NCBI GenBank assembly: GCA_002437405.1
Contig: DJPO01000006.1
Coordinates: 6,207-70,206, forward strand
Direction: 5' to 3'
DNA length: 64,000 nucleotides
From: Opitutia bacterium UBA6410
GTDB lineage: Bacteria; Verrucomicrobiota; Verrucomicrobiia; Opitutales; Intestinicryptomonadaceae
Within the stretch, counting starts at the first letter, position 1. Each line of letters opens with the position of its first letter. The notes beneath the pieces are model-generated. The model was given only the letters and a program-made list of their open reading frames with translations, searched no databases and was not told the origin of the DNA. The translations under genes were made by a program, and so were the position numbers. This document shows positions 1 to 64,000 of the stretch, in pieces.

Positions 1-179
1 TTGCGCCGTTTATGACCCACGAGGGCAGCCGAATGGGCAGGGCGGTGGAGGACATAAAAAGCATTTGTCCGAAATCGAAGGTGCTCGAGTCGCTCGCAGT
101 GCGCGGCGGGTCGGTCGGCGGCTCGGAGAAGACGGTCGCCGCGTGGGTCGGGAAGATTTCCTCCGATTCCTCCAAATAG
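1..179 (+). CDS. C-terminal fragment of a flavodoxin-like protein (start outside window)
   Basis: My translation of the frame ending at TAG 177-179 is ...PFMTHEGSRMGRAVEDIKSICPKSKVLESLAVRGGSVGGSEKTVAAWVGKISSDSSK. The THEGS...ICP..VL..LA.RG pattern resembles flavodoxin-family C-termini. A hairpin terminator follows. The fragment is too short for the ORF track. Confidence 0.35.
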   Translation, partial: APFMTHEGSRMGRAVEDIKSICPKSKVLESLAVRGGSVGGSEKTVAAWVGKISSDSSK

Positions 180-213
180 CCGCAAAGTTGCCGACAAAAT
201 TTCCGCAAAAACC

Positions 214-250
214 AAAGCCCGAAAATTTTTTATCTTCGGGCTTTTTTTCT
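214..250 (+). terminator. Rho-independent terminator
   Basis: Stem AAGCCCGAA (215-223) pairs with TTCGGGCTT (235-243) and runs into a T-tract (242-249). Confidence 0.6.
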
Positions 251-352
251 TTTTGCAGCGCGGTAAGTCGGGGCGGCGTGCGTACGTTCTCCGCGCCGAT
301 TCGCCGCCGCAAACTTCCGCCGAACCGCGCGCGATTTCCCGCGCCCCAATGC

Positions 353-380
353 TTGACTAATGGGACGCATTTGTTATCTT
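353..380 (+). promoter_or_regulatory. Candidate sigma70-type promoter of pyrB
   Basis: TTGACT (353-358), 16-nt spacer, TATCTT (375-380). It lies only 10 nt before ATG 391 and there is no Shine-Dalgarno, implying a near-leaderless mRNA. Confidence 0.3.
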
Positions 381-390
381 GTTCTTTCAA

Positions 391-1365
391 ATGGGAAATT
401 CAGCTACACAATTCGCGCAAGACGCTTCGTGGTTTCGCAAAGATTTGACCTGTACTCAAGACCTCTCTTTGGCGGAAATCGAACAAGTTTTCAAACTCGC
501 CGACATATTCAAGGCGGAATTAAAAAAGGACAGAACAAAGCTTCCCTATTTGAAGGGGAAATCGGTCGTCAACCTTTTCTTCGAACCGAGCACCCGTACC
601 CGCACCGCCTTTGAAATGGCGGCTCACAAGCTCGGGGCGGACGTGATAAGCTTTTCCTCGAGCATTTCCTCGTCGGTGAAGGGCGAGACCCTCAAGGATA
701 CCGCAAAAAACATCGAGGCGTTGATGGCTGATATGATTATCGTCCGCCACAGCTGCTCGGGCGCGGCTAAGTACCTTGCCGACAGGGTCGGTGTTCCCGT
801 AATCAACGCGGGCGACGGCGCGCACGCGCACCCGACTCAGGCTCTTCTGGACGCCTTCACGATGCGCGAGAAGCTCGGCTCCGACTTCAAGGGGCGCAAG
901 ATTACGATTCTCGGGGACATACTTTTCAGCCGCGTCGCGCGCTCGAACATCTATCTTCTCGGGAAGCTCGGCGCGTCGGTGACGCTCGCGGGGCCCGCGA
1001 CGCTCGTTCCGCAGGAATTCGAAAAAATGGGCGTGAAGGTCTCCTACGATTTGCCTTCGGCGGTTTCCGACGCGGACGTTGTGATGCTTTTGCGCATACA
1101 GCACGAACGCCAAAGCTCGGCGCACTTCCCGTCGATTTCCGAGTACGCGAACATCTTCGGACTCAACAAAAACCGCGCGGGGCTGCTCAAGCCCGACGCA
1201 ATTATAATGCACCCCGGCCCGATAAACAGGGGCGTCGAGCTGGACTCGTTCCTCGCCGATTCGGGCAGGTCGGTGATTCTCGACCAAGTGACCAACGGGG
1301 TTGCGGTCAGAATGGCGGTTATGAAACTTTGTATGGACGCAATGCGCGGGAGAAATTCAAAATGA
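391..1365 (+). CDS. pyrB: Aspartate carbamoyltransferase catalytic subunit
   Basis: Motifs FFEPSTRTRTAFEMAAHKLGADV, HPTQALLD and MHPGPINRG. The ORF opens at TTG 379; the first ATG is 391. Confidence 0.95.
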   Translation: MGNSATQFAQDASWFRKDLTCTQDLSLAEIEQVFKLADIFKAELKKDRTKLPYLKGKSVVNLFFEPSTRTRTAFEMAAHKLGADVISFSSSISSSVKGETLKDTAKNIEALMADMIIVRHSCSGAAKYLADRVGVPVINAGDGAHAHPTQALLDAFTMREKLGSDFKGRKITILGDILFSRVARSNIYLLGKLGASVTLAGPATLVPQEFEKMGVKVSYDLPSAVSDADVVMLLRIQHERQSSAHFPSISEYANIFGLNKNRAGLLKPDAIIMHPGPINRGVELDSFLADSGRSVILDQVTNGVAVRMAVMKLCMDAMRGRNSK

Positions 1366-2618
1366 ACGGTTTTATCGTAAAAAATGCCAGAGTCGTAGAC
1401 CCTTCGCAGAATATCGACGAAGTGCGCGACATTTTCGTATCGGACGGAGTTTTCGCCGATTCCGCGCCCAAAAACGCCGAGGTAATCGACGCGTCTTCGC
1501 TCGCGCTCGTTCCCGGGTTTGTGGATTTGCACGCGCATTTGCGCGAGCCTGGGCAGACTTCCAAGGAGACTGTCGCGACGGCTACGGCGGCTGCGGCGGC
1601 GGGCGGATTTACGTCGATTGTGGCTATGCCCAATACGTCGCCCGCGGCGGACTCCGCCTCGACAATACGCCTGATTAACGACATCGTGGCGGAATCGGCA
1701 AACGTGCGCGTCTACCAGACGGGCTGCATAACCGAGGGCAGGCGCGGCGAAAAGCTCGCGCCGATAGGCTCGCTCGCAAAGCTCGGGGTTCGGGCGATTT
1801 CCGACGACGGCTCGTGCGTGCAGAGCGCGGAGCTTATGCGCAACGCGATGGTTTACGCAAAAATGTTCGGGCTGTTCGTGATGGACCACTGCCAAGAGGC
1901 GACCCTCACAAAGTCGGGGCAAATGCACGAGGGCGAGTGGTCGGTGAAGCTCGGGCTGGGCGGCTGGCCGTCGGCTGCCGAGGACATCATCGTATCGCGC
2001 GACGTAATTTTGGCGCACTACGCAAAGTGCCATATCCATTTGCAGCATATCTCCAGCGCGCTTTCCGTCGACATTATCCGCACGGCGAAACGCCGCGGCA
2101 CGAGCGTCTCGGCGGAGGCTACGCCCCACCACCTGTCGCTCACCGACGAATGCCTGCGCGACTACGACACCAACTTCAAAATGTGCCCGCCGCTGCGCTC
2201 GCGCGAAGACGTCGACGCGCTGATTGAGGGCGTCGTCGACGGCACAATCGAGGTCATCGCGACCGACCACGCCCCGCATACCGACACCGAAAAGGATATG
2301 GCGTTCGACTCCGCGCCGTTCGGCATCACTGGCTTTGAAACCGCCTTTGCCGTCTGTCACGAAGTCCTCGTGCGCTCGGGCAGGATTCCGCTTTCGCGCC
2401 TCGTAAAACTTATGTCCACGCGCCCTGCGGAAATTTTGGGCGTCGACGCGGGCACGTTGCGGACGGGCTCGCCCGCCGACTTCGCGCTTCTCGACGAAAA
2501 CGCGCAGTGGGTTTATTCGCAAACCAAATCCCGCTCGGCAAATTCCCCGTGGTTCGGCAAGACTCTGCGCGGGCGCGTCGTCGGGACGTTTGTCGGCGGC
2601 AAACGCGTATTCGGATAA
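1362..2618 (+). CDS. pyrC: Dihydroorotase
   Basis: Motifs GFVDLHAHLREPG and ATDHAPH. ATG 1362 (MNGFIVKNARVVDP) overlaps the pyrB stop as ATGA. The ORF track begins at 1329. Confidence 0.92.
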   Translation: MNGFIVKNARVVDPSQNIDEVRDIFVSDGVFADSAPKNAEVIDASSLALVPGFVDLHAHLREPGQTSKETVATATAAAAAGGFTSIVAMPNTSPAADSASTIRLINDIVAESANVRVYQTGCITEGRRGEKLAPIGSLAKLGVRAISDDGSCVQSAELMRNAMVYAKMFGLFVMDHCQEATLTKSGQMHEGEWSVKLGLGGWPSAAEDIIVSRDVILAHYAKCHIHLQHISSALSVDIIRTAKRRGTSVSAEATPHHLSLTDECLRDYDTNFKMCPPLRSREDVDALIEGVVDGTIEVIATDHAPHTDTEKDMAFDSAPFGITGFETAFAVCHEVLVRSGRIPLSRLVKLMSTRPAEILGVDAGTLRTGSPADFALLDENAQWVYSQTKSRSANSPWFGKTLRGRVVGTFVGGKRVFG

Positions 2619-3442
2619 TGGAGCTTTCGAAAATTCTCGCGGGGCTTTTTGCGGTTGTCGGGGGCGTCTTTTCGCTCGCGGTTTTTGCGCGGGCTGGACG
2701 GCGCACGGCGGCGTTTATGCGCGCAAAGCCCGTGAAAATCTCCGCGTTTTCCGACTACATTTTGCTGGCATTTTTGGTTGTCGCGACGGCGTTCGTCTCG
2801 CTGTCGATTTCACGCCTGTTCTACGATTGGCTCGGCGCGGGAAATGCGCTTGCCACATTCGTTCCGACCTTTGCGATGCAGCTGCTCGCAATCTCGGCAG
2901 TGTGGCTGTTTTGCAGGTTTTCGGAGGCGAGGGCGGAACTCGGAATTGCGGGGTCGCGGGAATTTTTCAAAGGGGCGGTGAAAGAGGGCGGACGCTATTT
3001 TCTCTACGCAATCGCCGTCGTGTTCTCGGCTAATTTTGCGGTCTCGATGGCTGTCTATTCGCTCACGGGCGAATTTCCGCCCAAGCAGGAGGCGGTCGAG
3101 CTTTTCGGGTCGCTTGAAAATCCGTGGGCGGTTTCGCTCTCGGCGGTTTCGATTGCGGTTTTTGCGCCCGTCGCGGAGGAGCTGGTTTTCCGCGGGCTGC
3201 TCTACGGAATTTTCAAAGGGCTTTGGGCGAATTTCCGATTCGGGACGGTCGCGGCGGCGGCGGTGTCGGGCGTTTTGTTCGCGCTGATTCACAACGACGC
3301 CTACGTCTTTCTGCCGCTCGCGTTGATGGGAATGTGCCTGTGTTTTGCGTACGAGCGCAGCGGTTCGATTGTCTCGCCGATAATCGTGCACTCGCTTTTC
3401 AATTCGCTCAATTTGATTTTCATACTGTTTTTGCCGCGATGA
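2618..3442 (+). CDS. CPBP (CAAX) family intramembrane metalloprotease
   Basis: Multi-TM protein with EELVFRGLLY, FALIHN and HSLFNS motifs. ATG 2618 overlaps the pyrC stop (TAATG). Confidence 0.8.
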   Translation: MELSKILAGLFAVVGGVFSLAVFARAGRRTAAFMRAKPVKISAFSDYILLAFLVVATAFVSLSISRLFYDWLGAGNALATFVPTFAMQLLAISAVWLFCRFSEARAELGIAGSREFFKGAVKEGGRYFLYAIAVVFSANFAVSMAVYSLTGEFPPKQEAVELFGSLENPWAVSLSAVSIAVFAPVAEELVFRGLLYGIFKGLWANFRFGTVAAAAVSGVLFALIHNDAYVFLPLALMGMCLCFAYERSGSIVSPIIVHSLFNSLNLIFILFLPR

Positions 3443-4404
3443 ACCCGTTTTCGGAAAAAGACCCGATTGGCGCGCTCGGCGAAAAGCCGCTGATTTCCCG
3501 CATTTGCCGAATGCTCGGTTCCGCGATGCCGCAGCCGCCGTTCGGCGCGGGCGACGATTGCGCCGTGCTGCCGCGGGTCGGCGGAAAAATGCTCGCGACG
3601 GCGGACTCGGTTATCTACGGGCGGCACTTTGACGACTCCGCGCCCGCGGAGCTTGTCGGGCGCAAGCTGCTAAACCGCAACGTAAGCGACATCGCCTCGA
3701 TGGGCGGCGACCCGCTCTATGCGATTACAAGCGCGATTATGTCGCCGAACGTTTCGGCGGGCTGGCTCGACGGCTTTTGCAGGGGGCTGGCGGAGGCTGC
3801 TGGGGAATTCGGGATAAAAGTCGTAGGCGGCGACGTTGCGTCGGTCGGCGGGACTTTCTTTGCGATGAATTTGACCCTCTTCGGGTACGCTCCCGAAAAT
3901 CCGCTTTTGCGCTCGTCGGCGGAAGTCGACGACGTTGTGTATACGACTGGGCGTCTCGGCTTGTCGTTCGAGAGCGGGCGGCATCTGACTTTTATTCCGC
4001 GCTTGGAGCAGGGCAAATATCTTGCCTCTTTGGCGGGAGTCGGCGCGTGTACGGATTTGAGCGACGGCTTGGCGGCGGACATCGAAAACATTATCCCCGA
4101 AAACGCCTGCGCCGAAATCGCTCCCCAGTCCGTCCCGCGCGCTCGGTTTGACGGGCGAGTTGCCACGCTCGAACAGGCATTGTGCGGCGGTGAGGACTAC
4201 GAGCTGCTTTTCACTTTCCGCGGCGACTGTGCGGCTTTCGAGCGCGCGTGGCTGGAGCGTTTCGGCGAAAGCGTTTTCAGAATCGGGGAAATCCGCGCCG
4301 CGCGCTCCGACGCCGAGTGCGGGAAGTTGGTTGTCGTAGACCCGCAAAGCGGTGTTCGCGGAATTTTCGGCACGGGCGGCTTTGACCATTTTGCGCAGGC
4401 GTAG
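3439..4404 (+). CDS. thiL: Thiamine-monophosphate kinase
   Basis: AIR-synthase-like motifs GAGDDCAVL, NVSDIASMGG and CTDLSDGL. ATG 3439 overlaps the upstream stop (ATGA). The ORF track's N-terminal extension from 3124 is rejected. Confidence 0.85.
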   Translation: MNPFSEKDPIGALGEKPLISRICRMLGSAMPQPPFGAGDDCAVLPRVGGKMLATADSVIYGRHFDDSAPAELVGRKLLNRNVSDIASMGGDPLYAITSAIMSPNVSAGWLDGFCRGLAEAAGEFGIKVVGGDVASVGGTFFAMNLTLFGYAPENPLLRSSAEVDDVVYTTGRLGLSFESGRHLTFIPRLEQGKYLASLAGVGACTDLSDGLAADIENIIPENACAEIAPQSVPRARFDGRVATLEQALCGGEDYELLFTFRGDCAAFERAWLERFGESVFRIGEIRAARSDAECGKLVVVDPQSGVRGIFGTGGFDHFAQA

Positions 4405-4506
4405 GGATTTTTTTTTCAAAAAAACGTCCCGAAAAAAATCGGGGGAAAACGCCCGCAAGAATGTTTGCGTAATAGGCGTCCCGCAAAAAAATTTCACAAA
4501 AAAAAA

Positions 4507-4532
4507 CGGCTCGGAAAACCGAGCCGTTTTTT
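4507..4532 (+). terminator. Rho-independent terminator after thiL (probably bidirectional before prophage insertion)
   Basis: CGGCTCGG (4507-4514), AAAA loop, CCGAGCCG (4519-4526), then TTTTTT. An A-run precedes the stem. Confidence 0.75.
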
Positions 4533-4533
4533 G

Positions 4534-4698
4534 TGTTTTGAGTCAGAAGGTTTGAGGAAGTCTCCAAAAGTTGCCAAAGGTTGCCTAAAGCCGCTAAATA
4601 TGGGGTTTGTGGCAGAAAATTATCGCGCGGGGAGGTTTGAGGAAAGTTTTGGCGTTTTGGGCGGTTTTTCGCGTCAAAAATCAAGCGTTTGAGGAAAA
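4534..4698 (+). repeat. Prophage left end with three direct copies of the putative transposase-binding motif
   Basis: Terminal TGT at 4534. Motif copies are GGTTTGAGGAAG (4549-4560), GGTTTGAGGAAA (4634-4645) and CGTTTGAGGAAAA (4686-4698). Confidence 0.75.
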
Positions 4699-4726
4699 TT
4701 TCGGATTTTATCGCGCGGCGGAAAAT

Positions 4727-4761
4727 GAAAAGCCCTTGCAGGTTGTTTGCAAGGGCTTTTC
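4727..4761 (-). terminator. Stem-loop terminating the prophage early (minus-strand) operon
   Basis: GAAAAGCCCTTGCA (4727-4740) pairs with TGCAAGGGCTTTTC (4748-4761) around a 7-nt loop. It lies just downstream of the last early gene. Confidence 0.6.
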
Positions 4762-4786
4762 ATTTGGGTTGCAATCGGGTTGCAAG

Positions 4787-5155
4787 TTATCGTTTGCGGG
4801 CGGTGTGTTCGGTGTCGTCGGAGGGGTTGAATGGATAATCTGGATGGGTGGCGAATTCTATCATTGCCAGATTTGCAATATCGACAAGATGTTCTCGGTT
4901 ATGATCTCTATTATATAGAGAGAGGCGTTTGGCGATAGAGCCGACGTTGTCGTATTTTGCCTTGCCGATTTGGCTTGCGAGGCTGCCGTAGCGAAAGTAC
5001 CCCATAATCATCCGATTTTTGCGGTACTGTTCGAAGCTCGGGCAGGACTGGATTTTGGCGATTTCGTCGAGGCTCGGCGCGGGCGGGAGCGGCTCAAAGA
5101 TGCCCGCTTGGGCGAGCAGTCTTTCGCGCAGGAAGTCGTGGGTTGTCTTAGGCAT
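4787..5155 (-). CDS. Hypothetical phage protein, possibly all-alpha NTP-pyrophosphohydrolase-like
   Basis: Last gene of the early arm. The start MPKTTHDF at 5155 overlaps the methylase stop. The pattern RYGS...KYD...RL..Y....NREHLVDIANLAMIEF recalls MazG/DUF1599-like helper domains. This is a weak, by-eye assignment. Confidence 0.3.
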   Translation of the reverse strand: MPKTTHDFLRERLLAQAGIFEPLPPAPSLDEIAKIQSCPSFEQYRKNRMIMGYFRYGSLASQIGKAKYDNVGSIAKRLSLYNRDHNREHLVDIANLAMIEFATHPDYPFNPSDDTEHTARKR

Positions 5156-6416
5156 AACGGGCGAGCCTTTCGAGCACCCATTGGGCAACGTTGACGGTGA
5201 CGGCGTTTCCGCAGGCTTTGTAGCGCGGTCCGTCAGGGCAGGATTCGGCGGGTTTGCCCCGGTATGGAATGCGTGTCCAGTCGTCGGGGAAGCCCTGCAA
5301 ACGCTCGCACTCTCGGGGCGTGAGGCGGCGGACTCCGAAGCCGTTGGCTACTCCGTGGACGCCCACGGTATTGAGCGTGTACGAAACGCCCTGTTGCGCT
5401 CCCACGCCGTTGCCGCCGTTGTGGTCTTGGCGACCGATGATATTTTCTGCGATACAGACGGCGTCGGGATTGAGCACAAGCGGCAGGTTTCCGCCGCCCG
5501 TGCCGCAGTGCGATGTGAGTGTGGGCGAGTGCGTTTTTTGTTCGACGCGCCCGTCGTGCGCGTGATTTTCGAACAGAAGCGGCGTTTGTTTATTATAGCT
5601 GTGCGAGAGTGCGGCTGTGAGGGTTGGGACGTCGCTGCGGGCGGTCGGAGAACTTTCGCTTATAACGAGGGTGCTCCCGCCGCCTTTGGATTCTCCGCCG
5701 ACTCGCAATGTTGCGGCATTGCGCGAGCGATTGTAGACTCCAATGCCGTTGTTAGCAAAGGCGGTAACGTCTTGCCCCTGCGCTGTGCCCGCCGCAGAAT
5801 GCCCGCGCAGGCAGTCGGGCTCAAAAAGTATTTCTGGTCGGCAGAGGCATCCAAGACGGCCGACAAGGTAGATTCGACGGCGTCTTTGCGGGACTCCGAA
5901 AAACCGCGAATCGAGTATCCGATAAAAAACGCCGAAGTCGCCTTCGCCTCTCGCGCGGACACAGCCGACACCGCCGAATTTTTGCGGCTCGATTGTCCAA
6001 CCAGTAAATTCGGAGAGGATTCGGGCGAAGTCGCGCCCGCCGTTTGACGAGAGTACTCCGGGTACGTTTTCCCATACGATGTATTCCGCGCCGAGTTCGC
6101 GGGCGACACGCATTTGTTCGAGGAAGAGAGAACTTCTGTTTCCGTCGAAGCCGCGCTGTCTGCCTGCGACTGAGAAGTCTTGGCACGGTGAGCCGCCGAC
6201 AACGATATCGATTTTTTTGAGTCCTGTTTTTTCATAAAATGTCCTTTTGTTGATGGTGCGAATATCGTCGAAAATCGGGGTATTAAAAAAGCGGTGTGTG
6301 AGCACCGCCTTGGGGAATTGGTCGATTTCGCAATGGGCTACGACTTCGAAGCCCGCGCGTCGGGCGGCGAGCGAAAAACCGCCGATGCCCGAAAATAAGT
6401 CGAGTACGGTCTTCAT
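5148..6416 (-). CDS. DNA (cytosine-5)-methyltransferase, orphan
   Basis: C5-MTase motifs: DLFSGIGGF (I), GGSPCQDFSVAG (IV), ENVPG (VI), QRRRRIYLVG (VIII), GNAVTVNV (X). Confidence 0.93.
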   Translation of the reverse strand: MKTVLDLFSGIGGFSLAARRAGFEVVAHCEIDQFPKAVLTHRFFNTPIFDDIRTINKRTFYEKTGLKKIDIVVGGSPCQDFSVAGRQRGFDGNRSSLFLEQMRVARELGAEYIVWENVPGVLSSNGGRDFARILSEFTGWTIEPQKFGGVGCVRARGEGDFGVFYRILDSRFFGVPQRRRRIYLVGRLGCLCRPEILFEPDCLRGHSAAGTAQGQDVTAFANNGIGVYNRSRNAATLRVGGESKGGGSTLVISESSPTARSDVPTLTAALSHSYNKQTPLLFENHAHDGRVEQKTHSPTLTSHCGTGGGNLPLVLNPDAVCIAENIIGRQDHNGGNGVGAQQGVSYTLNTVGVHGVANGFGVRRLTPRECERLQGFPDDWTRIPYRGKPAESCPDGPRYKACGNAVTVNVAQWVLERLARYA

Positions 6417-6970
6417 CAGAATGGGTAGTTGTCGTCGTCGGGTTTGGCGGCTGGGGTGGTTGTGAATGTTTTGCCCGCCTTTTTGTAGGCGTGGAGTCGG
6501 GCTTTGCAGGTGTAGAAAAGCTGCATCATTTCGAACGCCAGCAGACCGTTGCGCCAGTCGCGCGTGTGGAATTTGCCGAACGAAATCGCCGCGACGTAGG
6601 CGGGTGGCATTTCGAGTTCGTCGATGAGATGGGCGATGCGGCGCGTTTCGCCGTCCATATACATTTCGATGACTTTTTCGGGGTAAACAACGAGCGAGGA
6701 CTGTTTGAGCAGTTCGCGCATCGCACCGAGCACTACGTCGTAGTCGCCGTGCTTAAACTCTTTGTGTGACTTGCTTTCGCCGCCGAAAATCTGTTCTGTG
6801 ATGTCTTTGCGCAGAGATTCGATTTCGTCGGATGTAAGCCCGAATTTGCGTTTGATTTCACCCCATAGTCCCCAGTAGTAGGATTCTTCGGGCGTCATCT
6901 TTCCGCCGCGCCGACAGTTTGCAGACGCTTTGCGGGCGCGTTGCGGAGTTTTTTCAAGAATTACGGTCAT
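6416..6970 (-). CDS. Hypothetical early protein, possibly GemA/gp16-like (DUF1018)
   Basis: 184 aa, coupled to its neighbours (1-nt and 3-nt spacing). It sits after gam. The assignment rests on two helical halves, each with an 'LG...S' style signature, judged only by eye. Confidence 0.3.
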   Translation of the reverse strand: MTVILEKTPQRARKASANCRRGGKMTPEESYYWGLWGEIKRKFGLTSDEIESLRKDITEQIFGGESKSHKEFKHGDYDVVLGAMRELLKQSSLVVYPEKVIEMYMDGETRRIAHLIDELEMPPAYVAAISFGKFHTRDWRNGLLAFEMMQLFYTCKARLHAYKKAGKTFTTTPAAKPDDDNYPF

Positions 6971-6973
6971 CGT

Positions 6974-7480
6974 TTATTCTCCGATGTCTTTGTCGGTTTT
7001 TGGTTCGACGTAGAAGCGTTCGACGACTTCCATTTCGAATAGATCTCCAATGTGCGCGTCGCCGTTTTTGAGGGCTTTTTTGATGCCGCTTTTGTCGAGA
7101 CTGTAAGTTGCCTTTGCGCAGTCGGAGCGGGCGGCGTCGAAGAGCTCGTAGGCGACGGCGGCGTCGGGTTTGCCCGTGATGTTGCGTACGACGGTCTGTC
7201 CCGTACGGAAGCCGTACATCGACAACGGAGACGAAGCCGATTTGTTTTTCCCCATCAATTCCGCCTTCCGTGCCGAAACAAATGGCGCAAGGGCGTTTTC
7301 GCGGGCTTCGCGTTCGGCGTCGAGTGCCTTGATTTGCGGGTTGTACTGTTCGTTGATTTTCAAAATCGCGGCGTCGCGGGCGACGGTGAGTTTGCGGATT
7401 TTGATTCTAATTTTTGCGATTTCGTCGGCTTCGGCTTCGATTTCCGCGCGGGTTTTGGGTTCTTTGTAGATGACTGACAT
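6974..7480 (-). CDS. gam: Host-nuclease inhibitor Gam (Mu Gam family)
   Basis: 168 aa. An N-terminal coiled coil is followed by YGFRTGQTVV...DKSGIKKAL...ERFYVEP, the same architecture and length as Mu Gam. Confidence 0.75.
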   Translation of the reverse strand: MSVIYKEPKTRAEIEAEADEIAKIRIKIRKLTVARDAAILKINEQYNPQIKALDAEREARENALAPFVSARKAELMGKNKSASSPLSMYGFRTGQTVVRNITGKPDAAVAYELFDAARSDCAKATYSLDKSGIKKALKNGDAHIGDLFEMEVVERFYVEPKTDKDIGE

Positions 7481-7499
7481 ATTTTATTTACCTTTCTGA

Positions 7500-7721
7500 T
7501 TAACTGTTTTTTGGGTTTGAGAAGTTGAATTGTGTCTGTTTGCCGCCAGTTGGGCGGGGTTTGCGGGGCGGTTTTAGCCCGCGTGCGAGTTGAATCTTGG
7601 CGGCGATTAGCAGGGCGATTTCCGTCGAACTCATTGCGAGCAGAAACTCGTTGCGCCCGACGCGCCCGAGCCTGTCGTTGCATATTGACATCGCTTTGGC
7701 GATCGCCTGTTGCGTGGTCAT
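7500..7721 (-). CDS. Hypothetical small early protein
   Basis: 73-aa ORF whose ATG overlaps the upstream stop (ATGA at 7718-7721). Confidence 0.45.
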   Translation of the reverse strand: MTTQQAIAKAMSICNDRLGRVGRNEFLLAMSSTEIALLIAAKIQLARGLKPPRKPRPTGGKQTQFNFSNPKNS

Positions 7722-7939
7722 TTTTTGCCCTCCTCGACGATGATAAAATTGTACTTTTCGGCGACATAGCGTGCCCGCGCGTAGCTGTCGTAATTACCCC
7801 AAGTTTGTGCACCGTTGAGCGTCCGAAATTTCCAGCCGCCGTCGTCCGACTCGAAAATACGGACAGAACACGGAGCGTCGGGATTGTTTTTGACGATCTT
7901 ATCGAGCACACCTGAAATTATTTGTTTTATGCGTAGCAT
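7718..7939 (-). CDS. Hypothetical small early protein
   Basis: 73-aa ORF that overlaps the MuB-like stop by 13 nt, in the same operon. Confidence 0.5.
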   Translation of the reverse strand: MLRIKQIISGVLDKIVKNNPDAPCSVRIFESDDGGWKFRTLNGAQTWGNYDSYARARYVAEKYNFIIVEEGKK

Positions 7940-9030
7940 TCGAGTGCCTTTCTCGTGTTGTCGATTGCCTTTAAAATGCCAGCATCTGTCGTGGGCAAAA
8001 CGTTGAAAAAGTCCTCTGTCGTGATTTCGCGCTTGGAGGCGATCGCAAGCCTCGCTGCGTTTTGCAGGGCGTTGAGTACCACCCGCAAACGTCCTTTTTG
8101 TGCGGCAAGTTTGCGCATTATCGGAAGCATAGCCTTACGCTGTGCGGCATCGCGAAAGCCCGTCGCCTTGGCGAACGCGATTAAATCGGAATCACTCGGG
8201 CGGTCGGGAAGAAACAGAATCGACTCTTCCCCACCCGCGCGACCGACAAGCTGTTCGAAGTAGCCCGCATCTTTGCCGAACGCCACGCGACGCAGGGAAC
8301 TTTCACCCGTAGCTTCATCAACGAAAATCAGCACAATCGAGCACTTTGTAGCGTCCTGTAATGCCTGCAAAAATCCGAAGAGCGGCTGGTTGAGTTTTTT
8401 CTTGGGATCATACATACGTTGCGCGTTATCGAAGATAAAGCAGTTGCGCGGCTTCACGTTTTTGATGATTTCGCGGCGGAGTCTCGCACCCGAAAAATCG
8501 GCGCGGCAACTCGGAATGACCTCTCCGATAATCATCGAAAGCTCGCAAATGCTCGGTACTGTCGGACTTTCGAGGTAATAGACGTCAGGATGCGTTAGAG
8601 CGTAGAAACGCGCGGCATAGGTTTTCTGTGCGCCCGTTGTGCCGCAGACCATCAGCCATTTGCAGACGTTTGTTTCGGGGCGGATTGCATCGATTGCGTC
8701 GCGGATTTCACGGACGGTCTCAGTCTCGACGTACGGAATCGCGCCACCGATTGTACCACCTTCTGCGATGCGTTTTGCATCGCCTGCGATTTCGGCGAGC
8801 TTCTCCATATCTACCTGAAATTTGCCGAGTTTTTTGTTGAAACGCCGCCCCGAAAAGAGCTGGTAGAACCAGTCTTTGGAGTAGCGGAACTTGCCGTCGA
8901 ACTGGGCGGCTATGCGCTGTTCGCTGCCGTCACAGTGTGTGTTGCAAAATTCCGCGAGGGTGAGCACGTGCGCCTGCGCCTCGGCGGGATAGTCTTTGAT
9001 TGCGTTTTTGATTTCGTCTATGTTTTTCAT
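7927..9030 (-). CDS. MuB/TniB-like AAA+ transposition ATPase (deviant P-loop)
   Basis: 367 aa, immediately downstream of the transposase. The Walker A-like motif is CGTTGAQKT, the Walker B-like motif is CFIFDNAQ, and a sensor-like segment is SIVLIFVDE. Confidence 0.7.
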   Translation of the reverse strand: MKNIDEIKNAIKDYPAEAQAHVLTLAEFCNTHCDGSEQRIAAQFDGKFRYSKDWFYQLFSGRRFNKKLGKFQVDMEKLAEIAGDAKRIAEGGTIGGAIPYVETETVREIRDAIDAIRPETNVCKWLMVCGTTGAQKTYAARFYALTHPDVYYLESPTVPSICELSMIIGEVIPSCRADFSGARLRREIIKNVKPRNCFIFDNAQRMYDPKKKLNQPLFGFLQALQDATKCSIVLIFVDEATGESSLRRVAFGKDAGYFEQLVGRAGGEESILFLPDRPSDSDLIAFAKATGFRDAAQRKAMLPIMRKLAAQKGRLRVVLNALQNAARLAIASKREITTEDFFNVLPTTDAGILKAIDNTRKALECYA

Positions 9031-9048
9031 ACTGCTGTTTTGTTTAGA

Positions 9049-11127
9049 TTAAAATTCGTCGGAGTCTTCCAGTGCCCTCGCTGCGGCGGCTATGGCCGCG
9101 CGGCGTGCCGTGCCGATTTTGCGGGCGCGTTTCGAGGTCTCGACGCGGGCAATTTGCGTGTCGGCTTCGGTTTTACGGATTTTTCTTGCGAGTTTTGCCG
9201 CCTCGCCCAGAACACCGCTGTTGTGTTCGCGCATTGCGGCAAGTTCGGCGGCCTTGGCGGGCATAAGCGGCGTGAGCACCGCACGGGCTTCGTTATTGCG
9301 CTTTGCGGCGGCTTCTGCGGCGCGTTTGATTGCGTCGGAGTCGAGCATATTCACGCGGCGGACGCGCTCGCAGGCGCAGATGTGGCGGCCTTCGTATGTG
9401 AGGTGAACGACGGATAGGTCGTCGGCAAAGTAACAGAGCATTTTTTTGCCCGTGTATTTTTCAATGATGTCGTCGGACGGCGACTTGAAGGTGAGGTTTT
9501 CCTGAATGCGCTCGCACTTGTGAATTTTGAGCGACTTTGCCGTAAACGTGCAGCCGCCGTTTGTGATGGCGAACTTCCACACTTGTTTTAGCGCGAGCAG
9601 GTGGCAGTATTGGCGCGGGTCGGGTCGCCAGAAGTCGATTCCCTTGGCAAGTCGGTTCATTCTTTCCAGCGGACTTTCGAGGCGTTCCCAGATTTCGATT
9701 TGCGAAAGCTCATCATCGCTTAATTGGTCGAGCTCCGCCTTTGTGTGGACACGGTCGAACTTGTCCCTGCGCCATTCGGTTTTGACCTCGAACCCCTGCA
9801 AATTATGGTCGGTACGCTTGCGGAGCGCGTCGAGGGCTTCGATAATAAGGTCGCAGATGTCCTCGAAGCGCGGGTGCGGTAGGAGCAGTTTGTCGACGAT
9901 TTCCTCGCGTGAGCCCGCCTTACGCAGAAGTTCCCTTGCGTAGGAAAGCGCGTATTTTGTCTGCGCGGGCATATTGTCGTAGCGGTTGCCGCTGCTGCCG
10001 TCGGAGAGCGCAAGCTGCTCCTGAAACGGGCGGAAAAACACTTCAATCCACGACTTGCACCATGGCTTGCCGCCGCCCTCCTTGAAGCCGCCCTTCAAAA
10101 ACGCGTCGTGCAGAGTGCCGCAACGCTTTATGATTATGCGGTCGCGGAACGTCTGTTTGAGGGCGAGTTCGTCGGCCTCCGAAAGCGTGGCGGCGGCGTT
10201 TTCGATTTGGAACGTCACGGGATACGGCGGCAGTCCGCGTTGGGCGACGATGTTTAAAATCAGCTGTTTTACGTCTTCGCTCGCGATGCCGATTACGGAG
10301 TCGTCCTCCTTGCGCTTGGCGCGGGGCTTTACGATGTGCGCGATGTCGCAACCCGTGGCGACGTCGAATGCGAAGACCGCCAGCGGATAGCCGAACTGGC
10401 GTTTGAGCCCCTTTTCGGCGATTGTGCAGATTTTGTCGATGCGCACGTCGTCGAATGCAATCCACTCCATAAAGCGCAGTTGCGATTTGTCGCGCAGAAC
10501 CATTGCGGGCGCGGACGAATGCGCCGCGAAAACGCCCTGCCGCGCTCCGTCGAGCAGGTATTTGCTGCGGGGCTTTATGCGTTGCAGGTTGCCCAAGCTC
10601 CAGCCGTCGGGCAGTTCCCTGTCGCCGCCCATCAGCCCCGGAACGGGGCGGCCGGTGTTGCGCGCCCACTCGTATTTTGTGCCGTATCCGGGAATCGGCT
10701 CGCCCTTGCGGAAAAGGTTTATCAGCTGGCGGCGGGCGGCGTGGCACGGGGTCTTGCGCGAGCCGCGCAGAAGCAGCTCCCTGAACCATTCCACGAACGC
10801 GGGCGGAAGCCCCTCTTTGTTGCCGCGCCAGTTGGGGCGCAGCACGCGCCAGTCACCGCTCTTGGAGAATTCGGAATAGAGCGCGTAGAGGCGTTTGTAG
10901 CTCCACCCCTTTGCGCTCTCGGCCTCCTTGCGGTAGGCTATCGCCATACACGCCTTGTTGGGGCTTTCGGAGAGTATGATTTCGCGCATAGCCTCCAGCC
11001 TATCCAAAACAAGGTTGCGGATTTCGAGTTTCAATGAAAGCAGCTCCTCGCGGGCGGCTTCGGTGCATTGAACGAAGTCGCAACTGCGGATGAGTTCCGC
11101 CTTGGTCAGCTGAATGCCGCGTTCCAT
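9049..11127 (-). CDS. MuA-like DDE transposase
   Basis: 692 aa starting from ATG 11127 (MERGIQLTKAEL...). It has an rve-like core region and lies between a DUF3102-like gene and a MuB-like gene. The ORF track's Arg-rich 229-aa N-terminal extension (to 11817) is rejected. Confidence 0.8.
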   Translation of the reverse strand: MERGIQLTKAELIRSCDFVQCTEAAREELLSLKLEIRNLVLDRLEAMREIILSESPNKACMAIAYRKEAESAKGWSYKRLYALYSEFSKSGDWRVLRPNWRGNKEGLPPAFVEWFRELLLRGSRKTPCHAARRQLINLFRKGEPIPGYGTKYEWARNTGRPVPGLMGGDRELPDGWSLGNLQRIKPRSKYLLDGARQGVFAAHSSAPAMVLRDKSQLRFMEWIAFDDVRIDKICTIAEKGLKRQFGYPLAVFAFDVATGCDIAHIVKPRAKRKEDDSVIGIASEDVKQLILNIVAQRGLPPYPVTFQIENAAATLSEADELALKQTFRDRIIIKRCGTLHDAFLKGGFKEGGGKPWCKSWIEVFFRPFQEQLALSDGSSGNRYDNMPAQTKYALSYARELLRKAGSREEIVDKLLLPHPRFEDICDLIIEALDALRKRTDHNLQGFEVKTEWRRDKFDRVHTKAELDQLSDDELSQIEIWERLESPLERMNRLAKGIDFWRPDPRQYCHLLALKQVWKFAITNGGCTFTAKSLKIHKCERIQENLTFKSPSDDIIEKYTGKKMLCYFADDLSVVHLTYEGRHICACERVRRVNMLDSDAIKRAAEAAAKRNNEARAVLTPLMPAKAAELAAMREHNSGVLGEAAKLARKIRKTEADTQIARVETSKRARKIGTARRAAIAAAARALEDSDEF

Positions 11128-11132
11128 TTTGC

Positions 11133-11876
11133 CTATTCTCCGCAGTGTTTGATTAGGTTCTTGATTTCGTCGAGCCTGTCTTCGAGCGATTTTTCGATGA
11201 GCACGAGCTTTTCGAGCGGAAGGCGGACGATGTCCTTGTGCTTTGTAAGCTTGTCGAATTCGGCAAGGCTGTTTGTCCAGTCGTCCCAGAGGAGCATCTG
11301 CGGAGACTGCCCGCCCCCGTTGCCCGAAAGGCCTTTGAGGTCGCGCTTGGTGAGCGTTTTGACGGCGGTGTCTTCGGCTTTGCGCTCGGAGTCTATCGCC
11401 TGCGCATTGCTCTGGCGGAGCATATCGTTGAGCGTGGGTTCGGGCAGAGAGCTGAGCACGTAGCCGAGCATATCGAACGTCTGTTTTTCGTCGCCCAAAA
11501 TTTCCTCGACGGGCTTTTCGGCAAGCTCCGTATACGTTGCAACCGCACAGCCGAGCGGTTCGTCCGCCCGCGAAGTCTGTATTTTGTGCAGGACACCTGC
11601 GGCAAGATAGATGTAGTTGTAGCCAGTGCGCAGCGACACGTTCGCCGAATGGCAGACGGCTTTTAGCCATTCGGAAAATTCGCCCTTGTTTTTGGCGCGC
11701 TGCTTGGCGTTGGCGGCGATTGTCCCGAACATCACGGCGTTTGCCAGCCACTGCCCTTTGCCGCGGACGGTCGCCTTCAAATATTTGTCGGCCGCGCCGA
11801 TTGCGGGTGTTTTGCACAGGCTTTGCACGGCGTGTGCAACGGGTGTTAATTGTGTTTTTTCTGAATCTTTTTTCAT
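11133..11876 (-). CDS. DUF3102-like early protein
   Basis: Start MKKDSEK at 11876, 8 nt after the upstream stop. The segment KGEFSEWLKAVCHSANVSLRTGYNYIYLA resembles the DUF3102 core seen upstream of transposases in Mu-like prophages. Confidence 0.45.
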   Translation of the reverse strand: MKKDSEKTQLTPVAHAVQSLCKTPAIGAADKYLKATVRGKGQWLANAVMFGTIAANAKQRAKNKGEFSEWLKAVCHSANVSLRTGYNYIYLAAGVLHKIQTSRADEPLGCAVATYTELAEKPVEEILGDEKQTFDMLGYVLSSLPEPTLNDMLRQSNAQAIDSERKAEDTAVKTLTKRDLKGLSGNGGGQSPQMLLWDDWTNSLAEFDKLTKHKDIVRLPLEKLVLIEKSLEDRLDEIKNLIKHCGE

Positions 11877-11883
11877 GATAAAA

Positions 11884-12207
11884 TTACTTTTGTTTGAGGG
11901 ATTTTTTAAGCTCGGCAATCAGTTCCAAGCGCGTCGTCACGGACAATTCCCGCAAAAATTGCAGGCGTTCCTCCGAGTCCAAACGGCGGACGATGAAGTT
12001 GCGGTAGCTTTCCACGGGGACGCGGCGGCAGGGGCGCGTTGTGGGGTCGGTCGCAACGTTGATATAGCCCAGCTCGCCGCAGTCCATCAGGTTGACCACC
12101 TGCTGCCGCGAAATGCCCAGTTTTTGCGAAATCTCGCCGACATAGAGCACCGTGCGCCCCGGAAAATCGAGGCTGTGGAAGAATGTCAACTGTTGGCTTT
12201 CGGGCAT
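11884..12207 (-). CDS. Excisionase/MerR-type helix-turn-helix DNA-binding protein
   Basis: 107 aa. The HTH_17-like segment is TVLYVGEISQKLGISRQQVVNLMDCGEL. Confidence 0.6.
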   Translation of the reverse strand: MPESQQLTFFHSLDFPGRTVLYVGEISQKLGISRQQVVNLMDCGELGYINVATDPTTRPCRRVPVESYRNFIVRRLDSEERLQFLRELSVTTRLELIAELKKSLKQK

Positions 12208-12236
12208 TTGCGGAATGAAGAATTAAGAATGAAGAA

Positions 12237-12320
12237 TTAAGATTTTCTGGATTTGCGTTTGTTAAAGGGTCTGAACAGTTTTTCGATGAAGCCTTTTTGC
12301 CACGGTTTATATTTTTTCAT
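12237..12320 (-). CDS. Candidate 27-aa basic micro-protein
   Basis: My translation is MKKYKPWQKGFIEKLFRPFNKRKSRKS. An SD-like GGAAGG lies 6 nt upstream of ATG 12320. The ORF is below the ORF-track cutoff. Confidence 0.3.
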   Translation of the reverse strand: MKKYKPWQKGFIEKLFRPFNKRKSRKS

Positions 12321-12338
12321 TGTTTGCCTTCCTGCTGA

Positions 12339-12848
12339 TTATTTGGTTGAAATTGGTGTGAAAAAATTTTTCAGAATAGCCGTAATATGTTTGAATTTGT
12401 AGAGTTTGTGTTTTGCGCGCTGGGAGCGGTCGCTTCCGTTGCGGCCGCCGTATGCTCGGTATATTTCGGGGTCAAGAATCTTGACGCGCAAAAGCCCCTC
12501 GTCAGAATTTCCCTTGCAAACGTAATCACCAGTCGCGGCGGGAAATGCGTCGTCCTCGATTTGACAAATTCTCGCAATTTCGATATTTTCGTTTCCGAAT
12601 GCTTTTTCCCCATTGATGAAAAGCAGAACTGCCACTTTTTGCCCATCAGTAGACAACTTCCAATTTGCCTTCACTCCCGACAACGGGTTGCCGTTTTTAT
12701 CGACGACCGATACCGTGAGGAGCTCAAAAAACATAAGAAAATCGCCGTTAAAACACAGTGTGGACATACGTTCTTCTGCGACATCCCACCGTATATTTGA
12801 AATCGAAATGTCTACACCGAGTGGCGAAAAAATGCCCCAAACCGCCAT
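12339..12848 (-). CDS. Hypothetical early protein (Ig/carboxypeptidase-regulatory-like beta segment)
   Basis: 169 aa. The ATG overlaps the stop of the Ner-like gene (TAATG). The segment VSVVDKNGNPLSGVKANW looks like a beta-sandwich motif. A 137-aa antisense ORF (12387-12800) competes for this region. Confidence 0.5.
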   Translation of the reverse strand: MAVWGIFSPLGVDISISNIRWDVAEERMSTLCFNGDFLMFFELLTVSVVDKNGNPLSGVKANWKLSTDGQKVAVLLFINGEKAFGNENIEIARICQIEDDAFPAATGDYVCKGNSDEGLLRVKILDPEIYRAYGGRNGSDRSQRAKHKLYKFKHITAILKNFFTPISTK

Positions 12849-13060
12849 TACTTAGCCCTCCTGCGGCGGACGGGTTTGGGCGGCAGCGGTATCATGCCGT
12901 TGCACAGTTGCAGGATTCGCAGCGACAGGCTCTTTGATTTTCGAACCCCGTTGACGACGTAGCAGACGTGCTCAACGGTTCGATTCAATGCGCGGGCAGC
13001 GTCCGCTTGCGTTATTCCGCGTTCCGCCATTTTGCGTTTAATAATCGTATCTTTTGCCAT
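12848..13060 (-). CDS. Ner/Nlp-like small HTH regulator, first gene of the early operon
   Basis: 70 aa with the segment RGITQADAARALNRTVEHVCYVVNG. It is divergent from the repressor gene across a 68-nt AT-rich region. Confidence 0.6.
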   Translation of the reverse strand: MAKDTIIKRKMAERGITQADAARALNRTVEHVCYVVNGVRKSKSLSLRILQLCNGMIPLPPKPVRRRRAK

Positions 13061-13096
13061 TTTTAGATTGCGGTTTTAAATTCAATTTTTTAATTT

Positions 13097-13110
13097 ATTA
13101 ACTCGTTAAT
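13097..13110. promoter_or_regulatory. Candidate operator in the divergent repressor/early promoter region
   Basis: Perfect inverted repeat ATTAAC-tc-GTTAAT, 19 nt upstream of repressor ATG 13129. TAGAAT (13120-13125) is -10-like. Confidence 0.35.
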
Positions 13111-13128
13111 GCTAAAAAGTAGAATTAT

Positions 13129-13479
13129 ATGCAAGAAAAAAGTGCTAAAAAATCGAATTTTTTTCACGACCGCCTGCGCCAGCTTTTAGAATTGAGCCCC
13201 AAAACGCAGAAGGAAATCGCGAGAGAATTAGAGATGGGAGAGAGCTCCATTGTCTATTACAAGGCGGGGAAAGGGCTTCCAAAATCACACGAACTATATC
13301 GTATGTCGAAATACTTCGGCTGTTCGATGGAGTGGCTTTTGATGGGCGAGGATGATGAGGGCGCACCCGATTTGTCAAACAACGCGTGGAAAACGCGGGC
13401 TTTAATTGCTGAAAAACGAATAGAAGACCTTAAAACCGCTCTGCAAGAAGCGATCTTTGCTGTAATCAAAAAATTTTAG
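13129..13479 (+). CDS. XRE/cI-type prophage repressor
   Basis: 116 aa. The HTH is KTQKEIARELEMGESSIVYYKAGKGLP, followed by a C-terminal helix. It is divergent from the early operon. Confidence 0.7.
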   Translation: MQEKSAKKSNFFHDRLRQLLELSPKTQKEIARELEMGESSIVYYKAGKGLPKSHELYRMSKYFGCSMEWLLMGEDDEGAPDLSNNAWKTRALIAEKRIEDLKTALQEAIFAVIKKF

Positions 13480-13646
13480 CCAAAATATTAACGTGTTATA
13501 CCTTAAAACCCACGAACGCCCAATTTTACTGGGTTTGCGGGGATTTAAACAAAAAATCGGGGTAAAAAGAGTTAATATTTAGCAATGCAACTATTTGACA
13601 ATCAACAACCGAATTTTTGCAACGTTGCAGAAATCGAAAGGACGAA

Positions 13647-13913
13647 ATGAACGAAAATATCCATTTGGGGCGGGTGATCGATGAGACCGAAAGCTTTGTA
13701 GACATCGAACTTTGCGGGCACGACGTGCGAACCCTGCTTGCAGTCCACGCCAGCCAATGCTACGACATGATCGCCCCCGAAATCCGCGAAAAAATCGCCG
13801 ACGTTTTGTCCGCATACATGCGCGGCGACGTGTCTGGAGCGTGCCTAACCGCGCGGGTTTACAAAAACGTCTACGCCGCCGCCAACTCCCGCCCACCGGA
13901 AGAGGAAAAATAA
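13647..13913 (+). CDS. Hypothetical protein
   Basis: 88 aa from ATG 13647 (MNENIHLG), with an AAAGGA SD upstream. The ORF track starts at 13617. Confidence 0.45.
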   Translation: MNENIHLGRVIDETESFVDIELCGHDVRTLLAVHASQCYDMIAPEIREKIADVLSAYMRGDVSGACLTARVYKNVYAAANSRPPEEEK

Positions 13914-13938
13914 TCTGCAACAAAACGCTTTACAATGG

Positions 13939-13947
13939 TGTTATAAT
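13939..13947 (+). promoter_or_regulatory. Extended -10 promoter (TGtTATAAT) of the ParA-like cassette
   Basis: TGTTATAAT at 13939-13947. SD AAAGGA is at 13969-13974 and the ATG at 13980. Confidence 0.5.
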
Positions 13948-13979
13948 GCTCAGAATTCAACAACCTTGAAAGGATTTTT

Positions 13980-14993
13980 ATGGTAAAGAAATATTGTATT
14001 TGGAATAATAAAGGCGGAGTGGGAAAGACGTTTTTATCTTATCTCATAGCGACTGAGTATGCAAAACTTCACCCAGAAGAAGACGTTATTGTCGTCGATA
14101 TGTGTCCTCAATCAAACATATCTGAAATGTTATTAGGTGGGGATGGGAAAGGTCAAGCAAACCTTGAAAAGCTGTTTGACGAGGGGCTAACCATTGCCAA
14201 GTATATCGAAAATAGATATAAGAAAGGCAAAGATTCTCTTTTGGGAACTGAAACATCGTTCTTTGTAAATGTTCGGGAATTCAACAAAAAATTACCGACA
14301 AACTTAATTCTTGTCCCCGGTGATATCAATTTGGATATATGTTCCATTTTGATTTCTGAATGGGGTAATTCCTCGTTAAGACTGGCTTGGAAAAAGAGTA
14401 GATTTGTTCTGAATGAACTACTTCAAAGCTATATTCAAAATTCGAACCAAGATAGAAAAAAGACAATCTTCATTGATTGTAACCCTAGCTTCTCGCCCTA
14501 CACGGAACTTGCAATAGTCGCTTCGGATAGATTGATTGTCCCTTGTACTGCAGATCACGCATCTATTCGAGGTCTTTCTAATGTGTTCCGTCTTTTGTAT
14601 GAGTTCAATTCAAATGGCGACGATATTATCTCTTTCGCGGAAAAAGCAAAAAATGAGAACATTGTCCTCCCCAAGCTATTTAGGATTATATTGAACAAAT
14701 CGCGTTCACACGACAAAAATGCGTCGAAAGCGTTTTTAGCAATAAAAGATTCCATGGCAAAAAAGATGAAAGCGTTGCGAAAACAAAATCCTCAATGGTT
14801 TGTCGATGAAACGAACGATATTCCCAATATAAAAGATGGGAATACGCTTGCCGCCGTGCTCAACTATGAAGGTGCATTGCTATCAAACGTAACAGTGGGA
14901 AAACATTCCGTTTATGGGAAACCCGTACAAATAGATGAGCGACAAAAACGAGCCCTAATGAAAGGAATTTCAGATCTTGTCGCTACGTTATAA
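13980..14993 (+). CDS. Orphan ParA/Soj/MinD-superfamily ATPase (AT-rich moron)
   Basis: Deviant Walker A NNKGGVGKT. The segments DMCPQSN and IFIDCNPSFSPYTELAIVASDRLIVPCTADHASIRGL are typical of ParA. There is an extra C-terminal region of about 100 aa. The gene is visibly AT-richer than its neighbours. Confidence 0.8.
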   Translation: MVKKYCIWNNKGGVGKTFLSYLIATEYAKLHPEEDVIVVDMCPQSNISEMLLGGDGKGQANLEKLFDEGLTIAKYIENRYKKGKDSLLGTETSFFVNVREFNKKLPTNLILVPGDINLDICSILISEWGNSSLRLAWKKSRFVLNELLQSYIQNSNQDRKKTIFIDCNPSFSPYTELAIVASDRLIVPCTADHASIRGLSNVFRLLYEFNSNGDDIISFAEKAKNENIVLPKLFRIILNKSRSHDKNASKAFLAIKDSMAKKMKALRKQNPQWFVDETNDIPNIKDGNTLAAVLNYEGALLSNVTVGKHSVYGKPVQIDERQKRALMKGISDLVATL

Positions 14994-15007
14994 AGATGCC
15001 GAAAACG

Positions 15008-15038
15008 ACTCCCAAGTATAACTTGGGAGTTTTTTTTG
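15008..15038 (+). terminator. Rho-independent terminator of the ParA-like cassette
   Basis: ACTCCCAAGT (15008-15017), ATA loop, ACTTGGGAGT (15021-15030), then TTTTTTT. Confidence 0.8.
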
Positions 15039-15120
15039 TACCCAGACGCGGCTATTTTTTCAAAAAAATGTCCCGAAAAAACTTTTTATGTAATGGGCGT
15101 TAACGCTGTAAACCCGCGTT

Positions 15121-15149
15121 TTGACTGGATTTGCGGTTTGTGATATTGT
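15121..15149 (+). promoter_or_regulatory. Candidate sigma70-type promoter of the rightward (late/middle) arm
   Basis: TTGACT (15121-15126), 17-nt spacer, TATTGT (15144-15149). The ATG lies 9 nt downstream, a leaderless-type geometry. Confidence 0.4.
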
Positions 15150-15158
15150 GGGTGCGTT

Positions 15159-15923
15159 ATGACAAACAACGCACAAGACAGTCAATCACAAAGCGGTAAT
15201 CTCGGTATTTGCCACAAAATCTATGCGTTTGCGACCGCGCGTATAAATCCCGATTGGATATCGTTTAAAGCTTGGATGCTTGGCGGTGTCGTACGGGTTG
15301 TCAAAATCGCCATTGCGGATTTGCCAGCATTGTCCGAGCAAATTGGCGACGCGCTTGCGTCGGGCGATTATGTAATTTCTTTGGGCGGATTGAAATATCA
15401 GACTACTGAAAAAATCCTTGGTGAAATCCGCCGCGACTTTGACTCATATACTGCTGGATCGGGCGTCAGTGACGCGCAAGCCGTCCGTGGTGGGTCTGCG
15501 GTTTTGCCGCAGTCCGAATCTCCGACGGGAGACGCCAAAACCAAAGCGTCCGCGCCGCAAGGCAATGCCTCTGCCGCGCGTCAAATTTCCGTGGAAGAGC
15601 GTGCGCACCCGCGTTTCCCGCGCAGCTATGTTCGCCGCAACTCGAAAATCGCCAAAATTGCCGCCGAATCAATCGGTTCGGCGTTGCGCGAGGAGCTTGA
15701 GCCCGTGCTCGACGCGCTCGACGACATCGGCGCGATGTTGTCCGAGTTGCTCGCGGTTCGCGGAATCGACCGCACCCCGAAACAGCCGCGCGGTTGGCGA
15801 AAATGTACCGTAGAAAACCCGCTCGGCGGCGTAATTCGCACAAAGCACGGCAGAACGTCGGTAGTTGTCGGCGTTCGCAAGGTGGCGAAATTTCAACCCA
15901 AAACAAAAGGAAAATCGAAATGA
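15159..15923 (+). CDS. Hypothetical protein (two domains joined by a disordered linker, basic C-terminus)
   Basis: 254-aa ORF, first gene of the rightward arm. I recognise no motif. Confidence 0.5.
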   Translation: MTNNAQDSQSQSGNLGICHKIYAFATARINPDWISFKAWMLGGVVRVVKIAIADLPALSEQIGDALASGDYVISLGGLKYQTTEKILGEIRRDFDSYTAGSGVSDAQAVRGGSAVLPQSESPTGDAKTKASAPQGNASAARQISVEERAHPRFPRSYVRRNSKIAKIAAESIGSALREELEPVLDALDDIGAMLSELLAVRGIDRTPKQPRGWRKCTVENPLGGVIRTKHGRTSVVVGVRKVAKFQPKTKGKSK

Positions 15924-16150
15924 AAAAGTATCTGATAACAATGTTTGTTGCATTGTTTGCCCTTTGCGGCGTTGTCTGCGCCGCCGAAACTGGCGGTGTT
16001 GCCGAACCCGCCGCCGACGGCGGAACGTGGGGCTACATCGTAGCCGCCGTAATTGCCGTAATCAACGCAATCCTCGCGGCGTGCTCGAACTCGAAAGAAA
16101 CGTGGTGGTATAAGCTGCTTTCGTGGCTGACTGTCCGCTTCGGCAAGTAA
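15920..16150 (+). CDS. Small two-TM membrane protein (holin-like)
   Basis: Start MKKYLITMFVALFALCGVVCAA at 15920 (ATGA overlap). A second TM is GYIVAAVIAVINAILAA. 76 aa. Confidence 0.4.
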   Translation: MKKYLITMFVALFALCGVVCAAETGGVAEPAADGGTWGYIVAAVIAVINAILAACSNSKETWWYKLLSWLTVRFGK

Positions 16151-16168
16151 AAATCGATAGAAACGAAA

Positions 16169-16360
16169 ATGGCTTTGGCGATAATCAACCTGCTTGCGGC
16201 GTTTTTCCGCGCATTTCCGAAAGTCTCGGAGCTGGTGGAGTGCGCTCTCGATATGGCCGCAGCGGCAAATGTCGCCGAAGCCGTAGAGCGCAAACAACAA
16301 AAAGACGCGGCCGTTGACGCCGCCGTCGACGGAGGAATTGGTAATGACGGCAAAAATTAG
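16169..16360 (+). CDS. Small N-terminally anchored membrane protein
   Basis: 63 aa. The hydrophobic segment MALAIINLLAAFFRAF is followed by an Ala/Asp-rich tail. Confidence 0.35.
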   Translation: MALAIINLLAAFFRAFPKVSELVECALDMAAAANVAEAVERKQQKDAAVDAAVDGGIGNDGKN

Positions 16361-16535
16361 TCTTTGTTTGATAGCCGTGTTGCTCGGCGGTTGTGCCACG
16401 CATATCCGTTACAACGAGTCCGCAAGGCTTATACAACGCGCCGATTTCGACGCCGCAAAAACTGCCGCGCCCGAATGGTGCAGAGACGCGCTTAAAACAA
16501 TCAACGCTCTCGAGTTGGAGGTCGAACGCAGATGA
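16344..16535 (+). CDS. Small lipoprotein (o-spanin-like)
   Basis: A GGAGG SD precedes ATG 16344. The signal peptide MTAKISLCLIAVLLGGC has an LLGGC lipobox. 63 aa. Confidence 0.45.
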   Translation: MTAKISLCLIAVLLGGCATHIRYNESARLIQRADFDAAKTAAPEWCRDALKTINALELEVERR

Positions 16536-16948
16536 GGCAGGACGTTTTTAATTTGGTGTTTTTGGCTTCGGCGGCGGGATTCGAGCACGTCGACGGCAGT
16601 TTTCTCGTCCAGCTTTTGATAATCCTGACGGCCTTTGCGACGCTCGCGACGATGGTTCGCGGCTGGTTTCGCAAGTCGCCGCCCGACTCCGAAAAATACC
16701 GCCACGCAGACGAGTGCGAAAAGCGCTGCAATGCCAACCTCGCCCAGCACGACCGTCTCGAGCGCGAATTTAGCGAACGAATGACCGCAATGAGCGGGCA
16801 TTCGGCGAACTCGCGGAAATCGATGTACGAACGGCTCGCCCGCGTCGAAAACGAACTTGCGGGCATCAAGAAGGAAAACGAATTGCAAACCAAAGAACTC
16901 TATCTGATACGCGACATGCTCGCGCGTCAAAACTCCCAGAAACAATGA
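16532..16948 (+). CDS. Membrane-anchored coiled-coil protein (i-spanin-like)
   Basis: 138 aa with ATGA coupling. A TM (LVQLLIILTAFATLATMV) is followed by a heptad-rich C-terminus. Confidence 0.4.
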   Translation: MRQDVFNLVFLASAAGFEHVDGSFLVQLLIILTAFATLATMVRGWFRKSPPDSEKYRHADECEKRCNANLAQHDRLEREFSERMTAMSGHSANSRKSMYERLARVENELAGIKKENELQTKELYLIRDMLARQNSQKQ

Positions 16949-17208
16949 CTCTGAAAGAAAAAGAACAGTTGCGGAATATCATTTTGCTGATTTTGGAGGC
17001 GGGGCGTCCGGGGCTTACCCTGCGCGAAATCTCCAACAAGGCGCAATTGCGCGATTTCAACAATCCCGACTCCGACTTTGAAGACGCCCTCGATTGGCTG
17101 ACGGCGCACGGCTTTGCGGAGGAAATCCGCGTAGGAATCGGCAAACTCACGCGCGCTTGGCGCATATCGGACGCGGGCATCGAATACCTCGACGGGGCAA
17201 ATCTTTAA
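16945..17208 (+). CDS. Small winged-helix-like protein
   Basis: 87 aa. The segment LLILEAGRPGLTLREISNKAQ resembles a wHTH. It lies just upstream of the terminase genes. Confidence 0.35.
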   Translation: MTLKEKEQLRNIILLILEAGRPGLTLREISNKAQLRDFNNPDSDFEDALDWLTAHGFAEEIRVGIGKLTRAWRISDAGIEYLDGANL

Positions 17209-17209
17209 T

Positions 17210-17806
17210 ATGAAACTTACGCGCACATGGATAGACACAAAGCTCTCGCGCCGCGAGCGCGGGCGTCTTGTGGAATATCTGCTCGAACGCTGGAATAATC
17301 CGACCGCCGAACAGATACTCGACGCGCTCGGCGAACTCTTCCCAGACAGGGAACTACCGTCGATACGTTCGGTCTCGGACTGGAAGTCGAAGTGCTGGGA
17401 GTTCGAAGCCGACCTTGCCGAAATGCGCGAAGAGGAGACCGCCGCAAAACGGATTGTCGAAACCGACAACGACTTCGGCAGCGCGAACAAAAAAAAGCTC
17501 GACGAGCTGCTTTTCCGCAAACTTCGCGACCTTAAATCGGGCGACGAAATCGACAGTAAATTGCATGACCTCGTTTTGTCGTCGGCACGTTTGACGGCAC
17601 AGGATCGCGCCAACAGAGAGTCGGCGCGTAAAGCGAAATTGCTTGAAGCCCAGCTTGCCGAATATCGTCGCCGCGAGGCGGAATGGCAGCGCAGGGAAGC
17701 CGAGCGCGAAGAGACTAAAAAGCGGTCGCTTGCGGCGTTGCAATCGGGCGGCGGGCTTTCGGACGAAGCCCTCGCGAAAATCGAATCCATCTTGGGAAGT
17801 CTATAA
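17210..17806 (+). CDS. Putative terminase small subunit (Mu gp27 position)
   Basis: 198 aa. An N-terminal helical domain is followed by an Arg/Glu-rich coiled coil. It lies directly upstream of the large terminase. The assignment is mostly positional. Confidence 0.45.
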   Translation: MKLTRTWIDTKLSRRERGRLVEYLLERWNNPTAEQILDALGELFPDRELPSIRSVSDWKSKCWEFEADLAEMREEETAAKRIVETDNDFGSANKKKLDELLFRKLRDLKSGDEIDSKLHDLVLSSARLTAQDRANRESARKAKLLEAQLAEYRRREAEWQRREAEREETKKRSLAALQSGGGLSDEALAKIESILGSL

Positions 17807-17855
17807 ATTGAAAGAGACAAAAACAGTCAAGGCGCATAATCGCCCCGAGCTGAAA

Positions 17856-19214
17856 ATGGGAATCTTTCTGCCCTATCAGTGGCGTTGGATTGCCGACCGC
17901 TCCGCCATTAAAATAATGGAGAAGAGTCGCCAGATAGGCATTTCGTGGGCGACTGCGTATGATATTGTGCGCCAACAGTCGCTTGCTTCGACAAAGCTCG
18001 ACTCGTGGATTTCGTCCCGCGACGAAATTCAGGCGCGGCTGTTTTTGCAGGACTGCAAAAAGTTTTCGGGGCTCTTGGACGTTGTGGCTTCGGAAGTGTC
18101 TGAAAAAATCTACAAGCTCTCCGAATCGGAATCAATCACGGCGTTTGAGATGAGTTTTGCAAACAAGACCGTGATTCACTCGATGTCGTCGAACCCCGAC
18201 GCGCAGGCGGGCAAGCGCGGCACGCGCGTTTTGGACGAATTCGCGCTGCACAAGAACCCGAAGCTTTTGTATTCAATCGCGCTTCCGGGTATTACTTGGG
18301 GCGGGCAGATGGCGATTGTTTCCACGCACCGCGGAAAGCACAATTTCTTCAACAAACTAATAGAGGAAGCCCGCGACGGCGGCAACAAAAAGCGGGTGTC
18401 GCTGCACTGCGTGAGTTTGCAGGACGCGCTTGACCAAGGTTTTCTCTGGGTGCTTCAGCAAAAGCTTCCCGAAGCCGACGCGCGGCAGGATATGGGCGAG
18501 GCGGAATATTTCGACTACGTTCGCAGCCAGTGCGCCGACGAGGAGAGTTTTTCGCAGGAATATATGTGCGTGCCTGCCGACGAATCGAGCGTGTTTATTA
18601 CGTCCGACTTGTTCGACGCCGTGACCTACGGACTCGGCGAAAACTGGCGCAAACCGCTCTCCGATTGCGGCGAACTTTACGCGGGAATCGACATCGGGCA
18701 CAAGCACGACCGCACCACTTGCTGGGTATGGGAAAAAGTCGGCAACGTCTATTTTCAGCGCGAATTGATAGTTTTGCAGAACGCGAAATTTTCGACGCAG
18801 GAGGCGGAGCTTTACCCGATTCTTTCCCTGCCGAATATGCGCCGCTGTTGCATTGACGCGACGGGTATCGGCGCGCAGTTTGCGGAACGGGCGCAGGAGC
18901 GTTTCGGCAAGTATCGAATCGAAGCCGTGCATTTTACAAACGCCGTCAAGGCCGACATGGCATACAAGCTTCGCGCGGCTTTCGAGGACAGAAACGTGCG
19001 CATCGCCGACGACCGCGAAATCCGCGCCGACTTCCGCTCAATCAAAAAAGAGGTCACGAGCGCGGGGGCAGTCCGCTTCGACGCAGAGCGCACCGACGCG
19101 CTCGGGCACGGCGACCGCTTTTGGGGCGCGGCTCTGGGCTTCTACGCGGGCGCGAAGCCGAAAGAGTCGTTTATTCAGACCGTTCAACTTAACCGCAGCA
19201 GGAGAATTTTTTAA
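17856..19214 (+). CDS. Terminase large subunit (Mu gp28-like)
   Basis: The P-loop-like region is IMEKSRQIGISWATA and the Walker B-like region is TRVLDEFALH, with a C-terminal nuclease-like region. The first ATG is 17856. In-frame TTG 17808, 2 nt after the upstream stop, is an alternative start. Confidence 0.85.
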   Translation: MGIFLPYQWRWIADRSAIKIMEKSRQIGISWATAYDIVRQQSLASTKLDSWISSRDEIQARLFLQDCKKFSGLLDVVASEVSEKIYKLSESESITAFEMSFANKTVIHSMSSNPDAQAGKRGTRVLDEFALHKNPKLLYSIALPGITWGGQMAIVSTHRGKHNFFNKLIEEARDGGNKKRVSLHCVSLQDALDQGFLWVLQQKLPEADARQDMGEAEYFDYVRSQCADEESFSQEYMCVPADESSVFITSDLFDAVTYGLGENWRKPLSDCGELYAGIDIGHKHDRTTCWVWEKVGNVYFQRELIVLQNAKFSTQEAELYPILSLPNMRRCCIDATGIGAQFAERAQERFGKYRIEAVHFTNAVKADMAYKLRAAFEDRNVRIADDREIRADFRSIKKEVTSAGAVRFDAERTDALGHGDRFWGAALGFYAGAKPKESFIQTVQLNRSRRIF

Positions 19215-20698
19215 TGGACATCACCGAAACAAAACACATCGGCATTGCGAGGATTCGCGAGGAGGCGCGGTTGCGCTACAACCCGCTACGCAATCTCACG
19301 CCGCAGAAAATCACGCAGGCGATGGACAATTTCCATTGCGGATATTTGGGCGACGCCGCCAAAATCTACGACGCAATCAGGCGGCGCGATGCAATCGTGC
19401 AGGCGTGCGTGCAGAAGCGCAAACGCGCGACATCGCGCCTTGCGTGGACGATTGTAGAAATGGGCGACGACGAAGCCGCCAGTGCCCAACAGTCGGCGTT
19501 CTTGGAGGATTTCTTTAATAATATTACAGTTTCCAGTGCCGCCGACGCCAACAAGCGCGGGTCGATGTCGATGCTTATCGAACACATTTTGTCGGCTCTC
19601 GAAAACAAATACGCGGTATCCGAAATTATTTGGAATCCGTCGGACGCGCCGAATCTTTCGGCGGAAGTACGCAGTGTGCCGCTTTGGTTCTTCGAAAACA
19701 CCGAGGGCTACTTGCGCTTTAAAAAATCGAGCTACGACACCGAGGGACTACCGCTTGAGAAAAACGGCTGGATGGTGAGTGTTGCGGATTCCGCGCTGAT
19801 GGAGGCAACCGCCGTCTGCTACATCGTAAAACGCTACGCCCAAAACGACTGGGCGGTGTGCTCGCAACGGTTTGGCATGCCCACGCCCGTCTATACGTCG
19901 AGTGCGGCGCGCGGTTCGGACGAATTTGCGCAGGCTATCGACGCACTCGCCAATTTGGTAAACGGCGCGGGCATTGTCTGCGCGAGCGGCGAGACGTTCG
20001 ACCTCAAACTGCCTAACGGCACGAGCGAGCCTTTTAAAACGCTATCGGAGGCGATGGACAGATACATTGCGCTAATCTGGCGCGGCTCGGATTTGTCGAC
20101 ACTTTCGGCTGAAAACAACACGGGCGCGAGCCTGCAAGCCGAGGAGAGCGAAATTTTGGAGGACGCCGACTGCGCACTCGTCGAGGAGACTATCGCGCAT
20201 TATTTGAGCGTGCCCGCGCTGGAATGGCGTTTCGGCAAGGGTGTCAAGCCCGCGGCGTATTTGCAGCTCACGCGCAAAAACCGCAAGGACAAGCTCAACC
20301 AGCTTGCCGTCTACAAGGGCGCGGCGGAACTCGGCTGCCCCGTCGCAAAACGCGATGTGTACGAGAGCCTCGAACTGCGCGAGCCCGAAGTAGGCGAGGA
20401 CACCGTCGAACTTTCGGCGTCCGCGATGGGCGGCACGCCGATGTCGTTCGCAAATTCGCAGTCGGGCGAAGACGAAATAGGCGCGATGCTCGACAAGCTC
20501 GCGGCGGCGAAGGCAAAGGACATAGAGCCGCTGTTAAAACGTTTCGACGAGCTCGGCAAAATAACCGACGCATCCGAATACGCCGACGCCCTGCAAAAAC
20601 TCTACGACGACGTTTTAAAACTTTCAAACGGCGGCGAAAACGAAGCCGCTGCGATGGATCAATTTTTAAAGGACGGCATCGAAAATGGACAAAAATAG
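19214..20698 (+). CDS. Portal protein (Mu gp29 / DUF935 family)
   Basis: 494 aa with an AGGAG SD. The N-terminal segment GYLGDAAKIYDAIRRRDAIVQACVQKRKRA is typical of DUF935 portals. It follows the terminase. Confidence 0.8.
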   Translation: MDITETKHIGIARIREEARLRYNPLRNLTPQKITQAMDNFHCGYLGDAAKIYDAIRRRDAIVQACVQKRKRATSRLAWTIVEMGDDEAASAQQSAFLEDFFNNITVSSAADANKRGSMSMLIEHILSALENKYAVSEIIWNPSDAPNLSAEVRSVPLWFFENTEGYLRFKKSSYDTEGLPLEKNGWMVSVADSALMEATAVCYIVKRYAQNDWAVCSQRFGMPTPVYTSSAARGSDEFAQAIDALANLVNGAGIVCASGETFDLKLPNGTSEPFKTLSEAMDRYIALIWRGSDLSTLSAENNTGASLQAEESEILEDADCALVEETIAHYLSVPALEWRFGKGVKPAAYLQLTRKNRKDKLNQLAVYKGAAELGCPVAKRDVYESLELREPEVGEDTVELSASAMGGTPMSFANSQSGEDEIGAMLDKLAAAKAKDIEPLLKRFDELGKITDASEYADALQKLYDDVLKLSNGGENEAAAMDQFLKDGIENGQK

Positions 20699-21857
20699 AA
20701 ATTCGGCGATTTTAGGCTTTTTCAGGCCTAAGGCGGATAATTCCACCAAAAAAACGGCAAACGGATTTTGCAACGGTATTTTGACGTTTTGCAACGCGGT
20801 TGCGGTCGAGCATACGGGAGGGCGAAGCGGCAAATATTTGATTGCCCCATTCGGCGATTGGAAAAACGGCGGCGTAGTCCAACGCATCGACATGTCGGCG
20901 GCGGAAATTTTAACGCGCAATCTCGGGTCGATATGGTCGAGGGTGAAAAACGTACTCGGCAACGCGTGCCCCGTATACTTCGAACACCCCGACCACGAGG
21001 ACGGCGAAGATATACCGACGACTGCCGACAAAACTCCATACGGCCGCGTCCGCAGCTTGGAAACGCGCGCCGACGGCATCTACGCAAACATCGAATGGCT
21101 CGACGGCTTCGAGGCTCTGCCCAAGCATCTGCAAATTTCGCCGCGCTGGAACGCCGTCGAGATTGCCGAAAACATCGTGCGTCCGAGCAGGCTAATTTCA
21201 ATCGGGCTGACGGCGCACCCGAACATCAAGGCGACCGCATTTGTAAATTCAACAACTCAAACCAAGGAAATAAATATGGATAAGGAAATCCTCAAACTTT
21301 TGGGCTACTCCGACGACGAAGCGCAAAAGATAATCGACAAGGCTGCCGACGCGCCTACCGACGTGCTCGAACGCCTGCGCAATGCGCTGACCGAAAAAGC
21401 CGCGCTTTCAAACGATCTCGAAGCCGCCAAAAAGGACGGCGAGGAAAAGGACAAACAGCTCGAAGCAACTAAGACGGAGCTTGCAAATTCGCAAGCCGCA
21501 TTGAAAAAGTCGCAGGCCGCGCGGGCGGAGCTTGTGGTGGCAAACGCAATCCGCAGCGGAAAAATCATCGAAGCCCAGCGCAAGAGCGCGGTGAAAATTT
21601 TGGCGAACTCCGACGACTTCGACGCCGCCGAAGCCGAACTCGCCGCCGCCCCCAATGCCGTAAAAACGGAATCAAAAACCGACGGTATCGCCGCCGCCGA
21701 AAACGCGGGAGAAAAGGCAAAAAGCGACCTGCGCGCGAAATTCGATGCATATGTAAAGGAGAAAACCGCGGAATACGGCGGCACGCAGTCCGCATACGAC
21801 CGGGCATGGAAGGAAGCCGAAGAAAAGTTCGAGGGCGTATTCGGCGGAGGCGAATAA
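20685..21857 (+). CDS. Prohead protease/scaffold (Mu gpI-like)
   Basis: The N-terminal segment YLIAPFGDWKNGG...PVYFEHP resembles the Mu-like prophage I protease. The C-terminal half is an Ala/Lys/Glu-rich coiled coil (scaffold). Confidence 0.7.
   Translation: MDKNRNSAILGFFRPKADNSTKKTANGFCNGILTFCNAVAVEHTGGRSGKYLIAPFGDWKNGGVVQRIDMSAAEILTRNLGSIWSRVKNVLGNACPVYFEHPDHEDGEDIPTTADKTPYGRVRSLETRADGIYANIEWLDGFEALPKHLQISPRWNAVEIAENIVRPSRLISIGLTAHPNIKATAFVNSTTQTKEINMDKEILKLLGYSDDEAQKIIDKAADAPTDVLERLRNALTEKAALSNDLEAAKKDGEEKDKQLEATKTELANSQAALKKSQAARAELVVANAIRSGKIIEAQRKSAVKILANSDDFDAAEAELAAAPNAVKTESKTDGIAAAENAGEKAKSDLRAKFDAYVKEKTAEYGGTQSAYDRAWKEAEEKFEGVFGGGE
21276..21857 (+). CDS. Nested in-frame scaffold protein (Mu gpZ-like internal start)
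   Basis: In-frame ATG 21276 (MDKEILKLLGY) is preceded by an AAGGAAA SD (21264-21270), exactly at the protease/coiled-coil boundary. Confidence 0.4.
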   Translation: MDKEILKLLGYSDDEAQKIIDKAADAPTDVLERLRNALTEKAALSNDLEAAKKDGEEKDKQLEATKTELANSQAALKKSQAARAELVVANAIRSGKIIEAQRKSAVKILANSDDFDAAEAELAAAPNAVKTESKTDGIAAAENAGEKAKSDLRAKFDAYVKEKTAEYGGTQSAYDRAWKEAEEKFEGVFGGGE

Positions 21858-21880
21858 TTTAACTCAACAAGGACAAACTC

Positions 21881-22294
21881 ATGAACGAAGGAACACACAA
21901 AAACAATATCACAAAAACGGCGTCCGCGACAATGCCGCGCGGAGCGTTCGTAAAACTTACCGCCGCCGATGCGGGCAAAGTGGAAGCCTGTTCGGCAACC
22001 GACACCGACGCCATCGGCGTACTGCTCGACTCGGTCGATGCGGGCGACAACGTGGCGGTCGAACTGCTCGGAGTGTCGAACCGCACAATCGTAGCTCTTG
22101 CCGACGGCGAAATTTCGGCGGGCGGCAAAGTCTGCCTTTCGGCAAACGGCGCGGTTAAGGCGATTCCCGCAAAGGGCGCGAGCGCGCAGACCGTGCAGGT
22201 CGTGGGCTTGGCTCTCGGCAATTCGGTCGGCAAGGGAGACCTCGTCGAAATCATAGCGCACCGCTGCGAACAGCTGACAATCGCCGCACAGTAA
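21881..22294 (+). CDS. Head decoration/cement protein (DUF2190-like)
   Basis: 137 aa. The Gly/Val-rich beta pattern AIGVLLDSVDAGDNVAVELLGV...GGKVCLSANGAV lies immediately upstream of the capsid gene. Confidence 0.55.
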   Translation: MNEGTHKNNITKTASATMPRGAFVKLTAADAGKVEACSATDTDAIGVLLDSVDAGDNVAVELLGVSNRTIVALADGEISAGGKVCLSANGAVKAIPAKGASAQTVQVVGLALGNSVGKGDLVEIIAHRCEQLTIAAQ

Positions 22295-22313
22295 TCTCTA
22301 AAAAAGGACAACA

Positions 22314-23243
22314 ATGAGAAACAAAATCACACTTGCAAATAGCGACGCCTACAACGCCGCGAATCTTTCCGAACCGCTTTCCGCGTATTGCGCGGGACTG
22401 CCCGTCGACGAAGGGTCGGCCGAACTGCTGGCGTTTATCGCCCCCGAGGTCAAAACCGCCCGCCGCTTCGAATACAACAAATTCGGCGACGGCACAATGC
22501 TCGTAGACGAGGACGACGAACGCGCGGTTCGCGGCGAATTCAAATCAATCTCCGTATCCGGCGATGTCGTCAACGCAAAGCTCGTCAACCACGGTTTGAC
22601 TTTGGCTATCGACGACGACGAATTCTTCGCGGATTACGAGCAGGAGGCCGTAAGAATCCTCAAGAACCGTCTTATCGCAAACGAGCTTTCCCGCGCAATC
22701 GCCATGGCGAAAGCCGCTGCGGGCACGCTCGAAAGCAAAACGTGGAAGAGCGGCGGCGGAACGAATCCCGACCTCGACATCCGCAAGCTCATTACTTCCG
22801 TGGGCGACAAGGGCGGCGTCAACGCAAACCGCGTGCTCATCGGCGACGCCGCTTGGACGTATCGATTGGAGAGCCTGCTCGGCTCGCAAAACGTGGCGTC
22901 CGGCGGACAGGCGATGTTCACGATCGACAACCTGCGCGGCTTTGTCGGCGCGGAAAAAATCCTCACCTGCGACAAGCGTTTCGAGACGAAAGTCAAGGAT
23001 AGCGACGGCAAGGCGGCGAAAGAATACAAGGCGTTCCTCGCGAACTACGTTCTGGCATTCAACGCCCGCGACGGTATCAGCAAGTTCGATCCATCCACGT
23101 TCAAGCGTTTCGTCGGCGAAGAGGGCTTCCAAGTCTACGTCGAAAAGAAGACGAAGCGCACGATCGTCACGGTCGAACACTACTCGCTGCTCGCGCAGAC
23201 TGGCGTCGGTGCGTGTAAGGGTTTGACGGTTGTAAATTCCTAA
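22314..23243 (+). CDS. Major capsid protein
   Basis: 309 aa. It lies after the scaffold and decoration genes and its size is typical of HK97-fold capsid proteins. I recognise no specific motif. Confidence 0.6.
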   Translation: MRNKITLANSDAYNAANLSEPLSAYCAGLPVDEGSAELLAFIAPEVKTARRFEYNKFGDGTMLVDEDDERAVRGEFKSISVSGDVVNAKLVNHGLTLAIDDDEFFADYEQEAVRILKNRLIANELSRAIAMAKAAAGTLESKTWKSGGGTNPDLDIRKLITSVGDKGGVNANRVLIGDAAWTYRLESLLGSQNVASGGQAMFTIDNLRGFVGAEKILTCDKRFETKVKDSDGKAAKEYKAFLANYVLAFNARDGISKFDPSTFKRFVGEEGFQVYVEKKTKRTIVTVEHYSLLAQTGVGACKGLTVVNS

Positions 23244-23320
23244 CCGACATCGGCGGGCGCGGGGCAAACCCGCTCCGCGCCCTTTCTTCAATTTTCAAAA
23301 CAGCAGTAAATTTTTCATAA

Positions 23321-24205
23321 ATGAACCCAGTTTTTCCATATTCGGGCGGCAAACGCAGATTGTTAAAATACATTCTGCCTGTGATACCCGAACACTCCAC
23401 GTACATTGAGCCGTTTGCGGGCGGGCTTGCCGTGTTTTTGGCGAAGTCCCGCGCGAAGGTCGAAGTTATCAACGACCTCAACGCCGAAGTTTCGGGCTTT
23501 TATCTTTATGTCCGCGAACATCTCGAAAGCCTGCTTGCCGAAATGGATTGGTATTTGCACTCGGTGGATATTTTCAACAGGCTTCGCGACTCGCGCGGGC
23601 TTACGGAGCTTCAAAAAGTGGCGCGGTGGTATTTGCTCAAAGTTTCGTCGTTTTCGGGTTTCGGCGGCTATTACGCCCGGGATTCGCGCGGCTATCGCGG
23701 GTTTTCGCGCGACAGGCACGTGCCCGCAATCCGCGCTCTGCACGAGCGGTTCAAAGGCGTTTACATCGAGCAGCGCGACTGGCAGCAGGTGGTCGATTTC
23801 TACGACTCCGAAAACGCGTTTGTGTATTTTGACCCGCCGTATTGCACGGGCGACAGCGGCACTTATGAGGCGTTTTCGCCCGAGGATATGGAGATTCTGC
23901 GAAACAGGCTCTACACGCTCAAAGGCAAGTGGCTTCTCTCCTGCGACGGCTCGGACATTTGCCGCGAAATCTTCGGCGACTTCGCCAAAGTCGAAATCCC
24001 CTTTAAATATTCGGCGGGTACGGGCGACCGCGTGCGCCCCGAGAAGTCGGAAATGATCGTCGCCTGCGACGCCCTTGCGGAGTCTTTGCAGAACGCCTGT
24101 AAAGGCGTCAAAACCCCGATTTTATCGGCAGATGATACCCCCCCCACCCACCCACCCGAGTGCAAATATTCCTACAATGCCTCTGCGCGGCGTAGGGCGG
24201 CATAA
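23321..24205 (+). CDS. N6-adenine DNA methyltransferase (Dam/D12 class), orphan
   Basis: N-terminal segment FPYSGGKRRLLKYILPVIP, AdoMet motif EPFAGGLAVFL and catalytic motif VYFDPPY. Confidence 0.9.
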   Translation: MNPVFPYSGGKRRLLKYILPVIPEHSTYIEPFAGGLAVFLAKSRAKVEVINDLNAEVSGFYLYVREHLESLLAEMDWYLHSVDIFNRLRDSRGLTELQKVARWYLLKVSSFSGFGGYYARDSRGYRGFSRDRHVPAIRALHERFKGVYIEQRDWQQVVDFYDSENAFVYFDPPYCTGDSGTYEAFSPEDMEILRNRLYTLKGKWLLSCDGSDICREIFGDFAKVEIPFKYSAGTGDRVRPEKSEMIVACDALAESLQNACKGVKTPILSADDTPPTHPPECKYSYNASARRRAA

Positions 24206-24230
24206 CAAAGCGACTTAAAAAAGGAAATAT

Positions 24231-24686
24231 ATGTCTTGGATTAGTCTTACTGAGCGAAACGTCGCCAAGTATCAGGCGGGCGGAATGGTGGAGGCCTACA
24301 AGTCGGCGGCGTTGTCGGACGAAACGCTCGAACCGCTCGCCGAGGTGATTGCGGGCACGGTAAATCTCGTGCGCGGATACATCAAAACGGGCGGCTATTC
24401 CGTCGACCGCGACGGCTCGAAAATTCCGTCGGAGTTGGAAACCGCCGCCCTTGCGATAATCGTCGCCACAATCAAGCCCCGAATTATGCAGGAGCTTTCG
24501 TCGACCGAATCGGCGAACCTCTCTGACGCGCGGCAGTTGCTGCGCGACATTGCCGCAAAAAAGTTCGACGTATCCACGCCCGACGAACCCGAAGCCGCCT
24601 CCGAAACAACCCAGTCGAGCGGCGGCTGCGCCCTTGTGCGCCCCGCGCGCGGGACGCCGCAACGGAGCGATTATGACGGACTCTAA
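24231..24686 (+). CDS. Head-tail adaptor candidate (Mu gp36 / DUF1320-like)
   Basis: 151 aa, helical, located in the head-completion region. The resemblance is weak. Confidence 0.35.
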   Translation: MSWISLTERNVAKYQAGGMVEAYKSAALSDETLEPLAEVIAGTVNLVRGYIKTGGYSVDRDGSKIPSELETAALAIIVATIKPRIMQELSSTESANLSDARQLLRDIAAKKFDVSTPDEPEAASETTQSSGGCALVRPARGTPQRSDYDGL

Positions 24687-24711
24687 TTTTAACGAACGCG
24701 AAATTTAACAA

Positions 24712-25977
24712 ATGCCCAATCTCAATATCAGTCTTGCGCCCGACCGCGCCGCCGTCGAAAAATTCGAGGCGCGGAAAGCTACGCCGTCTTCAATGACGAG
24801 CGCGGAGTGGGCGCGCGTTGCGCCCGCAATCCGCGAAAAGTGCTTTTTCTCGGCTCGCGTCAACGACGCGGAGACGCTCGGCAAAATGCGCGAGCTCATC
24901 GGGAAGGCTGTGGATACGGCGAAGCGCAACCCGAATGAGGCTTTGGTGTCGCAGGAGAAGTTCATTTCGGAGATGAAGTCGTATTTGCGCGGACGCGGAT
25001 ATGCCGTCGACGGTACGGCTTTGACCGATATTGCGAGCCGCCGCCGATTGGGGCTCATCTACAAGATGAACTACGACGAAGCCCGCGAATTTGCCAAATA
25101 CTCACGCGGGCAGGATTCTGACGCACTGTTTATGTATCCTGCGCAGGAATTTTTGCGCGTAGAGCCGCGCCGCGTCCCGCGCACCGACTGGCAGACGCGC
25201 TGGCGCGCTGCGGGCGGTAGAATCTACGGCGGGCGAATGGTTGCGCTTAAGTCGTCGCCTGTCTGGCAAAATCTTTCGCGATTCGACAGACCTTATCCGC
25301 CGTTTGATTTTGGGAGCGGAATGGGGGTGGAAGACGTAGACCGCGACGAAGCTATCGAACTGGGATTGCTCCCCAAAGACGAGCCAGTTGATGAAATCCC
25401 CGACTTCGACGATGCGTTGGAGGCTGAAGTTTCGCTTGAAAGAATCCCCGAAGACCTCGTCAAAGACATCGTAGCCAAAACGCCGAATTGCGAAATTCGC
25501 GGTGACAAGCTCGTAATGCGCAGCAAGCCGAAATTGCCGACGTTCGCCGATAAGGGGCTTGAATCCGCTTCAACGTGGAAAAGTTCCACTCCGAATATAA
25601 AAGAAGTTCTCGTTGATGTGGATTTAGCAAAGAAAAAACTTCAAGACGGTTTTGTGATCGAATCTTCAATAGGCACAAACATCGATTTTAACAAAAACGT
25701 CTTGGTGCATTGGGAAGAGTCTCTAAAACGCGCAGACGACATTTTCGGCAGACTTGAAAGAATACGCGTTGCCGAAGGATGCGTACGCGATGCACTCGAA
25801 GTTTGGCGGTTACCGAACGGTCAAATGATGTTTATAAGCACATTTGAAACCGTTTCTGGCAAAAAGAAAGGAATCGCGGTTGCTGTCTCCGATGGCTCTA
25901 TTGTCCGTACATGGTTTGTAAATAAAATTCAGGAACTGGATAAATGCCGAAAAGGAGAACTGATTTACAAGCGCTGA
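24712..25977 (+). CDS. MuF-like minor head protein with an additional C-terminal domain
   Basis: The N-terminal 230 aa or so (FFSARVNDAETLGKMRELIGKAV...YPAQEFLRV...PPFDFGSGMGV) look like Mu F/SPP1 gp7. The remaining 180 aa or so are AT-richer and unrelated. Confidence 0.6.
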   Translation: MPNLNISLAPDRAAVEKFEARKATPSSMTSAEWARVAPAIREKCFFSARVNDAETLGKMRELIGKAVDTAKRNPNEALVSQEKFISEMKSYLRGRGYAVDGTALTDIASRRRLGLIYKMNYDEAREFAKYSRGQDSDALFMYPAQEFLRVEPRRVPRTDWQTRWRAAGGRIYGGRMVALKSSPVWQNLSRFDRPYPPFDFGSGMGVEDVDRDEAIELGLLPKDEPVDEIPDFDDALEAEVSLERIPEDLVKDIVAKTPNCEIRGDKLVMRSKPKLPTFADKGLESASTWKSSTPNIKEVLVDVDLAKKKLQDGFVIESSIGTNIDFNKNVLVHWEESLKRADDIFGRLERIRVAEGCVRDALEVWRLPNGQMMFISTFETVSGKKKGIAVAVSDGSIVRTWFVNKIQELDKCRKGELIYKR

Positions 25978-26101
25978 AAAAAAGAGTGCCGCCCGTTTGC
26001 GACTCCGTGCGACACTCAGAAGCAAAGTATCGCGGCCGCACCGCACTTTAACCTCTGACATTTTTAATATCGTACAAAACACCCCAGAAATCAACTAAAA
26101 A

Positions 26102-26683
26102 ATGCTCTTCAAACTAACAGTTAAGTCTAAAGCGGGCGCGGACATAAAGCGCATCGAGGCGTTGGAGGCGAAACTTGCCGACAGGGCGGCTCTCAACAAA
26201 TACGTCGGAATGGGCTTTGCACGCACTTTGCAGCGGCATTTCAAGGCACTCGACAAACGCCCGAATAAGCGCGGTTGGCGCAGGCTCGGTTTTTGGGGCG
26301 GGATTGCGCGTGCTACGTCGTTTCTTTCTGCCGACGAAAACGGCGCGACTGTTTCGATTTCGGGCGTCGAAGGCCCGAAGTTCGCGGCGAAAGTTTTCGG
26401 CACACGAATCACGCCCAGAGGCGGCAAGAAATTTTTGGCGATTCCCGCCATCGAATCCCGCTACGGCGTTATGCCGTCGACGCTCCCTCAGGACGAACTT
26501 GAATTTCGCCGAACGCGCAAAGGCGGGCTGCTGGGCAAAATCCGCGCCGACGGCTCAATGACAGTCCACTACTGGCTTGTACGGTCGGCGAATATTCCGC
26601 GCGACGCCGATGCGCTGCCTGCGTCCGAAACCGTCCGCGCCGATGCGGAAAAATCAATTTCAACGTATTTAAATAAGCGATGA
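26102..26683 (+). CDS. Virion morphogenesis / neck protein candidate
   Basis: 193 aa, between the head and tail genes. The assignment is positional. Confidence 0.35.
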   Translation: MLFKLTVKSKAGADIKRIEALEAKLADRAALNKYVGMGFARTLQRHFKALDKRPNKRGWRRLGFWGGIARATSFLSADENGATVSISGVEGPKFAAKVFGTRITPRGGKKFLAIPAIESRYGVMPSTLPQDELEFRRTRKGGLLGKIRADGSMTVHYWLVRSANIPRDADALPASETVRADAEKSISTYLNKR

Positions 26684-27114
26684 GCGAAGAAAACAACAAT
26701 CTTTATAAATTTCAGGAATGGCTTGAAGGCAAAATCTCGGCGGTATTGCCCGAAGAGGTCGAAATTCTCTGCCGAAGAAAGGGCAACATCGACAACGACG
26801 TTCGCAACGCGCTCTCTAAAATCGGCGTTGCGGTGGTGATAGAGCCGCCGCTCGTGCGCCAGTGGACGGATAGCTACATTTTGAAAGCGGAGGTCGTCGA
26901 AAGCGAAATCCACTTCATCGAAAACGTGACGCTCAAAAAGAGCGAACGTACGGCGTCGGGGCTGTTGCTCGACGTGTCGCGGGCAATACATCAGGAACGT
27001 TGCGACGAGCTCGGCGCGTCGGTGGTGCGGCTCGGGCAGATTGACGACCTTTCGCCCTCCGACCAGCCGCTTGTCCACTACGTCCTCACCGTTTCGAACG
27101 CGCTCAACATTTAA
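26680..27114 (+). CDS. Tail completion/terminator protein candidate
   Basis: 144 aa with ATGA coupling to the upstream gene. The assignment is positional. Confidence 0.35.
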   Translation: MSEENNNLYKFQEWLEGKISAVLPEEVEILCRRKGNIDNDVRNALSKIGVAVVIEPPLVRQWTDSYILKAEVVESEIHFIENVTLKKSERTASGLLLDVSRAIHQERCDELGASVVRLGQIDDLSPSDQPLVHYVLTVSNALNI

Positions 27115-27136
27115 CACCAAACAAGGAAACATAACA

Positions 27137-28102
27137 ATGAAAGCATATCCGCTCGAAGACATCAAAGCACCCGCGTACCTCTACATCGGGAACTCGGTGC
27201 TGTTTATCAAAGACACAATCAAGGTTCAAAAAACATCGACGCTTTTGGACGTTGCGACATCGCACAACATCAAGGCGGGCGACATACTCACCGACCAATC
27301 CGTAACGATCAAGGCGTCGCCCGTGGCGTTCTCGAACACCGACGCGCTTTTTAAGGAGCTTTCGCTCGTCAAGGGCGCACGGCTGCCGAAAATCGACAAC
27401 TGCGCAATCGTCGCCCGCGTGGCGAGCGGCAAGTGGGTCAAGTGGGCGTTTGCTCCTGCAATCCACGACACAATCGGCTCGATTACGTTCGGCGCGAACC
27501 TGCCGCTCGGCGAGCACGGCTGGACGGTTTATCCCGATCCGCTCAACCCCTCGACGCCGCTTGTTACGGTGACCGAACTGACCGCCGCGCCCACTGCCGG
27601 CAAGCTCGAAGACGCGGGCAAATTTATGCTGCGCTGTCTGGGCGTTTTCGGCTCTGGCGACGACAAAATCGAATTCGATACCGACGGCGCGTCCATCGAA
27701 ATTTCGCTCTCGACGGAAGACGCTCAAAACGACCGCCTGATAAAATACGGCAAAAATTTGACCGACATTTCGGTTTCGGCGAAGTTCAAGCCGCGCAACA
27801 TTTCGCTTGCCGACTGGCAAAAACTCACGGGCATAACGACGAGCGAAACCATCGGGCAGTTCAAGGGCGTGTCGAGCTTCCCGAACCTCGTTCTGCGCGG
27901 GGCAAAACAGGGCGACGTCCAATTCACACTCGCTTCCGCGCGTGTAAAAGATCCGTCCGCGACGTTTTCGCCAAAGGAAGCCCTTATGGACGAATTGACG
28001 TTTGAAGCCCACGGCGACACGCTCGGCGACAACAAGCTGACAATCGGCACTGCCGCCGCCGACTTTGTTTTCGAGTCGGCAACCGAAGATTCCACCGAGT
28101 AA
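27137..28102 (+). CDS. Putative major tail (tube) protein
   Basis: 321 aa from ATG 27137 (AAGGAAAC SD). It lies between the completion proteins and the chaperone/tape-measure block. No sheath-sized gene is present. Confidence 0.4.
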   Translation: MKAYPLEDIKAPAYLYIGNSVLFIKDTIKVQKTSTLLDVATSHNIKAGDILTDQSVTIKASPVAFSNTDALFKELSLVKGARLPKIDNCAIVARVASGKWVKWAFAPAIHDTIGSITFGANLPLGEHGWTVYPDPLNPSTPLVTVTELTAAPTAGKLEDAGKFMLRCLGVFGSGDDKIEFDTDGASIEISLSTEDAQNDRLIKYGKNLTDISVSAKFKPRNISLADWQKLTGITTSETIGQFKGVSSFPNLVLRGAKQGDVQFTLASARVKDPSATFSPKEALMDELTFEAHGDTLGDNKLTIGTAAADFVFESATEDSTE

Positions 28103-28111
28103 GCGCGGAAA

Positions 28112-28411
28112 ATGAAGCGAATTGACCTCACAAAAGAACCCGTCGGGGGTATGACGCTGTTTTTTCCGTGGCGTTGGAAAGGCGGAATCGGAGAGCGCAT
28201 TTCGGCGACCGCGCCACAATCGGGCGCGATCACGCTGAGAGTCGCCTCCGTGCTCGACGCGACCGTCCGCGCGGACGGTATCTACTCAGGCGGGGAAAAA
28301 CTCGACATCGACACCGTTGCAGCGGAATCGGGCTTTGCGCCCGAACAGCTGCTGGCGTACGGACGCAAAAAGCCGCGCGATGTGTCGATCGTCAGATTGG
28401 AGAAAGTATGA
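28112..28411 (+). CDS. Hypothetical tail-region protein
   Basis: 99-aa ORF coupled to the next gene. Confidence 0.4.
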   Translation: MKRIDLTKEPVGGMTLFFPWRWKGGIGERISATAPQSGAITLRVASVLDATVRADGIYSGGEKLDIDTVAAESGFAPEQLLAYGRKKPRDVSIVRLEKV

Positions 28412-28890
28412 TGCCGAGACTGCGACTAATCTTGGGCGATACCGTAATTGCCGATTCGGCGGCCGATGGAATCACCCGCTGGATACGCGCCGCAAAGCCC
28501 GAGCTTACCGTGCCCTCCGACAGCATACCCATTGTCGGGGGGCGGTATGCCCGCAACCGCGCGAAATCGTGGGGGCTGTCGCTTTCGTTTTCGGTGTCCG
28601 TCGGGCGGCAATTTCAATCGTACGCGCAGGCGGACGACTTTGCGATTGGGCACATCGCCGGTCTCGTAGGGGCGAGCGGGCTGCTTAAATATGAAGGTTT
28701 GCTCGGCAATTTGTACGGCTTTGAAAATTCCGTGCTCGAGAACGCGCGAATCGTAAACGAAACGGGCATATCGTCGGAGATCGAATATTCGTTCCGCTGC
28801 GGGCGTCCAGTGAAAAAGTTCGACACGCTCGTCGTCGTAAACGGCGCAATCCTAAAAATCGGGGATTTTTTCCCTGTAATTAAGATGTAA
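28408..28890 (+). CDS. Hypothetical tail-region protein
   Basis: 160 aa from ATG 28408 (MMPRLRLILGD), overlapping the upstream stop. The ORF-track extension from 28168 is rejected. Confidence 0.4.
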   Translation: MMPRLRLILGDTVIADSAADGITRWIRAAKPELTVPSDSIPIVGGRYARNRAKSWGLSLSFSVSVGRQFQSYAQADDFAIGHIAGLVGASGLLKYEGLLGNLYGFENSVLENARIVNETGISSEIEYSFRCGRPVKKFDTLVVVNGAILKIGDFFPVIKM

Positions 28891-28894
28891 TACT

Positions 28895-30475
28895 ATGAAT
28901 TTGGAAGAAAAAGAAATCAAACAGTTCGAGGAGTTCGACGAAGTGTCGCCCGAATCCTCGCAAAATCTGATAACCGACAAAGGTCGGTTTTCACTCGGGA
29001 CATTGTACAATGCGGTTGTATCGTATGCCACCGAACTGATAAATGCGGCCGTGCAATCGGCGACAACTTCGGCTACCGTTTCCGCCCAAAATGCGGAGTC
29101 GGCTAAAAACGCCGCCGAGCTTGCCAAGACGCAAGCGCAGGCGATTAGCGACCCCGAAAATAGGATTGGTAATCTGCAAATTCTAAAGCAAAATTGCGGT
29201 CGATTGTACTTAAACGGCGGATACGCTACTACGAATTGCAAACCGACGTTCGGCGCGGCTCAATCTTTGATATTCACCTACGAAGTTTCCGAATCAGAGC
29301 TTTATTCGGGCTATTGGGCGATTATCGGGAATTGTTTTGACCAAATAGTAGGACAAACGGGTATTTCGTTTGCGAAATTAAGCACTTACGCAAGAGTCGG
29401 TTTCAACTGGGGCGGTACGAGCGATACCAGAACGTTGAAAACCGTGCAAATTGCGCAATTCGCCGACGGCAAGCCGCACGCGTGGGCGTTGGTTTGCGGC
29501 AAAAACGCGACCAACGGATTTTTGAAACTCTACCGCGACGGCGTTTTGATAATCTCGGAAACTTCGCTTGCACTATTTGAGGATTTCACACCCCAAAACG
29601 GTTTTTATTTCGGCAGGGGACAATCGACGGCATCCAATGTCGTTCCCGCAAAAGGCAGGCTTTCGCGCGTTGCGTTTTTCAACTTCGACGTTTCCGAATC
29701 CGACGCATCTTATACACTCGCAGATTATCAATCGGGTAAGTCAATTCCGCCTACTCTCAACTTAATGGCGCAGGACATATTGACGCTCAAGGAATCCGAC
29801 ATTACGAATCTAACATATTTTACCAATCGAGCGGACGCAGTTCAGTACGCTGGAGTTTGGGAAGGGGATTATTTTGTTTTGAAGAATACGGCAGATACAA
29901 CTGTTGATACTTCAATGAAACAAACTTTTTACATCAATCCTATTTATACGCTTGCTGCAACTATCCCCGCTGGGGCTTTGGTTGAAGTATCTTTTGAAGA
30001 ATGGATTTTTAATACAGATTATTTTACTACAACTCCAACCTTACCAACAGACCCTTCGGCTCAACGTTTTTACGGTTGGTTAACAGTTGGGGTAGCAAGA
30101 GGCAACACAGAGCACGGTAAAACTATAACAGATAAAAAATTTAGATTTTACGCGCGCGAAGCCTCAACGGTTTTACATTTTGCAAACTATGCGTTTGGAC
30201 TGAGAAGTAATATTTCAGTAGGTGATACAATCCCAGCAAATACGGCTTTCTGCAAAATAAAGGGTCTTAAAATCAAAGTAAATGGAACATATCTAAACCT
30301 CGAGAGCTACACAATCGCCCGCAACACTACGACGCGGCTTATCAAAGACTTGTCGGCTGGCGGATATGACGCGACGATTACGGGCGAAATCCGCGGCGAT
30401 ATGGACAGGCGCGTCGAGGTTTTCGTAGACGAGCTCAAAACACAAATTGTACAATCATCATCAACAACGGATTAA
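28895..30475 (+). CDS. Tail fibre / receptor-binding protein with LamG (concanavalin-like) domain
   Basis: The N-terminal fibre-type coil is SATTSATVSAQNAESAKNAAELAKTQAQAI. The LamG-like block is WAIIGN...HAWALVCG...LKLYRDGVLI...GRLSRVAFFNFDVSE. The distal part is AT-richer. Confidence 0.6.
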   Translation: MNLEEKEIKQFEEFDEVSPESSQNLITDKGRFSLGTLYNAVVSYATELINAAVQSATTSATVSAQNAESAKNAAELAKTQAQAISDPENRIGNLQILKQNCGRLYLNGGYATTNCKPTFGAAQSLIFTYEVSESELYSGYWAIIGNCFDQIVGQTGISFAKLSTYARVGFNWGGTSDTRTLKTVQIAQFADGKPHAWALVCGKNATNGFLKLYRDGVLIISETSLALFEDFTPQNGFYFGRGQSTASNVVPAKGRLSRVAFFNFDVSESDASYTLADYQSGKSIPPTLNLMAQDILTLKESDITNLTYFTNRADAVQYAGVWEGDYFVLKNTADTTVDTSMKQTFYINPIYTLAATIPAGALVEVSFEEWIFNTDYFTTTPTLPTDPSAQRFYGWLTVGVARGNTEHGKTITDKKFRFYAREASTVLHFANYAFGLRSNISVGDTIPANTAFCKIKGLKIKVNGTYLNLESYTIARNTTTRLIKDLSAGGYDATITGEIRGDMDRRVEVFVDELKTQIVQSSSTTD

Positions 30476-30480
30476 AAAAT

Positions 30481-30768
30481 ATGGCAAAAAAAATACTACT
30501 TAAATCAAAAGACGGCGTTGAGGTATCCTTTGCTTTGACGCAAATTATACTCAAAGGCGAGACAACGATTAAATTCCCCGACGCGGAAGAATGGTCGGAC
30601 GGGGCATCAAAAACTTATGTCTACGGCGACAGTTATATCGCAAAAATCCCCGACGAGCTCTTTGCACAGGTTGCGGCGGCTCTCATGCCCGCTCCTGCGA
30701 CCGAAAACCCGACGGAGAGCGACGCGGAAACCGAAACCGCTTCGGACGAACCTGAAACTGAGGAATAA
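30481..30768 (+). CDS. Hypothetical small protein with acidic tail
   Basis: 95-aa ORF whose C-terminus is ENPTESDAETETASDEPETEE. Confidence 0.4.
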   Translation: MAKKILLKSKDGVEVSFALTQIILKGETTIKFPDAEEWSDGASKTYVYGDSYIAKIPDELFAQVAAALMPAPATENPTESDAETETASDEPETEE

Positions 30769-30770
30769 AT

Positions 30771-31148
30771 ATGGACGACAAAAACGATATGGCGACGTTC
30801 TTGGGGTACGAAACCGTCGCTTTGACAAAACCCGTCGGCGACAAAAAAACCGTCAAAGTAAAATGCCTGCCCGTGCGGGCTTTCGCTGAATACGCCGCGC
30901 TCATCGAAGACGAATCGGCTCTCGTCGAAATGTTCACGGGGCTTACGCCGGACGAGGTAGACGCGCTTGCAATCGACGACTTTGTGGCAATCTTGAAGAA
31001 AGGGCACGGGCTGAATTTTGTCCCTTTTTCGGATTGGCTGAAGCGCAAAGTGGAAGCCAAGAAAATGATTGCCCAAGCGTACGGAATCCGACTTCCGAAC
31101 GAATCCCCAGCTGGAAACGGCTCGCCGGACTCGTCGCAGGAATTGTAG
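30771..31148 (+). CDS. Tail assembly chaperone (gpG-like)
   Basis: 125 aa, immediately upstream of the tape measure. An ORF overlaps it in the -1 frame. Confidence 0.6.
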   Translation: MDDKNDMATFLGYETVALTKPVGDKKTVKVKCLPVRAFAEYAALIEDESALVEMFTGLTPDEVDALAIDDFVAILKKGHGLNFVPFSDWLKRKVEAKKMIAQAYGIRLPNESPAGNGSPDSSQEL

Positions 31149-31336
31149 TCGAAAGCGGAATGAAATGGGACGATGTTCTCGATCTTACGCCGCTTCGATT
31201 GCAATCCGTCTGCAAGGCGATTGAAAAACGTAGAATAATCGACAAACTCGGCGTGTTCGACGCCCAAGCTGCGCTCATAGACGAAAAAGCCCTCAATCGT
31301 CTAAAATCCGAATTGAGGGTTTTTGAGGAGGAGTAA
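30771..31336 (+). CDS. Predicted -1 frameshift fusion product (gpGT-like)
   Basis: The -1 frame stays open to 31336. A candidate slippery heptamer C_CCT_TTT lies at 31022-31028, in the zero-frame register. Confidence 0.4.
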
Positions 31337-31344
31337 TTCGCTCT

Positions 31345-31545
31345 TTAACTTTCTCTATGGTTGCGTTCCCGCCAAGTCGTACTTTCCGTCGAAGTCGAAT
31401 TTTTGCGTTTTATTTCTTCCAGCTGTTTTTCAATACGTCTTTTCAAGTCTTCCAAATTGGATTGAATACGGCTCAAATCCTTCAATTTACGATTGAATTC
31501 AAACCGTAATGCCGTTCTTAAAAGTTCTCTTTCTATGACATCCAT
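31345..31545 (-). CDS. Reverse-oriented small coiled-coil protein (possible moron)
   Basis: 66 aa (MDVIERELLRTALRFEFNRKLKDLSRIQSNLEDLKRRIEKQLEEIKRK...). It fills an AT-rich 270-nt gap between the chaperone and tape-measure genes. Confidence 0.35.
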   Translation of the reverse strand: MDVIERELLRTALRFEFNRKLKDLSRIQSNLEDLKRRIEKQLEEIKRKNSTSTESTTWRERNHRES

Positions 31546-31606
31546 TTCTTAACTTCAGAAAGTATCTTTAACTTTATCGTAAAAATCAACAAAATTTGAA
31601 CAAAAA

Positions 31607-34600
31607 ATGGCGAACGATAAATACAATATTGAAATCGAATTGAAAGCCGAACTTGAAGAGGCGTCGAAAGCGATTGAAACGTTAAAAGAGATACAAATGA
31701 CTTCCAATGATTTATCGGGAAGCATTTCATCTACAAGAACTGTCGTTAACGGCTTCTTTATGGAGCTTGGTGCGATGGGTGCGCGGTTGGCGACACAGTT
31801 GCCCGCGGCATTGTTGAAGAGTATCGAGGCATTCGGCCAGCAGGAAATGGCGGTGCAAAAGCTGACGGCAGCGATACGCGCAAACGGCGGGAATGTGTCG
31901 GAGGTCGTGCCCATTATGCGGGAATTTGCCTCCGAAATCCAGCGCATTACGACGTACGGTGACGAACAGGTGCTTGCGATGCAGGCGATGGCGTCGTCGA
32001 TGGGTGTTTCGTCCGACCAAATGCAGGGTGTCATACGGTCGGCGATCGGTCTTGCGTCGGCTTTAAATATGGACGTTATGACCGCCGTTAAAGCCGCTTC
32101 CGCCGCCGTACAAGGCAAAACTGGCGCATTGCAGGAATATATTCCATCGCTTTCGAAATGCAAAACCGAGGCGGAAAAACTCGCGGCTGTCCAAAAATTG
32201 TCCGCGTCGGGGTTCGCGCAGGCTCGGGCCGAAGCGCAAACCGCTACGGGCAAACTAAAACAATGCGCGAATGCTTGGGGCGACCTCGCCGAAGTCGCTG
32301 GCGGCATATTTGCGCCTGTCGCGACGGACATCGCCGGATTGCTCAAGGGCATGTGCGAGGTGTTTTCGGAAAATTCGGGCATAGTTGCGGCACTTACGGG
32401 CTCGTTTACATCTTTGGCCGTATCGATGGCGTTTACGAAAATCGGCGGACTGCCCAACGTTATTGCGCTGATAAAGCTCACGGGCGGCTCGCTTATAGGC
32501 GTCAAAGGCGCAAGCGATGCGCTCAATGCGTCGCTAAAAGCCAACCCGATCGGCGCGGCAATCAGCGTTGCAATTACCGCAGTCACGGCGTTGACGGCGG
32601 CGTATTCGTATTTTAAGGGCAAAGCGGACGAAACCTACAAAAACAATATCGAGCAATCCGCCGAATATCGTTCCGCGCTCGACGCCGAAATCGAATCGCT
32701 AAAGCAGTGGGGCATCGGGCTGGACGATAACAAAAGGCGGGTTGCGGAAATTTCCGCCGAGATTGAAAAGCTCGAAGCCGCGCAGACTAAATTTTTGGAT
32801 TCGGCGGGAATGCGCGGGCACGGAATGGGCGCGGGAATGCGAATCTATTCGGCGGACGAACAGGCGCAACTTGACAACTATTCGGCGAAAATCGAAAAAC
32901 TCAACGAACTTAAAAACACGCTGGCGGACTCGGGCAAGCTCGCGGAGCTTGCCGAAAAACGCCACGCCGAAGCGGTCGAAAAGTCCAACGCGATACTCGC
33001 AGAGAGCGAAGCCAAAACGCTCGCGGTGGTCGACGGAACGGAAGCCCTACGGCAGATTCGGCAAAAATACGCCGACACGGAACGGGAAATCGCCGACATA
33101 GAAGCCGCGTTTGCCGACGGTTCCGTGGCGGACTCGGAACGTGTCGCAAAAGCAAACCGCCTCGCGCAGGCGCGGAAGGAAATTTTGGAACTCGAAAAAT
33201 CCGAAGCCGAACAGGTTTTAAAAAACGGCGAAAACGCCATGACCGCCGAAACGCTGAAGCTTTTGTCGCGGAAAATGTCGCTTGAAACACAGATTGTCGC
33301 CGCCCGAAACCGCGGCGATTTGCAGACTCAAAAGAGCATAAACGACTCGCTATGGCTTGTTTCTCAGGATTTGCGCCGAGAAGAATTGGCGCGCAAATAC
33401 ATCACCGCGCTAAAAGATACGGTACAAACTGAAGAGGATTATTTGGCGTTAAAAAAACAAGCCTACGCATCGGCAAACACGACACTGGAAATCGAGCGCA
33501 AAACCGCAATCGAATCGGCAAAAAAAGCCACGGCCGAAAAATGGCTCGCGAACGAAACGGCGGTTGCAAAATCCCGATTGCAGGCGTTGGAGATGGACAT
33601 TCTGACAGCCCGCGCGGCGGGAAATGAAAAGCTTGCGAAAGACCTCGAGGGCTCGCAGCGCATCGCCCAGCTTGCCGCCGAAATCTTCGAAACCACGCGC
33701 CGCGAAGGTATGAGTCGCGACCAGCTCGTAGCCCTGCAAAATTCGGCGAACGAGCAGGCACAGAAACGCTATGCGCTCGAAAAGTCTATCACAGATGAGA
33801 CGGAGCGGCAGAATTTGGCAAAAAATGCGCAGGCGAAAATCGAGGATATTTTGCTTACAAACAAAATCGAGCAGCTCCGCGCCGAGGGTAAAATTTCCGC
33901 CGCGAAGGAATTGGAGCGCGAGCGCGACATAAAGCGGGCTCTCGCGGACTTAAAGGGCGTTTCGGACGCCGACAAGATGAAGCTCGCCGACACAATGCGG
34001 CAGACAAATACCTATCGGGATAGACAGGAATTCGGGCGCAATTCAGGTGGATTCAGCAGTTTCGGCGGGCGCGGCGGATATTCCAACGGAGGTTTTTCGA
34101 GCAGCGGCGGCATGGGATACTCGCAGACGACCTACGGCGGCTACAACGGCGGCGGAATCCGCCAAAGCGGGCGCAGACAACTCGCTCCGTCGCGCAGACA
34201 GGGCGAAACATGGGCACAGGCCAATGCGCGGTATGCCGACGAAATGATGCAAAAACAGCAACAGCGCGAGCAACGCCGCGCCGACAACGATACTCTCGGC
34301 GCGATGACATCGTCGACCGAGCGCATGGCGTTTCAAAGGCAGATGCGCGAAAACGACGTACGGCAATTTCGGGGACTCGGCGACAATGTGTCCGAGCGCG
34401 CCCGAAAAACACTCGGCGATATTTCCGCCGATGCCGACACGATGGCGGGCATCAAACCGCGACTCGGCGGAGCGGTTGCCGAAGCGGCCTCAGATTCGAA
34501 AAAAATCGAGCCCCGCAAGCTCGGGAAATCGGGCAATTCGGACGATTCGGAAAAGTCTCAACGCAAAAACGAAACACCCGCCCGCAAAGCCCTCAACAAC

Positions 34601-34711
34601 CGCACTGCAAACCCGCCGCAAAAAAACGCCGATTCGGGCGGCAGGATTGTCGAGCTGCTTGAATCCATCGAAAAAAGCGTCAGGGGTACAACCGAAAAGG
34701 ACATCAATTAG
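31607..34711 (+). CDS. Tail tape measure protein
   Basis: 1034 aa. The TP901-type core is GDEQVLAMQAMASSMGVSSDQMQGVIRSAIGLASALN. It also has long coiled coils and a Gly-rich C-terminal region. Confidence 0.9.
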   Translation: MANDKYNIEIELKAELEEASKAIETLKEIQMTSNDLSGSISSTRTVVNGFFMELGAMGARLATQLPAALLKSIEAFGQQEMAVQKLTAAIRANGGNVSEVVPIMREFASEIQRITTYGDEQVLAMQAMASSMGVSSDQMQGVIRSAIGLASALNMDVMTAVKAASAAVQGKTGALQEYIPSLSKCKTEAEKLAAVQKLSASGFAQARAEAQTATGKLKQCANAWGDLAEVAGGIFAPVATDIAGLLKGMCEVFSENSGIVAALTGSFTSLAVSMAFTKIGGLPNVIALIKLTGGSLIGVKGASDALNASLKANPIGAAISVAITAVTALTAAYSYFKGKADETYKNNIEQSAEYRSALDAEIESLKQWGIGLDDNKRRVAEISAEIEKLEAAQTKFLDSAGMRGHGMGAGMRIYSADEQAQLDNYSAKIEKLNELKNTLADSGKLAELAEKRHAEAVEKSNAILAESEAKTLAVVDGTEALRQIRQKYADTEREIADIEAAFADGSVADSERVAKANRLAQARKEILELEKSEAEQVLKNGENAMTAETLKLLSRKMSLETQIVAARNRGDLQTQKSINDSLWLVSQDLRREELARKYITALKDTVQTEEDYLALKKQAYASANTTLEIERKTAIESAKKATAEKWLANETAVAKSRLQALEMDILTARAAGNEKLAKDLEGSQRIAQLAAEIFETTRREGMSRDQLVALQNSANEQAQKRYALEKSITDETERQNLAKNAQAKIEDILLTNKIEQLRAEGKISAAKELERERDIKRALADLKGVSDADKMKLADTMRQTNTYRDRQEFGRNSGGFSSFGGRGGYSNGGFSSSGGMGYSQTTYGGYNGGGIRQSGRRQLAPSRRQGETWAQANARYADEMMQKQQQREQRRADNDTLGAMTSSTERMAFQRQMRENDVRQFRGLGDNVSERARKTLGDISADADTMAGIKPRLGGAVAEAASDSKKIEPRKLGKSGNSDDSEKSQRKNETPARKALNNRTANPPQKNADSGGRIVELLESIEKSVRGTTEKDIN

Positions 34712-34719
34712 GAGTTATT

Positions 34720-35805
34720 ATGACGGACGAATTTTTCAACAAAAGAGTCTACGTCGGCACATACGAACCGATTTTCCGCTTTGTCGAATTCGGGGACTCG
34801 GCCAATTATTGGATTAAGCTCAAGTACTACGTCAACCGCGACGACTATCAATCGGTCAAGCAATCTCGCGGGGCGGCGTTGGATTTCGAGATTGAAAACC
34901 TCGACGGAGAACCGATTTTCGGCGATGTCCCCGCAGAGCATTTGGCGACGTTACAAAGTCGCGGCTATGTCCTCGGAGCGCAGTCTCCCGAACCCGCAAA
35001 CGAGGAGGGCGACTTGCTGCTCGTAACCGAAACATACGTCTACGCCCCGCCCAAAACCTATGTAGTGCCCGACTCCGACGTAGTGCCGATCTGGGGCGTC
35101 GAGGATACCGACTACGCGACAAAATCGTCGATTATAATGGGCGTCAATGCGGGTAATGTGCTGTCAAACCAGTTTTACCACCACACAGTGATCGCGGTCT
35201 CCAACCCCGCCGCGTTTAAAACTGGCGACTGGGTAATCGCCCATTTCAACTGCTCGTTCGGCTACAACCACTCCATTTGGGGGGTATTTTGGTTCGGCGG
35301 CGCGTGGGTTGAGTCGCTTACGCCGTTGCGGATTGTCCGCAAGTGGGGCAAATATGTCGAGCTCGACGGTGTTATCGGCTACGGAGATCAAGACGACGCC
35401 TACCAAGACATGGAAAACCATTCGCTGCCGCCGATCGAAGGTTTTTTCAAATGCCTAAACGGCGGCGGACTGCGCGAAAGTATCAACCTACTTATGCGCC
35501 CGATATCGGGATATTTAATGAGAGCTTATTCGACAAGAGTCTACCGCCGCCGCCGCGCCCCGATCCGCGAGGAAATAACCTTTTCGTTCGCAGAACCCGA
35601 TTTGACAGACAAGGAAATCTTCCAACCGCAACAGGAATCGGGCTTCGAATCCAATAAGATTTCGCGCGAAACAACAATCTCGCCCGCCGCATGGAGGGCA
35701 AAAGTCGCCCGAGGCGATTGGTATCAATACGCCGAGCCCGAACCGAAATTCGACCGCGAAAACGGCATTTACGAACTTCGAATCAGAAAAACAAAGTGTA
35801 TATAA
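34720..35805 (+). CDS. Hypothetical structural protein downstream of the tape measure (tail tip candidate)
   Basis: 361-aa ORF. The assignment is positional only. Confidence 0.45.
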   Translation: MTDEFFNKRVYVGTYEPIFRFVEFGDSANYWIKLKYYVNRDDYQSVKQSRGAALDFEIENLDGEPIFGDVPAEHLATLQSRGYVLGAQSPEPANEEGDLLLVTETYVYAPPKTYVVPDSDVVPIWGVEDTDYATKSSIIMGVNAGNVLSNQFYHHTVIAVSNPAAFKTGDWVIAHFNCSFGYNHSIWGVFWFGGAWVESLTPLRIVRKWGKYVELDGVIGYGDQDDAYQDMENHSLPPIEGFFKCLNGGGLRESINLLMRPISGYLMRAYSTRVYRRRRAPIREEITFSFAEPDLTDKEIFQPQQESGFESNKISRETTISPAAWRAKVARGDWYQYAEPEPKFDRENGIYELRIRKTKCI

Positions 35806-35823
35806 TATAGAGAGGAAAAAAAT

Positions 35824-36159
35824 ATGGCCGATTCAGACTATCTACGCAACGACGCCCAACTGCCGACAATCAAAAAGGTTTTGAAGAAGGAATTTGGGAT
35901 AGAAACCTCGACACTGCTCGACCGAGTTGAAGCCGCCGAAGAAAAGGCGGCAAACACGACAACAGTATCGCTAAGCCTGCCGACCGCGAGCCTGACAAAA
36001 CTGCAAGGCATATTAGTAGCCGACGGAGTAATCACAGCCGCCGCCAACGCCACCGCAACAAACTACGCCGAATGGCTCGACACCCAAGTTGAAACAGTCT
36101 ACGCGCAATACCTTTCGGACGGAAAGATAAAAACCACAGACGACACCCAAACAACCTAA
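35824..36159 (+). CDS. Hypothetical protein, last gene before the right end
   Basis: 111-aa ORF with a GAGGAAAAAAA SD-like stretch upstream. Confidence 0.45.
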   Translation: MADSDYLRNDAQLPTIKKVLKKEFGIETSTLLDRVEAAEEKAANTTTVSLSLPTASLTKLQGILVADGVITAAANATATNYAEWLDTQVETVYAQYLSDGKIKTTDDTQTT

Positions 36160-36172
36160 CCCACCCCACACC

Positions 36173-36207
36173 GCAAGCCCCATGCAACACCCCTGCACGG
36201 GGCTTGC
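36173..36207 (+). terminator. Stem-loop after the last late gene (no T-run)
   Basis: GCAAGCCCC (36173-36181) pairs with GGGGCTTGC (36199-36207) around a 17-nt loop. Confidence 0.35.
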
Positions 36208-36240
36208 AACATTAGTTCATTTGCAGGCAAAATACGCCGA

Positions 36241-36288
36241 TTTCCTCAAACGCTCGATTTATTTCCTCAAACCAAATGCGCGGATACA
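36241..36288 (-). repeat. Prophage right end with two inverted copies of the same motif
   Basis: TTTCCTCAAACG (36241-36252) and TTTCCTCAAACC (36262-36273) are reverse complements of the left-end motif. The element ends ...GGATACA at 36288. Confidence 0.75.
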
Positions 36289-36305
36289 TTTGTCTGTCGG
36301 GATTT

Positions 36306-38030
36306 TTATCTGCCCGAGAACTTTTTGATGTCGTCGGGAATCAGCGAGTCGATTGCGTTCGACCTCACCGCCGAGTCGTAGACGCCCGAGAGCTTTTTCA
36401 GCGCGCTTGCCGTCTGCGCCATATCGTATCCGTAGAGCGGGTAGAACGACGAAACGTCGAGGTTGCGCAATTCCGATTTAATCACCTGCGACAAGTCCTG
36501 CAGATAGGAGCGGAATTTTCTGTCGAAGCTGCCCTTGTCCATTCTGTGTTTGAAGTCCTTGGCGTATTTGCCGATTGTAGCGCCGATTGTCGGGAGCTTG
36601 TCCATGTCGCCGAGGCGTGTCGAAGCGTTTAGCGTGATGAAGTCCTGAAGGAGCATATTGGCGGATTCGAGCTTCTTGCGCTGCTTTTCGAGCTTGTCGA
36701 AGTCGAGCTTGTCCCAGCGCGAGAGTTTGTCGAGGCGCATACAGGTCAGGAAGTTGTTGCGGTTGTCGAAGATTCGGCGCATTTGCGAGACGCTTCTGGA
36801 GTTTTTCCAATTAACGTCTGGATACTTGGGGCGCAGATTTATCATCGACCCGAGAATCGTCCCGTCGTAGGGGTTAATCAGAACCGTGCCCTCGACGAAG
36901 GAGCTCGGCACGCGCGAGGAGAGCACGAGCGTGTTGTCCGAAACCGCGTTCAGTTTTATCGGGAAAATCTGGATATTGTTCTGGGTGTAGCCCATGAAGA
37001 AAATGGATTTGCCGACGATTTTACGGTAGTCCTTTTCCTCCGCGAGCGTCGCGACCTGCGTGGTTTCGGGCAGCGATTTTATCATTGCGATGACGAACGG
37101 GAAATCCTTCGAGGCGTAGATTTCCTCAGGGTCGAATTCGATTTCCTCGCCGAGGTTGTTCATAATTCTGACATTCGGGCCGTCCGCGAACGCTTCAAAG
37201 GGAATCAGGACGACTTTCTTGCCGTGCATTTCGGCGGGTACGCCGATTACGCGCTTTTTGCCTTCGACGAGCAGGGTGTGTTTGTTGAAAATTTCGCGCG
37301 TTTTGACGTTCAGTTCCGCGAGGCTCGCGGGGGTTTTTTTCTCCGCCTTTGCAGAACCCGACGCAGCGGCAGTTCCCGCGGCAGTGCCCGTCGCGCCCGC
37401 AACTTCCGCCGCCTGCGCGGCTGCGTTTGTCCCGCTCTTTGCGGCGTTGTCGACTACTCCCGAGAATTTTTTAAGCTCGTTGTACTGGCTCAAAAAGTCG
37501 TCGGGGTATTTTTTCTTCAAGACCTCTTTTGTTATCGCGAAAGTCGAGGCGTCGATTGACGGCAGCGGCTTGAGCGTTTCGATTTGCGATTTCGCCGTAA
37601 TCTGGGCGTTAATCGTTTCGACGAATTTGTTGAAGTCCGATTCCCCGCTTTCCTCGAACTTCTTTTTGAGCGACGCATACGCTGCCGCCCCGATTTGAGC
37701 CTTGAGGTCGGCGAGTCCCGCTGCGGCGACCGCCTGTTCGGTGATGAAAGTTTCCTGCGACACGAAGTCGAGCGGATATTTTTTTGCGGCGAGCTTTTTG
37801 ATGGTCTCGACCGCGTCGGGGTCGGCGGCGAGCGCGAGGTTCTGGATACTTTCCCACGCGTTCATCTGTTTTACGAGCCACGTTTTCGCCGCCGCCTTGT
37901 TGGACGGCTGCAGCTGCGCGGCTTTTTCTTTGAGTTGGGTTTTGAGGTCGGCGGGCATTTCCTGCGAATAGGAGGGTAGCGCGGAAATACTTGCCAAAAT
38001 AAATAAAGCGGCAAATTTTTTCATACGCAA
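36306..38030 (-). CDS. Secreted protein of unknown function with internal repeats
   Basis: The signal peptide is MRMKKFAALFILASISALPSYSQ. A repeated KKYP(L/D)DF(V/L)SQ module is present, plus an Ala/Thr/Gly linker. Confidence 0.6.
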   Translation of the reverse strand: MRMKKFAALFILASISALPSYSQEMPADLKTQLKEKAAQLQPSNKAAAKTWLVKQMNAWESIQNLALAADPDAVETIKKLAAKKYPLDFVSQETFITEQAVAAAGLADLKAQIGAAAYASLKKKFEESGESDFNKFVETINAQITAKSQIETLKPLPSIDASTFAITKEVLKKKYPDDFLSQYNELKKFSGVVDNAAKSGTNAAAQAAEVAGATGTAAGTAAASGSAKAEKKTPASLAELNVKTREIFNKHTLLVEGKKRVIGVPAEMHGKKVVLIPFEAFADGPNVRIMNNLGEEIEFDPEEIYASKDFPFVIAMIKSLPETTQVATLAEEKDYRKIVGKSIFFMGYTQNNIQIFPIKLNAVSDNTLVLSSRVPSSFVEGTVLINPYDGTILGSMINLRPKYPDVNWKNSRSVSQMRRIFDNRNNFLTCMRLDKLSRWDKLDFDKLEKQRKKLESANMLLQDFITLNASTRLGDMDKLPTIGATIGKYAKDFKHRMDKGSFDRKFRSYLQDLSQVIKSELRNLDVSSFYPLYGYDMAQTASALKKLSGVYDSAVRSNAIDSLIPDDIKKFSGR

Positions 38031-38139
38031 AAAATCCTACGCCCGCAAAACGCGCGTGTCAAACATTTCTTGAGGGCGCGCGCGCATAAATTTTAGCTTG
38101 AAGCGCGGTTGCGGCTTTGCTTGAATAGGCGAATATCCA

Positions 38140-39636
38140 ATGAAATTCATATCGAAAATTTTATCGTTCTTCGGAAAATCCGATTCCACGAAAAACCCCC
38201 GCAAAGGCGTTAAAAATTCCCGCCAAAACGGCGGACGTACGGCCGACGGCGCGGAAAAGCGCTCTTCGCGCAACCGCAGACAGGGCGACGCCCGCCGCGA
38301 ATCGGGCGGCAGACGCCGCGGACAGACGGACGGGCGCAACCCGCGCCGCCGCGCGCGTGAAGAATCCGAAGAGCCGCAAATCCAAGAGAGCGCAGTAAAG
38401 CGCGAGCCGAAGATCGTTCCCCAACCCTATCCCGCAGAGCAGCTCGCCGCCGACGTTCCCGAATTCGCGAAATTCGACTTGGGCGCGGAAGTCCTCTCCG
38501 CCGTAAAAGATATGGGCTACCTTTCGCCGACCCCAATCCAGAGCGCGGCGATTCCCGTGATTTTGCAGGGGCGCGACGTCATCGGAACGGCGCAGACGGG
38601 CACGGGCAAGACGGCGGCGTTTGCGCTGCCGACGATAAAGCTCGCGGGCGGGCACTCCGACATCGGCCCGAGAATTTTGGTGCTAAGCCCCACGCGCGAG
38701 CTCGCCGCCCAGAGCGCGGAAGCTTTCGTGAACTTCTCGAAATACACGCCCCTTGAAACGCTGCTGGTTCAGGGCGGGACTTCGATGGACAAGCAGATAC
38801 GTGCGCTGCGCTCGGGTGTCGACGCGGTTGTCGCCACCCCGGGCCGCCTGCTCGACCATATCCGCCAGCGCAATCTGACCCTCAAAAACGTCCAGTGGCT
38901 GATTCTCGACGAAGTCGACAGAATGTTCGATATGGGCTTTATCGAAGACGTTTCCAACATCATCAGATACTGCCCCAAGCAACGCCAGACACTGTTTTTC
39001 TCGGCGACTATGCCCGACGCGGTTTTGCGCCTTTCCAAGTGGGCGTTGAAAGACCCCGAAAGCGTGGGAGTCGGCATCGTGCACTCGCCCGCCGATACCG
39101 TCGAGCACTTTATATATCCTGTCGACGGAATCCAGAAGTACGATATGCTCGTCGAAATTCTCAAGGGGCTCGACGACGTTAAAAGCCTCATAGTCTTCAC
39201 CCGCACGCGCATGGACGCCGACAGAATCGGCGAATGGCTCGAGGCCCACTCGTACAGCGTCTCGACCCTCCATTCCGACAGATCCCAGCGCGAGCGCGAC
39301 AAGGCGCTCTCCGACTTCAAAGAGGGCAAAACCCACATTTTGGTCGCAACCGACATCGCCTCGCGCGGGCTGGACATCTCCAACGTCGGCTACGTCATAA
39401 ACTTCAACGTCCCCGAGCACTCGGAAGACTACGTCCACCGCATCGGGCGCACTGGCAGAGCCAACAAGGAGGGCAAGGCAATCACCCTCTATTCCTCCGA
39501 CGAAACCGAATTTTTGAAGAGAATCGAAGCCTTTATCGGCGAGCACATCGAACGCCGCAAGCTCGAGGGTTTTGCCTATCGTACCGAGCCGCGCCTCGAA
39601 GAGCCCGTCGCGAAGAAACGCCGCCGCAACCGATAG
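38140..39636 (+). CDS. DEAD-box ATP-dependent RNA helicase (RhlE-like) with Arg-rich N-terminal extension
   Basis: Motifs AQTGTGKTAAF, PTRELA, DEVD, SAT and HRIGRTGR. Confidence 0.92.
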   Translation: MKFISKILSFFGKSDSTKNPRKGVKNSRQNGGRTADGAEKRSSRNRRQGDARRESGGRRRGQTDGRNPRRRAREESEEPQIQESAVKREPKIVPQPYPAEQLAADVPEFAKFDLGAEVLSAVKDMGYLSPTPIQSAAIPVILQGRDVIGTAQTGTGKTAAFALPTIKLAGGHSDIGPRILVLSPTRELAAQSAEAFVNFSKYTPLETLLVQGGTSMDKQIRALRSGVDAVVATPGRLLDHIRQRNLTLKNVQWLILDEVDRMFDMGFIEDVSNIIRYCPKQRQTLFFSATMPDAVLRLSKWALKDPESVGVGIVHSPADTVEHFIYPVDGIQKYDMLVEILKGLDDVKSLIVFTRTRMDADRIGEWLEAHSYSVSTLHSDRSQRERDKALSDFKEGKTHILVATDIASRGLDISNVGYVINFNVPEHSEDYVHRIGRTGRANKEGKAITLYSSDETEFLKRIEAFIGEHIERRKLEGFAYRTEPRLEEPVAKKRRRNR

Positions 39637-39637
39637 T

Positions 39638-40294
39638 ATGCGAAAGTTTTTCCGCTGCGTTTTCCGAATCCTCGCCGCCGCGCTTCTTGCGGTCGCGGCA
39701 TTCGGCGTGTACAGCTATGTCGTGCTCGACTCCTACCACGCGACGGAGGACGTTTCGAAAATCGGGACTGGGCGCGAATGCGGACTGCTTTTGGGGACTT
39801 CGAAATTTTTGAAGAGCGGCAGACCGAACCTCCAATACAACGCCCGCATAGACGCCGCCGTAAAACTCTACAAGGCGGGAAAAGTCTCGCGGATAATCGC
39901 AAGCGGCGACAACCGCGACAAATACTACAACGAACCCGCCCAAATGAAGCGCGACCTAATCGCGGGCGGTGTCCCCGAGTCCGCAATATCGACCGACCCG
40001 CTTGGCTTGCGCACCTACGATTCGCTCAAGCGTTGCCGCGGGGTTTTCGGGGTCGTAAACCCCGTGATAATAACCCAGCAGGCGCATTGCCGCCGCGCAC
40101 TGTTTTTGGCGGAGAGCCTCGGAATGGACGCCGAGGGCTTCGCCGCCGCGACTCCCGATTTTTCGAAGGACAGATTGGTTGTCGACGCCCGCGAAATGTT
40201 GGCGAAAATGAAAGCAGTCGGCGAAGTTTATATTTCTTCCGCGATTTTCGCCAACGAAAGCCTTTCCGAAGCGGTAAAAGGGCTTTTCCGCTAA
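39638..40294 (+). CDS. sanA: SanA/YdcF (DUF218) family envelope protein
   Basis: An N-terminal TM is followed by LLLGTSKF...ASGDNRDKYYNEPAQMKRDLIAGGVP...IITQQAHCRRALFLA, closely paralleling E. coli SanA. The ATG is at 39638. Confidence 0.8.
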   Translation: MRKFFRCVFRILAAALLAVAAFGVYSYVVLDSYHATEDVSKIGTGRECGLLLGTSKFLKSGRPNLQYNARIDAAVKLYKAGKVSRIIASGDNRDKYYNEPAQMKRDLIAGGVPESAISTDPLGLRTYDSLKRCRGVFGVVNPVIITQQAHCRRALFLAESLGMDAEGFAAATPDFSKDRLVVDAREMLAKMKAVGEVYISSAIFANESLSEAVKGLFR

Positions 40295-40418
40295 TCGGCA
40301 GCGGGCGCGGCGCGGGAACAAATCGGCGCGCAGTCGGCTAATCGTTTCGGCGGAGTCGGGGGCGGCGCGAATCCCGCAAAATTGCATTTTCCCCGAACAA
40401 ATTATTTCCGCTAAAAAA

Positions 40419-40452
40419 CAAAAAAAGGGGAACTTCGAAAAAAAAGTTCCCC
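40419..40452 (-). terminator. Rho-independent terminator of dapF
   Basis: GGGGAACTT (40427-40435) pairs with AAGTTCCCC (40444-40452). A T-run follows on the minus strand (the A-run at 40419-40426). Confidence 0.7.
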
Positions 40453-40478
40453 TTTCGGAAAATTTTCGTTTTTCCGAA

Positions 40479-41339
40479 TTATTTAATCGGGACGTTTTGC
40501 GTCAGAACCGACGGCGACATTTCGTAGACGCCGACTTTCGTCGCGGGGCCGCTCATCGTAATGGAGTAGTCGGGGGCGATTTTTATCGAGAGGTCGCCGC
40601 CTTCCATGTGGACTGTGATGTCGCCGTCGCAAAGCCCGAGCTTGTGGGCGACCGACGCCGCCGCGCTCGACGAGCTGCCCGAAGCGAGGGTGTAGCCCGC
40701 GCCGCGTTCCCATATCTCGATTTTGATGTTGTTGCGGTCGAGAACTTGGAGGAGCTGGACGTTCGTGCGGTTGGGGAAGAGGGAGGTCATATTTTCGATG
40801 ACCGGGCCGATTTCGCGCGCGAGTTTTTCGGAGACTTCCTTCATCGGGAGCACGCAGTGGGGGTTGCCGACCGTCGCGCAGCAGTAGGTGTATTTTTTGC
40901 CGTTGATTTCGAATTCCTCGTTGACGACTTCGCGCTTTGCGCCGACGACGGGGATTTTTTCGGAGTCGAAGCTCACCTTGCCCATATCGACCGTGATGAA
41001 ATCGCCGCCCTTGGAGACCACGCATTTGACGACTCCGCCGAGCGTGTCGACCGTGAAGGGCTGGTTTTCGGCGACTCTGCCCGTGTCGAACAGGTAGCGC
41101 GAGAAAATGCGCAGGCCGTTGCCGCTTTTTTCGGCTTCGCTTGCGTCGGGGTTCAGGATTCTGACCTTGAAGTCCGCCTTGTCGGTTTTTTCGGGGCCGT
41201 AGAGAATGCCGTCCGAGCCGAGCCCGAAGTTGCGGTGGCAGATTTTAACGACATCGATACCCGTGGGCATTTCGGGGCAGTCGACGGGGTCGAGTACCAG
41301 ATAGTCGTTTCCGAGAGCGTGATATTTGGTGAATTTCAT
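40479..41339 (-). CDS. dapF: Diaminopimelate epimerase
   Basis: Motifs YHALGNDYLVLD, NPDASEAEKSGNGLRIF and VGNPHCV. The start is MKFTKYH at 41339. Confidence 0.92.
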   Translation of the reverse strand: MKFTKYHALGNDYLVLDPVDCPEMPTGIDVVKICHRNFGLGSDGILYGPEKTDKADFKVRILNPDASEAEKSGNGLRIFSRYLFDTGRVAENQPFTVDTLGGVVKCVVSKGGDFITVDMGKVSFDSEKIPVVGAKREVVNEEFEINGKKYTYCCATVGNPHCVLPMKEVSEKLAREIGPVIENMTSLFPNRTNVQLLQVLDRNNIKIEIWERGAGYTLASGSSSSAAASVAHKLGLCDGDITVHMEGGDLSIKIAPDYSITMSGPATKVGVYEMSPSVLTQNVPIK

Positions 41340-41466
41340 CGTGTCTTTGCGTTTTTTTGAAGTCGTGAATCTGTGTTTTTTCGGCGCATATTTCAAGTTT
41401 TTTTCTGCCGATATAAAAAATTCCTGCTTGGAAAATTTGCCGCGATGTGCCAAAAATATCCGCTAA

Positions 41467-43134
41467 ATGATGGAATTTTTGAAAATAGAGAACCTCGCAT
41501 TGCTCGAGCGCGCGGAAGTCGACTTCAAACAGGGATTTACGGTCGTAACAGGCGAGACGGGCGCGGGCAAAAGCGTGCTGCTGGGGGCGTTGTCGATGCT
41601 CGCGGGGGCGCGCAAGGGCAGGGAGATTGTCGGGGGATATTCCGACACTTGCAGGGTCGAGGCGGTTTTGCGGTTTGCCGATACTTCGGAAATCGACGCG
41701 CTGCTCGAGTCCGCGGGGCTGCCGCCGTGCGAGGACGGCGCGCTTTTGATAGCCCGCACGATAAGCGCGACAAAGCCCGCAAAGGCGTTTGTAAATTCTT
41801 CGCCCGCATCGCTTTCGTTCTTGGCGGAGCTTGGGAAGCTGTGGATAGACTTCCACGGCCCCGGCGAGCCGCAAAAACTTTTTTCGGGCAAAAACCAGCT
41901 CGCGATGCTCGACACATTCGCGGGCGACGGTGCCGAAACCGCCGAATATATGAAATTGTACGGCGAGCGCAAACAGACGCTTTCGGCTCTCGAAAAGCTC
42001 GAGCAGGGCGGGAGTCTGGGGGCGGACGAAGTCGAATTTTTGAAGTCGCGGATAGCGGCAATCGACGCGGTGAACCCGACGGAGGACTCCATTGCCGAGC
42101 TTGAAAGGCAGTCGAAAATCGCGGAGTCCGCGAGCGACATAACGGAAAAGTCGGCGGCTGCGGCGGAGTCGATAAACGGCGACGGGGGCGCGCTTGCGTC
42201 GGTCGCCGCGGCGGCGAAGTGCGGAGCGGAGATAGCGCGGTTTTCGCCCGAGGCGAAATCGCTTTGCGAACGCCTTTCGGGGGCGGCTCTCGAGCTTTCG
42301 GACATCGCGGCGGAATACGAAAACCTCGCGCGCTCCTCCGATATGGACGAGGCGCAAATTGCGCAAATCCGCGAAAAGATGACCGACTGGCTCGGGCTTT
42401 GCCGCAAGTACGGCGGGAGCGTCGAGTCGGTACTGGCGGCTCGCGCGGAGATGGCGGAGAAAATTGAAATGCAGTCCGACGTAAGGGCGTCGGCGCAAAG
42501 ACTGCGCGAGCGCGCCGAGGAGCTCGCCGCAAAACTCGAGCCGATTGCAAACCGCATATTCTCGCTAAGAACCGCCGCGGCGAAGAAACTCGCGGCGGAG
42601 GCGGCTGAAGTTCTGCTTTCGCTCGGCTTTAAAAACGCGCGCTTGGACATAGGTCTGGAGCGCACCGCCGAGCCGTCGCCCGACTGCGGGAGCTTCTGCG
42701 AATTCGCCTTTTCCGCGAACCCTGGCCAGCCCCTGCGCCCGCTCGCGAAAATCGCGTCGAGCGGCGAGCTCGCGCGCGTTATGCTCGCGCTCAAAACGGT
42801 TCTCGCGGACACGGATTCGACCCCGATTCTCGTTTTCGACGAAGTCGACGCGAACGTCGGCGGGGAAATCGGCGCGGAAGTCGGAAAACTGCTCGCGCGG
42901 CTCGCGCGCTCGCATCAGGTTTTTTGCATAACACACCTGCCGCAAGTCGCCGCATGTGCCGATTCGCACTTCCTCGTCGAAAAAACGCAGACCGAAACCG
43001 ACACGAGCGTCTCGATTTCCGAAATCGACTCCGACGCCCAGCGGCGCGTATCCGAGCTCGCCAGAATGCTCGGCGACAGGCATTCGCAGTCCGCGCTCGA
43101 GCACGCCCGCAAACTTCTCGACAAAAATTTTTGA
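41467..43134 (+). CDS. recN: DNA repair protein RecN
   Basis: 555 aa. It has an N-terminal GETGAGKS motif, long coiled coils and a C-terminal SGGELARVMLAL...LVFDEVD region. Confidence 0.93.
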   Translation: MMEFLKIENLALLERAEVDFKQGFTVVTGETGAGKSVLLGALSMLAGARKGREIVGGYSDTCRVEAVLRFADTSEIDALLESAGLPPCEDGALLIARTISATKPAKAFVNSSPASLSFLAELGKLWIDFHGPGEPQKLFSGKNQLAMLDTFAGDGAETAEYMKLYGERKQTLSALEKLEQGGSLGADEVEFLKSRIAAIDAVNPTEDSIAELERQSKIAESASDITEKSAAAAESINGDGGALASVAAAAKCGAEIARFSPEAKSLCERLSGAALELSDIAAEYENLARSSDMDEAQIAQIREKMTDWLGLCRKYGGSVESVLAARAEMAEKIEMQSDVRASAQRLRERAEELAAKLEPIANRIFSLRTAAAKKLAAEAAEVLLSLGFKNARLDIGLERTAEPSPDCGSFCEFAFSANPGQPLRPLAKIASSGELARVMLALKTVLADTDSTPILVFDEVDANVGGEIGAEVGKLLARLARSHQVFCITHLPQVAACADSHFLVEKTQTETDTSVSISEIDSDAQRRVSELARMLGDRHSQSALEHARKLLDKNF

Positions 43135-43213
43135 CAATCTCCGACTGGGGACGATTTAATATAGACAAAAACGCGCCGCAGATTCCCGCGCGCGGCACAT
43201 CCTATTTTTTACA

Positions 43214-46171
43214 ATGGCAAAAGAATCAAGAAAACGCGGTCAAAAACTCGGCGAGATTGTCGGGCGCAGACGCCCCGTGCTCGGCTCGGTTTTGATATTC
43301 GCGGCGTTCATTTTAATAGTCTCCGCGCTCTCCTACGCGCCGAGCCAGAACATATTTTTCAAACCGTGGTTTTCGTCGTTCCTTCCCACGACCGAAATTT
43401 ACGGCAACAACCTTTGCGGCGCATTCGGGGCGACCTTCACGCTGATGGCTTTGATATGCTTCGGCGCGGCGGCGTACACCATTCCGATTTACGTCTTCTG
43501 GACGGGGCTTCTGCTCTGGCGCAGGCGCGCAAACGGCATTTCCAAGCTCGAGCTGTTTTCGATTTTCGGGGGCGTGCTCTTCTTTTCGATTTTCTGCGCG
43601 TCGCTTCAGGCGGGCGTCGAGGCGTCGGGGACTCAGAGCGCGTACTGGCCGCTCGGGTGGGGCGGAAAATTCGGGACTGTCGTTTTCGACAGCCTGCTAA
43701 GGCCGTTTTTGGACGTGTTCGGAAGTGCCGCGCTCGCGGGCGTGCTCTTCCTTTTCTGCTCGATTGTCGTATTCGTGGACAGCCCCAAAGACGCGGCAAA
43801 GGAGCTTGCGGGGGCTGTGAAAAATTCTCCCTCCGCGTTTTTGCGCGTCGGGCGTTTCTTTTATAAGTGCATTGCGTTTTTCCCGTCCTTGTGCTGGCGG
43901 GATGTGCGCCGCAAGCGCGCTGCGCAAGGCGAATCCGCGCAAACCGCGCAACAGCCCGCCCAGCCCGTTCCGCAACCCGCACCCGCCGCGCAGCCCGCGC
44001 CGCAGGTTCGCCCGACTCCCGAAAAACTCCCCAAGGCAACCCGCGCGGAAATCGCCGCGGCGACCGACATTGCCGACGGAGTCCTCTCGGGCGCGGAGGG
44101 CTTTGCCGAACCCGCCGAGCATTCGTCGAAAATCGGCGGAGTTTTTTCCGACGGAAAAATAAAAGCCCCTATTAGCGACTTTTCCTCGAGGTTCGACTCC
44201 GACGCCGACGAAGAGGATTTTACTTTTGTGCCGTCCGCCCAGTCTGCGGAAGCGGAGTCCGAACAGACCCAATCCGACGGCGCGGAAGGCGAACCCGCGT
44301 ACGCTCCCGAAGAACGCGAAATGCCGCAAGGGCGGCAATCCGCCGAAGAATCCGTCGCGGAGTCTTTCCCGCAGCCTGCGGGCGCGGACTCTTCCGCCCA
44401 ACCCGAGCCCGCGGCTTCGGAAGCCGACGACATTGCGGACTCCGAAGTTTCCGAGGAAGCGGAGGCAGCGGCAACCGAATCCGCCGCGTCTGCCGCGCAA
44501 GCCGATTCGGGCGAGATTGACTTAAGCCATATCCCGACCCCCAAGCCTCGCCAGACTCCCGCCGCGCCACAGTCCGCCGCACTGCGCGTCGAGGAGGCTT
44601 TCAAAAGCGAAAAGTACGAGCCCAAGCCGCGCCCGAAAATTGCGGGCGGCTTCGTCTTCCCGTCCACCGATTTGCTCGACCAATCCCCCGCCGAGTCCGC
44701 CTCCGAGCGCGAAAACTACGAGGAGCGAATGACGGAAATCGTAACTACAATCGCCAACTTCGGCATATCCGTAAAGCCCGTCAAGGCGTCTTCGGGCCCC
44801 GTCATCACGCGCTACGAAGTCCGCCCCGCAACGGGCGTGCGCCTCAACAGAATCGCGAATTTGGAGGACGACATCGCCCTCGGAATCTGTGCCCAGAAAG
44901 TCCGCATTGTCGCGCCTATCCCGGGGCAGGGGACGGTCGGCATCGAAGTGCCGAACAAGCACAGAAGCATGGTGCGCGTGCGCGAAATCATCGAGTCGCG
45001 CGAATGGAACGAGAGCAGGGCGGAAATTCCCGTCGCGCTCGGCAAGGACATCACTGGCGTGCCGATTGTCCTCGATTTGGCGAAAATGCCACACGCGCTG
45101 ATTGCGGGCTCGACGGGCAGCGGCAAGAGCGTCTGCATAAACTCGATAATCCTTTCGCTGCTATTCAAAATGACGCCCGACGACCTGCGCTTCATAATGG
45201 TAGACCCGAAGGTCGTCGAAATGCAGATGTACAATTCGCTGCCGCATATGCTCATTCCCGTGGTCACCGACCAGCGCAAAGTTCCCGCTGCGCTCAAGTG
45301 GCTCACGGGCGAAATGATGCGCCGATACAGGATTTTCAAGGAGACGAATGTCCGCAACATCGCGGGCTTCAACGCCAAAATACGCAAGGACGAACAGGCG
45401 GAGGAGGCCGCGCGCGAATCCGACGCCGCGATGACTCCCGAAGAACGTACCGCGCTCGCCGACACCGAAAATGCGGAAGAGCCCGAACTCTTCGACGGCT
45501 TCGAAATCCCCAAGAAAAAACTGCCGTACATCGTCTGCATTATAGACGAGTTGGCGGACTTGATGATGGTCGCGGGCAAGGAGGTCGAAGGCTCGATAGC
45601 CCGCCTTACGCAGCTCGCGCGAGCCGCGGGTATCCACCTTATCGTGGCGACGCAACGCCCGTCGCGCGACGTCATTACGGGGCTTATCAAGTCGAACCTG
45701 CCGACGCGAATCGCCTTCAAAGTGGCTTCGCAAATCGACAGCCGCACGATTCTCGACCACAAGGGCGCGGAAACGCTCATCGGCTACGGCGATATGCTCT
45801 ACATCAACAACGGCTCGGCGGATATGATAAGAGCTCAGGGCGCGTTTATGTCCGACGAGGAAATCGGGCGCGTCGTCGAGGCTCTGAAAGTAAACGGCGA
45901 GCCGCAGTACGCCGAAGAAGTTCAGGCGGAAATCGAGCGCGCTGGCGAGGACGAAGACGACGACTGCGGCGGCGGCGAAGAGGGCGACGACCCGATGTTT
46001 GCGAAGGCGGTCGCTCTTGTCAAGCAGAGCAAAAAGGCGAGCACGTCGTTTTTGCAGCGCAAGCTCGGAATCGGCTATCCCCGTGCCTCGAAGATTATCG
46101 ACGAAATGGAGGAGCGCGGAATGATAGGCCCCGACGGCGGCCCGGGATCTCCGCGCGAAATCTATATGTAG
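43214..46171 (+). CDS. ftsK: DNA translocase FtsK/SpoIIIE
   Basis: It has N-terminal TMs, a Pro/Ala/Glu-rich linker, a motor domain with GSTGSGKSV and IIDELADL, and a C-terminal gamma wHTH domain (SFLQRKLGIGYPRASKIID). Confidence 0.95.
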   Translation: MAKESRKRGQKLGEIVGRRRPVLGSVLIFAAFILIVSALSYAPSQNIFFKPWFSSFLPTTEIYGNNLCGAFGATFTLMALICFGAAAYTIPIYVFWTGLLLWRRRANGISKLELFSIFGGVLFFSIFCASLQAGVEASGTQSAYWPLGWGGKFGTVVFDSLLRPFLDVFGSAALAGVLFLFCSIVVFVDSPKDAAKELAGAVKNSPSAFLRVGRFFYKCIAFFPSLCWRDVRRKRAAQGESAQTAQQPAQPVPQPAPAAQPAPQVRPTPEKLPKATRAEIAAATDIADGVLSGAEGFAEPAEHSSKIGGVFSDGKIKAPISDFSSRFDSDADEEDFTFVPSAQSAEAESEQTQSDGAEGEPAYAPEEREMPQGRQSAEESVAESFPQPAGADSSAQPEPAASEADDIADSEVSEEAEAAATESAASAAQADSGEIDLSHIPTPKPRQTPAAPQSAALRVEEAFKSEKYEPKPRPKIAGGFVFPSTDLLDQSPAESASERENYEERMTEIVTTIANFGISVKPVKASSGPVITRYEVRPATGVRLNRIANLEDDIALGICAQKVRIVAPIPGQGTVGIEVPNKHRSMVRVREIIESREWNESRAEIPVALGKDITGVPIVLDLAKMPHALIAGSTGSGKSVCINSIILSLLFKMTPDDLRFIMVDPKVVEMQMYNSLPHMLIPVVTDQRKVPAALKWLTGEMMRRYRIFKETNVRNIAGFNAKIRKDEQAEEAARESDAAMTPEERTALADTENAEEPELFDGFEIPKKKLPYIVCIIDELADLMMVAGKEVEGSIARLTQLARAAGIHLIVATQRPSRDVITGLIKSNLPTRIAFKVASQIDSRTILDHKGAETLIGYGDMLYINNGSADMIRAQGAFMSDEEIGRVVEALKVNGEPQYAEEVQAEIERAGEDEDDDCGGGEEGDDPMFAKAVALVKQSKKASTSFLQRKLGIGYPRASKIIDEMEERGMIGPDGGPGSPREIYM

Positions 46172-46189
46172 CCTGTTTGTCCGTTGTCG

Positions 46190-46225
46190 AAAAAAAGGCG
46201 AATCCCGAGGGATTCGCCTTTTTTG
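46190..46225. terminator. Bidirectional terminator between ftsK and the convergent hydrolase gene
   Basis: AAAAAAAGGCGAATCCC...GGGATTCGCCTTTTTT. The stem is flanked by an A-run and a T-run. Confidence 0.75.
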
Positions 46226-46243
46226 TCGGGCTTCGAAGTCGCG

Positions 46244-48322
46244 CTATTTCAGACCGAGCAGGAAGTCCGCTATGTCCGAAAGCATCTTGTCCGAGCCTTT
46301 GGTTTCGAGCTTGCAGTCGATTTTTCTGTCCGCGCAGATTTCCGCGAATTTTTCGCAGAATACGGGCGAATGCACTGCGTCTTTCCAGCCTTCGTTTTGG
46401 AGGATTACGAGGCTCGGGGCTTTTGCCTTTTCGACGTTTTTAGCCAAATACGCGGGCGAGTATTTTTGTATGTTTGGCAGCGCCTTTTCGCGGTTTGCGA
46501 GAAATTCCGCGAAGCTTTTGTAGCCGAACGCCCTTTGCCCGTAGTCGATGTCGGCAATCCAGCTTTTCATTTCGGCGGGGTCGAGCGACGTTTGCGGGAC
46601 GTTTACCCCGACCGCCGCGATTTTACCCGCCGCGCCCGAGAACCCGAGGTACAGAGCGGAGCACGCGCCAGCCGAGCCGCCGCTTACGGCGATTTTTTCG
46701 GGGTCGATATTCCACTTTGCGGCGTTTTGTTTTACGAACTTCACAGCCGCCGCGCAGTCCGCCATAGTGGCGGAGACGGGTGGGAAGATGTCGGCGTCTT
46801 CGGCGTCCTGCAAATAGCGGTAGTTGGCGCAGATTACCGCGACGCCCTTGTCCAGCAGCTTGTCGAGCGATTTTTCGACGAATCTGTCTTCCATTGCGCC
46901 TGTCATCCAGCTGCCGCCGTGGAAGTATACGACTGCGGGCGTTTTATTTTTTGCGTTTTTCGGAAGCCAGACATCGACCTTGTTCTTATAGTGCGAGCCG
47001 TAGGAAACGTTTTCAAAATCCGCCGCGCGTACTTTGCACTGCTTCTTCGTGGTGCAGTCGAAATAGATATATTCGTTTGCTGGGCGGCGTCCGAAAACCG
47101 AGGCGATTGCGCGCAAATAGTGGTCGCCCTCGCGAATGTCGGGCAGAAGATACGAACCTTCCGTGTATTCGTTCCAAGCGTTGACGAGAATCGCCTTGGG
47201 GTGCGAATACTGCGCGTAGTGCTTGGCGTCCTTGAGGATTTTTTCGAAGAGGGCGGGATTGTTGTTTTTGAATATCGGTCCATAGGGGTAGGTCGCCCCG
47301 TCGACCCACGGGAATTGCGCGGTCGCGCGGCAGCGTTGCGACGAGTCCCAGCCCATTGTCGCAACGGGAATGTACGCAATCGCGGCTTCCTTCATCATTT
47401 CCGCGAATTTTTTGTGCGCGGGAACGGCGTCGGCGTATTCGTAGAAAAGTCCGTCGCGCTTTTTGTCGAAGAACGCTTCGTGGTAGGCGTTGATATTGTA
47501 GCGCGTGGCGTTTTCGAAGCCCGCTTCGGCGAGAAGTTTTGCCGCGCCGACGGGGTCGCTCGAGTCTATCATTGCGTTCCAGCAGACGGGCGGGAGTCCG
47601 TTTTGCTTCATTCTCTCGGCGGCCTTGTCGAACATCTTTTTGACTTTCGCCGCGCCGCCGTAGTCCTTTACGAAGTTGAGCGCGTTGTACATCGAGTAGA
47701 ACGGACGCCCGTCAACCGTGTAGTATTCGGGACGCTTGAAGTAGTTTTTTATGCAGTAGTCGAGCATTTCGAGGAAGTCCTCCTCGGTGCGCGCGAGCGT
47801 CATCAAATTCACGCGCGGGGCGGTCGGCTCGGGGCGCAACCCGTTTGCCCTGTCGTGGTACGCCCACATAATAGCGAACTTCATTTTGTCGCGGTTGGGG
47901 GCTTTCAAAAAGCCCTGCTCAAGCGACTCCTCCATCGTGCGCTTGCCGCCGTACCAGTACCAGTCGTAGAGGAATACGGTAATGCCCGCGTTTGACGCCA
48001 AGTCGATTTCCTTCGCAACGTCTGCGGGATTTTTGCCGTCGAGATACCCTGGGAGCGGGACATACGGCAGTTTGTGCCCTTTGAATCGGGGTATTGCGGT
48101 CTTCACAAATTCCCATTCCGTCCAGCCCTTGCCGAACCATTTTTCGCCGTACGGATACGTGTGCCAGTGTGGATAGTAGACGCACATTACGTCGAGCTTG
48201 TCGCCGTTCGCGTCGGATTTCGCGGAGTCGGCGTTCGCCGCGCAGCCGCCCGCTGCAAGCGCGATTGCAGTGGCGACGGACGAAAGTATCGGAAGTTTTT
48301 TCAGTCTTGCTATTATTTTCAT
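46244..48322 (-). CDS. Exported fusion protein: WbsX-like glycoside hydrolase domain plus alpha/beta-hydrolase (esterase) domain
   Basis: The signal is ...ALAAGGC. The N-terminal domain YYPHWHTYPYGEKWFGKGWTEWEFV resembles the WbsX family. The C-terminal domain has VVYFHGGSWMTG and SGGSAGA esterase motifs. Confidence 0.6.
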   Translation of the reverse strand: MKIIARLKKLPILSSVATAIALAAGGCAANADSAKSDANGDKLDVMCVYYPHWHTYPYGEKWFGKGWTEWEFVKTAIPRFKGHKLPYVPLPGYLDGKNPADVAKEIDLASNAGITVFLYDWYWYGGKRTMEESLEQGFLKAPNRDKMKFAIMWAYHDRANGLRPEPTAPRVNLMTLARTEEDFLEMLDYCIKNYFKRPEYYTVDGRPFYSMYNALNFVKDYGGAAKVKKMFDKAAERMKQNGLPPVCWNAMIDSSDPVGAAKLLAEAGFENATRYNINAYHEAFFDKKRDGLFYEYADAVPAHKKFAEMMKEAAIAYIPVATMGWDSSQRCRATAQFPWVDGATYPYGPIFKNNNPALFEKILKDAKHYAQYSHPKAILVNAWNEYTEGSYLLPDIREGDHYLRAIASVFGRRPANEYIYFDCTTKKQCKVRAADFENVSYGSHYKNKVDVWLPKNAKNKTPAVVYFHGGSWMTGAMEDRFVEKSLDKLLDKGVAVICANYRYLQDAEDADIFPPVSATMADCAAAVKFVKQNAAKWNIDPEKIAVSGGSAGACSALYLGFSGAAGKIAAVGVNVPQTSLDPAEMKSWIADIDYGQRAFGYKSFAEFLANREKALPNIQKYSPAYLAKNVEKAKAPSLVILQNEGWKDAVHSPVFCEKFAEICADRKIDCKLETKGSDKMLSDIADFLLGLK

Positions 48323-48448
48323 AAGAGGGAAAGCTTACGGTGATTAAGTTAACGCGTCAACTTAAATTACGGTCAAAAAAATTTTTTTCGGAAAATTACT
48401 TGACAGGGCTGCAGGAATTTTTTGAATAAGGGCATATCATCTGATGAT

Positions 48449-49129
48449 ATGACAAAAAACACGGGCATATTGAAGGTAGAAAAGAAATCGCTTGCCGACG
48501 AAGTTTCGGGACTTATCCAGAAACGCATATCGTCGGGCGAAATGCCCGTGGGCACGAAGCTGCCTACCGAAAAGGAGCTTTCGGATATGTACGGCGTCGG
48601 GCGTTCGACCGTCAGGGAAGCCGTGAGCGTTTTGGCGAACATCGGACTTTTGCGGGTAATGCAGGGCAAGGGGACTTTTGTGGTGTCGCAATACGCGACC
48701 AACGAGCCAATCGCCCAGCGGCTCAAGCGCGCCCAAAGCTGCGACTTGGACGAAATCCGCCAAATCCTCGAAATGAAAATCGCCGAAAAGGCGGCTCAAA
48801 AGCGCACGAAGGCGGACATAAAAAACATCGAGGCGCGGCTCGCGGAAATCGCCGAGGCAAACGAATCGGGCGACTTGGAAAAGAGCATCGACGCCGACAT
48901 AAAATTCCACACCGCAATCGCCGAGGCCTCCCACAACGAAATTTTGCTGGAGTTCTACGAAATGGCCTCCGCGTATCTGCGCCAGTGGTACGCGCAAATC
49001 TACCGCTCTTCGGAAATCTTTGCGTCGGCGTACGGGCTGCATTCGGAGCTCGTTGTAAAAATCGCCGAGCGCGACTGCACCGGCGCGTGGAATGTCGCCG
49101 AGGAGATTATCAAGCACGGCAGGGCATAG
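48449..49129 (+). CDS. GntR-family transcriptional regulator (FadR/FCD type)
   Basis: The GntR HTH is LPTEKELSDMYGVGRSTVREAVSVL, followed by a helical FCD-like C-terminal domain. The first ATG is 48449. Confidence 0.85.
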   Translation: MTKNTGILKVEKKSLADEVSGLIQKRISSGEMPVGTKLPTEKELSDMYGVGRSTVREAVSVLANIGLLRVMQGKGTFVVSQYATNEPIAQRLKRAQSCDLDEIRQILEMKIAEKAAQKRTKADIKNIEARLAEIAEANESGDLEKSIDADIKFHTAIAEASHNEILLEFYEMASAYLRQWYAQIYRSSEIFASAYGLHSELVVKIAERDCTGAWNVAEEIIKHGRA

Positions 49130-49169
49130 ACTTTTTTAAACAATAACCAACAGGAAAGGAAAAAATAAA

Positions 49170-50651
49170 ATGGCAAATTATTTCAACACATTGCCGCTGA
49201 GAGAAAAACTCAGACAGCTCAATCAGGCGCAACTTATGGAGCGCAGCGAATTCGACGGCGGCGTCGAAGCCCTCAAGGGCAAGAAAATCGTCATCGTCGG
49301 CTGCGGCGCGCAGGGGCTCAATCAGGGTCTCAACCTCCGCGACAGCGGCTTGGACATCTCCTACGCACTCCGCCAGTCGGCTATCGACGAAAAGAGAGCT
49401 TCTTGGAAGAACGCCACGGGCAACAATTTTAACGTCGGCACTTACGACCAGCTCATTCCCACCGCCGACTTGGTAATCAACCTCACCCCCGACAAGCAGC
49501 ACACCAACGTCATTTCCGCCGTTATGCCGCTGATGAAGCACGGCGCGGCGCTCTCCTACTCGCACGGTTTCAATATCGTCGAAGAAGGCATGCAAATCCG
49601 CAAGGACATCACCGTTATCATGGTCGCCCCCAAGGGCCCCGGCACTGAAGTCAGAGCCGAATACCTCAGAGGCTTCGGCGTTCCCGCGCTCGCGGCAGTC
49701 CACCCCGAAAACGACCCCGAAGGCAAGGGCTGGGCGTATGCAAAAGCGTACTGCGTAGGCTTGGGCGCGAACAAGGCTGGCGTTCTGAAATCCTCCTTCG
49801 TCGCCGAAGTTAAGTCCGACCTCATGGGCGAACAGACGATTCTCTGCGGACTCCTCCAGACCGCCACGATTCTCTGCTTCGACAAGATGGTCGAAAACGG
49901 AATCAACCCCGCGTATGCTGCAAAGCTCGGCCAGTACGGCGTCGAAGTCATCACCGAAGCCCTCAAGCACGGCGGCATCACGGGCATGCTCGACAGACTC
50001 TCCAATCCCGCCAAAATCAAGGCGTACGAATTGGCTCAGGAACTCAAGGGTATTATGCGTCCGCTCTTCCGCAAGCATCAGGACGACATTATGTCGGGCG
50101 AATTCAGCAGCACGATGATGGAAGACTGGAAAAACGGCGACGCAAAGCTCCTCAAATGGCGCGAAGAAACGGGCAAGACCGCTTTCGAACAGACTCCCGC
50201 AGGCGATATGAAGATTTCCGAACAGGAATACTTCGACAACTACCTGCTCCTGTCGGCGTTCATCACCGCGGGTATCGAACTTGCGTTCGAAACCATGTGC
50301 GAAGCCGGTATCCAGCCGCCGTCCGCATACTACGAATCGCTGCACGAAACCCCGCTTATCGCCAACACCATCGCGCGCAAGAAGCTCTACGAAATGAACC
50401 GCGTCATTTCCGACACCGCCGAATACGGCAACTATCTTTTCTATAACGCCTGCAAGCCCCTGCTCGCCGACTTTATGAAAAAGATTACCCCCGAGCTCTG
50501 CGGCAAAAACTTCAACGAAGGCAAGGACGGCAGCGTCGACAACGTGGCACTCGTTCGCGTAAACGAAGCTATCCGCAACCACCCCGTGGAAATCGTCGGC
50601 ATCAAATTGCGCAAGTACATGACCGCAATGAGGCCGATTAAGACTCTGTAA
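49170..50651 (+). CDS. ilvC: Ketol-acid reductoisomerase (class II, long form)
   Basis: It is collinear with E. coli IlvC, sharing MANYFNTL..., [21 protein letters not shown] and [11 protein letters not shown]. 493 aa. Confidence 0.96.
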
Positions 50652-50666
50652 TCGGGTCGATATTCT

Positions 50667-50715
50667 GCGGCGGCGGGGAGTCTTTCGGGATTCCCCGACC
50701 GCCGCAAATTTTTTG
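50667..50715 (+). terminator. Rho-independent terminator of ilvC
   Basis: GC-rich hairpin GCGGCGGCGGGGA...TCCCCGACCGCCGC, followed by AAATTTTTTG. Confidence 0.65.
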
Positions 50716-50732
50716 TTTAAAAATTTCGGTAT

Positions 50733-52166
50733 ATGGAAGTTGTTTCGGTAAATTCTCTAAAAATCCGCTACGGTGCAAAGGAAGTTTTCGGCGGATTGGA
50801 CTGGAAAATCTCGCGCGGCGAAAACTGGGCGGTATCGGGCGAAAGCGGTACGGGCAAGTCGTGCCTGCTCAAGGCGGTTGCGGGGAAAATCGAATACTCG
50901 GGCGAAATAAAAAAATCTTTCGCCGAAAACGGACAGCCCGCCGAGGCATTGTACGTCGATAATTGGTACAAGTTCACGAACCTTGAGGGCGACAGGAATT
51001 TTTATTACCAGCAACGCTACAACTATCACGCCGAACAGGACACCCTCACCGTTTTCGGGGAACTCGAAACATACGGCAAGGAGCGCAATCTGGATATTTC
51101 GGCGGTCGAGCCGATTCTCGAGCGGTTCGGATTCGCCAAGTGCCGCCAGACGCAGCTGATAGAGCTTTCGAGCGGCGAACACAAAAAACTCCAACTTGTA
51201 AAAGCCCTGTGGCTCAAGCCGCAAATACTGCTGCTCGACGACCCGTATACGGGCTTGGACGCAGCCTCGCGCAAGGCGTTAAACGACATTCTCGACGAAG
51301 AGTGCGCCGCGGGCACGACCCTTGTAATCGCGACCAACGATACCGAACTTCCGTCGTCGATAAACCGCTTTGCGGTAATCGATGGCGGGCGGATTTCCGA
51401 AAGGGGCGGAGTCGAAAAAATCGGCGAAACGCCCGTAGTCCACAAACCCGTTCCCGAGTTTTTGAAGCTTTCGCCCGAAATTCCGTCGGAAACGTTTATA
51501 GATATGCGCAACATCACCGTGAGATACGGCGAAAAGGTCGTTTTGGACAATGTGTCGTGGACAGTAAAGGCGGGCGAAAAGTGGCTTTTGCAGGGGCGCA
51601 ACGGCTCGGGGAAATCGACGCTGCTGAGCCTCGTTTGCGGCGACAATCCGCAGGCGTACGGCAACGACATACGCCTTTTCGGACAAAAGCGCGGCGGCGG
51701 CGAGAGCATTTGGGACATCAAAAAGAAGATGGGCATAATCTCGCCCGAAATGCACTGGTACTTCGACACGAACGCGACGGTTTGGAATTCGGTCGCGTCG
51801 GGGCTGCTGGACACGATGGGGTGGTATCTGGACGTGAGCTTTTCGGACGGGAAGAAAATCGACGAAACCCTCGAATTTTTCGACCTTTCCGCCGACAGGG
51901 ACACGCTGTTGAGCTCCCTGCCGCTGGGCAAGCAGCGAATGGCGTTGCTCGCGCGCACGGTCGTAAAAAATCCGCAACTGCTGATTCTCGACGAGCCGTG
52001 TCAGGGCTTGGACAACGCGCAGACCCAGCGTTTCAATTCGGCTCTCGACGATTTGGCGGAATACGGAAAGACGATAATCTACGTCGGGCACTACGAAACG
52101 CGTCTGCCCAAATGTTTGACCCACAAGCTCGAACTCGACAAGGGCAAGGTGCTGTCGGTCGGGTAA
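50733..52166 (+). CDS. modF: Tandem ABC ATPase without TM domain (ModF-like)
   Basis: It has two ABC cassettes (GESGTGKS/LSSGEHKK; GRNGSGKSTLLSL/LGKQRMAL/LILDEP). The second half parallels E. coli ModF (GDNPQAYGNDIRLFGQKRGGGESIWDIKKKMG). Confidence 0.65.
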   Translation: MEVVSVNSLKIRYGAKEVFGGLDWKISRGENWAVSGESGTGKSCLLKAVAGKIEYSGEIKKSFAENGQPAEALYVDNWYKFTNLEGDRNFYYQQRYNYHAEQDTLTVFGELETYGKERNLDISAVEPILERFGFAKCRQTQLIELSSGEHKKLQLVKALWLKPQILLLDDPYTGLDAASRKALNDILDEECAAGTTLVIATNDTELPSSINRFAVIDGGRISERGGVEKIGETPVVHKPVPEFLKLSPEIPSETFIDMRNITVRYGEKVVLDNVSWTVKAGEKWLLQGRNGSGKSTLLSLVCGDNPQAYGNDIRLFGQKRGGGESIWDIKKKMGIISPEMHWYFDTNATVWNSVASGLLDTMGWYLDVSFSDGKKIDETLEFFDLSADRDTLLSSLPLGKQRMALLARTVVKNPQLLILDEPCQGLDNAQTQRFNSALDDLAEYGKTIIYVGHYETRLPKCLTHKLELDKGKVLSVG

Positions 52167-52185
52167 TTTTGCGCTTGTGAAAACG

Positions 52186-52215
52186 AAAAAAGCCGCTGTT
52201 CTGGCGGCTTTTTTG
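52186..52215. terminator. Bidirectional terminator
   Basis: AAAAAAGCCGC-tgttct-GGCGGCTTTTTT, between convergent genes. Confidence 0.7.
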
Positions 52216-52288
52216 TGTATTGGGCGTCGTGTGCGCGTTGCGCGTTTTTTTCGCGAGGGTGTACGAACAGCCCAAGCGAGCGGGCGGT

Positions 52289-52825
52289 TTACGCTTTGCG
52301 CCCCATTTCGCGGGCTTCGGCAAGCTTCCCCTCCGAGATGTCGCCGATTCCCGTCGCTCCGACTCCGCGCACGACTCCCTTGAGCGAGCACTTTTCGAAG
52401 CAGGCAATCCACCCGCCGAGCCCGTTGATTGTCCCGTCAACAGCGCCGTCGTCGTCTTCGGCGGCGGAGGCGAGCAGGTAGATGTCCCTGAACTTGTAGT
52501 CGGAGGGGAAGAGCGGATTGGCGCGGTCGAGCAGGGTTTTCATCTGCCCGCTCATTTCGTAGTAATACACGGGGGTTGCGAACGCGATAACGTCGCTGTC
52601 GTGCATTTTTTCGACAATCGCGGGGGCGTCGTCTTTGATTACGCATTTTTGCGTATTTTGGCAGGAAAGACACCCGACGCAAAAGTTGATTGTTTTGCCC
52701 CTCAGCGATACGAATTCGACTTCGTTGCCCGCCGCTTTTGCGCCTTCGGCAAAGGCGCGGGCGAGGGCGTCGGAGTTGCCCGATTTTCTGAGAGTCGTGG
52801 AGATTACGAGAATTTTTTTAGACAT
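52289..52825 (-). CDS. NAD(P)H-dependent FMN reductase / iron-sulfur flavoprotein-like
   Basis: Flavodoxin-like N-terminus MSKKILVISTTLRKSGNSD, a CVGCLSCQ cysteine cluster and a PVYYYEMSGQMK segment. Confidence 0.75.
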   Translation of the reverse strand: MSKKILVISTTLRKSGNSDALARAFAEGAKAAGNEVEFVSLRGKTINFCVGCLSCQNTQKCVIKDDAPAIVEKMHDSDVIAFATPVYYYEMSGQMKTLLDRANPLFPSDYKFRDIYLLASAAEDDDGAVDGTINGLGGWIACFEKCSLKGVVRGVGATGIGDISEGKLAEAREMGRKA

Positions 52826-53173
52826 ATTTTTGTTGTAGTCCGCACATTATACTTCTTTGTTTCCGAAAAGTAAATATCCGCAACTGCCGATTTTCTGCCC
52901 AATCCGACCGCAAAAAAACGGGCGGGATTGCTCCCGACTGCGCGGCGGCAATCGTCGGGGATTTCGCATTTTGAATTGCGAGGATTTCGGGTAAGTCGGA
53001 CTTTTGTGCTTTCGATATTTCCATTGGTAGAATCGGGCAAGTTTTCGGCGCAAATGTATATTTACATTTGCCGCGCTTTTTTGATATTATTATCCCGACA
53101 AAAGCGCGTAGTGCGAACAAAAAATTCGGATTGCGCGCCGCTTTGCCGGATAACTACAATATGGAAAAACGAT

Positions 53174-54769
53174 ATGTTGAAGAACGTTAGAATATTCTTC
53201 GCTGCCCTGTTCTTTTGCTCGATTACGCTGGTGTTCCTCGACTTCACGGGGACTGTCCATGCGTGGCTCGGGTGGACGGCGAAACTCCAGTTCCTGCCCG
53301 CGCTGTTTGCCGCGAATTTTGCGGTTGTCGCGTTGCTTGCGCTCGCGACACTTCTTTTCGGGCGCATCTACTGCTCGGTGGTTTGCCCGCTCGGCGTATT
53401 GCAGGACATTGTCTCTAAAATTGCTGGGCGGCGCAAGCGCAACAGGTTTTCCTACAAACGCCCCAAGACGTATCTGCGAATCGCGTTTTTCGCGCTCTTC
53501 GCCGTCTGCTCGGCTTTGGGTTTGCTTTCGGCGGTGTCGCTGATTGCCCCGTACGGGGCTTACGGCAGGATTGCCTCGAACATATTTGCCCCGATTTGGG
53601 CGTTGGGCAACAACGCGCTTTCATTTATAGCGGAGCGTTTCGACAGCTACGCGTTTTATCCGACCGAAGTCTGGACTCGCGGAATCGGCGCGTTCCTCGT
53701 GGCCGCCGCGACTTTCGCCGTCGTCGGATTCTTGGCGTGGAGGGGCGGGCGCACTTATTGCAATACCGTTTGCCCCGTCGGGACTCTCTTGGGATTTTTG
53801 GCGAAATATTCGCTTTTCAAGCCCGTCGTCGACGTATCCAAGTGCAACTCGTGCGGGCTTTGCGCGAGGAACTGCAAGGGGCAGTGCATAAACTCCAAAG
53901 AGCATAAAATCGACTACTCGCGCTGCGTGTCGTGCTTCGACTGTATCGGCAACTGCCGCCGCGGGGCGATTTCCTACTCGTGCAGGAAGGGCGGGGCGGA
54001 TTCTGGAAAATCCTCCGCGGCAAAGCCCGCGATCAAGCCCGCCGCGAAGCCCGATTCGGTCGGGGCGGATTCCCCCGTTTCCGTCCGCGCTTCGAAAAAT
54101 TCCTCCGATTTTTCGAAAATCGAAAATCCCGCAGTTTCGGCAAAGGGCAGGCGCGGATTCTTCTCGTCGCTCTTGGTCTTCGCGGGGGTTGCCGCCGCAG
54201 AGGCTGAGGAGAAAATCAACGACGGCGGGCTCGCCCCGATAAAAAGCAGGCGCAAGCCCGAGCGCGCAACCCGAATAACTCCCCCCGGGGCGCGCAGCGC
54301 GGCGAATCTTGCGGAAAAGTGCGTGGCGTGTCAGCTTTGCGTCTCGGCGTGCCCGACCCGCGCGATTGTCCCGTCCGCAAAGCTCTCGGACTTCATGCAG
54401 CCCGAAATGTCCTACGAGCACGGCTACTGTCTGCCCGAGTGCACGAAGTGCTCGCAGGTATGCCCCGCGGGCGCGATTTTGCCGATAACGCCCGCCGAGA
54501 AATCCTCGATACAAATCGGGCGGGCAGTCTGGCGCAAGGCGCGCTGCGTGATCAATGCCGACGGATTGCAGTGCGACAACTGCTTCCGCCAATGCCCGAC
54601 GGGCGCGATTTCGATGGTCGTCCAAGACCCGAAGAATCCGAAATCCCTGAAAGTCCCCGTCGTCGACGAAGCCCGCTGTATCGGCTGCGGCGCTTGCGAA
54701 AATCTGTGCCCCGCGCGCCCCGTTGCGGCGATATGCGTCGAGGGCTATTCGGTTCACAACATCATTTAA
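53174..54769 (+). CDS. Membrane polyferredoxin (NapH/MauN-like N-terminal domain plus multiple 4Fe-4S motifs)
   Basis: TM segments carry CSVVCPLG and CNTVCPVG motifs. Cx2Cx2Cx3C(P) motifs follow: CNSCGLCARNC, CVSCFDCIGNC, CVACQLCVSACP, CTKCSQVCP, CDNCFRQCP, CIGCGACENLCP. The ATG is at 53174. Confidence 0.8.
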   Translation: MLKNVRIFFAALFFCSITLVFLDFTGTVHAWLGWTAKLQFLPALFAANFAVVALLALATLLFGRIYCSVVCPLGVLQDIVSKIAGRRKRNRFSYKRPKTYLRIAFFALFAVCSALGLLSAVSLIAPYGAYGRIASNIFAPIWALGNNALSFIAERFDSYAFYPTEVWTRGIGAFLVAAATFAVVGFLAWRGGRTYCNTVCPVGTLLGFLAKYSLFKPVVDVSKCNSCGLCARNCKGQCINSKEHKIDYSRCVSCFDCIGNCRRGAISYSCRKGGADSGKSSAAKPAIKPAAKPDSVGADSPVSVRASKNSSDFSKIENPAVSAKGRRGFFSSLLVFAGVAAAEAEEKINDGGLAPIKSRRKPERATRITPPGARSAANLAEKCVACQLCVSACPTRAIVPSAKLSDFMQPEMSYEHGYCLPECTKCSQVCPAGAILPITPAEKSSIQIGRAVWRKARCVINADGLQCDNCFRQCPTGAISMVVQDPKNPKSLKVPVVDEARCIGCGACENLCPARPVAAICVEGYSVHNII

Positions 54770-54782
54770 CGGAGGATTTTTT

Positions 54783-56564
54783 ATGGAAAACAACGGTTCG
54801 AATTCGTTTGGACGCAGGAATTTTTTGAAGGGGCTTTCCGTCGGCGCGGCGTCGATTCCGCTCTTCGGGTGCTCGCGCAAATCGGACGGCGAAAAGCTCG
54901 GGGCGATGACTATGCGCACGAATCCCAAGACGGGCGAAAAGGTTTCGATTCTCGGCTTCGGTTGCATGCGCTGGCCGTCGGTGGACGGCAAAAGCGCGCG
55001 CGAGGCGGGCGGGGAAATCGACCAGCAGGCGGTCAACGAGCTTGTCGACCATGCAATCGCAAACGGCGTCAACTATTTCGACACGTCCCCCGTGTACTGT
55101 CAGGGGCGTTCGGAGCACGTCACGGGAATCGCGCTCAGCCGCCACCCGCGCGAAAAATATTTCATCGCAACAAAGCTCTCCAACTTCGCCAAGAGCACTT
55201 GGACAAAGGAGGCGTCGATTGCAATGTACCGCAATTCGATGAAGGAGCTGAAGACCGACTACATCGACTATATGCTTTTGCACGGGGTCGGAATGGGCGA
55301 CGACGGAATGGAGGCTCTCAAAAAACGCTATCTCGAAAACGGCGTTTTGGACTTCCTCTTGGAGGAGCGCAGGGCGGGGCGAATCCGCAACTTGGGGTTC
55401 TCGTACCACGGCGACATAAAGGTTTTCGACTACCTGCTCTCGAAGCACGATGTCTATAAATGGGACTTCGTGCAAATCCAGCTGAACTATCTCGACTGGA
55501 CGCACGCCAAGCAAATCAGGGCGTTCAACACCAACGCAGAATATCTGTACGGCGAGCTCGAAAAGCGCAAGATTCCCGTCGTGATAATGGAGCCGCTGCT
55601 GGGCGGCAGGCTCTCGTCGATTCCCCACACAATCGTTCCCGAATTCAAGCAGCGCGAGCCCGACCGTTCGGTTGCGTCGTGGGCATTCCGCTTTGCGGGG
55701 AGTTTCCCGTACGTCTTGACAGTATTGAGCGGAATGGCGAAAATGGAGCACCTGCAGGACAATCTGAAAACCTACTCGCCGCTGAAAGTGCTCACCCGCG
55801 AGGAATTCGACTTCCTCGAGCGCACCGCCGACGAGATGATGAAGTTCAACACGATACCCTGCAACGACTGCAAGTATTGTATGCCGTGCCCGTACTCGCT
55901 CGACATTCCCGCGATTCTGCTCCACTACAACAAGTGCATCAACGAGCGCACCGCGCCCGAAAGCAATGTCGACGAAAACTACCTCAAAGCCCGCCGCGCG
56001 TTTCTCGTCGGCTACGACCGCTCCGTTCCGAAGCTGCGTCAGGCGAGCCAGTGCACGGGCTGCGACCAGTGCCGCCCGCACTGCCCGCAGGGAATCGACA
56101 TTCCATCGCAAATGCGCCGCATAGACGAATACGTCAAGAATCTGCGCAGGCAGGCGGCGTTGATGGGCGACGTGAAAAAGGCGTTCGCGGACGGCAAGCA
56201 CACGCTGGCAATCGGCAACGGCGCGGTCGAGGTTTTCGACGGGCGCGGACTGGAGGTTTTGATGGGCGTCTACCGCAAGCGGCCGTCGCTGCTCAAGGGC
56301 GCGCTCGTCGCGGACAAAGTCGTCGGGAAGGCGGCTGCGGCGGTGTTCGTTATGGGCGGAATATCCGAGCTGTACGCGCCGACGATTTCGCGCCCCGCGC
56401 TTGCAATGCTCTCGCGCGCCAGAATAACGGTTTCTTACGACAAGAGCGTGGACTTCGTGAAAAACGCAAAGGGCGACGGAATGTGCCCGATGGAGTCCGC
56501 CTGCAAAGACGCGAAAACGCCCGAGGAGTGTGTCGCGATTCTCTCGAAAATCGTGAAAAAATAA
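54783..56564 (+). CDS. Tat-signal aldo/keto reductase fused to a 4Fe-4S domain and a DUF1893-like C-terminal domain
   Basis: A GGAGGA SD precedes the start. The twin-arginine motif GRRNFLKG is followed by LFGCS. The AKR core is GFGCMRW...NYFDTSPVYCQGRSE. Cys clusters are CNDCKYCMPCP and CTGCDQCRPHCP. The C-terminus ...VADKVVGKAAAAVFVMGG...CPME resembles the TM1506/DUF1893 family. Confidence 0.7.
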   Translation: MENNGSNSFGRRNFLKGLSVGAASIPLFGCSRKSDGEKLGAMTMRTNPKTGEKVSILGFGCMRWPSVDGKSAREAGGEIDQQAVNELVDHAIANGVNYFDTSPVYCQGRSEHVTGIALSRHPREKYFIATKLSNFAKSTWTKEASIAMYRNSMKELKTDYIDYMLLHGVGMGDDGMEALKKRYLENGVLDFLLEERRAGRIRNLGFSYHGDIKVFDYLLSKHDVYKWDFVQIQLNYLDWTHAKQIRAFNTNAEYLYGELEKRKIPVVIMEPLLGGRLSSIPHTIVPEFKQREPDRSVASWAFRFAGSFPYVLTVLSGMAKMEHLQDNLKTYSPLKVLTREEFDFLERTADEMMKFNTIPCNDCKYCMPCPYSLDIPAILLHYNKCINERTAPESNVDENYLKARRAFLVGYDRSVPKLRQASQCTGCDQCRPHCPQGIDIPSQMRRIDEYVKNLRRQAALMGDVKKAFADGKHTLAIGNGAVEVFDGRGLEVLMGVYRKRPSLLKGALVADKVVGKAAAAVFVMGGISELYAPTISRPALAMLSRARITVSYDKSVDFVKNAKGDGMCPMESACKDAKTPEECVAILSKIVKK

Positions 56565-57170
56565 ATGGCGGGCGGCGGACACAGGCGCGTTGGGATATTC
56601 GGCGGGAGTTTCGACCCGCCGCATAAAACCCACATCGCGCTTGCCGAGCGGGCGCGGGAATTTCTCGGCTTGGACTTGCTGGTGTTCGTGCCCGCAAACT
56701 CGTCCCCGCCGAAATTCGGGCGGCATTTCGCGCCGTTCGAAGACCGAATAAAGATGCTCGAAATCGCGCTTGGCGGATTCGGCGGAAACTTTGAAATCAG
56801 CCGCGCGGAGGCGCGCTCGGACGGGGCTACGACATACGCCGCCGATACCGCCGAAGCCGTCCGCCGCCGATTCCCCGCCGCCGAATTGTTCTGGATACTC
56901 GGGGCGGATATGCTGGCAGCTTTGCCGCATTGGTACGGAATCGAGAGGCTGGCGCAAACCGCCGTATTTGCATACGCGGCGCGCTCGGGAGTCGGACGGA
57001 TTTCGGCGGAACATTTTGCGGATTCAATCAGACTAAAACACATTCCGTTCGGCGAAACCGCGGCGTCGTCGAGCGCAATCCGCGCGGCGTTGAAATCAGG
57101 CGAGACAAAAATCCCCGACCTTGACTGCCGCGTGCTCGCCTATATTTTGGAAAACCGATTATACACATAA
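56565..57170 (+). CDS. nadD: Nicotinate-nucleotide adenylyltransferase
   Basis: GIFGGSFDPPHKTH nucleotidyltransferase motif. 201 aa. Confidence 0.88.
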   Translation: MAGGGHRRVGIFGGSFDPPHKTHIALAERAREFLGLDLLVFVPANSSPPKFGRHFAPFEDRIKMLEIALGGFGGNFEISRAEARSDGATTYAADTAEAVRRRFPAAELFWILGADMLAALPHWYGIERLAQTAVFAYAARSGVGRISAEHFADSIRLKHIPFGETAASSSAIRAALKSGETKIPDLDCRVLAYILENRLYT

Positions 57171-57182
57171 TTTTTTTCACCT

Positions 57183-58460
57183 ATGAAGACAATTTATTAC
57201 GACTGCTTTGCGGGAATCAGCGGCGATATGAACCTCGGCGCGATGGTCGATTTGGGCGCGGACAAAGACGCGCTCGTGAGCGAGCTTGAAAAGCTCGGAA
57301 TCGGCGGCTGGAAAATCGAGTTTTCGAAAGACGGGCGCGGCGGGATTTTCGGGACAAAGGCGCAAGTCGTTTTGGACGGGCACGGACATTCGCACGACGC
57401 GCCCCACCCGCACGAACACGAGCACGCGGAATGCGGACATCATCACGAACACACCCACGCGGATTGTCCCACCCACGAACACGCACATACGCACGAGCAC
57501 CGCAGCTTCCGCGACATAAAGGCGATTATCGAAAATTCGGGAATTTCCGACCGCGCCAAAAAACTTTCCCTTAAAATTTTTGGAAAAGTCGCCGAGGCGG
57601 AGGCGAAAATCCACGGCAGGGAAATCGACGACGTGTGCTTCCACGAGGTCGGGGCGGTCGATTCGATTATCGACATAGTCGGCGCTGCAATTTGCGCGGA
57701 TTTGCTCGGCGCAGAAAAATTCGCGTGCTCGGAAATCGAGCTCGGCGGCGGAACTGTCAAGTGCGCCCACGGAATTATTCCAGTGCCCGCGCCCGCAACC
57801 GCCGAGATTCTCAAAAATTTCCGCGTCAAGCTAAACGGCGCGCCGCACGAGTGTACGACCCCGACGGGGGCTGCGATAATCGCCGCGCTCTGCGAGCCTA
57901 CGGAAACAAAAATTTCGGGGCGAATCGTCGCAAACGGCGTCGGCGTTGGGCAGCGCAATCCCGCAAATATCGCGAACGTGCTGCGCGTTTCGCTTATCGA
58001 AAGCGCACCAGAAACGGATGGTGTGCGCGAAGAAAAAATGTTTGTCGCCGAGGCTAATATAGACGATATGACGGCGGAGTCGCTGGCGTTCCTTTGCTCG
58101 CGGCTATTCGATGAGGGCGCGGCGGACGTTTGGCAGGAGGCGATTGCGATGAAAAAATCGCGTTTGGGCACGAAGGTCTGCGCGCTCGTTTCGGAAGAGC
58201 GCAAGGGGAAAATTTTGGCGTGTCTTCTCGGGGAATCTTCGACGCTCGGGGTGAGGGTTTCGGAAGTCTCGCGTTTTTCGATTTCGCGGGAAACCAAAAG
58301 TATAAAAACCCGACTCGGCGAAGTCCGCGTGAAAATTTCGGAATTCGGCGGGCGCGCAAAGATTAAACCCGAATTCGACGACTGCGCGTCAATCGCAAAT
58401 AAAAAGCGTTTGCCGCTCGACGAAATACGGAGGATTGTCGAAAATGAATCCGAAATTTGA
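57183..58460 (+). CDS. larC: Nickel-pincer cofactor nickel insertase LarC (DUF111)
   Basis: The N-terminus is YYDCFAGISGDMNLGAMVDLG. A His-rich tract is HGHSHDAPHPHEHEHAECGHHHEHTHADCPTHEHAHTHEH. 425 aa. Confidence 0.88.
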   Translation: MKTIYYDCFAGISGDMNLGAMVDLGADKDALVSELEKLGIGGWKIEFSKDGRGGIFGTKAQVVLDGHGHSHDAPHPHEHEHAECGHHHEHTHADCPTHEHAHTHEHRSFRDIKAIIENSGISDRAKKLSLKIFGKVAEAEAKIHGREIDDVCFHEVGAVDSIIDIVGAAICADLLGAEKFACSEIELGGGTVKCAHGIIPVPAPATAEILKNFRVKLNGAPHECTTPTGAAIIAALCEPTETKISGRIVANGVGVGQRNPANIANVLRVSLIESAPETDGVREEKMFVAEANIDDMTAESLAFLCSRLFDEGAADVWQEAIAMKKSRLGTKVCALVSEERKGKILACLLGESSTLGVRVSEVSRFSISRETKSIKTRLGEVRVKISEFGGRAKIKPEFDDCASIANKKRLPLDEIRRIVENESEI

Positions 58461-59235
58461 GAGGCTCGGGCGTTTCCTTGACGGCTTCGCCAAGCCCGCA
58501 ATCGCGCTGTCGGGCGGCTTGGACAGCTCGACGCTGCTTGCGGTCTGCGCCGAAAAATTCGGCTCGGGCGGGTGCGCCGCGTTTATCGCCGAAACCCCGT
58601 ATTCGATGCGCGGCGAAATCGGCGACGCCCGCGATTTGTGCGCCGCGCTCGGCGTCGAACTCGTCGAAATCAAAATGGATTCAATCCCGCGCGAAATCGA
58701 ATACAATCCGCCCGAACGGTGCTACCTTTGCAAGCGTTCGATTTTCTCGCAACTAAAGCGGCTCGCCTTTTCGAAGGGGTTTGACGCCGTGTTCGACGGG
58801 ACGAACGCCGACGACCTCTCCGACTACCGCCCAGGAATGAAGGCTCTGCGGGAGCTTGGGATAATAAGCCCGTTTCTCGAATGCGCCGTCGGCAAAAACG
58901 ACATACGCACGGCGGCGGCGGAGCGCGGACTGAAAGTCGCCAAGAAACCCGCCTACGCGTGCCTGCTAACGCGCCTCGAGCACGGTGCGAAAATCGACGT
59001 CCCGCTCCTCGGAAAAATCGACGAATTCGAGTCGTTTTTGCGCGCGGAGTTTGCCGAAAACGTGCGCGCTCGGGTGGAGTCGGGCAACGTGCGCATAGAG
59101 TGCAGCCCGTCGGATTTCGGGAAAATCGCGGCGGGGGCGGCGCGGATTTCCGACGCCGCGAAGAGGCTTGGTTTCAAACGCTGCACGCTCGATTTGGGCG
59201 GCTACAAAATGGGCTCGATGAACGTTGTAATATGA
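58444..59235 (+). CDS. larE: ATP-dependent sacrificial sulfur transferase LarE
   Basis: PP-loop ALSGGLDSS and catalytic-Cys context RCYLCK. ATG 58444 overlaps the larC end. Confidence 0.85.
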   Translation: MNPKFERLGRFLDGFAKPAIALSGGLDSSTLLAVCAEKFGSGGCAAFIAETPYSMRGEIGDARDLCAALGVELVEIKMDSIPREIEYNPPERCYLCKRSIFSQLKRLAFSKGFDAVFDGTNADDLSDYRPGMKALRELGIISPFLECAVGKNDIRTAAAERGLKVAKKPAYACLLTRLEHGAKIDVPLLGKIDEFESFLRAEFAENVRARVESGNVRIECSPSDFGKIAAGAARISDAAKRLGFKRCTLDLGGYKMGSMNVVI

Positions 59236-59975
59236 GGGATTTTTCGAAAATACTGACGGATTTCAGGGACGGGAAAATCGACTTGGAATCGGCGAACAGG
59301 CAAATCGGCGGATTTTTCTTCTCCGACTTGGGGCACACCAAAGCCGACACCGACAGGAAGGAACGCACGGGCGTCGGGGAGGTCGTGTTCGCGCAGTCGA
59401 AAACCGCGCGGCAGTGCGCCGACATCTGCGCCGAGATTTTGAAAAAACAGGGAAACGTCCTGCTGACGCGGCTCGACCCCCAAAAGGCGCGGGAGCTGCA
59501 ACAGCTCTTCGCAGGGTGCGTCTACGACGAAATCGGGCGGATTATGAAAATCGGCGCGGACAATCCCGAGGTCGGGAGTTCGCACATAGCGATAGTTTCG
59601 GCTGGGACTTCCGATATGCCCGTCGCGCGCGAGGCGGAGTTTGCGGCAAACTTTTTCGGGAGTCGGACGAAGACGTATTTCGACTGCGGCGTGGCGGGGC
59701 TTCACAGGCTGACAGCCCGTATCGACGAAATCCGCGAAGCCTCGGTTGTGATTGCAATCGCGGGAATGGAGGGCGCGCTCGCGAGCGTTCTTGCGGGGCT
59801 TGTTCCCGTCCCCGTGATAGCCGTGCCAACGAGCGTCGGGTACGGCGCGAGCTTCGGGGGACTGGCGGCGCTGCTTTCGATGATAAATTCGTGCGCCAAC
59901 GGAGTTAGTATTGTGAACATCGACAACGGCTTCGGCGCGGCGTACAACGCGCATTTGATTAACCGCAAAAAATAA
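59232..59975 (+). CDS. larB: NaAD carboxylase/hydrolase LarB (PurE-like)
   Basis: Segments IAIVSAGTSDMPVAREA and VVIAIAGMEGALASVLAGL. ATGA overlap with larE. Confidence 0.85.
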   Translation: MRDFSKILTDFRDGKIDLESANRQIGGFFFSDLGHTKADTDRKERTGVGEVVFAQSKTARQCADICAEILKKQGNVLLTRLDPQKARELQQLFAGCVYDEIGRIMKIGADNPEVGSSHIAIVSAGTSDMPVAREAEFAANFFGSRTKTYFDCGVAGLHRLTARIDEIREASVVIAIAGMEGALASVLAGLVPVPVIAVPTSVGYGASFGGLAALLSMINSCANGVSIVNIDNGFGAAYNAHLINRKK

Positions 59976-60001
59976 AAAACAAAAAACAAAAAACAAAAAA
60001 T

Positions 60002-61015
60002 ATGGAATATATATTAGCAATGCATATGTCCGACGCGCTCGTTTCGGCGAAAACGGGCGTTGCGATGCTATTGGTTTCGCTCGGCTTGCTGCTTTTCGCG
60101 ACAAAAGCCGCCTCTGCGCGCTTCGATTCGCTCGACATTCCTCTTATGGGGATAATGGGGGCGTTCGTTTTTGCGGCGCAGATGGTCAATTTTTCGATTC
60201 CGATGACCGGTTCGAGCGGGCACATATCGGGCGGCATACTGCTCGCGGCGGTTTTGGGCGCATACCCCGCGTTCGTTGCGCTTGCGGGGGTGCTTGTAAT
60301 TCAGGCGTTGTTTTTCGCGGACGGCGGAATTCTGGCGCTTGGGTGCAACATATTCAATATGGCGTTTTTTACCTGCTTTGTGGGGTATCCGCTGATTTTC
60401 CTCCCGATAATAAAAAGATTCAAATCGACGGGCGGGATTTTTGCGGCGTCGATAGCGGCGTGCGTGGTTTCGCTGCAACTGGGGGCGTTTTGCGTCGTGT
60501 TGGAGACTTTATGTTCGGGCGTGACGGAGCTTGATTTCAAAACCTTTTTGGCATTTATGCAGCCGATACATCTTGCGATAGGAATCGTCGAGGGTGTCGT
60601 AACCGCATTTGTTCTCGTTTTGCTGCGCGACGCAAAGCCCGCGATTTTCGAAAACATCGAACGCGGCGGATTTATTCCGACGAGGAAAACCGCCGCGCTT
60701 TTGGTTCTCTTTGCGGCACTCGTCGTGGGGTGTGGTTTGGCGCAGCTGGCGTCGGAAAAGCCCGACGGGCTCGAGTGGTCGATTGCCAAAACCGCGGACA
60801 CCGAACAACTCTCCGTGCCCGCGACGCCCGCGCACGCGCTCGGCTCGGCGGTTGCCGAAAAGACCGCGATTTTCCCCGACTACGAACTCGGCGGCGGCGA
60901 CGCGTTTTCGGACACTGCGGGTTCGTCGGTTTTCGGAGGGGCTATGGTTGCCGCCGCGCTGTTTGTTTTTGCGGCGGTTGTGAAATTCGCAAGGCGGCGC
61001 GCAAATGCAAAATAG
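60002..61015 (+). CDS. cbiM: ECF transporter metal-capture component, fused CbiM/NikM plus PDGLE (N) domain; Lar(MN)-like
   Basis: Multi-TM protein with a PDGLEWS motif in the C-terminal extension. The true start may be ATG 60020, giving the Met-His N-terminus (MHMSDA) typical of CbiM/NikM. Confidence 0.75.
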   Translation: MEYILAMHMSDALVSAKTGVAMLLVSLGLLLFATKAASARFDSLDIPLMGIMGAFVFAAQMVNFSIPMTGSSGHISGGILLAAVLGAYPAFVALAGVLVIQALFFADGGILALGCNIFNMAFFTCFVGYPLIFLPIIKRFKSTGGIFAASIAACVVSLQLGAFCVVLETLCSGVTELDFKTFLAFMQPIHLAIGIVEGVVTAFVLVLLRDAKPAIFENIERGGFIPTRKTAALLVLFAALVVGCGLAQLASEKPDGLEWSIAKTADTEQLSVPATPAHALGSAVAEKTAIFPDYELGGGDAFSDTAGSSVFGGAMVAAALFVFAAVVKFARRRANAK

Positions 61016-61814
61016 CGCGGAAAGGCGAAGCGTTTGCGGGTCGGGCGGCCGCGCCGATTTTTTCGGGCGGGCGGCGGATTTTCTGCGCGCGCTCAATCCG
61101 TGCGTAAAGCTCGTGTGCGTGCTCGTCTTTTTGATATGCGTTGTCTCGTCCGAGAAATACGGGTTCTCGGGGTTGCTCGCGTATCTCGCGTTGCCGATTT
61201 TTGGCGGGGCGGTTTTGGGGGTATCGTTTTATCGCGAATTTTTGAAGTCGCTGCCCGCGCTGATTCTCGCGGCGGGAGCGGGTGCTGCGGGCTTGTTTTT
61301 GGACACCGATACGGCTTTCCGCGTATTCGGGGTTGCGGTGTCGTTTGGAGGCGTGGCGTTTTGCGTGCTGATGCTGAAGGCGTATTTATGCGTCTGGGCG
61401 GCGGTTTTGTTTGCCGCGTGCACCGATAAGAACGACATTTGCGCGGCTCTTGGAAAGTTCAAAGTGCCGTGTCTGCTCGTCTTCCAGATTATGCTTACGG
61501 CGCGCTACTTGGAGGTAGTCTGCGCGGAGGCTGGGCGGATTGTCCGCGCCTACGCCTTGCGCTCGCCGAGCCGTCCGAGGGTTGCGTTTTCGCATTTCCC
61601 GCACATTTTGGTGTCGCTTTTGCTTCGCAGTATCGAACGCTCCGACAGGATTTTCTACGCGATGAAGGGCAGGGGATTCGACGCCCGCGCGTACAGATTC
61701 CGCGCGATGCCGCTAAATTTTTCGGACGCACTTTTCGGCGCGGTTTTTTGCGCGGCGTGCGTTTTAATCAGGGTTTTCAATGTGGCGCGCGCGCTCGAGT
61801 TTTTCGTGTTATGA
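61005..61814 (+). CDS. cbiQ: ECF transporter T component (CbiQ/LarQ-like)
   Basis: 269-aa multi-TM protein between the M and O components, with an ARY...E/R-rich coupling region. Confidence 0.7.
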   Translation: MQNSAERRSVCGSGGRADFFGRAADFLRALNPCVKLVCVLVFLICVVSSEKYGFSGLLAYLALPIFGGAVLGVSFYREFLKSLPALILAAGAGAAGLFLDTDTAFRVFGVAVSFGGVAFCVLMLKAYLCVWAAVLFAACTDKNDICAALGKFKVPCLLVFQIMLTARYLEVVCAEAGRIVRAYALRSPSRPRVAFSHFPHILVSLLLRSIERSDRIFYAMKGRGFDARAYRFRAMPLNFSDALFGAVFCAACVLIRVFNVARALEFFVL

Positions 61815-62512
61815 TAGATATAAAAAACATTTCCGCAGTCAGGCAAAACGGGGCGTTTGCGCTCGATTCGCTTTCGCTCGAAATAAAGCCGCGCGCAAAA
61901 GTCGCCGTTTTGGGCGCGAACGGCGCGGGCAAGACCACTTTGTTGTGGGCGGTTATGGGGCTGATTCCGCTCGCGGGCGGAAAAATATTTTTGGACGGAA
62001 TCGAAGTCGAAAAGCGCAATCTTGCGAAAATCAGGCGGCTGGCGGGGTTGGTGTTCCAAAACTCGGACGACCAGCTTTTCCTCCCGACCGTCTTGGAGGA
62101 CGTGATGTTCGGAATCCGCAATTTTCTCGGCGGCGGAGAGGATTTTGTGCGGGCGCGTGCGGAAAAAGTTTTGGCGGAATTTTCGATATTGCATCTAAAG
62201 GACAGGCGTCCGCAGGAGCTTTCCGACGGCGAAAAGCGCAAAGTTTCCCTTTGTGCCGTGCTTGCGTGCGAGCCCGAAATCCTCCTGCTCGACGAGCCCT
62301 CAGCGCCGCTCGACCCGCGCGGCAGGCGCGAGTTCGCGGGATTGCTGAAAAATCTCGACAAGACCGTTCTTCTCACAACGCACGATTTGTCCTTTGCCGA
62401 AAAGGTTTGCGAAAAGTGTGCCGTGTTGCGCGACGGCAGTCTCGCGGCGTTCGGCGATACCGAAAAAATTTTGTCGGACGAAAAGCTGTTGCTCGACTGT
62501 TCGCTCGCATAG
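61811..62512 (+). CDS. cbiO: ECF transporter ATPase (CbiO/LarO-like)
   Basis: Motifs GANGAGKTT, LSDGEKRKVSL and LLLDEP. ATG 61811 overlaps the cbiQ stop. Confidence 0.88.
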   Translation: MIDIKNISAVRQNGAFALDSLSLEIKPRAKVAVLGANGAGKTTLLWAVMGLIPLAGGKIFLDGIEVEKRNLAKIRRLAGLVFQNSDDQLFLPTVLEDVMFGIRNFLGGGEDFVRARAEKVLAEFSILHLKDRRPQELSDGEKRKVSLCAVLACEPEILLLDEPSAPLDPRGRREFAGLLKNLDKTVLLTTHDLSFAEKVCEKCAVLRDGSLAAFGDTEKILSDEKLLLDCSLA

Positions 62513-62533
62513 TCTCCCCGCAAAATGCCGCGC

Positions 62534-62567
62534 AAAAAAAAACGCCCGACCGTTGGCGGCTGGGCGT
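62534..62567 (-). terminator. Rho-independent terminator of the aldolase-like gene
   Basis: On the minus strand the sequence is ACGCCCAGCCG-ccaa-CGGTCGGGCGT followed by TTTTTTTTT. Confidence 0.65.
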
Positions 62568-62590
62568 CTTGAAAATTTGCTGTGCGGGAA

Positions 62591-63589
62591 TTAGCGCGAG
62601 CTGATTTCGTCGTAGAATTCCACGATTTTCCCCTTGCGCTCGGATTCGTTGAATTCCATTGCGCTCTTGGGGTGGCGGTTGAGGAAACCTGTTGTCATGT
62701 ACGGGTAGTCGAAGCCCCAGCCGAGCTTTTCGCGCATGGGCTCGATGTATTTTTCGATGCACTGCAGGAGCGGACGCATTCTGTACTTGGGGTTGTGCAG
62801 GAAACCGATGAGCATTTCCAAGTGGCAGTTGCCGGCTCCGCGCCCGAGCCCCGCGAGCGTTCCGTCAATCATATTCGCGCCCGCGATAATCGCCTCGATT
62901 GTATTTGCGAAAGCCAGTTGCAGGTTGTTGTGGGCGTGAATGCCGATTTCCTTGCCGAATTCGTGAGCAACGCGCATGTACTTTGCCATCATGTAGCGTA
63001 TCTGCTCGCTGTAAAGCGACCCGAAGCTGTCCACGAGGTATATTGCCTCGACATCGCTTTTGCCGAGCATTTCCAAGCCTTCGTCAAGCTCGCTTTCGCG
63101 CACGGTCGAGACCGCCATAATGTTTACGGTCGTTTCGTAACCCTTGTCCTTGGCGTCCTTAATCATATCGATTGCCAGCGGAATCTGGTGGATATATGTC
63201 GCGATTCTGACGAGGTCGATGGGGCTTTTCTCCTTGGGGAGAATGTCGTTTTTGTAGTCGCTCTTTTCGGCGTCCGCCATGACGGAGATTTTGATGTCGC
63301 GCTTGTTGTCGCCGATGATTCTGTTGATGTCGTCTTCCCTGCAGAAACGCCATGCGCCGTATTTTTCGGGCGAAAAGATTTTGTCGCTGTTTTTGTAGCC
63401 AAGCTCGATGTAGTCGATACCCGCGTCTGCGCAGGCGTCGTAGACGGCGCGGACTTCTTCGTCGGAGAACTTGCTTGAGTTCATCAACCCGCCGTCTCTA
63501 ATCGTGCAGTCGAGCACCTTTAATTCTTTCCTGAAACCAATCCATCTTCCCGAGGAGGTCGAGGAGCCGTTCATTGTTTTTTGATTCAT
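62591..63589 (-). CDS. HMGL-like (DRE-TIM metallolyase) aldolase / pyruvate carboxyltransferase-domain protein
   Basis: Segments VLDCTIRDGG, DYIELGY, VDSFGSLY and GIHAHNNLQLAFANT. 332 aa. Confidence 0.75.
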   Translation of the reverse strand: MNQKTMNGSSTSSGRWIGFRKELKVLDCTIRDGGLMNSSKFSDEEVRAVYDACADAGIDYIELGYKNSDKIFSPEKYGAWRFCREDDINRIIGDNKRDIKISVMADAEKSDYKNDILPKEKSPIDLVRIATYIHQIPLAIDMIKDAKDKGYETTVNIMAVSTVRESELDEGLEMLGKSDVEAIYLVDSFGSLYSEQIRYMMAKYMRVAHEFGKEIGIHAHNNLQLAFANTIEAIIAGANMIDGTLAGLGRGAGNCHLEMLIGFLHNPKYRMRPLLQCIEKYIEPMREKLGWGFDYPYMTTGFLNRHPKSAMEFNESERKGKIVEFYDEISSR

Positions 63590-63621
63590 TGTGTTTTCCT
63601 TTGTAATGAAATTTTGGGTAT

Positions 63622-63656
63622 AAAAAAAACCGGACGCTTTTGCGTTCGGTTTTTTT
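63622..63656 (-). terminator. Terminator/attenuator hairpin in the leader of the aldolase-like gene
   Basis: CCGGACGC (63630-63637), TTTT loop, GCGTTCGG (63642-63649). An A-run and a T-run flank it. It lies about 35 nt upstream of ATG 63589. Confidence 0.5.
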
Positions 63657-63868
63657 GCAAATGGGCAATAGGCAGCCGCCGAACGCTATTTATTTACGCC
63701 GGTATAGTAAAAGTAGTAAAACTTTACGCTGACTGATTTCATTTGCTATTGTTGCGAATTAGAGCGGAATTTTTTCCGTTTTCAAGAAAATTTTTTATTT
63801 TTTTTCAATCCCCGCTTCCCGCCGCGTTTACGCGCCAAATCGGAGGGCGGGGATTGGCGGAAGACTCC

Positions 63869-64000
63869 TACGAATTCTTTTTGACGAAGTTGTAGAAGTC
63901 GGCGAAGAGTCCGTCGGCGTCGTTCGGGCCAGGGGCGGCTTCGGGGTGGTATTGAACCGAGAATACGGGGTAGTCCTTGTGGCGCAGACCTTCGACTGTA
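63869..64000 (-). CDS. carA: Carbamoyl-phosphate synthase small (glutaminase) subunit, C-terminal fragment
   Basis: My minus-strand translation is ...[40 protein letters not shown]. The FSVQ(Y/F)HPEA.PGP.D segment is the CarA signature. Confidence 0.8.

Follow-up and report, generated by a model that had tools for sequence, protein, structure and literature searches.

Genetic organization of the locus

The window, which is the 64-kb stretch of DNA analysed here, contains a gene for a 337-residue ParA-like ATPase (13980..14993, + strand), which confirms the 337-aa ORF of the initial annotation. The gene resides in a prophage of an uncultured bacterium of ~55% GC. Mu-type transposition genes occupy 7927..11127 on the minus strand and comprise a B-like ATPase (7927-9030, phrog_296) and a transposase (9049-11127, phrog_310); their presence indicates that the element is a transposable (Mu-like) prophage, in which Phage_Mu_Gam and Portal_Mu were also found. 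A putative repressor of 116 residues (13129..13479, +), which matches HTH_19 (3.5e-9), HTH_3 (5.5e-8) and PHROG transcriptional repressor/regulator families, points away from the early transposition operon; at the same position, sister prophages have a 104-107-aa HTH_3 gene. The ParA-like gene follows 500 bp 3' of this candidate on the same strand, within the divergent control region. The last backbone gene before it is orf98 (13617..13913, +; GC 54.5%; 88 aa from 13647 according to gene callers), and the first one after it is orf254 (15159..15923, +), whose 203 homologues served as the anchor for the search for sister prophages. tRNA genes are absent from the window.

The borders of the inserted cassette were defined by blastn against the sister prophage L194, in which the corresponding site is empty and consists of orf88, 177 bp and then the orf254 homologue. 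Window positions 13483-13912 correspond to L194 4391-4822 and positions 15055-15205 to L194 4896-5047, which places the cassette at 13913..15054 (1,142 bp), in close agreement with the span of 13914-15040 proposed earlier, and shows that 73 bp of the L194 empty site have been swapped for it. The GC content of 13914-15040 is 37.8%. That of the ParA-like ORF is 38.1% (GC3 36.7%), compared with ~56% (GC3 ~70%) in the late genes and 55-57% in the phage backbone, and the 14-15 kb bin is the GC minimum of the entire window; an initial guess of ~40% versus ~60% was thus close. An insertion point at which related phages have two genes side by side and a deviant composition are both characteristic of a moron. 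A 22-nt imperfect inverted repeat around the cassette (13846-13867 / 15033-15054, 73%) is likely to be due to chance, because a 4-kb stretch contains 42 pairs of this kind.

Signals for expression are present within these borders. A Shine-Dalgarno-like AAGGA (13970..13974, +) precedes the ATG by 5 nt, and an intrinsic terminator (15007..15038, +) consists of an 11-bp stem, a 3-nt loop and T8. The terminator stem (15007-15031) with its T-run has a folding energy of -20.5 kcal/mol (z = -4.74; 0/200 shuffles equally stable), and the cassette of an 87% homologue (L170) retains a hairpin built on the same stem. It is predicted to insulate the lytic genes downstream, and the strong terminator and ribosome-binding site noted at the outset are both upheld. 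The third signal, an extended -10-like element, TGTTATAAT (TGnTATAAT; 13939..13947, +), is a putative promoter called by consensus matching. It is present where it had been reported, but it does not appear to be the cassette's own: the region up to 13947, this element included, is 92.9% identical to the sister phage L182, and because L182 carries a different cargo (a Panacea-domain gene), the element is best assigned to the slot and probably does not travel with the ParA-like gene. The moron hallmark of an own promoter and terminator is accordingly represented by a strong terminator and by a promoter-like element held in common with a sister phage of other cargo. TTTACA (13929-13934) cannot serve as the -35 of this element, since only 7 nt separate it from the -10. 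A promoter scan offered TTTACA-16-CAGAAT (13929-13956) as an alternative and found 8 candidates against 5.1 +/- 2.7 expected in shuffles, i.e., no enrichment. Taken as sequence motifs, these signals suggest that the cassette is expressed in the lysogen.

Sister prophages, which were found in metagenomes including human gut samples, indicate that the cassette occupies a variable site. In L182-L194, orf254 homologues adjoin a slot that contains PD-T7-4, a SocA_Panacea module, an HNH gene, a 319-aa ORF or no cargo, with the cargos showing a GC content of 32-44% against 55-57% in the backbone. PD-T7-4, a DUF4145 protein, was detected in the slot of L185 and L187 (E 3.8e-80 and 1e-41); it is named in PADLOC and is reportedly a single-gene defence system (Vassallo et al. 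2022). It resembles the present gene in its identical slot, single-gene nature and AT-richness; the two proteins are unrelated, and the link between them is positional only. The survey of the same slot in related Mu-like prophages, which had been proposed as a check, thus returned either an empty site or PD-T7-4, Panacea and HNH cargos, and because of these contents the slot, which separates the repressor operon from the lytic genes, is interpreted as a defence hotspot.

Sequence motifs and fold of the ParA-like protein

The ParA-like protein matches Pfam AAA_31 (E 1.5e-18), with an additional match to CbiA, and PHROG 164, 'ParA-like partition protein' (E 1.4e-41). All NCBIfam matches fall far under their cut-offs. 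A search of PADLOC-DB v2.0.0 (2023), a check that had been suggested initially, yielded 0 families at E <= 0.1 for the protein and no match for its neighbours in the window; this release is older than the description of the nearest characterized relative, GiPD474.

The deviant Walker A motif NNKGGVGKT (residues 9-17; 14004..14030, +) contains the signature Lys11 and the P-loop Lys16, and NNKGGVGK[TS] is found in 80/83 clusters of the family. The Walker A'/switch I motif, D40-M-C42-P-Q44 (14097..14111, +), was located by alignment to Soj/ParA structures, in which the equivalent segments read 'vdlDPQ' (Soj, 1wcv), 'vdlAPQ' (2bek) and 'vdcDPQ' (3pg5). Cys42 therefore sits where canonical ParA/Soj proteins have the second (catalytic) Asp of D-x-D-P-Q, and DxCPQ is present in 80/80 clusters as well as in GiPD474. 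The Walker B region, IFIDCNPS (residues 163-170; 14466..14489, +), aligns with 'iiiDcPPS' of Soj/ParA, and D166, C167, N168, P169 and S170 are invariant in alignment A1. A family-specific motif, KDGNTL (residues 285-290; 14832..14849, +), is likewise invariant in A1 and present in GiPD474. Judged from Lys11, Lys16, Asp40 and the Walker B Asp166, the ATP-binding P-loop is intact. The switch region, initially described as ParA-type, is non-canonical in having Cys42 for the second Asp.

The AlphaFold2 model (pLDDT 86.7, pTM 0.89) most closely resembles McdA, ParA and Soj in Foldseek (E ~1e-10; identity 12-20%), with alignments of ~337 columns and target-normalised TM scores of 0.72-0.78. Such scores would be unreachable if the match covered no more than the N-terminal two thirds of these 250-aa targets; the ParA fold is thus predicted to run through the whole protein, and the separate C-terminal domain of ~100 aa initially ascribed to it is not seen in the model. 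The added length is instead distributed over insertions at residues ~55-105 and 208-230 and a hairpin at 307-318 (model). Sequence-profile alignments give out beyond residue ~204-250. Arg242 is a tentative, pattern-level match to the DNA-binding Arg of Soj; when profiles of the family and of B. subtilis Soj were aligned, the alignment ended at residue ~204, short of this position. A structural search of BFVD was uninformative, and longer distant family members (450-600 aa) contain no recognisable fused domain pointing to an effector.

Compared with ParA-Soj proteins (1wcv/2bek from T. thermophilus, 6iub from H. pylori and the ParA 8ray) and McdA (6nop), the protein is alike in its full-length fold, signature-Lys Walker A, first Walker A' Asp and Walker B. 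It differs in ~85 extra residues located in insertions, in the invariant Cys at the second Walker A' Asp, and in the absence of a ParB/McdB-type partner and a centromere: the window contains no ParB gene, and no centromere-like, iterated or tandem repeat array is present in 12.0-16.5 kb, as stated in the initial annotation. Of the features of a canonical ParABS system, the signature-Lys Walker A is therefore found, and the catalytic Asp, an adjacent ParB and a centromere array are not. With regard to the acidic position itself, the D44A substitution in Soj reportedly abolishes hydrolysis and traps the ATP dimer (Leonard et al. 2005), and 2bek has Ala at this site. The nearest solved structure by sequence is DIP2308 of Corynebacterium diphtheriae (PDB 3pg5; E 7e-8 to 1e-8), which is similar in length (361 aa) and has a similar insertion after switch I. 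However, DIP2308 retains the canonical D-x-D-P-Q, its alignment ends at residue ~200, and as a structural-genomics protein it gives no functional transfer.

Relationship to the GiPD474 defence protein

GiPD474 (gipd474, STM474_RS13505, WP_000368620.1) is encoded by the Gifsy-1 prophage of Salmonella Typhimurium 4/74 and was described in November 2025 by Bosma, Noireaux and Bowden in Appl Environ Microbiol (PMC12724215), so the earlier statement that no single-gene ParA-type anti-phage system had been described no longer holds. Expressed alone from a plasmid, this single gene protects LT2 Salmonella and E. coli; protection amounts to ~5 logs for T4 and Alf5 and extends to FO1 (PMC12724215). The gene lies in the Gifsy-1 immunity region, its transcript is abundant in the lysogen, and the authors suggest that its action may follow adsorption (PMC12724215). 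GiPD474 was described in Enterobacteriaceae only, with GGVGKT at residues 29-34 and with homologues defined at >=70% identity and 70% coverage (PMC12724215). A literature search found no follow-up work on it, and the ParA reference in the Menshen paper was set aside as mere analogy.

GiPD474 was identified as the ORF L124:7941-9026, whose two ends match the published lambda-Red knockout arms (40/40 and 39/39) and which carries GGVGKT at the published residues. The ParA-like protein aligns with it over its full length (46% identity, 67% positives, 341 columns, E 5e-110), and GiPD474 is its closest homologue with experimental data. Both are single genes whose products share a ParA/MinD/Soj-like fold, match AAA_31 and contain a WNNKGGVGKTF P-loop; the motifs DxCPQ, DCNPSF, PCTAD, NxSR and KDGNTL are common to both, and both genes are AT-rich and located on the repressor's strand in a prophage immunity region. 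They differ in a ~20-residue N-terminal extension that is missing here (337 versus 361 aa), in their carriers (a lambdoid Gifsy prophage of Enterobacteriaceae versus a Mu-like transposable prophage) and in that a phenotype was measured for GiPD474, whereas the present member is known from its sequence. At 46% identity, the protein falls below the authors' >=70% cut-off and is best classified as a distant member of the GiPD474 family, outside the set they surveyed. Since this identity lies under that 70% limit, conservation of the antiphage function is a matter of inference.

A role in defence or exclusion is the best-supported one because of the full-length homology to GiPD474 together with the defence cargos of the slot in sister prophages. 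The cassette is accordingly interpreted, with a probability of roughly 0.7, as a lysogen-expressed single-gene anti-phage moron of the GiPD474 family in a hotspot of Mu-like prophages. Also in favour of this interpretation are the repeated location of family genes beside repressors in unrelated temperate elements and the signs that the gene is mobile. The suggestion of an exclusion/defence moron thus gains support; the accompanying suggestion of an undescribed function does not, as the protein would belong to a known kind of single-gene ParA-like prophage defence.

Family distribution and alternative explanations

The gene had been regarded as an orphan, yet its homologues number >1,600 and come from at least 562 species-level genomes plus 92 viral contigs. 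The family forms a compact subfamily with sharp limits (of 1.84 billion sequences screened, 140 representatives reach E <= 1e-30) that covers many phyla, with hosts reaching from Planctomycetes to archaea, and it is carried by chromosomes, by Mu-like phages and by plasmids, both IncY/P1-type and 5-kb ColE1 ones. Viral homologues in IMG/VR were found with an alignment-based scan; single-sequence scans with the ParA-like protein, orf254 and the repressor as queries gave no match. Gene neighbourhoods were surveyed in 83 clusters (17 viral and 66 genome). Gene GC lies under that of the flanks in 76 of them, and many chromosomal homologues have housekeeping genes as neighbours instead of lying in a recognisable defence island. 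Neither the BLAST-level comparison of the 83 clusters nor the top-ranked Pfam neighbour families revealed a recurrent partner gene.

The one exception to the lack of a partner is an HEPN RNase gene coupled to the ATPase gene in 4 viral clusters, a subclade in which the two genes are operon-coupled and translationally coupled. The pair in L160 occupies 7914-9032 and 9035-9646. As HEPN RNases are typical toxins, the family might represent an addiction, toxin-antitoxin-like or anti-plasmid module directed at competing plasmids or phage-plasmids rather than at lytic phages, a reading also favoured by its occurrence as small-plasmid cargo, by the Panacea antitoxin-domain module in the same slot of L182 and by IS1595 transposases that adjoin the family gene in ~5 clusters. 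It is nevertheless improbable: most members, the present one included, have no possible toxin or antitoxin partner, and GiPD474 shows direct anti-phage activity (PMC12724215). Toxin-antitoxin-like behaviour is itself compatible with abortive-infection defence, so that this explanation can in part be subsumed under the main one.

Location beside regulators raises a further alternative, namely that the protein is an accessory of lysogeny control that modulates the repressor/antirepressor switch, induction or host replication, comparable to the action of Soj on DnaA/Spo0A. The family gene lies on the same strand and directly 3' of CI-type/HTH regulators in several unrelated temperate elements, being found beside repressors in phi297, Klebsiella ST11-VIM1phi8.2, a Salmonella lambdoid fragment and E. 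coli CPS-53-like prophages. With a home-made profile, an upstream HTH gene was detected at most loci of two viral clusters (39/41 and 18/22) and at 1/3 loci of a third, but in none of the other 14/17 viral and 66/66 genome clusters. Because only 3/17 viral clusters show it, a position downstream of the repressor is not universal and was dropped as a defining trait of the family. In an unrelated phage, terL and the portal gene flank a 70% homologue at a long distance from any regulator, and this insertion is counted as a sign of mobility. Sister prophages with an empty site or other cargo show the gene to be dispensable for the phage life cycle. Immunity regions are, moreover, well-known sites of exclusion genes such as lambda rexAB, a two-protein system with one membrane component that is expressed in the lysogen. 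Genes of this type resemble the cassette in lying on the repressor's strand just 3' of the repressor, in being insulated from the lytic genes and in being dispensable; they differ in showing no sequence or fold relation to it and in the composition of RexAB. As plasmid-borne GiPD474 alone, with no prophage around it, also protects LT2 and E. coli (PMC12724215), a role in lysogeny control seems quite unlikely.

Partition or positioning of the phage genome, of a plasmid-like form or of some cargo, or a remnant of such a function, is what the ParA/MinD fold, the deviant Walker A and the 'ParA-like partition protein' label given to homologues by PHROG and record annotators would suggest, and homologues do occur on plasmids, including IncY and small ColE1-type ones. 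However, the IncY/P1-type plasmid examined carries the family gene in its icd/antirepressor region and has a separate ParB 7 kb away, and the 5-kb ColRNAI/Rop plasmids are high-copy replicons that have no need for active partition. The initial annotation had named consistent pairing with ParB/parS as the sign of a partition remnant; ParB does not figure in the neighbour families that recur around the 83 clusters, and centromere-like repeats are lacking here. The host element integrates by transposition, its sister phages either lack the gene or carry defence genes instead, and the acidic residue of the partition-motor ATPase cycle is replaced by Cys family-wide. Taken together, these observations make a partition role very unlikely. 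Least probable of all is lysogenic conversion through interference with the host ParABS/MinCDE systems or cell division, for host or phage benefit, an alternative raised in the initial annotation that structural likeness to MinD, Soj and McdA might suggest, but that is disfavoured by the 12-20% identity to those proteins, by hosts as distant as archaea and Planctomycetes (which speaks against dependence on one machinery) and by the phage-specific spectrum of GiPD474 in Salmonella and E. coli (PMC12724215).

Proposed mechanism and significance

In the lysogen, the anti-phage moron would be transcribed from the slot promoter, by polymerases reading through out of the repressor operon, or by both routes, and the strong terminator would halt this transcription before the lytic genes. 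The protein is envisaged as an ATP-dependent dimer switch rather than a cargo-positioning motor. Slow turnover and a long-lived ATP-bound state would be expected because an invariant Cys has taken the place of the acidic residue on which hydrolysis by ParA/Soj/MinD depends; Cys42 could also support other chemistry. The ATP-bound form probably binds DNA/nucleoid or a specific phage component via the family-specific insertions, and that binding may block phage development after DNA entry. The steps of slow hydrolysis in an ATP-locked state and of DNA binding are proposed by analogy with Soj mutants and with the pattern-level Arg242 match. Because one subclade couples the ATPase to an HEPN RNase, the ATPase may act as a sensing or regulating module, and this coupling hints that it is the sensor.

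The GiPD474 family extends far past the lambdoid prophages of enterobacteria, into Mu-like phages, plasmids, many phyla and some archaea. The slot that lies 3' of the repressor operon and precedes the lytic genes would constitute a previously undescribed defence hotspot in Mu-like prophages, and its unannotated cargos (318/319-aa ORFs, a YLATT protein and partners of PD-T7-4) are candidate new systems. The Cys present in every member at the position of the hydrolysis-driving acidic residue provides a concrete, testable handle on mechanism. A broader proposal, which is tentative and for now rather doubtful, is that GiPD474/ParA-like proteins are pan-prokaryotic immune ATPases, in which an Asp-to-Cys change turned a ParA motor into an ATP-locked switch that senses infection, acts on DNA/nucleoid unaided and, in some lineages, signals to an HEPN RNase. 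If true, such an ATP-locked immune switch would be a mechanistically new form of defence, for which the copy in the Mu-like hotspot would offer a compact and phylogenetically distant test case.

The ParA-like gene and its relation to GiPD474

The 337-aa ORF at 13980-14993 (+), starting MVKKYCIWNNKGGVGKTF, is present in the window as initially annotated, and its product matches Pfam AAA_31 (E 1.5e-18) and CbiA as well as PHROG 164, "ParA-like partition protein" (E 1.4e-41). Every NCBIfam ParA/MinD/BcsQ model scores this protein far under the model cut-off, and a PADLOC-DB search with it gave 0 matches. We consider the gene to be a GiPD474-type anti-phage defence gene, with a probability of roughly 0.72.

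The single gene gipd474 lies in the Gifsy-1 immunity region of S. Typhimurium 4/74 and restricts Felix O1 (Bosma, Noireaux and Bowden, Appl Environ Microbiol 2025, PMC12724215). When a low-copy plasmid supplies the gene to Salmonella LT2 or E. coli K-12, plating drops about 5 logs for T4 and about 5.5 for Alf5, with T7, SP6, LPST153, Jbel, VpaE1 and S16 unaffected, and its transcription in the lysogen exceeds 500 TPM (PMC12724215). The protein has a ParA/MinD/Soj-like fold, an AAA_31 domain and GGVGKT at residues 29-34; Enterobacteriaceae homologues at ≥ 70% identity adjoin cII/cro/repressor modules, and the authors suggest that action after adsorption is possible (PMC12724215). A literature search for follow-up work on GiPD474 found none.

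The GiPD474 ORF was located via the lambda-Red knockout primers of that study (Table S2), which carry 40-nt arms from the gene ends. In five compared loci, L122-L126, the arms match 40/40 and 39/39 bases; they enclose the ORF L124:7941-9026, which encodes 361 aa with GGVGKT exactly at 29-34 and has repressor, cro-like and cII-like genes upstream; an independent search for relatives of the window protein had already turned up the same loci. Aligned with this ORF, the window protein shows 46% identity and 67% positives (341 columns, E 5e-110), the two being collinear end to end. Because of this full-length homology, the window protein belongs, as a distant member, to a single-gene defence family with experimental validation, and the initial statement that no single-gene ParA-type anti-phage system had been described is out of date, GiPD474 having been published in 2025 (PMC12724215).

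Distribution and conservation of the family

A word-indexed search returned 1,667 homologues of the window protein across many phyla, so the term "orphan" cannot be kept. Almost all of the top 120 have full length, at about 330-360 aa; they share 44-100% identity and come from very diverse bacteria. Pattern scans of species-representative genomes located at least 562 homologue loci, from Proteobacteria, Verrucomicrobia, Planctomycetes, Acidobacteria, Bdellovibrionales and Firmicutes, together with two archaeal MAGs; IMG/VR holds a further 92. The two MAG contigs, labelled Methanoperedenaceae (L039) and Hodarchaeota (L055), carry full-length members at 38-41% identity. When 1.84 billion representatives were searched exhaustively with a profile, only 140 passed E ≤ 1e-30, and 581 passed E ≤ 1e-10. 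Judged by its sequences, the family is a compact subfamily, sharply set apart from generic ParA.

Conservation in the family alignment covers the full protein length. The conserved motifs are WNNKGGVGKTF, D40-x-C42-P-Q-x-N-x-S-E, a Gly-rich LGGxGxG loop, AWKKSR, DCNPSF, PCTAD-AS-R, N-x-S-R242 and KDGNTL. Four cysteines (42, 121, 167 and 189) are invariant, the Cys42 codon lying at 14103-14105, and could conceivably make up a metal or redox site.

Active site and fold

The family segment "vvdmCPQ" aligns with "lvdlDPQ" of wild-type T. thermophilus Soj (1wcv), and also with "lvdlAPQ" (2bek) and "yvdcDPQ" (3pg5). Cys42 thus occupies the place of the Soj Asp, and the switch region is not the canonical ParA type it had been taken for. 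In Soj this Asp is reportedly required for hydrolysis, and its replacement is said to trap the ATP-bound sandwich dimer (Leonard et al., EMBO J 2005). The equivalent changes, B. subtilis Soj D40A and McdA D38A, are reported to act likewise. D-x-C-P-Q occurs in 80/80 ParA clusters with a recognised Walker A, having played no part in retrieving the loci scored for it, and is found in GiPD474 itself. The nucleotide-binding site of the window protein is intact and the dimer-forming signature lysine is present; by analogy, we infer that the family would bind ATP and dimerise, with slow turnover.

The AlphaFold2 model of the window protein is confident (pLDDT 86.7, pTM 0.89). Its best Foldseek matches in the PDB are McdA (6nop), ParA (8ray), Soj (2bek, 1wcv, 6iub) and Borrelia PF-32, the top ones having E about 1e-10, about 337 aligned columns and target-normalised TM of 0.72-0.78. 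Residues 1-163 of Soj make up just 64% of that protein, and a target-normalised TM of 0.77 exceeds what this portion allows, so the C-terminal third must superpose too. The extra C-terminal domain of about 100 aa in the initial annotation is accordingly modelled as the ordinary ParA C-terminal part, the superposition covering the whole ParA fold, and the ~85 additional residues as insertions (helices at about 55-105, a segment at 208-230 and a beta-hairpin at 307-318). The impression of a foreign domain arises because the match to Pfam models, and to B. subtilis Soj in profile-profile comparison, breaks off at residues ~204-250; the GiPD474 paper draws the same C-terminal region as an "unknown domain" (PMC12724215).

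The cassette and its slot in Mu-like prophages

The element around the cassette is a Mu-like transposable prophage: its genes include matches to phrog_310 (transposase), phrog_296 (B-type transposition ATPase), Phage_Mu_Gam and Portal_Mu. Early and lytic genes diverge from a control region in its middle, the early operon pointing left and the lytic genes right, a layout that may resemble that of BcepMu. Operator-like repeats at 13078-13169, comprising a 27-nt direct pair (13110/13143) and a 15-nt inverted pair (13078/13146), lie between a 70-aa regulator (12848-13060, -) and a 116-aa HTH gene (13129-13479, +). The prophage also encodes orphan DNA methyltransferases of C5 and D12/Dam type (5148-6416, -; 23321-24205, +); no restriction partner was seen for either, and they may serve anti-restriction self-protection. 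A second low-GC stretch at 28895-31336 (GC 0.46-0.47), with 526-, 95- and 125-aa ORFs lacking a PHROG match, could represent either divergent tail genes or a further accessory locus.

Sister prophages were located with the downstream backbone gene orf254 (15159-15923, +) as anchor (203 homologues). One of them, L194, has an empty site, in which a homologue of the upstream backbone gene orf98 (13617-13913, +; called as 88 aa, orf88) is followed by 177 bp and then the orf254 homologue. DNA homology between the window and L194 stops at 13912 and restarts at 15055; therefore a 1,142-bp cassette (13913-15054) stands in place of 73 bp, nearly identical to the interval first proposed (13914-15040). 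Elsewhere the slot holds a SocA_Panacea domain gene and a 127-aa ORF (L182, L183), an HNH gene and a 318-aa ORF (L184), PD-T7-4 (E 3.8e-80, full length) and two ORFs (L185), PD-T7-4 (E 1e-41) and a YLATT-domain protein (L187), a YLATT-domain gene alone (L188, a short contig) or a 319-aa ORF (L191). All slot cargos have 32-44% GC, the backbone 55-57%. Because sister prophages hold differing low-GC cargos, or none, in the same place, the slot is, on comparative sequence grounds, a variable accessory and defence hotspot; several cargos without annotation are candidate new systems. An 87% homologue of the window protein sits in the same slot of one sister Mu-like phage, the kind of recurrence that the initial annotation had proposed to survey. 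A 22-nt imperfect inverted repeat (73% complementary) flanks the cassette at 13846-13867 and 15033-15054, probably by chance, as 42 such pairs occur within 4 kb.

The AT-richness that had been estimated by eye holds on computing: the ORF has 38.1% GC (GC3 36.7%) versus about 56% (GC3 about 70%) for the terminase and portal genes, and the 14-15 kb bin is the lowest in GC of the whole 64-kb window. Deviant GC and the empty site uphold moron status. A Shine-Dalgarno AAGGA is read 5 nt ahead of the ATG (+), and the predicted strong terminator is likewise present, consisting of an 11-bp stem (15007-15031, +) and a T8 run (dG -20.5 kcal/mol, z = -4.7 vs shuffles); it separates the gene from the lytic genes. 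The empty site too has a terminator-like hairpin and T-run between orf88 and orf254. The promoter-like element TGTTATAAT (13939-13947, +) was read in the sequence as an extended -10; TTTACA cannot be its -35, the spacing being only 7 nt, and promoter-like matches around the gene show no enrichment over shuffles. Homology with L182 reaches 13947, through this element, despite the other cargo there, so the element is a feature of the slot and was not brought by the gene, as "own promoter" had implied.

Genomic contexts and alternative explanations

Neighbours were surveyed in one representative per 80%-identity cluster (83 clusters). No common neighbour family emerged at BLAST level, the best accompanying 6/83, and many Pfam-level neighbours are unrelated housekeeping genes. 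In 76 of these clusters the gene is lower in GC than its flanks; over all 83 the median difference is -8.6 points (Wilcoxon p = 2e-14), compared with +2.2 for control neighbour genes. IS1595-family (ISXO2-like) transposase genes directly beside the ParA-like gene in about five clusters (L059, L085 and about three more genome loci) may be one mobility route.

A HEPN_RiboL-PSP gene (~200 aa, RHSFAHG motif) begins 0-4 bp after the ParA-like gene, or overlaps it, in four viral clusters (L157:309-2084, L159:3884-5570, L160:7914-9646, L169:7827-9637). These translationally coupled pairs look like a two-gene variant of the family, and this HEPN-coupled subclade hints at a sensing or regulating role for the ATPase. 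The gene is also cargo of 4.5-6 kb ColRNAI/Rop plasmids (pEC25-4, L179, 4,991 bp, and about 100 similar), accompanied by DUF6530 and DUF2251 genes. A TA-like or anti-plasmid module is an unlikely reading of the window gene.

CI-type regulators (HTH_3 + Peptidase_S24) lie immediately 5' of the ParA-like gene in phage-borne clusters. On the same strand, the gene sits just 3' of the repressor in Pseudomonas phage phi297, Klebsiella phage ST11-VIM1phi8.2, a Salmonella lambdoid fragment and E. coli CPS-53-like prophages (two inspected); 71/5,426 complete genomes carry it. By our own HTH profile (ORF background 3%), 3 of 17 viral clusters show a same-strand HTH gene upstream, two of them in most of their loci (39/41 and 18/22) and the third in 1/3 loci, a pattern that is real, not universal. 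A 70% homologue (L174-L177:10001-11011) sits between a GpA-type large terminase and a portal gene in an unrelated phage, an unusual moron position within the packaging module. That the gene regulates lysogeny is decidedly improbable.

Neither a ParB gene nor an iterated or tandem repeat array was found near the window gene, in agreement with the initial annotation, and ParB is absent from the 25 most frequent Pfam neighbour families of the 83 clusters. On an IncY/P1-type plasmid (pBJ114-96, L178, IncY), the ParA-like gene follows icd, antirepressors and an HTH gene, the plasmid's own ParB being 7 kb off. A partition remnant is very improbable, and interference with host division hardly credible.

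Proposed function

Homology to GiPD474 and the hotspot slot favour the original interpretation as a defence moron; the orphan status and undescribed function attached to it fall away. As an anti-phage gene, it would be expressed in the lysogen, its transcripts arising at the slot promoter, by read-through out of the repressor/orf98 operon, or both. The protein could act as an ATP-dependent dimer switch with slow hydrolysis via Cys42, not as a positioning motor, and might engage DNA or the nucleoid, or a phage component, via the family-specific insertions; the development of particular phages would be arrested as a result. Arg242 of N-x-S-R resembles the DNA-binding Arg of Soj by pattern only. 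The specific ATP-locked-switch mechanism is tentative, and we would sooner doubt it than assume it.

Beyond GiPD474 itself, the analysis adds the Asp-to-Cys change throughout the family, its spread across phyla, the HEPN-coupled variants, carriers that include small plasmids and phage-plasmids, and a newly seen hotspot in Mu-like prophages from metagenomes, including human gut samples.
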